A DNA stretch of 43,579 nt from Fidelibacterota bacterium (GCA_002701645.1 NZWP01000012.1:1-43579), one strand, 5' to 3'; shown: positions 1 through 43,579, numbered from the stretch's first letter. The notes: generated from the sequence alone by a model not told the origin. Numbers and translations: made by a program.

Positions 1-2
1 TA

Positions 3-74
3 TTAAGGTTTTCTGTTGGTATTGAGCATGTAGATGATTTAATTTCAGAACTTGATTTTGCAATGAATCTATAA
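3..74 (+). CDS. 3' end (last 23 codons) of a Cys/Met-metabolism PLP-dependent enzyme (O-acetylhomoserine sulfhydrylase / cystathionine synthase-lyase family); the 5' part lies outside the window
   Basis: Frame 3 reads LRFSVGIEHVDDLISELDFAMNL*. The S-V-G-I-E-x-x-D-D-L-I-x-x-L pattern is the conserved C-terminal signature of this family. It is absent from the ORF track because no start lies in the window. Confidence 0.5.
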   Translation, partial: LRFSVGIEHVDDLISELDFAMNL

Positions 75-120
75 TTAACGCTTTTTTTAGTTAATTCTTT
101 TTATATTATTAAAAATATAT

Positions 121-202
121 GCCGTGGTGGCGGAATTGGTAGACGCGCTGGTCTTAGGAACCAGTATCGTAAGATGTGAAGGTTCGAGTCCTTTCCACGG
201 TA
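121..202 (+). tRNA. tRNA-Leu (anticodon TAG), type II tRNA with long variable arm
   Basis: The cloverleaf can be read by eye. Acceptor GCCGTGG/CCACGGT (G1:U72 wobble); D-arm GCG-GAATTGGTAGA-CGC; anticodon stem CTGGT/ACCAG with loop CTTAGGA; long variable arm; T-arm GAAGG-TTCGAGT-CCTTT; discriminator A at 202. CCA is not encoded. Confidence 0.9.
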
Positions 203-205
203 CTT

Positions 206-1996
206 ATGGAAATTATATTCCTAGTTGTTATAATTCTGACAGCACTAGTGCTTTTTATTACAGAATTATTTCCAATAGATGTGACAGCTCTTTTAGTTCT
301 TGGGCTGTTATTAGTCCTCGGACTTGTTAGTCCAGCTGAGAGTCTTGCGGGATTTTCTAATCCTGCTGTTATGACAATTGCATGTCTTTTTATAATGAGT
401 TATGCATTGCAGAAGTCTCATATCTTAGAATATGTTATTATTAGCGTTAATAAGTTAATTGATAAATCTAGAATTCTAGGAATGATTGCATATTTATTCT
501 TTATTGGGATTGCCTCTGCCGTTGTAAATAATACAGCAATTGTAGCAATCTTCATGCCGGTTACTATCCGACTAGCAGATAAATATGATATCAGTCCTTC
601 TAAGGTATTGATTCCATTAAGCTATGCAGCTATTCTAGGTGGAACGCTAACGCTAGTAGGAACTTCTACAAATCTAATTGTTAATTCTATATTAGTAGAG
701 ACTTCTGGAGGAGCAGTATCATTAGGAATGCTCGAGTTCGCAAAATTTGGAATTATAAAATTTGCAATAGGCTTAGTATATATTTTTACAATTGGCTATA
801 AATTGCTTCCTTCAAGAGTGGCAAGATCTTCCAGTATTGAAAATTATAGTCTAGATGGATATCTAACAGAGTTTCGAGTGAATGAAAATTCTCCTTTATG
901 CGGTAAGACATTATTAGATAGAAAAATTAATGAGAATTATGATGTTATTGTTTTAGATGTATTAAGAGGCGGTGAGATTATTACTTCTAATCTTAGAGGC
1001 TTGTTATTACAAAAAGATGATGTATTATTTGTAAAAGGTTCTTTCGATAATTTTCAACGTTTAAAAGAAATTGAAAATCTCGCACTTTTAACTGATGAAA
1101 AACTTACACAAGAAGAGTTAGAGCAAGAAGATCATATATTAGCAGAATGCTTGATTACTGATAATTCAGAATTAATAGGCCAAACTCTTCAGGACGCAAA
1201 TTTTAGAAGAACTTTCGGTAGTTTTGTATTAGCAATTCGCAGAGAAGGCGAAGTCATTAGACGAAAATTAGCACATTTTATTTTAAAGCCATTTGATACT
1301 TTATTAGTATATGGACCTAAAGATCGAATTAATCAACTTGCTTCTAAAGAAGGATTTATTGTGCTTGGTAAGGCAGATGCTAATCTTGATAGCCATCCAT
1401 TATGGTGGCTCAGTATAGCTACAATTTTATGCGCTGTAGGGTTAGCTATCTTTAACATAGTACCTATTGTAGTAGGGGTAATACTTGGAGTAATTACTCT
1501 GTTATTAGCGAGGATTATCACACCTAATGAGGCTTATTCCTCTATTCACTGGCAGGTTATTATCGTTATTGCAGCCTTCTTACCAATGGGAGTTGCTATT
1601 CAGCGTACAGGACTAGATGTTATTATAGGTAATGGAATAGGAAGTATAGTTAATGTATTTCCTGAACATCTCACTCCATATTTTCTTTTAGCTGTTATTT
1701 ATTTGATTACAATGATATTAACAGAAATTGCATCTAATGCAGCTACTGCAATTATTATGACACCAATTACTTTAACATTAGCAGCAAGCTTTGGATTTGA
1801 TCCAAAGCCATTTATTTTTGCTGTATGTTATGCTGCTTCAGCATCCTTTATTACTCCAGTAGGATATCAAACAAATTTGATGGTATATGGTCCTGGAGGG
1901 TATAGATACTCTGACTATATTAAGGTAGGACTTCCCTTAGGAGTTATTTTATGGATTGTTTCTGTATTGGTTATTCCAATGATTTGGCCTTTCTAA
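206..1996 (+). CDS. SLC13/DASS-family anion permease with two central TrkA-C (RCK_C) domains
   Basis: The ORF-track entry 176..1996 starts at a GTG inside the tRNA. The first ATG at 206 (MEIIFLVVIILTALVLFITELFPIDV...) keeps the conserved first TM helix. Many TM segments flank two soluble TrkA-C-like repeats (LTEFRVNENSPLCGKTL..., ILAECLITDNSELIGQTLQD...), which is the typical CitT/YfbS-like architecture. Confidence 0.85.
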   Translation: MEIIFLVVIILTALVLFITELFPIDVTALLVLGLLLVLGLVSPAESLAGFSNPAVMTIACLFIMSYALQKSHILEYVIISVNKLIDKSRILGMIAYLFFIGIASAVVNNTAIVAIFMPVTIRLADKYDISPSKVLIPLSYAAILGGTLTLVGTSTNLIVNSILVETSGGAVSLGMLEFAKFGIIKFAIGLVYIFTIGYKLLPSRVARSSSIENYSLDGYLTEFRVNENSPLCGKTLLDRKINENYDVIVLDVLRGGEIITSNLRGLLLQKDDVLFVKGSFDNFQRLKEIENLALLTDEKLTQEELEQEDHILAECLITDNSELIGQTLQDANFRRTFGSFVLAIRREGEVIRRKLAHFILKPFDTLLVYGPKDRINQLASKEGFIVLGKADANLDSHPLWWLSIATILCAVGLAIFNIVPIVVGVILGVITLLLARIITPNEAYSSIHWQVIIVIAAFLPMGVAIQRTGLDVIIGNGIGSIVNVFPEHLTPYFLLAVIYLITMILTEIASNAATAIIMTPITLTLAASFGFDPKPFIFAVCYAASASFITPVGYQTNLMVYGPGGYRYSDYIKVGLPLGVILWIVSVLVIPMIWPF

Positions 1997-2250
1997 TGTT
2001 TAAAGATTTAGAGAATTGGCAATATGAGAATAAAGCTATTTCAAGAACATTTGAGTTCCAATCATATTTATCTGGTGTAAATTTTCTTAATAAGGTGGCT
2101 TCCTTAGCTGAGGAAGCCAATCATCATCCAGATATGACATTAAGTTGGTGTAAGGTGCATGTAGTGCTCACAACGCATGATAGTGGCGATGTAACAGATA
2201 AAGATGTGGCATTAGCTAAGTTATGTGATCAACATTTCAAGTTAGATTAA
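1996..2250 (+). CDS. phhB: 4a-hydroxytetrahydrobiopterin (pterin-4-alpha-carbinolamine) dehydratase
   Basis: The EEANHHPD motif and an ~85 aa length fit this family. The start ATG at 1996 overlaps the permease stop (TAATG). The longer ORF-track start at 1951 lies inside the upstream gene. Confidence 0.85.
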   Translation: MFKDLENWQYENKAISRTFEFQSYLSGVNFLNKVASLAEEANHHPDMTLSWCKVHVVLTTHDSGDVTDKDVALAKLCDQHFKLD

Positions 2251-2295
2251 ATAATTATGTCAGTTTCAGTTCAAATCAGTAGTCCAATGGATTGA

Positions 2296-3051
2296 CTAAT
2301 TTTTTTGCGTCTGCTTTTGATACATTTTTCTTGCAGCATTTGTCATAACTATACCAAGCAGACCTTTAAATGCAACCACAATACGCATTTGCCATGGGAA
2401 AATAAACACCTTCTTCTTTTTATTAAGTGCATTTACAATTTTTTTTGCAGCAATGTCTGTTTTAATAATAAATGGTTTCCATTTCGCTTTCTGTGTCATT
2501 TCGCTTTCAACAAAACCTGGACAAATAAGTGTTACATCTATAGTTGTTGGTAATGTTTTTCTCCAGCTTTCACTCAAAGCTCTTACTGCAAATTTTGATG
2601 CAGCATACGCTCCTCCACCAACCCAGGCTATATGGCTTGCGACTGATCCTACAAGAGCAATATGCCCGCTTTCCTGTTTTAGCATTATTGGAATAAATGG
2701 AAGTACGGTATTCTGGACCCCAATAACATTGACCTTGATTACTTCGTTAATTATTGTTGGATCTCCTTTATGAAGCGCATCTAGTTCGCCACGACCTGCA
2801 TTCGCAATCACTAAATCAATTTTGGTAATCTTTGATAAAAAATCATCTATTGATTCTTTTGTAGAGTGTTGATCGGTAACATCGATAGAATAAGTTGTAA
2901 CTTCAGCGCCCATTTGACGGCATTTATTAGCAATATCATCTAATTTTTCTTTTCTTCTAGCACATAGAGCTAAATGAGCACCACGTTTAGCATATTCATA
3001 CGCAATATATTCTCCTATGCCGCTACTTGCACCTGTTATGTAAATATTCAT
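2296..3051 (-). CDS. short-chain dehydrogenase/reductase (SDR) family oxidoreductase
   Basis: N-terminal TGASSGIG Rossmann motif, catalytic YAASK (YxxxK) and an upstream GSVAS serine; 251 aa. Confidence 0.85.
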   Translation of the reverse strand: MNIYITGASSGIGEYIAYEYAKRGAHLALCARRKEKLDDIANKCRQMGAEVTTYSIDVTDQHSTKESIDDFLSKITKIDLVIANAGRGELDALHKGDPTIINEVIKVNVIGVQNTVLPFIPIMLKQESGHIALVGSVASHIAWVGGGAYAASKFAVRALSESWRKTLPTTIDVTLICPGFVESEMTQKAKWKPFIIKTDIAAKKIVNALNKKKKVFIFPWQMRIVVAFKGLLGIVMTNAARKMYQKQTQKN

Positions 3052-3113
3052 AGAGATAATTCTACAAATTTATCAGTCATAATTCCACCAAAACTAATTA
3101 TATTCATTCATAT

Positions 3114-4085
3114 ATGGATAAAAGTAAAATAAATGGTTTAGCTCAAGCAATTCTTGAAAATGGATCGCGTCAGTTAAATAATGTTGCAAAACAAATCGAC
3201 CAAGATATTGTGAAAGCTTCAGAGCTCATTATAAGCAATAATGGTAAGTTAGTAATCTGTGGCTTAGGAAAGTCTGGATTGATTGGGCAAAAGATTGTTG
3301 CTACACTATGTAGCACTGGTACAAAAAGTGTATTTGTGCATGCAGCAGAAGCGTTGCATGGAGATTTAGGTATTTATAATCCAGGAGATCCTACGCTTCT
3401 TATTTCAAAGAGTGGAAACACCGAAGAATTAGTACGATTAATTCCAATTTTACGTGAATTTCAATCACCATTAATTGCTTTAATAGGTAATATGGATTCT
3501 TATATGGCAAAAAATGTAGATATTGTGTTAAATGGAACCATTGAAAGTGAGATTGATCCCCTTGGTATTGTTCCTACTACAAGCGCATTAGCTGCTTTAG
3601 CTATTGGAGATGCTCTTGCATCCGTATTAATGGTTAAGAGAGGATTTAATGAAGAAGATTTTGCCCGATATCATCCTGGTGGAGAATTAGGAAAACAATT
3701 AGGATTAACTGTGAATCATTTAATTCATTCTTTAGATGATGTTGCTGTTATCAATGAAGATAGTTCATTAAAAGATATTGCATCTGCAATGACTGAGAAG
3801 CCTTTAGGCGCAGCATTGATTATAAATAATAAAGAATTAGCAGGGATTATCACAGAAGGGGACCTAAGAAAAGCCATTGTATCCAATAATTCTTTATCAG
3901 ATTCTATGGAAGGATTGATTAATAGAAATCCTATTTCTGTTTCTCCTGCGTTACCAATTCACGATGCTATGAAGCTAATGGAAGATCGTGATTCACAAAT
4001 TTCTGTACTACCTGTAGTGAATGAATCTAAAGAATGTTTAGGTTTAATTAGGCTACATGACTTGTATCAAACTAAACTAGTTTAA
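3114..4085 (+). CDS. kdsD: KpsF/GutQ-family arabinose-5-phosphate isomerase (SIS domain plus two CBS domains)
   Basis: SIS motif VICGLGKSGLIGQKI followed by a C-terminal CBS pair (GIITEGDLRK ... LGLIRLHDL); 323 aa. Confidence 0.85.
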   Translation: MDKSKINGLAQAILENGSRQLNNVAKQIDQDIVKASELIISNNGKLVICGLGKSGLIGQKIVATLCSTGTKSVFVHAAEALHGDLGIYNPGDPTLLISKSGNTEELVRLIPILREFQSPLIALIGNMDSYMAKNVDIVLNGTIESEIDPLGIVPTTSALAALAIGDALASVLMVKRGFNEEDFARYHPGGELGKQLGLTVNHLIHSLDDVAVINEDSSLKDIASAMTEKPLGAALIINNKELAGIITEGDLRKAIVSNNSLSDSMEGLINRNPISVSPALPIHDAMKLMEDRDSQISVLPVVNESKECLGLIRLHDLYQTKLV

Positions 4086-4108
4086 AATAATTTATTCCCA
4101 CTCAATAG

Positions 4109-7100
4109 TTACTTAACAAGTAACATTTTCATGGTCTTATTAAAATCTTTTGTACGAAGTTGATAGAAGTATACACCACTACTTAATGTATCGCCATCAT
4201 CATTCTTACCATCCCATTCTACAGTATAAATTCCTACACTATTTTCACCTTGATCAATTGTTTTCACTAATTGTCCCAGTGTATTGTAGATATAAATCTT
4301 AACAGAAGTTGCTTCTGCTACATCATACTTCAATGTTGTCTGATTACTAAATGGATTTGGATAATTTTGATAGAGTTTAAATTCATCTGGAGTGCCAAGT
4401 TCAATTATACCATTACCAGCTGCTCCATCTTTAGAGAATAATTGGTAACTCACTTCAACTGTGGATCTAGGTGCATCTCCATCAATATAGATAAATAATT
4501 CTTTTTCATCTTTAGATAGTCTACCAAATTCAAACTCATAGGTTTCTTCAAGACTATCGTTGTTTTCTAGAATAATCATACTCTGATTATTCTTCGCTAC
4601 AGAGAATTGATATACATTACCTTCATTGACAATTTCAAATCGCCCAGCAGTAATATCATCTGGAAGAGTAATCTTAATTTGATTACCAAATAATTCTGCA
4701 GGGAAGTCAATTGGATTTAACTTTTGTTGTTCTTGAGATTCTGAGGTCTTACCTTGAGCTTTAGTCCACTGCCAGTTTCTAGTAAATACACTGATATCAT
4801 AAACATCACATGTACTATCTAGTGTTGGTGTAAGATAAGGACTAGTACCTGTTGCTGGTCCAATATCAACATTTGGCCATGCATTTACAAGAGAATTCAA
4901 GTCTTCAACATCTACATCCCAGTCATTATCATAATCACCTAGCATAGCTGTATAGGTTGTAAATCCACTAATGACAGCATCTGAGTTATTGCCACTTTCG
5001 TCAAATGCAGCAACTTTAAGATAATATTTGGTATAATCATCAAGAGTTAATCCAGTCAATGTTAAATTGGTTAAACCAACATCTTGATAAGATACAACAT
5101 CTGCTTCAAGATCTTGATCGGTTGTTCCAATACCCATGTAATAGTATGCTATTCCAACATTATCTGACCAACCATCAACACTGATTGTGATATCAGAAGT
5201 ACTTCTTACATATTCACTATCCTGTAAATCATTGATTGTAAATGTACCAGCAGTTGGACCAGTGCTATCTAATATATAGCTTACTTGATCAGAAATAGTT
5301 TCATTGCCATCATTATCCACTGCTCCTACCTTATAGTACCATTTTTCTCCTTGACTTAAATTATCATGAAGCAGTGAATCTACTCCAAAAGTTTGTCTAA
5401 AGACGAATGTCGTATCAGGCCAAGGCGTAGTAGAAGGAGATGTATAAAAATGCTCTGAATCAATATTTCCAAGAGTTCCTTGACCAAGCAAAGTATTAGC
5501 ATCGGGAGTAAAGTCATCTACCACACTTCCATAAACATTATAAGAAGCAAAATCTGATTCTCCATTTCTGTTCCAGAAAATAGCCACACCATCATCGCTA
5601 GGGTTCCATGCATCGTTTGCTGCATCATAAACTAGCTCTGCTTCAGCAGATACTCCTTGAGGAGCAAGTGGCGCACCATCCGTACTTAACTGGCCAGCTG
5701 ATAACAAGAAATTATCCCAGAATGAATAATTTTGTCCTACTGTTGTAATATGAATTGCAACTCGCACTTTTGTGCCTGCATATTGGCTTAAGTTATAAGT
5801 TTGTTGAGTCCATGTACTTGCGGTATCTTGCATGTTTGCTAACGTTACAGTGAAATCTGAAATAGAAGTACCTCCCGATGGTGATAATAATACGTCATAA
5901 ATTTCTGTTACACTTCCATCATTCATGTTGGTATAAAAACTCAAGATATTGTCTGTACCAGGTCTTAACCATAGTTCCGGACTAATTAACCAATCATCAG
6001 CAGTTCCAGCTGCAGCCATTCCTAATCCAGCCATCCAGTGACTGCCATCTGCAGCACCATATCCCGCAGTATAATACCACCATGAAAAATCATCAGCATC
6101 GGCATTAGTATTTATACGGCCAAATGCATGTACATCTCTTCTGCCATCAGCCCAACCATATGGATTAGTTTCAAATCCTTCTTCCCACAAAGTATCTTGT
6201 TGAGCCGTTGCCCAAATAATATTGTTTTTTGTAACTGTATCAGAATTTGATCCATCAGATACAGTTAAACCAACATTATACTGTCCTGTAGAAGTATATA
6301 TATGTGATGGAGATTGTTCGGTACTTGCAGCAGATCCATCCCCGAAATCCCAAGCCCATGAAGTAGGTGCTCCTGTTGATCTATCAGTAAATTGTACTGT
6401 CAATGGAAATATGCCTGAAGTTTTATCTGGAGTATATGCAGCATTTAATGGGGCTGTAGAAGTAAATCCTGTAGAATAAAATAATCCTCTACCATGGGTT
6501 CCAGCAGCTAGCGCATTATCAGATGATCTTCTTACCAACATATCCGTTCTTACATTTGCTAGACCATCATTTGATGGATTCCATGTAGGGCTTGAAACAG
6601 AAATATCATCAGAAACCCATGTTCCAAGTTCAGTAGCTAAGATTACCTGGTTATAATTATTTGGATTATATAATCCCCAACGAACAGGCATATCAGCAAG
6701 ATCACCTTCAATATCCATCCATCCATTGGCTCCACCACCACCTATTGTTTCCCAAACTGAAGGCAATCCATAATTTGATACAGTGACTAATATTTGGTTG
6801 TCATCTTTTCCAATATCAATTGATGTGATATATCCATTAACATTAGATCCGCTAATATCAGTAGCAGTATAGCTGCTTGTATGCGCATCAGTGATTTTGA
6901 AGACTCTCCCAGCTGATGTTCCAACAAAAAGGACTCCATCGGTATGAGGTGACATTTTAAAGGCTGATGCTGTAGCACCTAGAGATACACTCATAAGTGT
7001 TTTATCAGCTAAAGTGGCATAATTATTTAATCTTAAAATTGTGCTAGCATCTACAGCAGAGTAAAATGCTTGATTAGTAGGATCAATTGTAGATGGATTA

Positions 7101-8860
7101 ATAAAGAAACCTGTATCACCCCCATCACTTGCGTCATGGTTTGCGTATAAGGAGAAGCTTGATCCTCCATTAGTACTTCTATAAATAGTGTTATATGTTG
7201 TTGCGGTAAATTGATAGCTTGGATCAACTTGATCAATATGAGTATATGCTCCATCTCCACCAACCACACGAGACCCACTTTGAATTTCTGTAGCACTAAT
7301 TGTCCAAGTACCGTTGTCTTGAGTTCCACCAATTACATATTGGCTTCCAGCATCAGGATGTAATGCAACAGAATAAAATTGACTAACATTATAGCCGGTA
7401 TTTCTATTTGATACAGTTACTCCTGCATCATTTGTATAAAATATACCTCCATCATTGGAAAAAATAATTTCATTACTTGTAATAGTTTTTAGATTTTGTT
7501 GATCAACGTGCATTGATGCAGTTCCTGAACCACCACCCGTTACTTGTGTCCAGCTAGCACCAGCATCAGTAGTTTTAAATATATCAAGCTCTCCAGCATA
7601 AACAGTATTTGGATCACTTGGATCAACTCCTAAACTCAAGTCATATCCAGCCTGTCCGTTTGCATCTCCTAAGACATCTCCATTTGCATCTATAGGAAAT
7701 GGATCAGAACCTCCGGCAGTGTAAAAAGTCCAATTTGCGCCACTATCTGTTGTTTTAACAATCCATTGAATTTTTCTTGTATCGCTACTAGCAACCATAC
7801 CATAGACAGTATTTGGATCAGAAGGGGCAACTGCGATTATAGTTCTGTTTCCTGAACCAATAAATCCTAAAGAGGCTCTTGTCCAATTTGTACCATCATC
7901 AGAATAAAAAATATCACCACCACCATCACCGTATACGTTAGTTCTCGATCCAGCCCAAAGTCTGTTATCGCTACCCATATCTAAATCCATAATTTCATAA
8001 GGAGTACCATTAGAAGTAGCATCCATTACTTGTGTCCATGTAGCACCGCCATCAGCAGATCTCCATAAACCAGTATTCGCAGATCCATGCCATTTACCTT
8101 CATAATAATGTCCACCAACCCCAGCATAAACAACACTTGTCCCTGATTCATTTCTAACAACAATATCAGTAACATAATTAAAATTCTCAGTAGCAGTTAA
8201 ATGAGTCCAAGTAGCACCACCATCAGTTGTTTTCCATATACCTAATCCACGACTAGATGTTGAGAAAATTCCCATTCTTTCTCCGGTACCAACATACATT
8301 GTATTAGTATCATTTGGATCAGAGTTAATACTACCAACTGCTAAATTACCCCATGTACCATCTACTGAATTCCATGTTGGACTGGCAGCTGTAATATCAT
8401 TCGTATACCATAATCCTCCAGTAACTCCTGCAGCCCATAATTTTTTCTTTGTAGAATCATTAGGATCGATAAGGATTGCTCTAGTTCTACCTCCAATAGT
8501 ATTAGGACCTCTTTCAACCCAATTTACTTCAGTCATTCTTTTTGCATAAGAAAGACTCATACGTTTTTGTTCTGCAAACTCTACAGCATCTAATATACGC
8601 TCTGTTGGAATAGTTCCTGTGCTTGGATCGTACATCATAAGATAATCATGTGCACCTTTTAAATCTGGACGTAATGCTTTAGGTAATTCTTTACTATCTT
8701 TATAAGATAAAGTTTGTCTTTTAGCAAGAAAGTCATTGATAAATGCTTCTTGTGTTAAGCGATTTTGTTCACCTAAATAATTTGTAATATTTTGTTTAAT
8801 CGATTGAAACCCAATAAGTCCAACCATAGTAAAAGCAATTATATAATGTAGTTTTTTCAT
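4109..8860 (-). CDS. 1583-aa secreted multidomain protein: tandem BNR/sortilin(GH74-like) beta-propeller region, PKD, choice-of-anchor-J/MAM-like module, Ig/FN3-like modules, dockerin-like module, T9SS C-terminal sorting domain
   Basis: Signal peptide MKKLHYIIAFTMVGLIGF. Residues ~110-800 (nt 6461-8533) begin WVERGPNTIGGRTRAILIDPND and carry at least 7 Asp-box/BNR motifs (TTDGGATWTH, SADGGATWTQ, SDDGTNWTR, TTDSGANWTF, TTDAGASWTQ, STNGGSSFS). A PKD domain with WDFGDGS lies at aa ~805-885 (nt 6206-6448). A module with the DDWLISP motif lies at aa ~890-1055 (nt 5696-6193). See the separate dockerin and CTD entries. Confidence 0.9.
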   Translation of the reverse strand: MKKLHYIIAFTMVGLIGFQSIKQNITNYLGEQNRLTQEAFINDFLAKRQTLSYKDSKELPKALRPDLKGAHDYLMMYDPSTGTIPTERILDAVEFAEQKRMSLSYAKRMTEVNWVERGPNTIGGRTRAILIDPNDSTKKKLWAAGVTGGLWYTNDITAASPTWNSVDGTWGNLAVGSINSDPNDTNTMYVGTGERMGIFSTSSRGLGIWKTTDGGATWTHLTATENFNYVTDIVVRNESGTSVVYAGVGGHYYEGKWHGSANTGLWRSADGGATWTQVMDATSNGTPYEIMDLDMGSDNRLWAGSRTNVYGDGGGDIFYSDDGTNWTRASLGFIGSGNRTIIAVAPSDPNTVYGMVASSDTRKIQWIVKTTDSGANWTFYTAGGSDPFPIDANGDVLGDANGQAGYDLSLGVDPSDPNTVYAGELDIFKTTDAGASWTQVTGGGSGTASMHVDQQNLKTITSNEIIFSNDGGIFYTNDAGVTVSNRNTGYNVSQFYSVALHPDAGSQYVIGGTQDNGTWTISATEIQSGSRVVGGDGAYTHIDQVDPSYQFTATTYNTIYRSTNGGSSFSLYANHDASDGGDTGFFINPSTIDPTNQAFYSAVDASTILRLNNYATLADKTLMSVSLGATASAFKMSPHTDGVLFVGTSAGRVFKITDAHTSSYTATDISGSNVNGYITSIDIGKDDNQILVTVSNYGLPSVWETIGGGGANGWMDIEGDLADMPVRWGLYNPNNYNQVILATELGTWVSDDISVSSPTWNPSNDGLANVRTDMLVRRSSDNALAAGTHGRGLFYSTGFTSTAPLNAAYTPDKTSGIFPLTVQFTDRSTGAPTSWAWDFGDGSAASTEQSPSHIYTSTGQYNVGLTVSDGSNSDTVTKNNIIWATAQQDTLWEEGFETNPYGWADGRRDVHAFGRINTNADADDFSWWYYTAGYGAADGSHWMAGLGMAAAGTADDWLISPELWLRPGTDNILSFYTNMNDGSVTEIYDVLLSPSGGTSISDFTVTLANMQDTASTWTQQTYNLSQYAGTKVRVAIHITTVGQNYSFWDNFLLSAGQLSTDGAPLAPQGVSAEAELVYDAANDAWNPSDDGVAIFWNRNGESDFASYNVYGSVVDDFTPDANTLLGQGTLGNIDSEHFYTSPSTTPWPDTTFVFRQTFGVDSLLHDNLSQGEKWYYKVGAVDNDGNETISDQVSYILDSTGPTAGTFTINDLQDSEYVRSTSDITISVDGWSDNVGIAYYYMGIGTTDQDLEADVVSYQDVGLTNLTLTGLTLDDYTKYYLKVAAFDESGNNSDAVISGFTTYTAMLGDYDNDWDVDVEDLNSLVNAWPNVDIGPATGTSPYLTPTLDSTCDVYDISVFTRNWQWTKAQGKTSESQEQQKLNPIDFPAELFGNQIKITLPDDITAGRFEIVNEGNVYQFSVAKNNQSMIILENNDSLEETYEFEFGRLSKDEKELFIYIDGDAPRSTVEVSYQLFSKDGAAGNGIIELGTPDEFKLYQNYPNPFSNQTTLKYDVAEATSVKIYIYNTLGQLVKTIDQGENSVGIYTVEWDGKNDDGDTLSSGVYFYQLRTKDFNKTMKMLLVK
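4112..4372 (-). other. T9SS (Por) C-terminal sorting domain of the giant protein (aa ~1497-1583)
   Basis: LYQNYPNPFSNQTTLKYDV...VKIYIYNTLGQLVKTI...YTVEWDGKNDDGDTLSSGVYFYQLRTKDFNKTMKMLLVK matches the textbook TIGR04183-type CTD pattern (QNYPNPF, IYN.LGQ, W.G....G.....GVYFY, KM.L.K). Confidence 0.9.
4769..4945 (-). other. dockerin-like module of the giant protein (aa ~1306-1364)
   Basis: GDYDNDWDVDVEDLNSLVNAW is a 12-residue EF-hand-like Ca loop with Asp at positions 1, 3, 5, 7, 9 and 12, followed by a helix. Next comes the linker PNVDIGPATGTSPYLTP, then a degenerate second segment LDSTCDVYDISVFTRNW. This layout resembles the duplicated segments of a type I dockerin. Confidence 0.6.
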
Positions 8861-8864
8861 AATG

Positions 8865-9893
8865 TTATTCTAGTATTAAGTATCCGTTTTCTAATCCATT
8901 GACTGTAATGCCTGAACCATCTATGTCTAACATGATAGTATCAGCACTGTCAAAATTAATATTTGTATTCGTTGAACCATTTACTGTAAAGTTTACTGTA
9001 GCAATCACACCATCTCCATCAGAAGTTGGTTGGTCACTAGATAGGGAAGAAGTATAAATAGTCACTTCGCCATTACTCTCATCTTTAGTAACAATAAATA
9101 ATGGATCAGTATTTCCTTGTAAGAAATCACCAGCAGTAACATCACCAATAGTTACCGCACTTGCATCATAAGTTAGTTTTGCTTGTGCTGCAGCTAGGCC
9201 AGTCACACCCATTACTTTGATATCCAATGCAACACTAGCTCCCGTAGAAGTATCTGTATACTTTGAATCTAAAATCATTGCTGGAGTTTGAATATCAGTC
9301 AATGTTATATAAGCGGATGTATTGGCAGTATTAGATCCGCCTTCACCAGTTACGCTTAATGAAACATCATAACTTCCTGCACTACTATAGGTGTGAATCG
9401 GTGAATCTTCTGAGCTAGTTGTTCCATCACCAAAATTCCAACTTGATTGGGTATATTGCGATGATGTGTTTGTAAACTGAACACGTAATTCAGGAGTTCC
9501 TGATGTAGGTGCTCCAAAAAATGCTGCAGTTGGTGCAATTGCATTTACTGTGATATAATCAATCTTTGTTGTAGTATCAGTTCCTCCACTTCCTGTAACA
9601 GTCAATGAAACAGAATATGTTCCTGTAGTACTATATGTATATGATACAGAAGTACCTGATGCATCTGGAGATCCATCATTATCAAAATCCCATACAGTAG
9701 TCGTTGCATTAGTAGATCCAGATAAAAATCCAACTGTTAAAGGTACGGGTCCAGATACTGGAGTTCCTGCAAAAATTGCTACTGGCGCTGGATCAGTAGG
9801 TTCTGTTCCGCCGCCGCCATCGCCGCCGCCGCCGCCACCACCACCGCAACTAATCAATAAAACTAAAAATAATGATAAGAGTTTTTTTAGCAT
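8865..9893 (-). CDS. lipoprotein with poly-Gly tether, two PKD domains and a C-terminal cohesin-like domain
   Basis: Lipobox LLIS-C16 follows a hydrophobic signal peptide and is followed by GGGGGGGGDGGGG. PKD1 covers aa ~37-117 (WDFDNDGS) and PKD2 covers aa ~121-199 (WNFGDGT). The stop lies 4 nt upstream of the giant gene's start, so the two genes are probably co-transcribed. Confidence 0.85.
   Translation of the reverse strand: MLKKLLSLFLVLLISCGGGGGGGGDGGGGTEPTDPAPVAIFAGTPVSGPVPLTVGFLSGSTNATTTVWDFDNDGSPDASGTSVSYTYSTTGTYSVSLTVTGSGGTDTTTKIDYITVNAIAPTAAFFGAPTSGTPELRVQFTNTSSQYTQSSWNFGDGTTSSEDSPIHTYSSAGSYDVSLSVTGEGGSNTANTSAYITLTDIQTPAMILDSKYTDTSTGASVALDIKVMGVTGLAAAQAKLTYDASAVTIGDVTAGDFLQGNTDPLFIVTKDESNGEVTIYTSSLSSDQPTSDGDGVIATVNFTVNGSTNTNINFDSADTIMLDIDGSGITVNGLENGYLILE
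8868..9284 (-). other. cohesin-like domain (aa ~204-342 of the lipoprotein)
   Basis: GASVALDIKVMGVTGLAAAQAKLTYDASAVTIGDVTAGDFLQGNTDPLFIVTKDESNGEVTIYTSSL...GDGVIATVNFTV follows the cohesin pattern (V.V.V..V..L.g.Q..L.YD...L....V..G.FL ... G.I ... G.G.la...F.V). Confidence 0.6.
9807..9848 (-). repeat. GGN trinucleotide tract (mostly GGC) encoding Cys16 plus G8-D-G4; a local GC-rich island
   Basis: The plus strand reads ccgccgccgccatcgccgccgccgccgccaccaccaccgca. It is the only long GC-rich run I noticed while reading this AT-rich window. Confidence 0.85.
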
Positions 9894-9894
9894 G

Positions 9895-9924
9895 AGTCAT
9901 AAATCTACAATAATTCTTATGACT
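9895..9924 (-). promoter_or_regulatory. 8-bp stem / 14-nt loop hairpin ending 1 nt before the lipoprotein start codon
   Basis: AGTCATAA (9895-9902) is the exact reverse complement of TTATGACT (9917-9924). On the minus-strand RNA the 3' arm is followed by C then AUG. No U-tract follows the hairpin. Confidence 0.25.
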
Positions 9925-9944
9925 TTGCCATAAAACTCTTTAAA

Positions 9945-11033
9945 TCAAAGAGTCTTTTCTGAGATTATGACATTTCTTTGATGTAAATATTGTAAAATAA
10001 ATTGCATGCAATCAGGTTTTGCACCAACCATTTCTGGAGGAAAGACTCCATATTCACTCCATAAATTTTCTAAAATTAAATTGATACTAGCTGTTGCAGT
10101 ATATCCTGTAGTACGTGCCATAGAAGAGGTTTGACTTGTTAAATCAAATTCATCATATAAATGATAAGTAATCATTTTCATCTCACCTTTAATAATAATA
10201 TCAAGAACAGTAAATTCTATTTCATTCTTATCTAGTTTCCATTCTTCAAATAATTTCTTAGATGTTTCAGCAATATTGTTATTATTAAATAAACCTTTAT
10301 TGCGATAATCAAGCATCAATTCTGCATGACCAGGATAGCGTAATGTTTTTTCTTTTAAGTTTGGGATATGATTCATTGTTGAAAGTAATGAGCGTAATCC
10401 ATCAGTATTAAATGCTTCTAATTGACCAGCATCCTCAAATTCCATTGTTTCTATATCAGATAAGGCAGGTTCAGTAACGACTTCATAATCTATTAACATC
10501 CTTGCAGGTCGTGTATACTCTTCAATTACGTCTATAGGCGAGAAAGGAGCCTTATAATTAAATGGAGGTTGCGGATTTTTAGGAAGTCCGCCCACATAAT
10601 ATTCAAATGATTCAATATTTAATTGTGCATCCCAATAGCCTAGTAGATAATTAGGAATTCCAGGAGCCACCCCAGCATCAACAATCACAGTCACACCTTT
10701 TTCTTTTGCTAAGTTATTAAGATCTAATATATTTTCTGGCGAGAAAGATATATCAACTACATTTTTCCTACTATTGATAATTGTTTTTAATGCGTTATAA
10801 CCTAAAAATCCAGGTACTGCTAATAATACAATGTCAGCTGGTTCAATCCACTTTGCAAGAGATTTTTCATCAGTAACATCTAGTTGAGATATTTGAATGT
10901 TGTGATTTTGAGATTGGATATCTTCAAGAGTCTTAAGGTTATAATCGGCAAGAAAAAGATTGTGATTTCTTGAAAGATCGGCAGCCATTGCACTTCCAAT
11001 CATTCCAGCTCCAATTTGATAAATATTTTTCAT
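9945..11033 (-). CDS. saccharopine dehydrogenase-family NAD(P)-binding oxidoreductase
   Basis: The ATG at 11033 gives MKNIYQIGAGMIGSAMAADL (Rossmann GxGxxG). Length and a central/C-terminal Sacchrp_dh-like layout fit the family. The ORF-track TTG start at 11066 would run through the terminator hairpin. Confidence 0.75.
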   Translation of the reverse strand: MKNIYQIGAGMIGSAMAADLSRNHNLFLADYNLKTLEDIQSQNHNIQISQLDVTDEKSLAKWIEPADIVLLAVPGFLGYNALKTIINSRKNVVDISFSPENILDLNNLAKEKGVTVIVDAGVAPGIPNYLLGYWDAQLNIESFEYYVGGLPKNPQPPFNYKAPFSPIDVIEEYTRPARMLIDYEVVTEPALSDIETMEFEDAGQLEAFNTDGLRSLLSTMNHIPNLKEKTLRYPGHAELMLDYRNKGLFNNNNIAETSKKLFEEWKLDKNEIEFTVLDIIIKGEMKMITYHLYDEFDLTSQTSSMARTTGYTATASINLILENLWSEYGVFPPEMVGAKPDCMQFILQYLHQRNVIISEKTL

Positions 11034-11040
11034 TTTAATT

Positions 11041-11077
11041 TTTTTTAAAAAAAAAGGAACTATCAAAGTTCCTTTTT
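11041..11077 (-). terminator. intrinsic-terminator-like hairpin downstream of tRNA-Asp
   Basis: An 11-bp perfect stem AAAAAGGAACT (11051-11061) / AGTTCCTTTTT (11067-11077) with the 5-nt loop ATCAA. On the minus strand the stem runs straight into a U-run (complement of A47-A55). Confidence 0.6.
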
Positions 11078-11104
11078 AGTGTATTCATTGCTTTTATTTA
11101 TTTG

Positions 11105-11178
11105 CGGGATAGACGGGACTCGAACCCGCGACCTCCGGCTTGACAGGCCGGCGTTCTAACCAGCTGAACTACTACCCC
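11105..11178 (-). tRNA. tRNA-Asp (anticodon GTC)
   Basis: The reverse complement reads GGGGTAGTAGTTCAGCTGGTTAGAACGCCGGCCTGTCAAGCCGGAGGTCGCGGGTTCGAGTCCCGTCTATCCCG. Anticodon stem CCGGC/GCCGG with loop CTGTCAA; T-arm GCGGG-TTCGAGT-CCCGT; discriminator G. CCA is not encoded. Confidence 0.9.
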
Positions 11179-11185
11179 ATGATAA

Positions 11186-11401
11186 TTATTTATTATATAA
11201 TAATGCGTATGGAATAAGAACTAAATACCCGATTAATAAAAGCAGAGGAGAAAGGACTAAACTTTGAAAGCTGTCAACTTCTCCTAAATACATTGTCAAA
11301 TAACCCACAATTATAACGAAAACTCCGGCTCCAAACAAAACATAATTTTTAGTTTTATATGGCCACTTAAAGTTCATTAGCTGTTTATTTTTGTTAGTCA
11401 T
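11186..11401 (-). CDS. small two-TM membrane protein, DUF3098-like
   Basis: 71 aa with a basic N-terminus, then NYVLFGAGVFVIIVGYLTMY and LSPLLLLIGYLVLIPYALL helices. This layout matches the FCB-group DUF3098 family as I remember it. Confidence 0.55.
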   Translation of the reverse strand: MTNKNKQLMNFKWPYKTKNYVLFGAGVFVIIVGYLTMYLGEVDSFQSLVLSPLLLLIGYLVLIPYALLYNK

Positions 11402-11495
11402 TTATGTTAAGTTAAATTTCTTCTAGCTAGTTTCCAAAAAATATAATTCCTTACGATTGATTTCAGGCTATAAAAGAATTAATTTCTCCTTCTTT

Positions 11496-12497
11496 ATGGT
11501 ATCCAATAATAATAGTAGTCGTGATTTAATGCTTGGACTGTTTTTAACTCTAAGTCTTCTTGGAGTGAGCATATTTTTTACTTCGAATAAAGAGATTGAT
11601 AAAACTATTTTTGTGATTGAAAAAGGGATGTCATTAAATACTGTGACCAATCTTTTGCATGAAAAAGAGATTATTCACAATAAATCCTTTTTTAAATATC
11701 GAGTTTATTTTCTTGGCTTATCCGATAAAATACCAGTTGGAACGTTTGCTGTTGAAGGAAAAGTTAGTAGTAAGGATATTATTAATACAATTTTTAAAGA
11801 AGGTCCAATTCGATTAAAATTAACAATTCCCGAAGGTTCATCATCGGAGCAAATATTTCTAAAGGCAAATAATCTATTTGATGAATCTGATGATTATGCT
11901 GCACTGTTTAAAGATCAAAGATTTATTGCAGAGTTTGATATTCAAGCCTCTTCTTTAGAAGGATATCTTTTCCCGGATACATATTATTTTTTTAAAGATA
12001 CAAGTAATCGTGAAGTGTTTATTACTATGATTAACGAGTTCTGGAAGAATTTTAATAAAACATTCATAGAACGCACAAATGAGCTAGGATTTACGGTACA
12101 TGAGGTTGTAACTTTAGCGTCGATTATAGAAGGAGAAGCTTTATTAGATAAAGAGAGAGCCATAATATCTTCAGTCTATCACAATCGATTAAAGAAAAGA
12201 ATGAAATTACAAGCAGATCCAACTATACAATATTTAATACCAGGTCATCCAAAAGCACTAAGCAATAGAGACTTAAGACTTATTTCTCCATATAACACTT
12301 ATTTAAATTATGGGCTACCTCCTGGACCTATTAATAATCCTGGATTAGAATCGATTAGAGCAGCGTTATATCCTGCGGATACGGATTATTTATATTTTGT
12401 AGCACAAGGTGATGGTTCTCATATATTTACTACTAATCAGAAAGATCATTTAGAAGCAAAGAATCTTTACAAGCAGTATAAAAGAGAGAATCGATGA
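11496..12497 (+). CDS. mltG: endolytic murein transglycosylase MltG (YceG-like)
   Basis: N-terminal TM anchor, LASIIEGEA catalytic-Glu motif, LQADPTIQY and YNTYLNYGLPPGPINNPG motifs. I prefer the ATG at 11496 over the ORF-track TTG at 11457. Confidence 0.85.
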   Translation: MVSNNNSSRDLMLGLFLTLSLLGVSIFFTSNKEIDKTIFVIEKGMSLNTVTNLLHEKEIIHNKSFFKYRVYFLGLSDKIPVGTFAVEGKVSSKDIINTIFKEGPIRLKLTIPEGSSSEQIFLKANNLFDESDDYAALFKDQRFIAEFDIQASSLEGYLFPDTYYFFKDTSNREVFITMINEFWKNFNKTFIERTNELGFTVHEVVTLASIIEGEALLDKERAIISSVYHNRLKKRMKLQADPTIQYLIPGHPKALSNRDLRLISPYNTYLNYGLPPGPINNPGLESIRAALYPADTDYLYFVAQGDGSHIFTTNQKDHLEAKNLYKQYKRENR

Positions 12498-14683
12498 ACT
12501 TAGGCGATTTAAATACTCAGCAGCTTAAAGCTGTAAAAACTGTTAAACATCCCGTACTTGTTTTTGCTGGTGCCGGGACTGGAAAGACGCGAGTTTTAAC
12601 TTACAAGATCTGGCATTTAATTAAAGAGAAGATTTATAGTCCCAATGAGATTTTAGCTCTGACATTTACCAATAAAGCTGCATTGGAAATGAAAAAGCGC
12701 ATTCAAGAAAGCGTTAATTGTGATGATGTAAACGTTGGAACGTTTCATTCAATTGGAGCAAGAATTCTAAGACAACATATTAGTTATTTAGATGATAGGT
12801 ATAATAGTAATTTTACTATCTATGATGTTTCTGATCAGAAAGCTTTATTAAAAGACGTAGTAGAACAATTAGATCTTGCTGATAATACTTTATCAATCGA
12901 AAGAAAAGCATTGATAAATATTAACTTTCTTCGTTCACAGCTTGATAAGTTTAAGAATGCTTCTATGTCAGTAGAAGAGGTAGAATCTAAAGCGAAAGAC
13001 AGCGATAGTAAAACAATTGCAAAAGTGTATAAGAAATATTCAGAATTATTATTGTCTAATAATGCTGTAGATTTTAATGATTTAATTGGAATGCCTCTTA
13101 AATTGTTTAAGCATAGCAATGCTTTACTAAAAAAATATCAACAGTCATGGAAGTATATACTAGTCGATGAATTTCAAGATACTAATTCACCTCAATTTGA
13201 ATTAATTAGTCTTTTAGGTGGTAAACATCAAAAGATTACGGTTGTAGGAGATGACGATCAATCTATTTACGGTTGGAGGGGAGCAAACATTGATAACATT
13301 CTAACAAATTTTAAAGATACATTTCCAAAAGCTGTAGAAATTAAGTTAGAAAAAAATTATAGATCTACTCAGCGTATTCTTGATGGTGCGTGGTCTGTAG
13401 TTAAAAATAATATTAATAGAGCTGAGAAAAAATTAGTTGCCACTAAAGATCTAGGAGAAAAGATATCACTTATCTCTACTGCAAGCGATGAAGATGAGGC
13501 CAGTGCAATATGCGATTCTATAAAAAAAGAAATCAAAATTAATAAAACTCCATTTAATGATTTTGCTGTACTCTACCGTACAAATGCACAATCTAGAATG
13601 ATTGAGCAAGCCATGATTAGAGAGGGTTTTCCATATCGTATTGTTGGAGGTACTAAATTTTATGACAGAAAAGAAATTAAAAACGTCCTGGCTTATTTAA
13701 TAATAGTATCCAATCCGAATGATAGTATTGCATTAAAAAGAATTATTAATTTTCCAGTTAGAGGGATTGGTGAAAAATCTATTACTATCTTTAATGATTC
13801 AGCACTAAAAAAAGACATTTCATTATTTGAGAGTTTAAAGTCTTGTAGGGATATAAAATTGAGAGGGAAACAGCAAGATTCAATTGAACAGTTTTATTTA
13901 TCAATTAATAAATTTCACGATTTATTAGAAACCTTAGATTGTAAAGAACTGATACGTGTTTTGTTAGAAGAATTTAATATTGAAAATTATTATAAAAATA
14001 ATCCTGCAGAACAAGACCGCTATAACAATATCCAAGAATTAAAATCGAGCGTTGATCGCTTTTCTGAAGAAAATCCAGGTGCTCATTTGAGAGATTTTTT
14101 ACAGGAAATAGCGCTTTATACCGATCTGGATGGATATGATAATAGTAAGTCACGTGTGGCACTTATGACAATCCATACAGCAAAAGGATTAGAGTTTCCT
14201 ACAGTTTTTGTTTCTGGTTTGGAGCAAGGCCTATTTCCTTTGATACGAATCGATGATGATTCAGATCAATTAGAAGAAGAAAGAAGACTGTTCTATGTGG
14301 CAGTAACAAGAGCAATGGAGAGAGTCTATTTGCTGAATGCGCAGCAAAGAAGAATATTTGGCGGATTAAAGAGATTATCTTTTATACAGTCTGATTTTTT
14401 AAATGAAATTGATAAAGATGTAACAGAAAATAAGCCTTATAAAACGGTTAAGATAAAAAGATTGGTACGTTCTGGCGGTAAAAAAACATTTAAAATATCT
14501 AGAACTGTCACACAATTTGATGATTTCAAAAAAGGCGACCAAGTACAGCACAATCTTTTTGGTGTCGGTACCATTGTAGTATTAAGTGGAACCGGTGAAA
14601 ATCAAAAAGTTGGTGTTGAATTTGATGGCGGATTAAGAAAAAAGCTTATCGTTAAATATGCTAGACTAAAAAAAATAGATTAG
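12494..14683 (+). CDS. pcrA: ATP-dependent DNA helicase, UvrD/PcrA/Rep family
   Basis: Walker A AGAGTGKT, DEFQDTN (motif II), GDDDQSIYGWRGA, YRTNAQSR, TIHTAKGLEF and RRLFYVAVTRA motifs, plus a C-terminal GDQVQHNLFGVGTIV Tudor-like tail. Confidence 0.9.
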   Translation: MNLGDLNTQQLKAVKTVKHPVLVFAGAGTGKTRVLTYKIWHLIKEKIYSPNEILALTFTNKAALEMKKRIQESVNCDDVNVGTFHSIGARILRQHISYLDDRYNSNFTIYDVSDQKALLKDVVEQLDLADNTLSIERKALININFLRSQLDKFKNASMSVEEVESKAKDSDSKTIAKVYKKYSELLLSNNAVDFNDLIGMPLKLFKHSNALLKKYQQSWKYILVDEFQDTNSPQFELISLLGGKHQKITVVGDDDQSIYGWRGANIDNILTNFKDTFPKAVEIKLEKNYRSTQRILDGAWSVVKNNINRAEKKLVATKDLGEKISLISTASDEDEASAICDSIKKEIKINKTPFNDFAVLYRTNAQSRMIEQAMIREGFPYRIVGGTKFYDRKEIKNVLAYLIIVSNPNDSIALKRIINFPVRGIGEKSITIFNDSALKKDISLFESLKSCRDIKLRGKQQDSIEQFYLSINKFHDLLETLDCKELIRVLLEEFNIENYYKNNPAEQDRYNNIQELKSSVDRFSEENPGAHLRDFLQEIALYTDLDGYDNSKSRVALMTIHTAKGLEFPTVFVSGLEQGLFPLIRIDDDSDQLEEERRLFYVAVTRAMERVYLLNAQQRRIFGGLKRLSFIQSDFLNEIDKDVTENKPYKTVKIKRLVRSGGKKTFKISRTVTQFDDFKKGDQVQHNLFGVGTIVVLSGTGENQKVGVEFDGGLRKKLIVKYARLKKID

Positions 14684-14695
14684 GTAATTTGAAGA

Positions 14696-15160
14696 ATGCA
14701 AAATTTAATACCATGTAGATTTCATGTAGAAGTTGAATCAGTCTTAAAGACTGAAGGTCTCAGAGCTACAAAACAGCGTTTAGATATTTGGGATGAATTG
14801 TCTGGAACAAATAAGCACAGAGATATCGAGACTATTCTTCACTCTCTTAAAAAGAAAAAAATCAATGTTTCAAGAGCAACTTTATATAGAACAATTGATG
14901 TGTTTGTAAAACACGGTTTATTAAAAAAACTCACTTTAGATGATGGTAGATTTTTATATGAGCATAATAAAAAATCTATTACCCCACAACATGATCATAT
15001 TGTATGCGAAGATTGTGGAGAAATTTTTGAGTTTTTTGATAACAGCATATCAAAGATTGAAGATAAAATTGCCAAAGATCTCAATCTTAAAGTTACAAAA
15101 AGAGTTCATCAATTATCTGCTACCTGCATGGGTACTCAGTGTAATCATCCTAAAAGTTAG
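14696..15160 (+). CDS. Fur-family metalloregulator
   Basis: Winged-helix segment LRATKQRLDIWDEL...VSRATLYRTIDVFVKHGLL, then QHDHIVCEDCGEIFEF (CxxC) and a C-terminal C-x5-C pair. The metal specificity (Fur/Zur/PerR) cannot be told from the sequence. Confidence 0.8.
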   Translation: MQNLIPCRFHVEVESVLKTEGLRATKQRLDIWDELSGTNKHRDIETILHSLKKKKINVSRATLYRTIDVFVKHGLLKKLTLDDGRFLYEHNKKSITPQHDHIVCEDCGEIFEFFDNSISKIEDKIAKDLNLKVTKRVHQLSATCMGTQCNHPKS

Positions 15161-15167
15161 TTTTTAA

Positions 15168-16043
15168 ATGAAATCAATCCTTATTAGTAATCTAGTTTCT
15201 GGAATGAAGCTTCAAGGCTTCTATCTTTGCATAGAAAAAAAATTGAGAAGAAAAAAAGATAGCTCTATTTATCTTGATTTATTATTACAAGATAAATCAG
15301 GATTAATAAGAGCCCGTATATGGGATAACGTAGAATCTTTATCAAAAAAGTTTGATGTAGGAAATCCTGTTGCTATTAAAGGTAGTACTTATAAATACGG
15401 TGATAGTATTTTTATTAAAATAAAGAATATCACGAGAGCATCTATTGAAAAATATGCAAAGTATGGTTTTAGTTCATCTGATTTAATACCAAGTTCAAAA
15501 AAAAATCCAAAACAATTATGGAATCATTTGATCAAGGAAATTGATCAAATATCTAAAATTCATTTAAAGCAATTGGTAAAGAAAATATTAGCAGACCATA
15601 AACAAAAATTTCAGATTTATCCAGCTAGCATTTCATATCAGTATAATTATCAAAATGGTTTGATTGAGCAAACTGTTTCATTGATTAAGATTTCTAAAAT
15701 TTTAGGAAAGCATTATAAGGTGGATACAGACCTACTATTAACCGGAGCCTGTTTACATCAAATTGGGAAATTGTATTCAATTAATATGGGATTTTCTCAG
15801 GCAAAATCAAATGAGAGACAATTGGTAGGCAATGCTATATTATCTAGGGATATCGTTAATAATTATATTAGAAAAATAAAGCGTTTTCCAGATCAAGATA
15901 AAGTAAGATTAGAGCACTTAATTTTATCTTATCAAGGAAGGAAAGAGTGGCAAAGTCCTATTGAACCTCAAACTTTGGAAGCAGTCCTATTGCATACAAT
16001 TAACTATATGGATTCACAGGTTAATGTCATGAGCAAGAAATGA
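15168..16043 (+). CDS. YhaM-like OB-fold + HD-domain protein with substituted HD metal ligands (probable pseudo-nuclease)
   Basis: The OB-fold segment YLDLLLQDKSGLIRARIWD resembles the YhaM segment FLTLMLQDQSGDIEAKLWD. The HD-domain scaffold is retained (YPAS..., LHQIGK, LILSYQGRKEWQSP, LLHTINYMDS), but the expected His/Asp positions are Gln/Tyr/Asn. Confidence 0.7.
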   Translation: MKSILISNLVSGMKLQGFYLCIEKKLRRKKDSSIYLDLLLQDKSGLIRARIWDNVESLSKKFDVGNPVAIKGSTYKYGDSIFIKIKNITRASIEKYAKYGFSSSDLIPSSKKNPKQLWNHLIKEIDQISKIHLKQLVKKILADHKQKFQIYPASISYQYNYQNGLIEQTVSLIKISKILGKHYKVDTDLLLTGACLHQIGKLYSINMGFSQAKSNERQLVGNAILSRDIVNNYIRKIKRFPDQDKVRLEHLILSYQGRKEWQSPIEPQTLEAVLLHTINYMDSQVNVMSKK

Positions 16044-17629
16044 CTAATAAGCTTATTTTAGTTTATCTTCTAACTATATCTATATTATTTGGGCAAAGCC
16101 ATATTAGTTATGATCTTTCAAATCAATTTGGGGTTGTTTTGGATAACAATCAGATTATTTGGGATAATGATGAAAGGTTTGACGATTTATTAATTGACAG
16201 GTCATCTACATATTTTAACAATAAATTCTCTTCTTTTGATTTTAATAGCATGCCAAGTGATTCTTCTTATGTAAAAAGTAAATTTCAATATGAATTTGGA
16301 GATTATGGTTTTGATAGATTAAATATTGGACTTAAAAAGCGTTCTGAGAAAAGTGATTTTCAGTTTTTAGGAATGAAGAAAAGTTTTTTTGGTAATTATT
16401 CAGAATTTGCCAATGCAGATTCTAGTCCGCTGAGTTTATTCTATAAACTTGATTATAGCGCTAGAGTATCAGATCATGAGCTTTATTTCTCTGCTGGATA
16501 TTTTAGAGAAGATTCAAAGTTTATTTTTGATAATCAATCGGGTTTAGATACATCTATTAATAAAGAATTTTCTGATTTTTTTTCACTAACAGTTGGAGAT
16601 ATTTTTGTAAAAAATGATTGGAAGTATAATGTTGAGATTAATCATATCAGTAAATATGATAAAAGAAAAATTGTTGAATATCCGATTAATCATGAGGTAG
16701 ATATTCAAAGAAATAGATTTAATATGAAGGCAGCTAATGGTAAGCATATTTCAATAGACGCTTTTTTAGATAATAAATATTATGTAGATAAAGTATCCTC
16801 AAAAACATATAGTAGGAATACATTACAATTATCCAATAATAACAAACTTCCGTTGGGACAACTAAAGTATGGTATTGATTATATTGGCGATAAAGTCAGT
16901 CCAAATATTGCTTATAATGCTACGTTCGGTTCAGTTGAGTTCTTGATTAAAAGAGAAAATAAGCCTACTAGATTACTATTTGATTCTTACGAATTTAATG
17001 GCTTTAACGATGAAAAAGTAGAAAATTGGGATTCATTAATTTTAAACTATTATTTAAATACAAAAATTGATTTAGTTTCAAGTTTAAGATTTATTCAAGC
17101 AAATAATGTGGCTGCTAATTACATATTAGGAGAAGTTTCAATTCCTGAAGATGATGGATATCGTTTTCTTTCTGATGATATGTTGTCGCTCAAAACAAAA
17201 ATTTCAATATCTTTAAAAGAAAATAAAATAAATTTAATTCATTATCATAATTTTTATGATAGTCTTATTAGTTCCAATAGATCTGATATCATAGAAATGG
17301 ACTATCATTTTAACACTTCTTTTGTTGATAAAAAACTAGGAGTTGCTGGAAAGCTTTCAGTGATATATTTATCGGCTAATCATTCTCAGTATTCTTTTGA
17401 CTACTTTAGAAATATGCCTATATCAAATAATAGTACAAACTATAATAATAGCTATAATATTGGACTAGATTTAGATATCTCAATTGCAGATGTTCTTTTG
17501 ACAGTGCGATTTAAAAATGCACTTGATCGATTGCCAGTTGATGGAGACTATTCTATCAATAATGCTGAGCTATTCAATCCGATGAACAGCCTTCTATCTT
17601 TTGGTATTATTTGGGAATTTGACGATTAA
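16040..17629 (+). CDS. hypothetical secreted protein, putative outer-membrane beta-barrel
   Basis: Signal peptide MTNKLILVYLLTISILFGQ, alternating hydrophobic/polar strands rich in Y/N/S/D/F, and a C-terminal aromatic strand LLSFGIIWEFDD. The ATGA overlap with the upstream gene suggests translational coupling. I recognise no family. Confidence 0.4.
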   Translation: MTNKLILVYLLTISILFGQSHISYDLSNQFGVVLDNNQIIWDNDERFDDLLIDRSSTYFNNKFSSFDFNSMPSDSSYVKSKFQYEFGDYGFDRLNIGLKKRSEKSDFQFLGMKKSFFGNYSEFANADSSPLSLFYKLDYSARVSDHELYFSAGYFREDSKFIFDNQSGLDTSINKEFSDFFSLTVGDIFVKNDWKYNVEINHISKYDKRKIVEYPINHEVDIQRNRFNMKAANGKHISIDAFLDNKYYVDKVSSKTYSRNTLQLSNNNKLPLGQLKYGIDYIGDKVSPNIAYNATFGSVEFLIKRENKPTRLLFDSYEFNGFNDEKVENWDSLILNYYLNTKIDLVSSLRFIQANNVAANYILGEVSIPEDDGYRFLSDDMLSLKTKISISLKENKINLIHYHNFYDSLISSNRSDIIEMDYHFNTSFVDKKLGVAGKLSVIYLSANHSQYSFDYFRNMPISNNSTNYNNSYNIGLDLDISIADVLLTVRFKNALDRLPVDGDYSINNAELFNPMNSLLSFGIIWEFDD

Positions 17630-17753
17630 ATCTCAGTAATTACAGTAGTGGAGACTGTTCTAGAATTTCACTAGTATTCTCTACATTTACTCTGGGCTAT
17701 CTTAATGTTATTTTTATAAAATGTGAGTGATTATTTTCATAAATTCATGAAGA

Positions 17754-18287
17754 ATGAAAACAAATAATCCAAATCTAAACATCAACAACAATGTCACTCT
17801 TGTATTAAATGCTAGTTATTTACCGCTTGCAGTTTGTTCTTCAAAGCGTGCTTTATGTTTATATTTTTTAAATAAAGTTGATGTGCTAATGAACTATGAT
17901 CAGTATATATATTCTCCTTCAACTCGAATAAAAGTACCTAGCGTTGTAAAGCTAAAAACATATGTATCGTATAACAGTCTTGAAGTCGTTCTGAATAGAA
18001 AAAATTTATTACTTCGAGATAATTCATGTTGTCAGTATTGTGGATCCAAATCAAGCTTAACGGTTGATCATATCATTCCAAAATATAAAGGCGGTTCGGA
18101 TACATGGAAGAATTTGATTGTAGCTTGTTCTCCTTGTAATGCAAGGAAGGGAAATAGAACACCAAAAGAAGCAAATATGAAATTGATGAAACAACCAAAA
18201 AAACCTAATAGATTCATGTACTTTAATCAGTTTGTAAAAGATAGAAATTCAGGCTGGAAAGATTATTTATTTATAAATAGAAATTAG
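17754..18287 (+). CDS. HNH endonuclease
   Basis: CQYCGSKSSLTVDHIIPKYKGGSDTWKNLIVACSPCNARKGNRTP contains CxxC...H...N...CxxC...N, the HNH beta-beta-alpha-metal core with a zinc knuckle. Confidence 0.85.
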   Translation: MKTNNPNLNINNNVTLVLNASYLPLAVCSSKRALCLYFLNKVDVLMNYDQYIYSPSTRIKVPSVVKLKTYVSYNSLEVVLNRKNLLLRDNSCCQYCGSKSSLTVDHIIPKYKGGSDTWKNLIVACSPCNARKGNRTPKEANMKLMKQPKKPNRFMYFNQFVKDRNSGWKDYLFINRN

Positions 18288-18288
18288 A

Positions 18289-19257
18289 ATGAAGAAAAAA
18301 AGAATATTAAGCGGAGCACAACCTTCAGGGTTATTACATATCGGAAATTATTTTGGTATGATTAAAAGAATGATTGATTTTCAAGATTCCTCTGATTTGT
18401 TTTGTTTTATCGCAAACTATCATTCTTTGACATCTATTAGCAATAAAGAAGAGCTAGAGAAAAATACCTTTAATGCATTTTCTGATTTATTAGCTTTAGG
18501 GCTTGATTCTGAAAAATCTACAGTATGGGTTCAATCTCACGTACCAGCAGTGACAGAGTTAACATGGATATTATCTAATTTTACAAGCGTTGGCTTAATG
18601 CAAAGATCAACATCCTATAAAGATAAAGTCGCACATGGACTGATACCTAATATGGGACTGTTTTCTTATCCCGTATTAATGGCATCAGATATTTTATCAT
18701 TCCAATCTGATATTGTTCCTGTCGGAAAAGATCAAAAGCAGCATTTAGAAATGACAAGAGATATTGCTATAAAATTTAATAATACTCATGGACCAGTTTT
18801 TACTATTCCAGAAATTGATATTGATGAAAGTAGTGAGATAATTTTTGGAATTGATGGCAAGAAAATGAGCAAATCTTATAATAATACTATTCCTATTTTT
18901 GGTAGTGAAGAGTATATGAAAAATCAAATAATGAATATTGTAACTGATTCTGCTGGTTTGAATGAGCCCAAAGATACAGATACACCTCTTTTCAATATGT
19001 ATACATTATTTTTAAATGATGATGAAAAAAATGAACTGAAAGATAGATATGCTACGCCAGGTTTAAAGTATATGAGCATAAAAAATGAATTATATGAACA
19101 TATAATGGATTATTTTTCTAAGCAAAGAGCTTTGAAGCAGCATTCTTTAGATAATCCAGATGATATTTTCGATCTAATGGATATAGGAAGAAAAAAAGCT
19201 GAAGTTATTGCATCTGATACGCTATCAAATGTCAAAAAAGCTATTGGAATGGTTTAA
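18289..19257 (+). CDS. trpS: tryptophan--tRNA ligase
   Basis: HIGH-type motif GLLHIGNY, the KMSKS motif and VPVGKDQKQHLE; 322 aa. Confidence 0.95.
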   Translation: MKKKRILSGAQPSGLLHIGNYFGMIKRMIDFQDSSDLFCFIANYHSLTSISNKEELEKNTFNAFSDLLALGLDSEKSTVWVQSHVPAVTELTWILSNFTSVGLMQRSTSYKDKVAHGLIPNMGLFSYPVLMASDILSFQSDIVPVGKDQKQHLEMTRDIAIKFNNTHGPVFTIPEIDIDESSEIIFGIDGKKMSKSYNNTIPIFGSEEYMKNQIMNIVTDSAGLNEPKDTDTPLFNMYTLFLNDDEKNELKDRYATPGLKYMSIKNELYEHIMDYFSKQRALKQHSLDNPDDIFDLMDIGRKKAEVIASDTLSNVKKAIGMV

Positions 19258-19260
19258 GTA

Positions 19261-19983
19261 GTGTTTAATGTAAAGTTAGAAAATTTTGAAGGACCATTAG
19301 ATTTACTTTTATATTTTATTAAAAGAGATAAAATAGATATTTATGATATTCCAATTTCTAAAATCACATCAGAATATATTGATGTGCTTAACACTGCTAA
19401 AAAATTAGATGTTTCAATAGCCGGAGAGTTTCTTTTTATGGCATCATTACTATTGAGATTAAAAACAAGAATGTTATTGCCTAGACAGCAAGATGAGGAA
19501 GGATTAGATATTGATGATCCACGAATTAATTTGATAGATCAATTATTACAGTATAAAAATTTCAAAAATATTGCATATCAATTAAAAGAAATGCATGAAG
19601 AAAATAAAGATTTATTTTATCGCCCAAATGATAAGATTGTTTTTGAAGGAATGTCTAATCCTGCAGATTTTTTAAACGAAGTAAGTTTGTTTGATATATC
19701 AAAAATCTTTCAATCTGCTATCGATAATTCGTCACAAGATAATCCACTTACTCTGGTAAGAGAAACAATATCATTGCAAGAACAAAAACAGTTTATTATT
19801 TCTAGTTTTAAAAAGAAAAAAGTGATTTCATTAGCTACTTTGATTAAGAAATTAGAAAGTAAATTAGAAATTATTGTTACATTCTTGGCTGTCTTAGATA
19901 TGATTAAGGAGTCTGAATTGATTTGTAAACAAAAAAATACTTTTGACGATATTGAAATCAAATTAAATCTTATAACGGCATGA
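19261..19983 (+). CDS. scpA: segregation and condensation protein A
   Basis: A GTG start gives FNVKLENFEGPLDLLLYFIKRDKIDIYDIPI, the canonical ScpA N-terminus. Confidence 0.9.
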   Translation: MFNVKLENFEGPLDLLLYFIKRDKIDIYDIPISKITSEYIDVLNTAKKLDVSIAGEFLFMASLLLRLKTRMLLPRQQDEEGLDIDDPRINLIDQLLQYKNFKNIAYQLKEMHEENKDLFYRPNDKIVFEGMSNPADFLNEVSLFDISKIFQSAIDNSSQDNPLTLVRETISLQEQKQFIISSFKKKKVISLATLIKKLESKLEIIVTFLAVLDMIKESELICKQKNTFDDIEIKLNLITA

Positions 19984-20528
19984 AAGAACAACAATTAATT
20001 ATAGAATCTTTATTATTCGTTGCATCTGAACCTCTTTTTCAATCCGATGTAAGTAGAGTATTTGATGGACATGATGTCCCATCGTTAGATGAGATTGTTA
20101 ATGATATTAATATTAAATATTCTAATCATGCTTTTGAAATTAAAGCTGTAGGGGAGGGATATATGCTTGTTAGTAGAAAAGAATTTGAACCGTTTATATC
20201 CAAGTATATTCCAACTAAAAAACTTATGCTATCTAATGCAAGCCTAGAAGTTTTGGCAATTGTAGCATATAGGCAGCCTATACCAAGAGTAGATATTGAG
20301 TCAATAAGAGGAGTAGACTGTAAAGGTGTTTTAAAAAATCTATTGAATAAAAAACTGATAAAGATAGGAGGTAGAGATGATTCCTTGGGCAAAGCATTGC
20401 TTTATCATACTACCGATGAATATCTAAAACACTTTGGATTAACAAGTTTATCTGAAATGCCAACAAGTAGTGAGATTTCTGAAATTATAGATTCTGAAGA
20501 TAATGGAATCATTAATGAAGTTATTTAA
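19980..20528 (+). CDS. scpB: segregation and condensation protein B
   Basis: IESLLFVASEPL... and EVLAIVAYRQPIPRVDIESIRGV motifs; ATGA overlap with scpA. Confidence 0.9.
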   Translation: MKEQQLIIESLLFVASEPLFQSDVSRVFDGHDVPSLDEIVNDINIKYSNHAFEIKAVGEGYMLVSRKEFEPFISKYIPTKKLMLSNASLEVLAIVAYRQPIPRVDIESIRGVDCKGVLKNLLNKKLIKIGGRDDSLGKALLYHTTDEYLKHFGLTSLSEMPTSSEISEIIDSEDNGIINEVI

Positions 20529-21231
20529 ATTTATTTCATCATCTGGAATTGTTTCTAGAAGAAAAGCACAAGAATCCATTCAATTAGCAATGGTTACTGT
20601 TAATAACGTAGTAGTCATGGATCCTTTTGCTGACATTGATCCTCTAAAAGATGTTATTAGATTAGATAATCAAAAAATTATTTTAAACTCAAGTACTACC
20701 ACAGTAGTTTTGTATAAACCTAAAGGATTTATTTCATCTAGAAGCGATGAAATGGGTAGAAAAACAATTTTTGATTTAATCCCTAGAAAGCCTTTTTTAA
20801 ATCATGTAGGTAGATTAGATAAAGATACCACAGGTCTAATTTTGTTAACTAATGATGGAGATTTATCTCAGTTCCTAACTCATCCTAAGAATAAAATACC
20901 AAAAGAGTACGTTGCGAAGACTAATGAATTCATTAATGATAAAGTTATTAAAAAAATTGAAAGAGGTATCTTTATTGGTTCGGGGGAAAAAGGTAAAGCA
21001 AAAATTATATCACAAGAAAAAATTAAGAATACAGTGCATGTTAATATGATATTAAGACAAGGTAAAAAAAATGAAATAAGAAGAATATTTAAGTTTTCAG
21101 GTCTTAAGTTGATAGCTTTAAAAAGAATAAAGTTTGGTAATATTACATTGGATCAATTGAAAGAAGGCCAATGGAGAGAATTAACAAAGAAAGAAAAGCA
21201 ATATTTAGACAAAATAACAAGAAAAGGATAA
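20515..21231 (+). CDS. rluB: pseudouridine synthase, RsuA/RluB family (S4 domain + catalytic domain)
   Basis: S4-like MKLFKFISSSGIVSRRKAQ and the catalytic GRLDKDTTGLILLTNDG motif. The ORF-track start at 20503 is also possible. Confidence 0.85.
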   Translation: MKLFKFISSSGIVSRRKAQESIQLAMVTVNNVVVMDPFADIDPLKDVIRLDNQKIILNSSTTTVVLYKPKGFISSRSDEMGRKTIFDLIPRKPFLNHVGRLDKDTTGLILLTNDGDLSQFLTHPKNKIPKEYVAKTNEFINDKVIKKIERGIFIGSGEKGKAKIISQEKIKNTVHVNMILRQGKKNEIRRIFKFSGLKLIALKRIKFGNITLDQLKEGQWRELTKKEKQYLDKITRKG

Positions 21232-21287
21232 GATTTTAAACATCTTGGCATTTATTGAAAGAAAAACTAACTTTCTGAGCATTTTTT

Positions 21288-21947
21288 ATGGTAATAACAA
21301 TTGATGGACCTGCTGGCGTTGGTAAAACTACTACCGCAAAAAGACTAGCAAATAAGCTAGGGTACCAATATTTAGATACTGGTGCTATGTATAGAGCTGT
21401 TACTTATTTTTTTAGACAGAATTCTGTTGATATAAGCTCTGAAAGTCAGGTCAAAAAAATGTTAGATATTTTAAATTTGGAATTAGACTGTACATCTAAT
21501 GATGATATGAAACTGCTATTAGATAATAAAAATATTAGCTCACTAATTCGTAGTAAAGAAATTACGAATGCAGTAAGTAAAGTTAGTGCATTGCAAGCTG
21601 TAAGAGAAAGAATGGTAAAAATACAGAAAAATACCGCAAAGAATGGTAACTTTATTGTTGAAGGAAGAGATATCGGAACAGTAGTTTTTCCAGATGCAAA
21701 GTATAAGTTTTTTCTGGTAGCTGACTATGATACTAGAGCAAAAAGAAGATTAAAAGACTTTAAGAGAGTAAATGAGGAGTTAAACGTTAACAAAATAAAA
21801 CAAGATTTGACAGATAGAGATCAGTACGACAGTAGTCGTAAACTTTCTCCATTGAAACAGGCAAATGATGCAATTGTAATTGATACATCAAACTGCACTA
21901 TTGATGATCAAGTTAATCAAATCTATAAACACATTGAAAGAAACTAA
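21288..21947 (+). CDS. cmk: cytidylate kinase
   Basis: ITIDGPAGVGKTTTAKRLA P-loop, YLDTGAMYRA and EGRDIGTVVFPDA motifs. Confidence 0.95.
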   Translation: MVITIDGPAGVGKTTTAKRLANKLGYQYLDTGAMYRAVTYFFRQNSVDISSESQVKKMLDILNLELDCTSNDDMKLLLDNKNISSLIRSKEITNAVSKVSALQAVRERMVKIQKNTAKNGNFIVEGRDIGTVVFPDAKYKFFLVADYDTRAKRRLKDFKRVNEELNVNKIKQDLTDRDQYDSSRKLSPLKQANDAIVIDTSNCTIDDQVNQIYKHIERN

Positions 21948-21952
21948 ATAAT

Positions 21953-23743
21953 ATGAATGATCAACCTAAACAAGACATAAATAAAGAAGCAGTAGTAGAA
22001 GCAGCAGTAGCAGTAGTAGAAGCACCAGTAGAGCAACAAACTACTGAACAAGTTTCAAAAGATAAATCTCCATTAGAAGAAGTATCTTCTAACAAAACAA
22101 TTAAAGATTATTTAAGCAAAGATTTATTTGCTGGCATTAAAATAATTTCTGGCAAAGAAGATCAAGTTGAAGTTGAAAAATTGGCTGATGACATTTTAGC
22201 AGAATATGAAAGCACATTTAATGATATATCAGAGAATCAAATTATATCAGCAAAAGTAATTGGTATCAGCGATAGTGATATTATGGTAGATATTGGTTTT
22301 AAATCAGAAGGCCTAATTAGTAGATCAGAATTTAATGACAAAGACTTACCTGAGATTGGATCTAATATTGATATATTTCTTGAAAAATTTGAAGATACAG
22401 ATGGAAACATTACTTTATCAAAATATAAAGCAGATTTTATTAAGAGATGGGATGAATTAAGAACATTTGAGGAAACTAAAGAGCCTGTACAAGGAAAGAT
22501 TATTAAGCGTGTTAAAGGAGGTCTTGTAGTAGACTTAGGTGTCATACAAGCTTTCCTACCAGGATCTCAAGCCGATGTTCAGCCTATCAAGAACTTTGAT
22601 GATTTAATTGGAAAAGAATTAGATTTTCAGATTGTAAAAGTAGATGAGATGAGAAAAAATCTTGTGGTGTCTAGAAAAGCAATATTAGAAGAATCGCTAA
22701 ATGAGAAACGACAAGAATTAATGGAAAAGATTGAAGTAGGTGCACAGCTTCAAGGGTTAGTAAAAAATATAACTGATTTTGGAGCATTTGTTGATTTAGG
22801 CGGTGTTGATGGATTGATACATATCACTGATTTTTCTTGGGGTAGAATTAACCATCCATCTGAAATTGTATCGATAGGAGATGAAATCACAGTTCAAATT
22901 ATTGATTACAATCAAGAGACATCAAGAATATCTTTAGGATTAAAGCAGTTAGTAGATAATCCTTGGAAAGTAATACCAGATAAATACAGTGTTGGAGAGA
23001 TTATTACAGGTAAGATTGTTAGTATCATGAATTATGGTATTTTTATTGAATTAGAGAAAGGTATTGAAGGTTTAATTCATATATCTGAAATATCATGGAC
23101 AAAAAATATTCAAAATCTTCCAGATCAATACAAAGTTGGCGATTCTTTAGAGTCAAAAATCTTATTTATTGACGCTAACGAGCAAAAAATTAGTTTAGGT
23201 ATTAAGCAATTAACTCAAGATCCATGGAAGAATATATCTTCCCAAGTAAGTGTCGGTGACAAAAAAGAAGGCACAGTTAATAAAGTCACAAAATTTGGAG
23301 CATATGTAGATCTAGGAACAGATATTGAAGGCTTTATAAGAAATACAGATTTTCATTGGACAAAGAATCCACTACACCCAAAAGAATTTGTTAATGAAGG
23401 TGATATAATCAAGTTTGTTGTTGTAGACATATCAGATAAGGATAGAAAGATCTTATTAAGTATGAAAGATTTAGCAGAAAATCCATGGTCTGGTATAGTA
23501 GAAAAATATTCTGCAGGTGATAAACTTAAAGGAACTGTTTTAGCTATAAATGATTCTGGAGTTGTAGTTGATATGGGCGATGATATTGTAGGTCTTGTTC
23601 CTTCAGATCAAATTTCACAAGAATTAAAGAAAGATTATTTACCTTCTATTGAACCAGGTGGCACTATCGATTTATTAGTTGTTGAGGTTAAAGAAAAAGA
23701 TAAGAATGTCATCTTAATGCTTGATCAGCCTGATGCCGACTAA
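21953..23743 (+). CDS. rpsA: 30S ribosomal protein S1 (six S1 repeats) with an acidic N-terminal extension
   Basis: Repeated S1 OB-fold motifs (G.V....FGAFVDLGG.DGLIHI, GKIVSIMNYGIFIELEKGIEGLIHISE, and others). Confidence 0.95.
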   Translation: MNDQPKQDINKEAVVEAAVAVVEAPVEQQTTEQVSKDKSPLEEVSSNKTIKDYLSKDLFAGIKIISGKEDQVEVEKLADDILAEYESTFNDISENQIISAKVIGISDSDIMVDIGFKSEGLISRSEFNDKDLPEIGSNIDIFLEKFEDTDGNITLSKYKADFIKRWDELRTFEETKEPVQGKIIKRVKGGLVVDLGVIQAFLPGSQADVQPIKNFDDLIGKELDFQIVKVDEMRKNLVVSRKAILEESLNEKRQELMEKIEVGAQLQGLVKNITDFGAFVDLGGVDGLIHITDFSWGRINHPSEIVSIGDEITVQIIDYNQETSRISLGLKQLVDNPWKVIPDKYSVGEIITGKIVSIMNYGIFIELEKGIEGLIHISEISWTKNIQNLPDQYKVGDSLESKILFIDANEQKISLGIKQLTQDPWKNISSQVSVGDKKEGTVNKVTKFGAYVDLGTDIEGFIRNTDFHWTKNPLHPKEFVNEGDIIKFVVVDISDKDRKILLSMKDLAENPWSGIVEKYSAGDKLKGTVLAINDSGVVVDMGDDIVGLVPSDQISQELKKDYLPSIEPGGTIDLLVVEVKEKDKNVILMLDQPDAD

Positions 23744-24695
23744 CACTAACCAGATCAAAAGACTTCTATATTCTTTTGTTATCGCATTTATTTTTTGGTT
23801 TTTTATTAAGAGCGAAGATATTTATTCTGTTACAACAAAAATTCCTTTAGTTGCACGTAATCTTCAAGAGCAAAAGACCTATAAAGAAGAAGTTCCTGAA
23901 AGTATTATTGTTACTTTGAAAGGTTCAGGTAGAGCATTTATTTGGCTCAGATTCTTTGATAATTTTTATGAAGATTACAAAGCTGTTCTAGATTTAAGTA
24001 GTATTGCAGACGAATATAATTTTGAACTCAATCAATATTATAAAAATAATCCAGAAAAAATAGTCTTACCATCTTCGTTAGATTTAGAATTTGTTGAAGT
24101 TATATCTCCTAAAAATATAAAAATTAACTTAGATCAGTATTTGGTGAAGAAAGTACCAATCAAATCACAAGTATTGATTTCAGCTAATCCAGGATATATA
24201 CAAGTTGGAGATGCAAGTTTTTTACCAGACTCTATTAGTATTGGCGGACCTCAAGAAATTGTAGATAATATTACATTTGTCAACACTGAAAAAGATGATA
24301 TATCAAATTTAATAACATCAGTAGATAAAGAATTATTAATCATGAGTCCAGATAAATTAGTTGATTTTGATCCAAAGAAGGTTCAAGGATTTATTGATAT
24401 TCAGCCTATTAGCGAAACAATTGTAACAGGAATACCTGTAAAATTGGTTAATAAGCCTAACAATGTGAATGTATTTGTTAATCCTGCTACAGTTTCACTC
24501 ACTATCGTTGGAGGGTTAAATCAAATTGCTAGTATTGTATCTACAGATATAGAAGTTTTAATTAATTTTGAAAAGTCTTGGACTCCAGATAAACAATTTT
24601 ATTCACCAGAGGTTAGGATCCCTGACACTATTATGGAATGGAAAGATTTATCTCCAAATAATTTAGAAATTTTAGTTATAACAGAAATCAATTGA
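23733..24695 (+). CDS. membrane-anchored YbbR-like domain protein (putative)
   Basis: N-terminal TM LLYSFVIAFIFWFFI followed by repeated ~80-aa units of the form V.V...N.P........P..V.V...G, as in YbbR/CdaR-type proteins. The start could be the ATG at 23733 or the TTG at 23721. Confidence 0.45.
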   Translation: MPTNTNQIKRLLYSFVIAFIFWFFIKSEDIYSVTTKIPLVARNLQEQKTYKEEVPESIIVTLKGSGRAFIWLRFFDNFYEDYKAVLDLSSIADEYNFELNQYYKNNPEKIVLPSSLDLEFVEVISPKNIKINLDQYLVKKVPIKSQVLISANPGYIQVGDASFLPDSISIGGPQEIVDNITFVNTEKDDISNLITSVDKELLIMSPDKLVDFDPKKVQGFIDIQPISETIVTGIPVKLVNKPNNVNVFVNPATVSLTIVGGLNQIASIVSTDIEVLINFEKSWTPDKQFYSPEVRIPDTIMEWKDLSPNNLEILVITEIN

Positions 24696-25666
24696 TTATT
24701 CTAGGAATAGAGACATCTTGCGATGAAACTGGTGTAGCTATATGCGATAATTCAAAAATCATTTCTAGTTACACAAAAACACAATCGATCCATACAAAAT
24801 TTGGTGGGGTAGTACCCGAAATTGCATCAAGAGAACATGAAAAATTTTTACCTGAGATTACAGATAAAGTTCTCAAAGATTCTAAATTGGAATATTCTGA
24901 TTTAGAAGCAATTGCAGTAACAAGTGGGCCAGGGTTAATGGGTTCGCTATTATCTGGTATTTCTTTTGCTAAAGGTATGTCTCAAGGTTTAGGTATCCCT
25001 ATTATACCTATTAATCATTTAGAAGCACATTTGAATTCAGCGTTTATTGAATTTGAAGTATTAGAGCCTCCTTTCATTAATTTGCTTGTTTCCGGTGGTC
25101 ATACGCAAATATGGCTTGTCAAAGATTTATTCGAATATACTTTATTGGGAGAAACGTTAGATGATGCCTGTGGAGAAGCTTTTGATAAGGGAGCCAAAAC
25201 ATTAGGATTAAATTATCCAGGTGGACCAGAAATAGAAAAGTTAGCCACACAAGGGAATAAAGAATTGATAGATTTTCCACGTCCAATTATTAACGATGGT
25301 ACTTACAATTTTAGTTTTAGTGGACTTAAAACATCTTTAATCAATTGTGTTAATAAGAACAAATATAATTTAAGCGATGTCGCTGCCAGCTATCAAGAAG
25401 CTATTGTTGATTGTTTAGTAGGAAAATTGAAAAATTCTATGGACGATTTAAATATTAATACTGGGATAGTATGTGGTGGAGTTGCTGCAAATCAACGACT
25501 AAGAGAAAAATTAAATGAGTTAGATAAAACTATTATCTTTCCATCATTAAAGTATTGTACAGATAATGCAGATATGGTAGCATTTTTAGGAGAAAAAAAG
25601 ATTAATAATAATTCAGCTAAAATTGGGATTGATTTTTCTGCTTATTCTAGAGGTATGGTTGTTTAA
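24692..25666 (+). CDS. tsaD: tRNA N6-adenosine threonylcarbamoyltransferase TsaD
   Basis: ILGIETSCDETGVAI, INHLEAHL and LVSGGHT motifs. The TTG start overlaps the upstream stop. Confidence 0.95.
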   Translation: MIILGIETSCDETGVAICDNSKIISSYTKTQSIHTKFGGVVPEIASREHEKFLPEITDKVLKDSKLEYSDLEAIAVTSGPGLMGSLLSGISFAKGMSQGLGIPIIPINHLEAHLNSAFIEFEVLEPPFINLLVSGGHTQIWLVKDLFEYTLLGETLDDACGEAFDKGAKTLGLNYPGGPEIEKLATQGNKELIDFPRPIINDGTYNFSFSGLKTSLINCVNKNKYNLSDVAASYQEAIVDCLVGKLKNSMDDLNINTGIVCGGVAANQRLREKLNELDKTIIFPSLKYCTDNADMVAFLGEKKINNNSAKIGIDFSAYSRGMVV

Positions 25667-25668
25667 TA

Positions 25669-26913
25669 ATGAAAAATAAATATAAGATATTTTTATTCTG
25701 GATGCCTATTTTTACAGCTATAGGTGCAGCAATTTATATAAACTCCCTTTTCTTTTTCTTTTTTGCTGACGAGACTGATATTATTACAGATACTATAATT
25801 CCAGAAAGTATTGAATCAAAAATTTCAGAAGATACAGTAGACATAGCTATAAAGAATGTTATTGTATATCCAAATCGCTTTGATAAGAAATCTATCTACA
25901 TTGATATTGAAATTAATAATCAAAATGGCGATGAATTGACACAGATTACACTATCTAATGGCGGAAAATTAATAGCATCAGATAAAATTAAGTTATACAG
26001 TAATAAACATACTTATTTTCAATCATTTCTTGTTAAGGATAATATTGATTTTAATAATGTATTTGACGTAAAGCTTTCTAGTCTAAAATTAGAAAATAAT
26101 ATATCTAACAATAGACATGCTTTTACTACAGATTTGAAGACTGAGAAGCTGAATATTGCACTTATTAGCGGTACTCTTAATTATAACTCTAGAGCTATTA
26201 TCAGTAAAATAGATAATAGTTTTGATCATTTTTTTCCTCAATTTGATACCTATACACACAATTTTGAAGATTTTTGGTTTAAAAAATATGACATAGTTAT
26301 TCTTGATAATTTTCCTGAAATGCCTATTTCAGATCGATGGTTCAATCTTTTTATCAAAAAGATTTACTCAGAAAATACTTCGCTGATAATGTTCAAAGGT
26401 GCTCAACAGGATTTGAGTTCATTTATTAAAATAGGCCCTTTATTTGGAGTAAATTTTTCAAACGAAAATGAGCTAAAGAATATTTCAAAAAAGAAATTTT
26501 TCTCTAAAAATCATTTTAAATCAGTATTAATAAATGATGAATTTTTTTATAAGCACGTATTAAATGGAGATGATACTTCTTTCGAAGAAGCAATAGACTG
26601 GGTTTCTAAAAAGAAAGATTTAAGCTATACATTCTTTGTAGGTAATAAAAATTATTACATCAATGAACCGGTATTTATATACGGTTTTTCGAATAGCATT
26701 GATACAAAGAAGAGAAATTTTATTGCACATATTTATAAAGATGGAACATATATCAAAAAAGAAAAATTATATTTAAATCCTATATCAGATTATTATTTTA
26801 ATAAGTTAAAAATTTCAGATGCAGGACAATATGAAATTAAAATTATGGATAAAGAAAATCTTGCCATACAAATGATTAATGTTAATATCTTAGAAGAATT
26901 AATTAAATTATAA
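25669..26913 (+). CDS. hypothetical N-terminally anchored protein (414 aa)
   Basis: One TM helix (IFLFWMPIFTAIGAAIYINSLFFFFF), a possible Ig/CARDB-like strand region, then LNIALISG...YDIVILDNFP, which recalls a flavodoxin/GATase1-like fold. I cannot assign a family with confidence. Confidence 0.6.
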   Translation: MKNKYKIFLFWMPIFTAIGAAIYINSLFFFFFADETDIITDTIIPESIESKISEDTVDIAIKNVIVYPNRFDKKSIYIDIEINNQNGDELTQITLSNGGKLIASDKIKLYSNKHTYFQSFLVKDNIDFNNVFDVKLSSLKLENNISNNRHAFTTDLKTEKLNIALISGTLNYNSRAIISKIDNSFDHFFPQFDTYTHNFEDFWFKKYDIVILDNFPEMPISDRWFNLFIKKIYSENTSLIMFKGAQQDLSSFIKIGPLFGVNFSNENELKNISKKKFFSKNHFKSVLINDEFFYKHVLNGDDTSFEEAIDWVSKKKDLSYTFFVGNKNYYINEPVFIYGFSNSIDTKKRNFIAHIYKDGTYIKKEKLYLNPISDYYFNKLKISDAGQYEIKIMDKENLAIQMINVNILEELIKL

Positions 26914-26916
26914 TAT

Positions 26917-28182
26917 ATGATTGATATAAAAAATATAAGAGAGCAACAATCTTTAATCCAAGATAGCCTAAGAAAAAAAGATAAATCCATAAGTTTAGAT
27001 AATATTGTAGAGGCTGATATCAATTTAAGAGAATTAACAAAAAAACTTAATGATTTACAATCAGAGCAAAATCAACAGTCAAAAGAAATTGGTATTTTAA
27101 AATCTCAAGGCAAATCAGATGAATCTGTTTTTGCAAAGTTAAAAAAATTATCAAATACTATTAAAGATCTTGAAGACGAGCATCGCACTAAATCTAAAAT
27201 TTTAAAAGATATGTTACTGGAAATTCCAAATATTCCTCATGATTCAGTCCCAATTGGAGCATCAGAAAAAGAAAATGTTATAAAGAAAGACTGTAGTAAA
27301 AAGAAGAAGATTAATTTTAAGCCCAAGAGCCATATTGATATTGCTCAGGATCTTGATTTAATCGATTTTGAGGCAGGAGCGAAGATTTCTGGTGCAGGAT
27401 TTCCTCTTTATAAGGGAAATGGAGCATTACTTGAGAGAGCGCTAATTAATTTTATGATAGATTTTCATTTAAAAAATTATAATTATACAGAATTTTTTAC
27501 TCCATTCTTAGTAAAGGAAAAATCTGCTATAACGACAGGCCAATTACCAAAATTCTATGAAGATATGTATCATACTGAAAAAGATAAATTATATTTAATT
27601 CCAACTGCAGAAGTTCCATTAACCAATATTCATCAAGATGACATTTTAGAAGTATCTGATTTACCAAAATACTATTTAGCTAATTCTGCATGCTTTAGAA
27701 GAGAAGCTGGCTCTTATGGTAAGGATACTAAGGGATTGCTAAGAGTGCATCAATTTAATAAAGTTGAATTAGTAAAATTTGTACATCCAACATCTTCGTA
27801 CGATGAATTAGAGTCGTTAGCAAAGCAGGCGACTAAGATATTAGATTTGTTAGAGCTAGATTATAGAATTATAGAACTATGTAGTGGGGACTTAAGTTTT
27901 GCTGCCGCAAAATGTTATGATCTAGAAGTTTGGGCACCAGGTGAAGAACAGTGGTTAGAAGTATCTTCTTGCAGCAACTTTGAAGATTTTCAATCTAGAA
28001 GAGGTAATATTAGATTCAGAGACGATAATGGTAAGGTTGATTATTTACATACATTGAATGGTTCGGGCCTTGCAACTCCAAGAATTTTTGCTGCACTATT
28101 AGAAACACATCAAAATAAAGACGGTTCAATTACAATTCCTATAGCTCTGCAGCCTTATATGGGCCTATCGGAGATTAAATAG
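26917..28182 (+). CDS. serS: serine--tRNA ligase
   Basis: N-terminal coiled-coil arm and class II motifs (FRREAGSYGKDTKGLLRVHQFNKVE, GSGLATPR). Confidence 0.95.
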   Translation: MIDIKNIREQQSLIQDSLRKKDKSISLDNIVEADINLRELTKKLNDLQSEQNQQSKEIGILKSQGKSDESVFAKLKKLSNTIKDLEDEHRTKSKILKDMLLEIPNIPHDSVPIGASEKENVIKKDCSKKKKINFKPKSHIDIAQDLDLIDFEAGAKISGAGFPLYKGNGALLERALINFMIDFHLKNYNYTEFFTPFLVKEKSAITTGQLPKFYEDMYHTEKDKLYLIPTAEVPLTNIHQDDILEVSDLPKYYLANSACFRREAGSYGKDTKGLLRVHQFNKVELVKFVHPTSSYDELESLAKQATKILDLLELDYRIIELCSGDLSFAAAKCYDLEVWAPGEEQWLEVSSCSNFEDFQSRRGNIRFRDDNGKVDYLHTLNGSGLATPRIFAALLETHQNKDGSITIPIALQPYMGLSEIK

Positions 28183-28884
28183 TTGAAAAAATTTTGGGTT
28201 TATATAAACCTTCTTTTTTGGACATTTTTTTTTGGTACAACATCAATGTTCTCAATATTACTTTCAAAAAAGAAAAGCAATTTCAAATATTATGGAATTA
28301 GTTGGGGAAAGACACTAGGAAGACTATTTGGTATTAAGCTGAGAGTTATTGGTAAAGAAAATTTTGATAATAATAAGCAATACATTTTTGCACCTAACCA
28401 TTCTTCAGTAATTGATTTTCAAGTTCTATTAATAGCAGTAAATCAATATCTAGTTTTTGTTGGTAAAAAAGAGTTAGGTAGGATTCCCATATTTAGAACA
28501 ATTATTAAGGTAGCAGGATTTGTTCTTGTTGATCGTAGAAATAATAAAGATGCAGTGAAATCACTAGAAAAGTTAAGAGCTGATATGAAAGAATTTCCTA
28601 GATCAGTTGCTATATTTCCTGAAGGGACACGATCAAGAGATGGAAAGTTACAAGATTTTAAAAAAGGAGCTGCAATACTTGGAATTGATACAGGAATGCC
28701 AATTATTCCCGTTGCTATTGTTGGATCATATAGTTGGTGGAATAGAGGTTTATTTACAAAGAACCCAAATATAATAACTATTATTTTTGGTGATCCTATT
28801 GATACAAAGAATAGCTCTTATGAAGATCGTAATAAGATTACAATGAGTATTAAAGATCAAATTACTAAATTAAGAAATGGATAA
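28183..28884 (+). CDS. plsC: 1-acyl-sn-glycerol-3-phosphate acyltransferase
   Basis: NHSSVIDF (HxxxxD) and FPEGTRS motifs with an N-terminal TM. The TTG start directly abuts the serS stop. Confidence 0.85.
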   Translation: MKKFWVYINLLFWTFFFGTTSMFSILLSKKKSNFKYYGISWGKTLGRLFGIKLRVIGKENFDNNKQYIFAPNHSSVIDFQVLLIAVNQYLVFVGKKELGRIPIFRTIIKVAGFVLVDRRNNKDAVKSLEKLRADMKEFPRSVAIFPEGTRSRDGKLQDFKKGAAILGIDTGMPIIPVAIVGSYSWWNRGLFTKNPNIITIIFGDPIDTKNSSYEDRNKITMSIKDQITKLRNG

Positions 28885-29350
28885 TAATCAATATCAATTA
28901 GAGTATAGTATAGATGCTATTCAAGCTCATAAGCACAATAGTAAAAAAATTGTATTTACAAATGGGTGTTTTGATATTTTGCATGTAGGACACATCAGAT
29001 ATTTAGCAGAAGCAAAATCTTTAGGAGATATATTGATTATTGGTATTAATTCTGATAAATCAGTAAAAAAACTCAAAGGTCCATCAAGACCAATTAACTC
29101 TTTATCCGATAGAGCTTTGATATTATCAGAATTAAAGTCGGTAGACTATGTTGTTAGTTTTGAGGAACAAACTCCACTAGAATTGATTAAAATGATTATG
29201 CCAGATGTTTTAGTTAAGGGTGGAGATTATACAATAGATACTGTAGTGGGATCAAATCAAGTAATTGATGCTGGCGGAGAAGTAACATTATTAAAATTTC
29301 ATGATGGGTATAGCTCAACTAATTATATCGATAAAATAAAAAAACCCTAA
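28877..29350 (+). CDS. rfaE2: D-glycero-beta-D-manno-heptose 1-phosphate adenylyltransferase (RfaE domain II / cytidylyltransferase-like)
   Basis: The FTNGCFDILHVGHIRYL nucleotidyltransferase motif and a 157 aa length match stand-alone HldE C-domain proteins. Confidence 0.8.
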   Translation: MDNNQYQLEYSIDAIQAHKHNSKKIVFTNGCFDILHVGHIRYLAEAKSLGDILIIGINSDKSVKKLKGPSRPINSLSDRALILSELKSVDYVVSFEEQTPLELIKMIMPDVLVKGGDYTIDTVVGSNQVIDAGGEVTLLKFHDGYSSTNYIDKIKKP

Positions 29351-29389
29351 CTTGATTCTAACTTACTTTACAGATAATTTCCCATCCAT

Positions 29390-31147
29390 ATGAGATTACT
29401 TATATCATATATAGTGTTAGTATTGTTGACAAGTCACATCCTGGCTCAAGATTCTGCTAATCAAAAACCAAGAAAACCATTTATGAATACTAGCGATGCA
29501 GCATTTTTAGGAAATGGTAATCGAATTTCATCTATTCTAAATGAAGCAAAACAGTTTTTATCGGATGCTGTAATTGCAGACGTAAATCAAGATACCGTAG
29601 AGGTTGTCTATAACATTAAAAGAATTTTTGACTTACTGTCAGATGTTGAACAATTAGGAGTAAGAGAAGAATTAGATAAGATAGAATTTGAAAAATTTCA
29701 ATCTGACTTTATTCTAATTTATACTACACGATTAAGCACAATAAGTAGCTCCACTCAATTTTTGACCGCAGATTTAATTCGTAGAGATATTGCTTCAATA
29801 ACGAATGAAAATGAATCAGTAGAAATGGGCACAACAAAATTTACCATTGTTGATGATAGTGAGGGTCATATACCTCTTGTGATGAATTCACAAGTTGAGA
29901 GCTATATTAGATATTTCCAAGGTAAAGGTCGTAAAGGATTCAATATTTGGCTTAGAAGATATACTCAGTACAGAGATTTGATGTTACCAATTTTAGAAGA
30001 AAATGATCTTCCCGAAGAATTGCTTGTTGTTTCTATGATTGAATCTGGCCTTGATCCAAAAGCAGTATCAAGAGCTAAAGCGGTAGGATTGTGGCAATTT
30101 ATGTATTCCACAGGTAAACAATATGGATTAGAAAGAAATTGGTATATTGATGAGCGTCAAGATCCTATAAAATCTACAGAAGCAGCAGCTAAATATTTCA
30201 AAGATCTATATAAAGAATTTGATGATTGGTATTTAGTATTAGCTGCTTACAATACAGGGCCAGGAAGATTAAATCGTGCATTAAAACTTCACGAAACATC
30301 TGATTATTGGCAGTTATATTCTTTACCAAAAGATACTAAAAACTATATACCATACTTTCTATCATCTGCAATTATTTTAAGAGATCCTCAAAAATATGGG
30401 TTTAAGATGCCAAAATCAAATCCATTGAGATATGATAAGGTAACTATTGAAAAAAGTGCAGACTTAACTGTTATTGCAAAGGCTGCTGATACAAAGCGTA
30501 GCACGATTCAACGCCTCAATCCCGAATTAAGACAGCCGGCAACACCATCTAATGGGTCATATACGTTGAATATACCATATGGAAAAAAAGATAGTTTTTA
30601 TAAGAAGTTTAATGCCTTACCAGATGAACAGAAATTTGCTATTCAAAAAGTAGAACATCGTGTCAGAAAAGGAGAAAATTTCATATCTATTGCTTCTAAA
30701 TATCGTGTATCTGTTGCAGATTTACAGACTATTAATAATATTAGCAATATCAATAAATTATCTATTGGTCAGCGTTTAAAAATTCCAGTCAAAGGTGGCG
30801 TATATTCAAATTATCCAGAAAAAATTATATATAAGGTAAAAAGTGGAGATACTTTAGGTCATATTGCAGAAAAGTATAATACCAGAGCAGCTGAAATTAG
30901 AAAATGGAATAATATGGGCAATACTTCTAATATATATCCTAATCAAAAATTATCATTATTTGTAAATAAGAAACCAGATAAGGACACTCCGAGTAAAAAT
31001 GTTTATATTGTCAAGTCTGGTGACACCTTAAGTGGAATAGCCGATAAGCATAATTTACAGGTGAGCAAGATTAGAGAATGGAATAATATAAGAAAAAATT
31101 CTTCCAGAATTTATCCTGGTCAAAAATTAACCTTATTTGTGAAATAA
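29390..31147 (+). CDS. MltD-like lytic transglycosylase with three C-terminal LysM domains
   Basis: Signal peptide, SLT core MIESGLDPKAVSRAKAVGLWQFM...AYNTGPGR, then three LysM repeats (HRVRKGENFISIASKY..., YKVKSGDTLGHIAEKY..., YIVKSGDTLSGIADKH...). Confidence 0.85.
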   Translation: MRLLISYIVLVLLTSHILAQDSANQKPRKPFMNTSDAAFLGNGNRISSILNEAKQFLSDAVIADVNQDTVEVVYNIKRIFDLLSDVEQLGVREELDKIEFEKFQSDFILIYTTRLSTISSSTQFLTADLIRRDIASITNENESVEMGTTKFTIVDDSEGHIPLVMNSQVESYIRYFQGKGRKGFNIWLRRYTQYRDLMLPILEENDLPEELLVVSMIESGLDPKAVSRAKAVGLWQFMYSTGKQYGLERNWYIDERQDPIKSTEAAAKYFKDLYKEFDDWYLVLAAYNTGPGRLNRALKLHETSDYWQLYSLPKDTKNYIPYFLSSAIILRDPQKYGFKMPKSNPLRYDKVTIEKSADLTVIAKAADTKRSTIQRLNPELRQPATPSNGSYTLNIPYGKKDSFYKKFNALPDEQKFAIQKVEHRVRKGENFISIASKYRVSVADLQTINNISNINKLSIGQRLKIPVKGGVYSNYPEKIIYKVKSGDTLGHIAEKYNTRAAEIRKWNNMGNTSNIYPNQKLSLFVNKKPDKDTPSKNVYIVKSGDTLSGIADKHNLQVSKIREWNNIRKNSSRIYPGQKLTLFVK

Positions 31148-31170
31148 AAATTTTATGGAGAATTAATATT

Positions 31171-31461
31171 ATGATTAAACAAGATATAGTAGATAACGTT
31201 TCAGAAAAAACAGGATTAACTAAGCTGGAAGTAGAGGCTGTGATTAATACATCTTTTAAAGAAATGATTATGACATTAAGTAAAAATGAAAAAATTGAAT
31301 TAAGAGGGTTTGGAACATTTGCAGTAAAGCATAGATTACCAAAGAAAGCACGTAATCCAAAGACTGGAGATCCGGTTTATTTGCCAGAAAGATATGTGCC
31401 TGTATTCAAGCCTTCCAAATTAATGAAAACAACTGTAAACGATAAATTAATCGATTATTAA
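31171..31461 (+). CDS. HU/IHF-family DNA-binding protein
   Basis: LRGFGTFAVKHRLPKKARNPKTGDPVYLPERYVPVFKPSK is the beta-arm motif of HU/IHF; 96 aa. Confidence 0.85.
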   Translation: MIKQDIVDNVSEKTGLTKLEVEAVINTSFKEMIMTLSKNEKIELRGFGTFAVKHRLPKKARNPKTGDPVYLPERYVPVFKPSKLMKTTVNDKLIDY

Positions 31462-31474
31462 ATAGGAGCACTTA

Positions 31475-31570
31475 ATGCCTTGCGGTAAGAAAAGAAAAAA
31501 AAGAAAAATGAATACACATAAACGTAAAAAACGTTTACGTGCAGACAGACATAAGAAAAAAAATAAATAA
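31475..31570 (+). CDS. 31-aa highly basic mini-protein, bS22 / AURKAIP1-COX24-like (putative ribosomal protein)
   Basis: It is absent from the ORF track because it is too short. ATG at 31475 is preceded by AGGAG (31464-31468). It translates to MPCGKKRKKRKMNTHKRKKRLRADRHKKKNK*, and the KR.KM..HK.RK..R..R core resembles the bacterial bS22 / mitochondrial mS38 motif. It fills the gap between the HU/IHF-like gene and nadK exactly. Confidence 0.5.
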   Translation: MPCGKKRKKRKMNTHKRKKRLRADRHKKKNK

Positions 31571-31575
31571 CTAAA

Positions 31576-32442
31576 ATGAAACCGAAAAGTTTTGCTATTT
31601 GGGCAAATCCTAGAAAAAAAGAAATTCCAGGATTGGTTCATGAAGTTGTGCTATGGGCAGAAAATAATGATATTGTGTTATTCTTGCCTAATAGCTTAGA
31701 GCACCTAGAAATTGCTTCAAGTCATTCTAATTTTTACGACTCTACAAATCCACCTAATGTTGATTTTTTATTATGTCTAGGTGGCGATGGTACACTTATC
31801 GCTGGTGTAAGAATCTTTAGTAAACCTACTGTTCCTGTTTTAGGAGTTCATATCGGAGGATTAGGATTTCTTGCACAAATTACTCCTAAAGAGCTAACTG
31901 AAAAATTAGATCTGATTAAGGATGATGAATTTACTACACAAGAAAGATTAGTTTTAAATGCTAAGATTTCTAATAATAATCATTCTTATTTCGCAATTAA
32001 TGATTTTGTTGTTCAAAATGAGATAGCCTACAGAGTAACTTCTTTGTCTTTATATATTGATGGTAAGCATGTAAGTGATTACAAGTCAGATGGTATCATT
32101 ATTAGTACACCTACAGGATCTACTGCATACTCCTTATCTTCAGGAGGCCCTATTGTACAACCAGATGTATTCTCTATTATAGTGACTCCAATTGCTCCAC
32201 ATTCTTTGACTTCACGACCATTAGTTTTACCAGCAGATGTTAATATTGAGTTTCGATTTAATGGTGACTCTGAAAAAGAATTAAAATTAATTTCTGATGG
32301 GCAAAATATTGAAAATTTTACCAATAATTCTACCGTAACGATCTCTCAAGCACAACATCATCTGAAATTTATTACTTTTGAAGACTATGATTATTATCAA
32401 ACATTAAAAACAAAGATGGTTTGGGGGAAAAGAGGTTCGTAA
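31576..32442 (+). CDS. nadK: NAD+ kinase
   Basis: GGDGTL motif, DGIIISTPTGSTAYSLSSGGPIV motif; 288 aa. Confidence 0.95.
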   Translation: MKPKSFAIWANPRKKEIPGLVHEVVLWAENNDIVLFLPNSLEHLEIASSHSNFYDSTNPPNVDFLLCLGGDGTLIAGVRIFSKPTVPVLGVHIGGLGFLAQITPKELTEKLDLIKDDEFTTQERLVLNAKISNNNHSYFAINDFVVQNEIAYRVTSLSLYIDGKHVSDYKSDGIIISTPTGSTAYSLSSGGPIVQPDVFSIIVTPIAPHSLTSRPLVLPADVNIEFRFNGDSEKELKLISDGQNIENFTNNSTVTISQAQHHLKFITFEDYDYYQTLKTKMVWGKRGS

Positions 32443-32445
32443 TGA
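32429..32445 (+). repeat. left copy of a 17-nt direct repeat AAAGAGGTTCG(T/C)AATGA flanking the DUF1295 gene
   Basis: aaagaggttcgtaatga at 32429-32445 versus aaagaggttcgcaatga at 33344-33360: 16 of 17 positions identical. Each copy ends in the ATG of the next gene. Confidence 0.85.
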
Positions 32446-33338
32446 CAAAATCTCAAAGTGTCATGGGAATTGTAGCATCACTAATAATTTCTACGCTAAT
32501 CATTTTTGCTGGTAGTCAGGAGAGTGTTACATTATTTTTGATTGCAACACCCGTTGTTACAGAAGGACTGCCATTATTTGCAGTATGCGCACCTATTGGG
32601 TTTATACTGCATTGGATAGCTTTTCTTCCTTCTTATACGCTTAAAACAGATCATTATTTTGATCTAACTGGTTCGATTTCTTATATAGCTACAGTCATTG
32701 CAGTAGCTATGCTGAGTCCATCTTTAGACCTTAGAGATTTAATTATTTGTACTATGATCATAGTATGGGCTGGTCGTTTGGGTTCTTTTTTATTCCTAAG
32801 AGTTAAAAAAGATGGAAAGGATGAACGTCTCAACGTCATAAAGACTAAGTTTATCTTATTTTTAAACTTATGGACAATGGGTGGATTATGGGTTTTAGTT
32901 ACAATAGGAGCAGGTCTTGCTGCATTAACATCTAAAACGTCCATAGAGCTAGGTGTCATAGGGTATATTGGTATTGGATTGTGGTTGTTTGGTTTTATCG
33001 TTGAAGTGGTAGCTGACAGTCAAAAAAGGCAGTTTAAAAAAGATCCAGCTAATAAAAATAGATTTATTACTACAGGAATATGGTCGTGGTCACAACATCC
33101 GAATTATTTTGGTGAAATCACTTTATGGCTCGGTGTAGCTGTGCTAGCTTATCCTGTGCTATCGGGATGGCAATTAGCTACCTTAATATCACCTATTTTT
33201 GTTTATTTATTACTTACCAAAGTAAGTGGAATACCTTTATTAGACGACTTAGCCAAACAAAAATGGGGTTCAGACTTAGACTACTTAACATATACCCAGA
33301 CAACATCAAAATTAATCTTGGTTCCACCGAATAGATAA
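32442..33338 (+). CDS. DUF1295 / steroid 5-alpha-reductase-like polytopic membrane protein
   Basis: GIWSWSQHPNYFGEITLWLG is the hallmark motif (W..S.HPNYFGE...W). There are about 7 TM helices. The ATG at 32442 overlaps the nadK stop (TAATG). Confidence 0.75.
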   Translation: MTKSQSVMGIVASLIISTLIIFAGSQESVTLFLIATPVVTEGLPLFAVCAPIGFILHWIAFLPSYTLKTDHYFDLTGSISYIATVIAVAMLSPSLDLRDLIICTMIIVWAGRLGSFLFLRVKKDGKDERLNVIKTKFILFLNLWTMGGLWVLVTIGAGLAALTSKTSIELGVIGYIGIGLWLFGFIVEVVADSQKRQFKKDPANKNRFITTGIWSWSQHPNYFGEITLWLGVAVLAYPVLSGWQLATLISPIFVYLLLTKVSGIPLLDDLAKQKWGSDLDYLTYTQTTSKLILVPPNR

Positions 33339-33343
33339 GATAG

Positions 33344-33360
33344 AAAGAGGTTCGCAATGA
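33344..33360 (+). repeat. right copy of the 17-nt direct repeat flanking the DUF1295 gene
   Basis: See the left copy. The two copies are 915 nt apart. This copy provides the SD-like AAGAGG and the ATG of the thioredoxin-like gene. Confidence 0.85.
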
Positions 33361-33881
33361 AAAATATATATTATTTTACTATTATCGCATTTTTTGTTGG
33401 CATTCTTAATGCTCAAAACATTATTCCATCAAAAGATGAAGTAATGAATTCTGCCTATACAATTGCTAAAAAAGAAAACAAAAATGTTTTTTTGATGTTT
33501 GATGCATCATGGTGTACTTGGTGTAAGCGCATGGATCAAAATATGACGAATGATTTATGTAAAGATTTTTTCTATGATAATTATGTTATAGTTCATTTAG
33601 CAGTAAATGAATCTGAAGAAAATAAAAAACTTGAGAATCCTGGTGCAGTTGATTTTTATAATTCGCTCAGAGGTAATGCAAGTGGGATTCCTTTTTGGGT
33701 CATATTTGATAGCAAGGGTAATATTTTAGATAATTCTTTAGATTCGAATGGTAATAATATAGGTTCACCAGTGACTAAAGATGAAGTCAGAGAATTCACT
33801 GCTATTCTTAGGGATACAAGTAGTTTAAAAGAAAAAGATTTGAATATAATTACAGAAGTATTTTGGGATAAAAATAGATAA
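33357..33881 (+). CDS. secreted thioredoxin-fold protein (CxxC)
   Basis: Signal peptide, then FLMFDASWCTWCKRMD with a WCxxC active-site motif; 174 aa. Confidence 0.7.
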   Translation: MKNIYYFTIIAFFVGILNAQNIIPSKDEVMNSAYTIAKKENKNVFLMFDASWCTWCKRMDQNMTNDLCKDFFYDNYVIVHLAVNESEENKKLENPGAVDFYNSLRGNASGIPFWVIFDSKGNILDNSLDSNGNNIGSPVTKDEVREFTAILRDTSSLKEKDLNIITEVFWDKNR

Positions 33882-33902
33882 CTAATTTTAAAAAGGAAAA
33901 AA

Positions 33903-35246
33903 ATGGCTAATTCAATTTCATTAAAAACAATAGAGAAATTTCAAAAAAAATGTGAATCAGATAATCATGTTAAGGTAGTAAGAAATGCAATGATTCGTAC
34001 TGATTTAAGTGATTTAACCATGAATTGGGATCGTTATAGAAATATAAACCATTCTTTTTCTAATGTTGTGAAAGGGGAAATGCCAGTTACTAACCAAAAA
34101 TCTAGTGGAAGGTGCTGGGGGTTTGCTGGATTAAATTTGTTTAGATTTTATATTGGCAGAAAACATAATTTGAAAAATTTTGAGTTTTCTCAGAGCTATT
34201 TTATGTTTTGGGATAAGCTAGAAAAAGCAAATTATTTTTTAGAATGCATTATAGATTCTGCGTCTGAAGATTGGAATAGTCGAATAGTAATGCATCTTCT
34301 TTCAAATCCAATTGAAGATGGCGGACAGTGGGATATGTGGGTTAGTTTAATTGATAAATATGGCGTCATTCCACAGTCAGAAATGTCAGAGTCATTCTCA
34401 TCGAGCCAGTCAGCTACAATGAATCGAATGATTGCTCGCAAACTTCGTGAAAATGCAAAAGATTTGCGCCAAAATATAGGTAAAGGCGTTTCAGGCGACG
34501 ATTTAGAATCTATTAAAACAGATATGTTAGAGGAGATCTATAAGATGCTTGCAATGCATATTGGATCCCCCCCAACTTCATTTAATTGGCAAGCTCATGA
34601 TAAAAAGAAGAAGTTTATTAGTTTTGAAAATTTAACTCCTAAATCTTTTTTTGATAATCATGTTGGATTGAATCTTGATGAATACGTATGTCTTATCAAT
34701 TGTCCTATGGAAGATAAGGAGTATAGAAAAGTTTATACTGTTGAAGCACTTGGAAATGTTGTTGAAGGAAATTCAGTTCGATATCTTAATGTGACAAGCG
34801 AAGAAATGAAAGCTGCATCAGCGAGCTCTATCAAAGATAATCACCCAGTATGGTTTGGTTGTGATGTTGGAAAGCATTTTGATAGAAAAATAGGAGTCAT
34901 GGATATAGATTTATTTGACTTTAATTCTTTTTATCAATCAGAATTTTCTATGAATAAAGCCGATCGTTTACAGTATGGAGAAAGTCAAATGACCCATGCA
35001 ATGCTTTTCACTGGAGTAGATCTAGATGCCGATGATAAACCTATCAAATGGCGAGTAGAAAATAGTTGGGGTGATAAAGTTGGAGAGAAAGGTTATCATA
35101 TTATGTCAGATCAATGGTTTGATGAATACAATTATGAAGTTGTTGTACATAAAGATTACCTATCTGATGACTTATATAATCTTTATAAGAACGAAGAAGC
35201 TATTCCTTTAAAGCCGTGGGACCCAATGGGTTCTTTAGCAAAATAG
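33903..35246 (+). CDS. pepC: aminopeptidase C / bleomycin hydrolase (peptidase family C1B)
   Basis: Catalytic Cys context NQKSSGRCWGFAG, catalytic His context MTHAMLFTGVD, and ENSWG; 447 aa. Confidence 0.9.
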   Translation: MANSISLKTIEKFQKKCESDNHVKVVRNAMIRTDLSDLTMNWDRYRNINHSFSNVVKGEMPVTNQKSSGRCWGFAGLNLFRFYIGRKHNLKNFEFSQSYFMFWDKLEKANYFLECIIDSASEDWNSRIVMHLLSNPIEDGGQWDMWVSLIDKYGVIPQSEMSESFSSSQSATMNRMIARKLRENAKDLRQNIGKGVSGDDLESIKTDMLEEIYKMLAMHIGSPPTSFNWQAHDKKKKFISFENLTPKSFFDNHVGLNLDEYVCLINCPMEDKEYRKVYTVEALGNVVEGNSVRYLNVTSEEMKAASASSIKDNHPVWFGCDVGKHFDRKIGVMDIDLFDFNSFYQSEFSMNKADRLQYGESQMTHAMLFTGVDLDADDKPIKWRVENSWGDKVGEKGYHIMSDQWFDEYNYEVVVHKDYLSDDLYNLYKNEEAIPLKPWDPMGSLAK

Positions 35247-35252
35247 TTTTAA

Positions 35253-35747
35253 ATGGATACGATTAGTCATGCATTTTGGAGCAGAGGACTATTTGGATAC
35301 CGAGACCATAAATGGTTGGCAGTTTTTTTTGGAGTAATGCCAGATCTAGTTTCTCTTGGGCTTCTATTTATTATAAAGTTGTTTAGTGGGATACTTAATC
35401 ATGGTGTATTACCAACACTAGAAAACCTTTTTCAGTTAGCACCTTATCCTGACTATCCTGATTGGCTCTTTTTTATGGAGAATCTTTCGCATAGCTTTGT
35501 TGTAGCATTTACCTGTATTGCTATTATTTATTTTATAAAAAGAGATTTTGTTTTGCCAATGCTCGCTTGGCCATTTCATATAATGCTAGATTTTCCATTC
35601 CATACAAAAGAATTCTTTCCAACTAAGATATTTTGGCCAATTTCTGATTTTTCATTTGATGGTATTGCTTGGTCGAGTCCTGAAGTATGGTTTCCAAATT
35701 TAGCAGGGATTATTTTACTCTTTTGGTATAGGAAAAAAAATAGATAA
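35253..35747 (+). CDS. small polytopic membrane protein, possibly DUF457/YdjM-like metal-dependent hydrolase
   Basis: Begins MDTISHAFW (M-D-x-x-[ST]-H as in DUF457) and has 4-5 hydrophobic helices with several conserved-looking His residues. The assignment is weak. Confidence 0.35.
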   Translation: MDTISHAFWSRGLFGYRDHKWLAVFFGVMPDLVSLGLLFIIKLFSGILNHGVLPTLENLFQLAPYPDYPDWLFFMENLSHSFVVAFTCIAIIYFIKRDFVLPMLAWPFHIMLDFPFHTKEFFPTKIFWPISDFSFDGIAWSSPEVWFPNLAGIILLFWYRKKNR

Positions 35748-35751
35748 TTAT

Positions 35752-36663
35752 TTATCGATTAAAAATCCTACTAAAAATATTTTTAATAATATATCCTGCC
35801 ATTTTAGGATTCTCTTTTAATCGCCTAACAGAATAATCATACCAATTATCTCCATAGGGAACATATACACGTACTTTATTGCCTTCTTTGATTAATTGTT
35901 GGAGCTTTTTCTCCATTGGTACACCATGCAATACTTGAAATTCATATTGACTAGGAGAGATTTTATTGTCTTTAATCCATGCATATAGTGTATCAATTAA
36001 ATATTCGTCATGACTTGCAATTCCCACGTATGATCCTTTTGTAAGTGCACGCTGAACTAGTGCAATATAATTACTTCTTATTTTTTCATAACCTCTGTAA
36101 GCTATATCTTCATTTTCTATATAAATACCTTTACAAATTCGCACATTAAACATTTTGTTGGCTAACATATCTATATCATCTATTGATCGATGCATGTAAG
36201 CTTGTAGTACGATTCCAACATTAGGATAAATTTCAAATGCTTTCTTGTATAGATTAATTGTCTCTGATGTGTATGGCGAGTTTTCCATATCAAGACGTAA
36301 AAAATTATTATGTTTTTTAGCTGCATTTACAAGAATCATTAGATTTTTTCTAACTAGTTCGTAACCTAAGTCTTGACCGATATGACTTAACTTAATAGAT
36401 AAGTTTGCATCTAAACCTTGTGACGCAATTCTATCATATAGGTTTGCATAGCGCTCAGTAATTTGAGTTGCATCTCTATCTGTCGTTACATGTTCTCCCA
36501 AAATATCAATCGCAACGTTATACCCTTTATCATTTAACTTTTTGACGTTAACTAGCATTTGATCATCAGTAATACCTGCGATATAAGGAGATGCTACAAG
36601 ACGAATAAAAATCTTTGGCAAAAAAGGAATGATTTGAATTATAAAATAATTTATTAATTTCAT
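35752..36663 (-). CDS. monofunctional proline dehydrogenase
   Basis: PRODH TIM-barrel motifs: LSIKLSHIG, LRLDMENS, VLQAYMHRS, VRICKGIY and YVPYG..WYDYSVRRLKENP. At 303 aa it has no P5C dehydrogenase domain. Confidence 0.85.
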   Translation of the reverse strand: MKLINYFIIQIIPFLPKIFIRLVASPYIAGITDDQMLVNVKKLNDKGYNVAIDILGEHVTTDRDATQITERYANLYDRIASQGLDANLSIKLSHIGQDLGYELVRKNLMILVNAAKKHNNFLRLDMENSPYTSETINLYKKAFEIYPNVGIVLQAYMHRSIDDIDMLANKMFNVRICKGIYIENEDIAYRGYEKIRSNYIALVQRALTKGSYVGIASHDEYLIDTLYAWIKDNKISPSQYEFQVLHGVPMEKKLQQLIKEGNKVRVYVPYGDNWYDYSVRRLKENPKMAGYIIKNIFSRIFNR

Positions 36664-36693
36664 ACCAGATAAATTTAAGAAATAAACAAATTA

Positions 36694-36727
36694 ATGAAAG
36701 CAGTATTAAAATGAAGGCAGTATTAAT
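36694..36727 (+). repeat. 17-nt tandem duplication of a gene start (ATGAAAGCAGTATTAAA / ATGAAGGCAGTATTAAT)
   Basis: The two copies match at 15 of 17 positions. The first copy encodes MKAVLK*, and its TGA (36712-36714) overlaps the real ATG (36711). Confidence 0.85.
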
Positions 36728-37919
36728 TATAGGAGGAGCGGTATCAGGTTCAACCGCTGCACAAAAATTAACAGCAGAAGGAGTTCGTTGTGTTGTAATT
36801 GATCAAAACCATATGCCTTATGGAAAAATTGAAGATGGACTTCCAAGGTGGCATGAGAAGCAACGTACTAAAGAGTATTTTAAAATTGATGATATTATGT
36901 CTCATGAATTAGTGGATTTTGTTCCACTCACTAGATTGGGTGAAGATTTAAATTTTAAAGATATATATGATATAGATTGGAGCTGTATTTATTTTGCAAA
37001 TGGTGCTTGGAAAGATAGATCTTTTCCATTCAATGAAATTGAAAATTTTTCAAATTTTTACTATCAGAATCCATTTGTGTATTGGTTTAATCATTATCAT
37101 GAAGCTAGTTACAATGGACCTTCAGTCAATGTTAAAGATAATGCTTTGGTAGTAGGTGGAGGACTTGCATCTATTGATGTATGTAAGATTATACAATTAG
37201 AATTAGTAAGGCAAAAAGTTGAATCACAGATTGAAGGCTTTGATATTGTTGAAATGGAGCATAAAGGTATTTCAAAATATCTAGAAATGCATGATATGGA
37301 TTATAATACATTGAATATTCATGGAGCTACTCTCGTATACCGAAGAGATATAGAAAATATGCCTTTGACAACTATTCCTGACAATGTAGATGTTGAAATG
37401 GTTGCAAAACGCAAACTAGCTCGAAGAAAAATCCTTCAAAATATGCAAAATAAGTTTTTATTCAAGGTTGCAGAATGTACTCAACCAACTGGACTACATA
37501 TCGTAGATGATAAGTTGGAAGGCCTGACAATTATTAAGAACGAGATCGTAGATGGAAAACCAGTTGTTATTGAAGCATCAGATGATATCTTAAAAGGAGG
37601 TATTATAATTAGTTCAATCGGAAGTTTACCGGAACCGATTGACGGGGTACCTATGGATGGCTCAACATACAATATTGTTGATCAAGCATCTGGTAAATTT
37701 GATGAACTAGATAAAGTTCATGGAATGGGTAATGCAATAACAGGCAAGGGAAATATTAAAGCTTCTAGAGTCAGTGCAAAAACAGTGGGAGACCTAACAA
37801 TTGACTTGTTAGAAGATGTAAGTTCGGAGACAATGGATATGATTAATAGTAAGGTCAAAGAATGGCAAGACAAAGTATCATATGATGGAAATTATTTTGA
37901 ATGGAAAGCTAAAAAATGA
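36711..37919 (+). CDS. FprA/adrenodoxin-reductase-like FAD/NAD(P)-binding oxidoreductase
   Basis: N-terminal dinucleotide-binding motif VLIIGGAVSGSTAA, a second motif ALVVGGGLASIDV, PFVYWFNHYHE (compare FVGWYNAHPHF of FprA) and C-terminal HGMGNAITGKGNI. Confidence 0.6.
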   Translation: MKAVLIIGGAVSGSTAAQKLTAEGVRCVVIDQNHMPYGKIEDGLPRWHEKQRTKEYFKIDDIMSHELVDFVPLTRLGEDLNFKDIYDIDWSCIYFANGAWKDRSFPFNEIENFSNFYYQNPFVYWFNHYHEASYNGPSVNVKDNALVVGGGLASIDVCKIIQLELVRQKVESQIEGFDIVEMEHKGISKYLEMHDMDYNTLNIHGATLVYRRDIENMPLTTIPDNVDVEMVAKRKLARRKILQNMQNKFLFKVAECTQPTGLHIVDDKLEGLTIIKNEIVDGKPVVIEASDDILKGGIIISSIGSLPEPIDGVPMDGSTYNIVDQASGKFDELDKVHGMGNAITGKGNIKASRVSAKTVGDLTIDLLEDVSSETMDMINSKVKEWQDKVSYDGNYFEWKAKK

Positions 37920-38016
37920 TCTTTTTTCTATTTCCTGAAATATTATCTAGAACTCAACCAACTTTTTTATTACTTTCTCATGTCTGAAATAAGAGTGAAA
38001 CTAAGCGCCTAAATTT

Positions 38017-39354
38017 ATGTTGAAAATAAAAGTTAAAAAAGGTCACAACATTAACATTGCTGGAGTAGCCTCTAGAGAAATTTCAGCACCTCAAAAAAAT
38101 GATTCCGTTTCTTTGTCTCCTGAAAATTTTAGATACATCAAACCAAAGCTTTTGGTTAAAGAAAATGATGTTGTAAAGTTAGGAGATCCTATATTCTTTG
38201 ATAAGTTATGCCCTGAGGTAAAATGGCCAGCTATTGCATCTGGTAAGATTTCAAAAATTGTTTATGGCGAACGAAGATCAATAAAAGAAATTATTTTTAG
38301 TGTTGATACTAGCCTTGAAAGTGAACACTCTAGTAGCCAGCAAAAAAAAATATCTAATAGAGATGATGTAGTTAACTATTTATTAGAAAAAAATATGTGG
38401 CCTTTTATTACACAAAGACCATTTAATAAAGTTGCAAATCCTTCAGATAATCCAAAATCTATTATTGTCAGTTTAGCAAATACTGCCCCGTTGTCAGTTG
38501 ATTATAATTTTACATTGTTATCAAATAAAGATACAATTGTTAGTGCTTTAGCAAATTTAAAGAAATTGACAGAAGGAAAACTATTTGTAGCTGTGAATCC
38601 TGGTGAATTTGATTATTTATCTGATTTAGATTTTGTAGATGTTATCCAAGTAGAAGGGCCGCATCCTGCTGGAAATGTAGGAGTTGTACTTAATCACATT
38701 AGCCCTATTAATAGCAAAGATGTTGTGTGGACAGTACAAGGACATCACTTACCTATTCTTGGCAAATTATTTTCTGATGGCGTATTTGATCCATGTATTA
38801 CTATAAATTTGAGTGGACCTGCTGTGAATGATCCTTCTTATTTTAAATCAAGAATCGGTGCTTCATTAGAATCTTATTGTAAAGGGAATGTATCTAGTGA
38901 TCAAGTAAGAATTATTTCTGGAGATGTGTTGACAGGTAAGCAATCTTCTATAGATGGATATTTAGGATTTTATCATTCTTCTATATCTGTAATTGAAGAA
39001 TCTTTTGATAGATCATTTATAGGCTGGTTCCACCCTGGAGGTTCATCAAGGTATAGTGTTTTCAATGCATACTTAGGAAGCAATAAATCTCCTTATAAGT
39101 TTACTACTCTTCAAAATGGTAGTCATAGAGCTTTTGTGCCCATTGGAGCTTGGGAGAAAGTATTTCCGATGAATATTTATATTAATGCATTGCTTCGTAG
39201 TATTGAAGCAAACGACTTCGAAGAAATGGAACAATTAGGTATTTACGAATGCGATGAAGAAGATGTAGCATTATGTTCATTCGTATGTCCGAGTAAAACA
39301 GATGTAGGTGGAATAATTAGAAAGGGACTAGATACAATCTATTTTGATAAATAA
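38017..39354 (+). CDS. nqrA: Na+-translocating NADH:quinone oxidoreductase subunit A
   Basis: An I-K-x-K-K-G-x-x-I-x-I-A-G N-terminus, the C-terminal LGIYECDEEDVALCSFVCPSK motif, and its position at the head of nqrBCDEF. Confidence 0.95.
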   Translation: MLKIKVKKGHNINIAGVASREISAPQKNDSVSLSPENFRYIKPKLLVKENDVVKLGDPIFFDKLCPEVKWPAIASGKISKIVYGERRSIKEIIFSVDTSLESEHSSSQQKKISNRDDVVNYLLEKNMWPFITQRPFNKVANPSDNPKSIIVSLANTAPLSVDYNFTLLSNKDTIVSALANLKKLTEGKLFVAVNPGEFDYLSDLDFVDVIQVEGPHPAGNVGVVLNHISPINSKDVVWTVQGHHLPILGKLFSDGVFDPCITINLSGPAVNDPSYFKSRIGASLESYCKGNVSSDQVRIISGDVLTGKQSSIDGYLGFYHSSISVIEESFDRSFIGWFHPGGSSRYSVFNAYLGSNKSPYKFTTLQNGSHRAFVPIGAWEKVFPMNIYINALLRSIEANDFEEMEQLGIYECDEEDVALCSFVCPSKTDVGGIIRKGLDTIYFDK

Positions 39355-39355
39355 G

Positions 39356-40531
39356 ATGAATTTTTTAAAAAAAATATTAACAAAATCCGGTAAATTTTTT
39401 GAAGAAGGAAAACCTTTATCATGGGCATTTCCTATATGGGAAGCAACAGATACTATCTTTTTTTCAACAGAAAAACAAACCGACTCAGGTCCTCATATTA
39501 GAGATAATATGGATATTAAAAGAACAATGTTTTTTGTTGTTATTGCTCTAATACCATGTTATTTATTCGGGGCTTATAATATTGGATATTTGCATTCAGC
39601 AGCTACAGGCGTTTCTAGTTCCGTTGTAAGCGATTTTATTCTGGGAATGTCATACGTAACTCCAATTTTGATTACTACATTTGTAGCTGGAGCTATTTGT
39701 GAACTTTCATTTGCAGTAATTCGTAAGCATGAAGTAAATGAAGGTTTTCTTGTAACATGTGCATTGATTCCATTAACTATGCCACCAGATATTCCATTGT
39801 GGCAGTTATTTATAGGAACTTGTTTCGGAATTATTATTGGAAAAGAGATTTTTGGAGGTGTCGGTACTAATGTATTTAATCCTGCATTGACTGCACGTGC
39901 TTTTATGTACTTTGCTTTTCCAACAAAAATATCAGGTGACAAAGTTTGGGCTGTAGGACCTGATGGTTATAGTGGTGCGACTGCACTATCTATACCAGCT
40001 AATCCAGTAGAATATGATACAGCTACAAATTTATTTAGTCAGGCTACTCAATTTGATTTTTCAACATCTAATTTATTTTGGGGGTTGATTCCAGGATCTA
40101 TAGGAGAAACAAATAAATTATTAATTCTATTGGGTGCGATATTTTTGATTTATTGCGGTATTGCTTCATGGAGAATTATGGTTTCATCAGTTCTTGGGCT
40201 CGTAATGACTGCTGGATTATTTAATCTTTTGGCAGATCATTCCACTAATGCAATGTTAACTATTACACCATTACAGCATATTTTGATTGGTAGTTTTTTA
40301 TTTGGAACAGTGTTTATGGCAAGCGAACCAGTCACATCTACACATACTAATAAAGGAAGATGGATTTATGGATTTATGATTGGAGCTCTAACGGTAATTA
40401 TTCGATCTGTAAATCCTGCTTATCCTGAAGGCGTGATGTTAGCGATATTAATTATGAATATGTTTGCGCCATTGATAGATTATTATATAGTTAAATCAAA
40501 TATTAATATGAGACTTTCGAGAAATGCATAG
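39356..40531 (+). CDS. nqrB: Na+-NQR subunit B
   Basis: Polytopic membrane protein with the FMN-attachment motif GYSGATAL and FGGVGTNVFNPAL. I prefer the ATG at 39356 over the ORF-track TTG at 39344. Confidence 0.95.
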   Translation: MNFLKKILTKSGKFFEEGKPLSWAFPIWEATDTIFFSTEKQTDSGPHIRDNMDIKRTMFFVVIALIPCYLFGAYNIGYLHSAATGVSSSVVSDFILGMSYVTPILITTFVAGAICELSFAVIRKHEVNEGFLVTCALIPLTMPPDIPLWQLFIGTCFGIIIGKEIFGGVGTNVFNPALTARAFMYFAFPTKISGDKVWAVGPDGYSGATALSIPANPVEYDTATNLFSQATQFDFSTSNLFWGLIPGSIGETNKLLILLGAIFLIYCGIASWRIMVSSVLGLVMTAGLFNLLADHSTNAMLTITPLQHILIGSFLFGTVFMASEPVTSTHTNKGRWIYGFMIGALTVIIRSVNPAYPEGVMLAILIMNMFAPLIDYYIVKSNINMRLSRNA

Positions 40532-41237
40532 CAATAACTATACATTAGCTTTTGTTTTTATTATAACAGTTCTTCTTGGTACAATCTTATCATTTACTAA
40601 AGAAAATTTAAGAGAGTTGCAGGAGTATAATCTTAAAGCAGACATGAGAAAGAATATTTTGCGATCATTAGATTTTGAAGAGTCAGAAAATGAGCCATGG
40701 TCAAATGAAGTTGTAGAAAAAATATTTAATGAAAATATCCAAGCATTTTGCGTTGATACTAGCGGGAATGTAGTTGATTGTATAATTGAAGAAGTGGATA
40801 CTGAGAGGAATTTAGAAGTATTACCTGTTTATTTAAAAGTTGTAGATAATAAAACAGAGGGTATCGCAATTCCTGTTGCTGGAAAAGGATTGTGGTCTAC
40901 TGTATTTGGTTACATTGCATTAGAGTCTGATACAGATACAGTTTTAGGAATTCAGTTTTATAAACATGGTGAAACGCCAGGCTTGGGTGGTGAAGTAGAC
41001 AAAGCATGGTTTACTAATAATTTTATAGGTAAAAAAATTAGAGATAATAGCGGAGATGTTATTGGAGTAGAAGTTTTAAAAGGGAAAGTAGACAATAGTA
41101 AAGCATCTGCTATTCATCAAGTAGATGGTATTTCTGGTGCAACGGTAACTTCAAAAGGAGTTACAGTATTTCTTAAAGATGATTTAGGGCGTTATGAAAA
41201 TTATTTAAACAAAGTAAAAGCTGATGGAAATATTTAA
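40524..41237 (+). CDS. nqrC: Na+-NQR subunit C
   Basis: A single N-terminal TM, ETPGLGG, and the FMN-attachment motif [13 protein letters not shown]. Confidence 0.9.
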
Positions 41238-41877
41238 TTCAGAATCAAAGAAAATTATTAGCGATCCGCTAAGCATTAATAATCCAATATCTTTACAGGT
41301 ACTTGGAATATGTTCTGCTTTAGCAGTTACGATACGTCTAGATCAAGCTATAATTATGACTATTGCAGTTATTTTTGTGCTTTGTTCTTCGAATGTTATT
41401 CTTTCTGCATTAAGAAACTTTATTCCAAATCGTGTCAGAATTGTCGTCATGCTATCTATTATTGCCTCACTTGTTACTGTTGTAGATCAAGTACTACAGG
41501 CATATTTGTATGATATGAGCAAGCAATTATCAGTTTTTGTTGGCCTAATTATTACTAATTGTATTATCATGGGAAGAGCGGAGGCGTTTGCATTAAAGCA
41601 TGGCCCATCAAAAGCATTTTTAGATGGTCTTGGTAATGGTCTTGGATATGGAATGATTATCATTATTGTATCATTTTTTAGAGAATTATTTGGTGCAGGC
41701 ACTATTACTTTACCTAATGGGGGTGCAGGTTATGAATTATTTAGCATTCCTGAAGCCTGGTATGCAGCAGGGTATGAGAATATTGGTCTGTTAGTATTGT
41801 CGCCTGGTGCATTTTTTATATTAGGATTAGTTATTTGGACACAAAGAGAATTGTTTGGAATTGAGGAAGGTGAATAA
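41224..41877 (+). CDS. nqrD: Na+-NQR subunit D
   Basis: [18 protein letters not shown] and [20 protein letters not shown] motifs. Confidence 0.95.
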
Positions 41878-42500
41878 TGGGTGGATTTGAACATTATTTA
41901 AGTATTTTTACCAAAGCAGTCTTTATTGAAAATATTGTTCTAGCATACTTTCTAGGATTATGTTCATTTTTAGCTATTTCAAAAAAAATAGATGCTTCTG
42001 TTGGTATTGGAATGGCCGTAGTTGTTGTATTAACTATTACTGCTCCAATTAATTGGTTTATTAACACCTATTTTCTAGATAAAGGTGCACTGGTATGGCT
42101 TAGTCCAGATTTTATTGATGTAAATTTAGACTTCTTAAGATTAATTGTTTTTATATCAGTAATTGCAGCAATGGTACAGCTGGTTGAGATGTTTATGGAG
42201 CGTTTTTCACAGGCTCTTTATAGCAGTTTAGGAATATTCTTACCTTTAATTGCTGTAAACTGTTCAATATTGGGTGGATCTTTATTTATGGTAGAAAGAG
42301 AATATAATCTTACCGAAACTATAGTATATGGATTTGGATCTGGATTTGGTTTTTTCCTCGCTATTCTAGCATTGGCATCAGTACGATATAGATTACGTTA
42401 TTCAAATATACCTCCAAGATTAAGAGGGGTAGGAATGGCAATGTTATTAACCGGATTGCTTTCTATGGCATTCATGGCATTTTCAGGGATAGATTTATAA
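41877..42500 (+). CDS. nqrE: Na+-NQR subunit E
   Basis: ENIVLAYFLGLCSFLA and IFLPLIAVNCSILGG motifs; TAATG overlaps on both sides. Confidence 0.95.
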   Translation: MGGFEHYLSIFTKAVFIENIVLAYFLGLCSFLAISKKIDASVGIGMAVVVVLTITAPINWFINTYFLDKGALVWLSPDFIDVNLDFLRLIVFISVIAAMVQLVEMFMERFSQALYSSLGIFLPLIAVNCSILGGSLFMVEREYNLTETIVYGFGSGFGFFLAILALASVRYRLRYSNIPPRLRGVGMAMLLTGLLSMAFMAFSGIDL

Positions 42501-43579
42501 TGAACGAAACCATATTTCTTGGCGTAGCAGTTTTTACATCTATAATACTTTTATTAATAATTGTGTTAAATGTTCTTGGAAGTATTTTATTACCTCAAGG
42601 AGAAGTCACGATAGTAATCAATGACGATCCAGACAAGTCTTTAACTGTTGATACTGGAGTTACAGTATTATCTGCTTTAGCAGCACAGAATGTTTATCTA
42701 CCTTCCGCATGTGGCGGTCAAGGTACTTGTTCTCAATGCAAATGCCAGGTTACTGAAGGCGGAGGAGATATTTTACCTATTGAAGCAGCATATATTAATA
42801 GAAAAGATCAAAAAGATAATTGGAGATTAGGTTGTCAGGTAAAAGTTAGAAATGACATGAAAATCCAAGTTCCAGATGAAATTTTTAGTATTAGAAAATG
42901 GGATGCAGTCGTTAAGTCTAATGACAATGTAGCAACTTTTATTAAAGAATTAATCCTTGAATTACCAGAAGATGATCCCATTGTTTTTGAATCAGGTGGG
43001 TATATTCAAATTGATGTTCCTCAGTATAAAGATTTAGATTATAAAAATTTCGAAATACAAGATATGTATACTAGCGATTGGGATAAATTTGATATTTGGC
43101 AGTATAAAGCTGAAAATAAGGAACCAGTTTTTAGAGCTTATTCTATGGCAAATCATCCAGCTGAAGGTAATATCATTATGTTAAATATCCGTATTGCTAG
43201 TCCTCCACCTAATAATCCTACTGTTCCTCCAGGTATTGCATCTTCTTATACTTTTAATTTGAAAAAGGGAGACAAGGTAACTGTATCAGGACCATACGGA
43301 GAATTCTATATCAAAGATACAGATCGTGAAATGGTATATATTGGAGGTGGAGCAGGAATGGCTCCATTAAGATCACATATTTTTCATTTATTAAAAACAG
43401 AAAAGACTACACGCAGAATTTCATTTTGGTATGGTGCTCGATCTGAAAAAGAAATGTTTTATGATGATGAATTTAAAGCTCTAGCTGAAGAGTTTGATAA
43501 TTTTACTTATCAAGTAGCTCTTTCAGATCCTCTTCCAGAAGATAGTTGGGATGGTCCTGAAGGATTTATCCATCAAGTT
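42500..43579 (+). CDS. nqrF: Na+-NQR subunit F, 3'-truncated by the window edge (first 360 codons)
   Basis: I translated this by hand, because it is absent from the ORF track with no stop in the window. It begins MNETIFLGVAVFTSIILLLIIV (TM), has the 2Fe-2S ferredoxin motif PSACGGQGTCSQCKC...LGCQV, the FAD motif RAYSMANHP and the NAD motif GGGAGMAPLRS. The frame stays open to base 43579. Confidence 0.95.
   Translation, partial: MNETIFLGVAVFTSIILLLIIVLNVLGSILLPQGEVTIVINDDPDKSLTVDTGVTVLSALAAQNVYLPSACGGQGTCSQCKCQVTEGGGDILPIEAAYINRKDQKDNWRLGCQVKVRNDMKIQVPDEIFSIRKWDAVVKSNDNVATFIKELILELPEDDPIVFESGGYIQIDVPQYKDLDYKNFEIQDMYTSDWDKFDIWQYKAENKEPVFRAYSMANHPAEGNIIMLNIRIASPPPNNPTVPPGIASSYTFNLKKGDKVTVSGPYGEFYIKDTDREMVYIGGGAGMAPLRSHIFHLLKTEKTTRRISFWYGARSEKEMFYDDEFKALAEEFDNFTYQVALSDPLPEDSWDGPEGFIHQV

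What the first reader, a model, noticed from the sequence alone, without database searches (positions are those of the whole stretch)
4109..9893. Cohesin-bearing lipoprotein directly upstream of a dockerin-bearing T9SS giant protein: a candidate two-gene surface-tethering module
Two adjacent minus-strand genes, separated by 4 nt, carry what look like complementary halves of a cohesin-dockerin pair. The 342-aa product has a lipobox Cys, a 13-residue Gly-rich tether, two PKD domains and a C-terminal cohesin-like beta-sandwich (aa ~204-342). The 1583-aa product has a dockerin-like module (aa ~1306-1364) with one canonical 12-residue Ca loop, DYDNDWDVDVED, and one degenerate second segment. That module sits about 130 aa upstream of a textbook T9SS C-terminal sorting domain. 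Non-cellulosomal cohesins and dockerins are known, but I do not recognise this arrangement as a described system: a dedicated lipoprotein scaffold genetically paired with a type IX secretion cargo. One hypothesis is that the T9SS exports the cargo and removes its CTD, after which the dockerin-like module near the new C-terminus docks onto the lipid-anchored cohesin. This would be a protein-based alternative to A-LPS attachment. This is the only clearly accessory island in the window.
Basis: partly seen in the sequence, partly recalled or inferred. Interest (0 to 1): 0.7.

Follow-up and report, generated by a model that had tools for sequence, protein, structure and literature searches.

The report
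Lipoprotein anchor for secreted giant proteins
In an abundant ocean bacterium (Marinimicrobia/SAR406), a small membrane-anchored protein ending in a cohesin 'socket' is always encoded beside a giant secreted surface protein carrying a dockerin 'plug', and the same pairing recurs across related phyla, pointing to an undescribed way of holding type IX-secreted proteins on the cell surface.

Summary
Genes 8865-9893(-) and 4109-8860(-), 4 nt apart, encode a lipoprotein (LISC lipobox, Gly tether, 2 PKD, Pfam-significant cohesin) and a 1583-aa protein with a type A T9SS sorting domain. Pfam Dockerin_1 does not detect the dockerin-like module. A profile of its wider family does hit solved dockerins (best E 0.003; 17 of 22 hits), and AlphaFold models two loop-helix units at pLDDT above 90.

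Two corrections. The ~130 aa between module and sorting domain is itself a cohesin-like beta-sandwich. The locus is a conserved syntenic part of the genome, not an accessory island.

The main extension: dockerin + cohesin-like domain + sorting domain form a C-terminal cassette found in at least 498 protein clusters with unrelated N-terminal parts. In all 19 loci where the operon boundary was visible (about ten architectures, one cassette protein named Gemmatimonadota), a small cohesin lipoprotein is encoded alongside, often with a DUF5683 membrane protein.

Functional linkage is therefore strongly supported. Physical binding, surface exposure of the lipoprotein, and binding in trans versus in cis remain untested. 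No co-fold could be run, and a co-variation test was uninformative. I found no description of this arrangement in the literature. Verdict: a new variant of cohesin-dockerin anchoring.

The parts
9846..9893 (-). Lipoprotein signal peptide with lipobox L-I-S-C (aa 1-16; Cys16 is the lipidated residue)
   Evidence: Read from the translation. Cys16 and the following Gly run are invariant in 12 homologues.
9807..9845 (-). Gly-rich tether GGGGGGGGDGGGG (aa 17-29)
   Evidence: Translation; conserved in the alignment.
9540..9788 (-). First PKD domain of the lipoprotein (aa ~36-118)
   Evidence: Pfam PKD_4/PKD, two stretches, E 1e-25.
9303..9536 (-). Second PKD domain of the lipoprotein (aa 120-197)
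   Evidence: Pfam PKD_4 best stretch 120-197.
8868..9284 (-). C-terminal cohesin domain of the lipoprotein (aa ~204-342)
   Evidence: Pfam Cohesin PF00963 at 45.7-49.2 bits against GA 24.1. Weak sequence hits to solved cellulosomal cohesins 4ums_A and 4uyp_A (E 0.002-0.003).
8861..8864 (-). 4-nt intergenic gap (TAA catt ATG), compatible with translational coupling
   Evidence: Sequence. The same 3-4 nt gap, or an overlap, is seen in L001, L085, L087, L092, L116 and L172.
8792..8860 (-). N-terminal signal-peptide-like segment of the cargo (aa 1-23: MKK + hydrophobic stretch)
   Evidence: Read by eye from the translation; not tested with a predictor.
6461..8533 (-). BNR / Sortilin-VPS10 / GH74-like beta-propeller region of the cargo (aa ~110-800)
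   Evidence: Pfam Sortilin-Vps10 at 44.9 bits against GA 33. Ortholog profile hits 6p2m_A (E 1.3e-14), 3b7f_A and 5fzp_A. NCBIfam F510_1955-like partial match.
6227..6409 (-). PKD domain of the cargo (aa 818-878)
   Evidence: Pfam PKD_4, E 2.4e-16.
5720..6112 (-). Choice-of-anchor J / cleaved-adhesin-like domain (aa 917-1047)
   Evidence: NCBIfam NF038128 at 65 bits against 30; Pfam Cleaved_Adhesin at 25.3 against 21.4.
4751..4945 (-). Divergent dockerin module (aa 1306-1370). First F-hand loop DYDNDWDVDVED (aa 1309-1320, nt 4901-4936) followed by a helix; second, degenerate loop TPTLDSTCDVYD followed by a helix.
   Evidence: Motif located; conserved in 116/117 orthologues. Family profile hits solved dockerins. 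AF2 pLDDT 91-95 with helices after each loop. No Pfam Dockerin_1 hit.
4397..4699 (-). Cis cohesin-like beta-sandwich between the dockerin and the CTD (aa ~1388-1488)
   Evidence: AF2 beta-sandwich, model residues 93-193. Pfam Cohesin hits the equivalent domain in 5/24 family members. hhalign against the lipoprotein cohesin family: 84% / E 8e-6 and 57% / E 1e-4. The spacer HMM hits lipoprotein cohesins directly. The window's own copy gives no Pfam hit.
4112..4363 (-). T9SS type A C-terminal sorting domain (aa 1500-1583)
   Evidence: TIGR04183 at 42 bits against 23; PF18962 at 31.8 against 27; FlgD_ig at 49 bits. AF2 beta-sandwich, model residues 213-286.

Best explanation
This is a conserved two-gene module (three genes in many relatives) of FCB-group bacteria.

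Gene 1 encodes a small outer-membrane lipoprotein whose only constant part is a C-terminal cohesin. Between lipid anchor and cohesin it carries a variable spacer: Gly tether plus two PKD domains here, an FN3-like domain or just a ~25-aa acidic linker elsewhere.

Gene 2 encodes a very large surface protein with a variable N-terminal part (here BNR/Sortilin/GH74-like propellers, PKD, a choice-of-anchor-J/adhesin-like domain and further beta-rich regions with no family hit). It ends in a constant ~290-aa cassette: divergent dockerin, cohesin-like beta-sandwich, type A T9SS sorting domain.

Most likely mechanism:
1. Sec export of both proteins (inferred from the signal peptides).
2. The cargo crosses the outer membrane through the T9SS by means of its CTD, which is then removed (inferred from the established behaviour of type A CTDs).
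3. The dockerin, now near the new C-terminus, binds the cohesin of the lipid-anchored partner non-covalently, probably with Ca2+, so the cargo stays on the cell surface at a distance set by the lipoprotein's spacer (inferred).
4. The cis cohesin-like domain either packs against and stabilises the dockerin until hand-over, or offers a socket for the dockerin of a further cassette protein (speculative).

Shown: domain identities, the cassette, and conservation of the gene pairing. Inferred: every physical step.
For: Cohesin above Pfam threshold in the window lipoprotein and in the partner lipoproteins of L089, L171 and L172 (39.2, 31.3 and 36.5 bits). All 13 partners tested match a lipoprotein-cohesin HMM; three of them (L171-L173, 60-113 bits) were not in its training set.

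The module is related to true dockerins at family-profile level and in predicted secondary structure.

The T9SS CTD is present in 24/24 cassettes scanned.

The cassette occurs in 498 clusters at E<=1e-3, with the module end 209-260 aa from the C-terminus in most, on proteins of 350-4700 aa with unrelated N-terminal domains.

A same-strand cohesin lipoprotein lies in the same gene cluster (immediately adjacent in most) in all 19 loci with a visible boundary. Gaps of -35 to +4 nt are common, which suggests co-translation.

Because the cargo N-termini are unrelated, the only thing the partners have in common is the cassette, and the canonical ligand of a cohesin is a dockerin.

The acidic residues straight after the lipidated Cys in short-form partners resemble the Bacteroidota surface-export signal in character (PMC5080379).
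Against: Pfam Dockerin_1 does not recognise the module. The second Ca loop in the window copy has Thr at positions 1 and 3.

The cargo has its own cohesin-like domain ~20 residues after the dockerin, and AF2 gives pTM 0.78 for the three-domain cassette, which suggests fixed cis packing that could occupy the dockerin.

The mirror-tree correlation cohesin-dockerin (r 0.81; 0.75 with one sequence per type) is no higher than cohesin-CTD (0.88; 0.86).

The lipoprotein's topology is unknown, and the window's form (C-GGGGGGGG) lacks the acidic post-Cys signal.

No T9SS machinery genes lie in the window. Their presence in this genome was not checked.

Type A CTD cargo is classically anchored through A-LPS (PMC9143113), so a second anchor is not strictly needed.
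Confidence: 0.5

Rival explanations
1. Cis clasp. The dockerin binds the cohesin-like domain of its own polypeptide, making a rigid pre-CTD stalk or an extended sorting/attachment signal. The lipoprotein's cohesin then recognises something else in the cassette or another ligand, or acts only as a spacer or receptor.
For: The dockerin and the cohesin-like domain are separated by only ~20 residues, at invariant spacing across the family. AF2 pTM is 0.78 with pLDDT 72-78 in the linker. The dockerin's Trp residues are invariant or nearly so across the whole family, whatever the partner lipoprotein. The dockerin is much more conserved (28-86% identity) than the lipoprotein cohesins (12-93%).
Against: It does not explain why a separate cohesin lipoprotein is co-encoded in every assessable locus. 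Inter-domain contacts in the model could not be inspected, as no coordinates or PAE were available. The cis domain is a much weaker cohesin match than the lipoprotein's.
Confidence: 0.2
2. Periplasmic escort. The lipoprotein faces the periplasm (the default for diderm lipoproteins). It captures the folded cargo by its dockerin before export, keeping it tethered near the outer membrane or T9SS translocon, or preventing premature interactions, and releases it on secretion.
For: Surface exposure of lipoproteins needs a dedicated signal (PMC5080379), and the window form lacks the acidic post-Cys residues. T9SS cargo folds in the periplasm and uses shuttle or carrier proteins (PMC12618676, abstract seen). 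The frequently co-encoded DUF5683/LpoB-CsgG-like protein has periplasm/envelope-type domains.
Against: PKD and FN3-like spacers and long Gly tethers are typical of outward-facing stalks. Short-form partners do carry acidic post-Cys residues. All precedents for cohesin-dockerin pairs are extracellular.
Confidence: 0.15
3. Daisy chain. The lipoprotein cohesin anchors the first cargo. Each cargo's own cohesin-like domain then accepts the dockerin of the next cassette protein, building chains or a surface layer of different giant proteins from a single lipid anchor.
For: Every cassette has one plug and one socket, while the lipoprotein has only a socket. There are hundreds of cassette-protein clusters. 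Some proteins carry 2-3 modules (P0328, P0330). Chains of proteins that carry both modules are known from adaptor scaffoldins and C. perfringens glycosidases (from memory). Foldseek rank 2 is the GH84C cohesin-FN3 structure 2w1n.
Against: Purely architectural inference. Most loci pair one lipoprotein with one cargo, which suggests a dedicated 1:1 relationship. Canonical cohesin homology of the cis domain is only moderate.
Confidence: 0.1
4. No interaction. The adjacency reflects only co-regulation of two independent surface proteins that happen to carry common extracellular domains.
For: PKD, cohesin-like and Ig-like domains are common in surface proteins. No direct interaction evidence exists.
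Against: The pairing survives complete replacement of the cargo's N-terminal architecture and of the lipoprotein's spacer. It also survives changes of gene order (upstream or downstream) and spread across phyla. Chance adjacency in 19 of 19 assessable loci is implausible.
Confidence: 0.05

Closest known systems
Cell-surface anchoring scaffoldins of cellulosomes (for example C. thermocellum SdbA/OlpB with SLH domains; R. flavefaciens ScaE with a sortase signal) - from established knowledge; reviews PMC12484212, PMC5429695
   Same: A cell-envelope-anchored protein presents a cohesin that holds a dockerin-bearing extracellular protein non-covalently on the cell surface.
   Different: Those systems are Gram-positive and anchor through SLH domains or sortase. 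They are usually multi-cohesin and serve plant-cell-wall enzymes. Here the organism is a diderm and the anchor is a lipoprotein with a single cohesin. The cargo is T9SS-secreted, carries an additional cis cohesin-like domain and has no clear CAZyme identity, and the dockerin is too divergent for Pfam.
Cellulosome-like system inferred in Cloacimonadota 'Ca. Stygibacter' (Williams et al. 2021, PMC8542988)
   Same: An FCB-group bacterium that combines cohesin and dockerin proteins with a T9SS CTD for surface display.
   Different: The topology is reversed. There a 3755-aa scaffoldin with tandem cohesins carries the CTD, and enzymes carry C-terminal dockerins. Here the dockerin-bearing cargo carries the CTD and the cohesin sits on a separate small lipoprotein. 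No gene-pair rule was reported there.
Type B CTD cargo anchored by adjacent PorP/SprF-like outer-membrane proteins (Gorasia et al. 2022, PMC9143113)
   Same: A T9SS cargo held on the surface by a dedicated, often adjacently encoded, protein partner, with no A-LPS involved.
   Different: That cargo has a type B CTD and the partner is a PorP-like beta-barrel that binds the CTD itself. Here the CTD is type A, the partner is a lipoprotein, and the proposed contact is cohesin-dockerin upstream of the CTD.
Non-cellulosomal cohesin-dockerin pairs, for example Clostridium perfringens glycoside hydrolase complexes (2w1n; Adams et al. 2008, from memory) and the survey of Peer et al. 2009 (cited in PMC8542988; not held in the library)
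   Same: Cohesin and dockerin modules are used outside cellulose degradation to assemble large extracellular proteins, and some proteins carry both modules. 2w1n is Foldseek rank 2 for the cassette model.
   Different: Those are Gram-positive secreted enzymes, with no lipid anchor, no T9SS and no conserved two-gene arrangement.
A-LPS attachment of type A CTD proteins by the PorU sortase in Porphyromonas gingivalis (PMC9143113; Lasica 2017, cited in PMC8542988)
   Same: The same class of sorting domain, and the same problem solved: keeping secreted cargo on the cell.
   Different: That linkage is covalent, to a lipopolysaccharide. Here a non-covalent protein-protein tether is proposed. Whether these organisms make A-LPS or have PorU was not tested.

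Membership tests
Cohesin (Pfam PF00963) | Score above the curated gathering threshold of the family HMM | tested here: met
   Lipoprotein aa 214-315: 45.7 bits (49.2 on the isolated domain) against 24.1. Partner lipoproteins of L089, L171 and L172 also pass; L090 scores 17.3 bits, below threshold.
Cohesin (Pfam PF00963) | Binds a dockerin through its flat beta-sheet face | not testable with these tools
   No co-fold was possible (structure cap reached) and no experiment.
Cohesin - the cis domain of the cargo (aa ~1388-1488) | Recognisable homology to the cohesin family | tested here: inconclusive
   The window copy gives no Pfam hit. Equivalent domains of 5/24 relatives hit PF00963, best E 1.4e-5. 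hhalign against lipoprotein cohesins: 84% / E 8e-6 and 57% / E 1e-4. The spacer HMM hits lipoprotein cohesins at E<1e-3. The spacer profile against PDB finds nothing significant. AF2 gives a beta-sandwich.
Dockerin type I (Pfam PF00404) | Score above the curated threshold of the family HMM | tested here: not met
   No hit at E<=10 on the isolated segment. None precomputed in 120 orthologues. Only 3/24 relatives reach E 0.02 or weaker.
Dockerin (fold/superfamily level) | Tandem pair of F-hand units: a 12-residue Ca-binding loop (Asp/Asn at positions 1, 3, 5, 9, 12), each followed by a helix | tested here: met
   Loop 1 DYDNDWDVDVED is fully canonical. Loop 2 keeps positions 5, 9 and 12 (TPTLDSTCDVYD here..LDGSADIND in most orthologues). 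AF2 puts helices directly after each loop, pLDDT 91-95. In the family profile against PDB, 17/22 hits are dockerins, best E 0.0033, aligned across both units.
Dockerin (fold/superfamily level) | Ca2+-dependent folding and cohesin binding | not testable with these tools
   Needs ITC or pull-down with and without EDTA.
T9SS type A C-terminal sorting domain (TIGR04183 / PF18962) | Score above curated cut-off, located at the extreme C-terminus | tested here: met
   TIGR04183 at 42 bits against 23; PF18962 at 31.8 against 27; aa 1500-1580 of 1583. The type B model TIGR04131 scores only 15.1 against 35.
T9SS type A C-terminal sorting domain (TIGR04183 / PF18962) | T9SS machinery (SprA/Sov, PorV, PorU, GldKLMN) encoded in the same genome | not tested
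   None in the 43.6-kb window.
Bacterial lipoprotein (signal peptidase II substrate) | N-terminal signal peptide ending in a lipobox [LVI][ASTVI][GAS]C | tested here: met
   MLKKLLSLFLVLLISC; Cys invariant. Partners in other loci: LLSC, ISC, VGC, SGC, YSC, IGC. No dedicated predictor was run.
Surface-exposed Bacteroidota-type lipoprotein | Lipoprotein export signal K-(D/E)2 or Q-A-(D/E)2 just after the Cys (PMC5080379) | tested here: inconclusive
   Window form: C-GGGGGGGG-D, no match. Short-form partners: C-DIPEE, C-EVPTE, C-ELAEPE, which are acidic but not the published consensus. The signal is defined for Bacteroidota, not Marinimicrobia.
Cellulosome | Scaffoldin with multiple cohesins that integrates several dockerin-bearing plant-cell-wall-degrading enzymes | tested here: not met
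   Single cohesin per lipoprotein. One cargo per locus, with propeller, adhesin, LamG, cadherin or LRR-type N-termini and no confident CAZyme catalytic domain.

The most novel reading that the evidence does not exclude
FCB-group bacteria outside the well-studied Bacteroidota (Marinimicrobia, Gemmatimonadota and others) have a general, previously undescribed system for displaying T9SS cargo. It uses a modular C-terminal 'dockerin + cohesin-like + type A CTD' cassette that can be appended to any giant surface protein. A dedicated cohesin lipoprotein receives the cargo on the outer face of the cell, and a frequently co-encoded DUF5683 membrane protein is a third component. The plug-and-socket cassette may also allow cargos to chain onto one another. 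This would be a protein-based counterpart of A-LPS attachment for type A CTD proteins.
Probability: 0.4. Interest if true: 0.8.

Novelty: new variant of a known kind. Interest (0 to 1): 0.72.

Why it matters
How T9SS cargo is retained on the cell is understood only for a few Bacteroidota: A-LPS linkage for type A CTDs and PorP-like partners for type B. Marinimicrobia/SAR406 are among the most abundant uncultured bacteria of the dark ocean, and their giant surface proteins are thought to mediate particle attachment and polymer degradation.

A conserved, easily recognisable anchor-cargo module would:
- give a rule for predicting which giant proteins are cell-bound;
- extend cohesin-dockerin biology to diderm lipoprotein anchors and to the T9SS;
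- assign a first functional context to a C-terminal cassette present in at least ~500 protein clusters, and to DUF5683;
- offer a compact natural plug-and-socket pair for surface display in Gram-negative hosts.

The hypothesis is directly testable with two small recombinant domains.

Tried and rejected
1. Pfam Dockerin_1 on the whole protein and on isolated segments: no hit.
2. phmmer of the module and a narrow 16-sequence profile against PDB: only chance hits such as xylose isomerase.
3. AF2 of the module alone with a shallow alignment: pLDDT 51.6, unusable for fold search.
4. Homologue search with a 129-aa fragment: only 9 candidates scored, uninformative.
7. Foldseek of the three-domain model: dominated by generic tandem beta-sandwich hits. 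The dockerin could not be searched on its own because models cannot be trimmed.
8. Spacer-only profile against PDB: nothing significant; the C. perfringens chain 2vo8_A, which I recall being a cohesin module, scores only E 0.63.
9. Mirror-tree co-variation between lipoprotein cohesin and dockerin: no signal above the phylogenetic background given by the CTD and spacer controls.
10. Search for a DUF5683-type or 'YDNPLD' motif in the window: none.
11. Literature searches for Marinimicrobia + cohesin/dockerin/T9SS and for DUF5683: nothing relevant.
12. 'Accessory island / horizontal transfer' reading of the raised GC at 5-10 kb: rejected because of strict synteny.

Full report
**1. What is in the sequence**

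The window holds two minus-strand ORFs at 8865-9893 (342 aa) and 4109-8860 (1583 aa). They are separated by TAA-catt-ATG.

The 342-aa product begins MLKKLLSLFLVLLISC, followed by GGGGGGGGDGGGG. It carries two PKD domains and a C-terminal cohesin that passes Pfam's curated threshold (45.7 bits on the whole protein, 49.2 on the isolated domain, cut-off 24.1). The lipobox Cys and the Gly run are invariant in twelve homologues down to 54% identity.

The 1583-aa product has these parts:
- a signal-peptide-like N-terminus (read by eye);
- a BNR/Sortilin-VPS10/GH74-like propeller region (Pfam 44.9 bits against 33; ortholog profile against 6p2m_A, E 1.3e-14);
- a PKD domain;
- a choice-of-anchor-J/cleaved-adhesin domain;
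- a stretch with no family hit;
- a type A T9SS sorting domain at the extreme C-terminus (TIGR04183 42 bits against 23).

The named homologues are from Candidatus Marinimicrobia/Neomarinimicrobiota/Fidelibacterota. The rest of the window is housekeeping: tRNA synthetases, ScpAB, Cmk, S1, TsaD, NQR.

**2. Is the module a dockerin?**

Pfam Dockerin_1 does not see it, even in isolation at E<=10. No orthologue has a precomputed hit. The single sequence and a narrow ortholog profile find no solved dockerin.

An exhaustive profile search showed otherwise. The segment is a mobile module present in 498 representative clusters at E<=1e-3 (81 at E<=1e-10), in proteins of 350 to 4700 aa. A 42-sequence profile of this wider family, searched against all PDB sequences, returns 22 hits, 17 of them genuine dockerins. 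2vn5_B (E 0.0033) is aligned across both repeat units; further hits include 2vn6_B, 2y3n_B, 8ajy_B, 2ccl_B, 5lxv_B, 6kge_D and 1ohz_B. The other five are EF-hand calcium-binding proteins and two serine-protease chains.

With the broader alignment, AlphaFold2 models the module at block-mean pLDDT 91-95 as loop-helix, beta-hairpin, loop-helix. In most orthologues the second loop reads ..LDGSADIND, closer to canonical than the window's TPTLDSTCDVYD.

I conclude it is a divergent dockerin at superfamily level. It is not a member of Pfam PF00404 as currently defined.

**3.

The distance from module end to C-terminus is nearly constant, 209-260 aa in most representatives and 218-225 aa in most of the marine loci. 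The module is therefore the first part of a fixed C-terminal cassette.

All 24 cassettes scanned end in a T9SS CTD. In 5 of 24 the intervening ~120-aa domain hits Pfam Cohesin (best E 1.4e-5). Further evidence on that intervening domain:
- Profile-profile comparison with the lipoprotein cohesin family gives 84% probability, E 8e-6 with deep alignments, and 57%, E 1e-4 over the full cohesin length with smaller ones.
- An HMM of the intervening domain hits lipoprotein cohesins directly.
- AF2 models it as a beta-sandwich. The whole three-domain cassette has mean pLDDT 88.8 and pTM 0.78.
- The window's own copy gives no Pfam hit, and a domain-only profile finds nothing significant in the PDB.

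I rate 'cohesin-like' as probable, not proven. The cargo therefore ends in dockerin + cohesin-like + CTD.

**4. Conservation of the pairing**

Within the window's orthologue group the lipoprotein gene directly precedes the cargo gene (gap of 3-4 nt, or an overlapping call in L004), in the same syntenic slot (saccharopine dehydrogenase | pair | SIS-CBS gene). This holds down to 53-54% protein identity (L001, L004, L085-88). So this is a conserved part of the genome, not an accessory island. The raised GC at 5-10 kb probably reflects the composition of these Gly/Thr/Asp-rich proteins.

The pairing also survives complete replacement of the cargo:

| Locus | Cargo | Partner lipoprotein |
|---|---|---|
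| L089 | 3033 aa; DUF5122/LamG/Big | 175 aa, LLSC + cohesin (39 bits) |
| L092 / L116 | 1878 / 1767+ aa | 202-204 aa, overlapping the cargo start |
| L127 / L147 / L157 | 676-679 aa, third gene of a three-gene form | 179 aa, first gene; a 1364-1496-aa protein with no cassette (no Pfam hit in the L127 copy scanned) lies between |
| L137 / L155 | 2724 / 1895 aa | partial cohesin ORF at the contig edge |
| L090 | 1238 aa | 260 aa, downstream; weak cohesin |
| L171 | 2364 aa; NHL/cadherin | 274 aa, downstream; 31.3 bits |
| L172 | 3902 aa | 282 aa; 36.5 bits |
| L173 | 2668 aa; LamG/pentraxin | 187 aa; 60 bits on my own HMM |
| L174 | 1795 aa; LRR | lipoprotein with cohesin, frameshifted in the assembly |

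Every partner has a lipobox. In all 19 loci where the edge of the gene cluster could be seen, a cohesin lipoprotein was present. The other ~70 metagenome loci are truncated inside giant genes and are uninformative. One cassette protein is named Gemmatimonadota.

A DUF5683 membrane protein, variously fused to LpoB/CsgG-like, PEGA, caspase-like or TPR parts, recurs just upstream of the cohesin gene. It is absent from the window. The searchable literature says nothing about its function.

**5. Mechanism**

The cargo N-termini are unrelated, so the feature the partner lipoprotein recognises must lie in the cassette. The canonical ligand of a cohesin is a dockerin.

After Sec and T9SS export and CTD removal, the dockerin docks onto the lipid-anchored cohesin, and the lipoprotein's variable spacer sets the stand-off distance. 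I put this at about 0.5.

The cis cohesin-like domain, together with the high pTM, keeps three alternatives alive:
- an intramolecular clasp (0.2);
- a periplasmic escort role for the lipoprotein (0.15);
- chaining of cargos through their own sockets (0.1).

A mirror-tree test on 13 pairs gave no cohesin-dockerin signal above the CTD and spacer controls. No co-fold could be run. Surface exposure is only hinted at, by acidic residues after the Cys in short-form partners (PMC5080379).

**6. Comparison with what is known**

- Cohesin-dockerin surface anchoring is well established in Gram-positive cellulosomes.
- A cellulosome-like system with a CTD-bearing scaffoldin has been inferred in Cloacimonadota (PMC8542988). 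That is the reverse topology.
- Protein-based anchoring of T9SS cargo exists for type B CTDs, through PorP-like proteins (PMC9143113).

I found no description of a cohesin lipoprotein paired with a type A CTD cargo, of the dockerin + cohesin-like + CTD cassette, or of cohesin/dockerin or T9SS cargo anchoring in Marinimicrobia.

I class this as a new variant of a known kind, of real interest because it is widespread, rule-like and directly testable.

Noticed in passing
L092:3677-4660, L127:2-451, L171:2257-5850, L172:3176-5200, L173:2264-3175, L174:2767-4263: A DUF5683 (PF18935) membrane protein with a PGxGQxYS motif lies immediately upstream of the cohesin-lipoprotein gene in many non-window loci. 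It is variously fused to LpoB/CsgG-like, PEGA, caspase-like or TPR parts and may be a third component of the system. It is absent from the window, and the literature says nothing about its function.
   Followed up: partly
L089:385-1044, L092:4660-5268, L116:1660-2274, L173:3179-3742, L174:4288-4743 (looser form in L127:438-977): Short-form partner lipoproteins share a conserved motif straight after the lipidated Cys, C-[DET]-x-[PY]-x-E-x-Y-[DE]-N-P-[LV]-D (the L127/L147 forms read C-ELAEPELNNPLD). It is acidic like the Bacteroidota lipoprotein export signal but distinct from it. The window's long form has a Gly run there.
   Followed up: partly
L127:438-7568, L147:872-7539, L157: A three-gene variant: cohesin lipoprotein, then a 1364-1496-aa secreted-looking protein with no cassette (no Pfam hit in the L127 copy scanned), then a 676-679-aa cassette protein. 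The middle protein may be a further partner.
   Followed up: partly
P0328 (4724 aa), P0330 (2766 aa), P0320: A few representatives carry two or three matches to the dockerin-like module, so multi-dockerin proteins exist in this family.
   Followed up: no
window 5000-10000: GC content is 0.37-0.40 here against ~0.30 in the rest of the window, although the locus is strictly syntenic in relatives. The likely cause is the amino-acid composition of Gly/Thr/Asp-rich surface proteins, not horizontal transfer.
   Followed up: partly
window 15168-16043 and 16040-17629 (+): Two overlapping ORFs (291 and 529 aa) downstream of Fur have no confident Pfam domain, yet ORFs of matching size occupy the same position in L001, L004, L085 and L087. 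They look like a conserved gene pair of unknown function specific to this clade.
   Followed up: no
L004:14521-15588: In this relative a second saccharopine-dehydrogenase-like gene lies between the cargo and the SIS-CBS gene. The cargo is also called about 130 aa longer (1716 aa), overlapping the end of the lipoprotein gene.
   Followed up: no
L159:9781-11752, L131:7501-7956: Tandem paralogous genes (309-343 aa, starting MKK..ISWGLNAQVALPTFQGA, with a weak glycine-rich-domain hit) follow one type of cassette gene.
   Followed up: no
window 33903-35246 (+): A Peptidase C1-like (bleomycin-hydrolase-type) cysteine peptidase scores 577 bits, and an NqrA gene starts an NQR cluster at 38017. Both are ordinary but fit a proteolytic, Na+-coupled lifestyle.
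   Followed up: no
L174:4288-6000: The cohesin lipoprotein gene in this assembly is frameshifted, and a run of N lies just upstream of the cargo gene. This is probably an assembly artefact and not a pseudogene.
   Followed up: no
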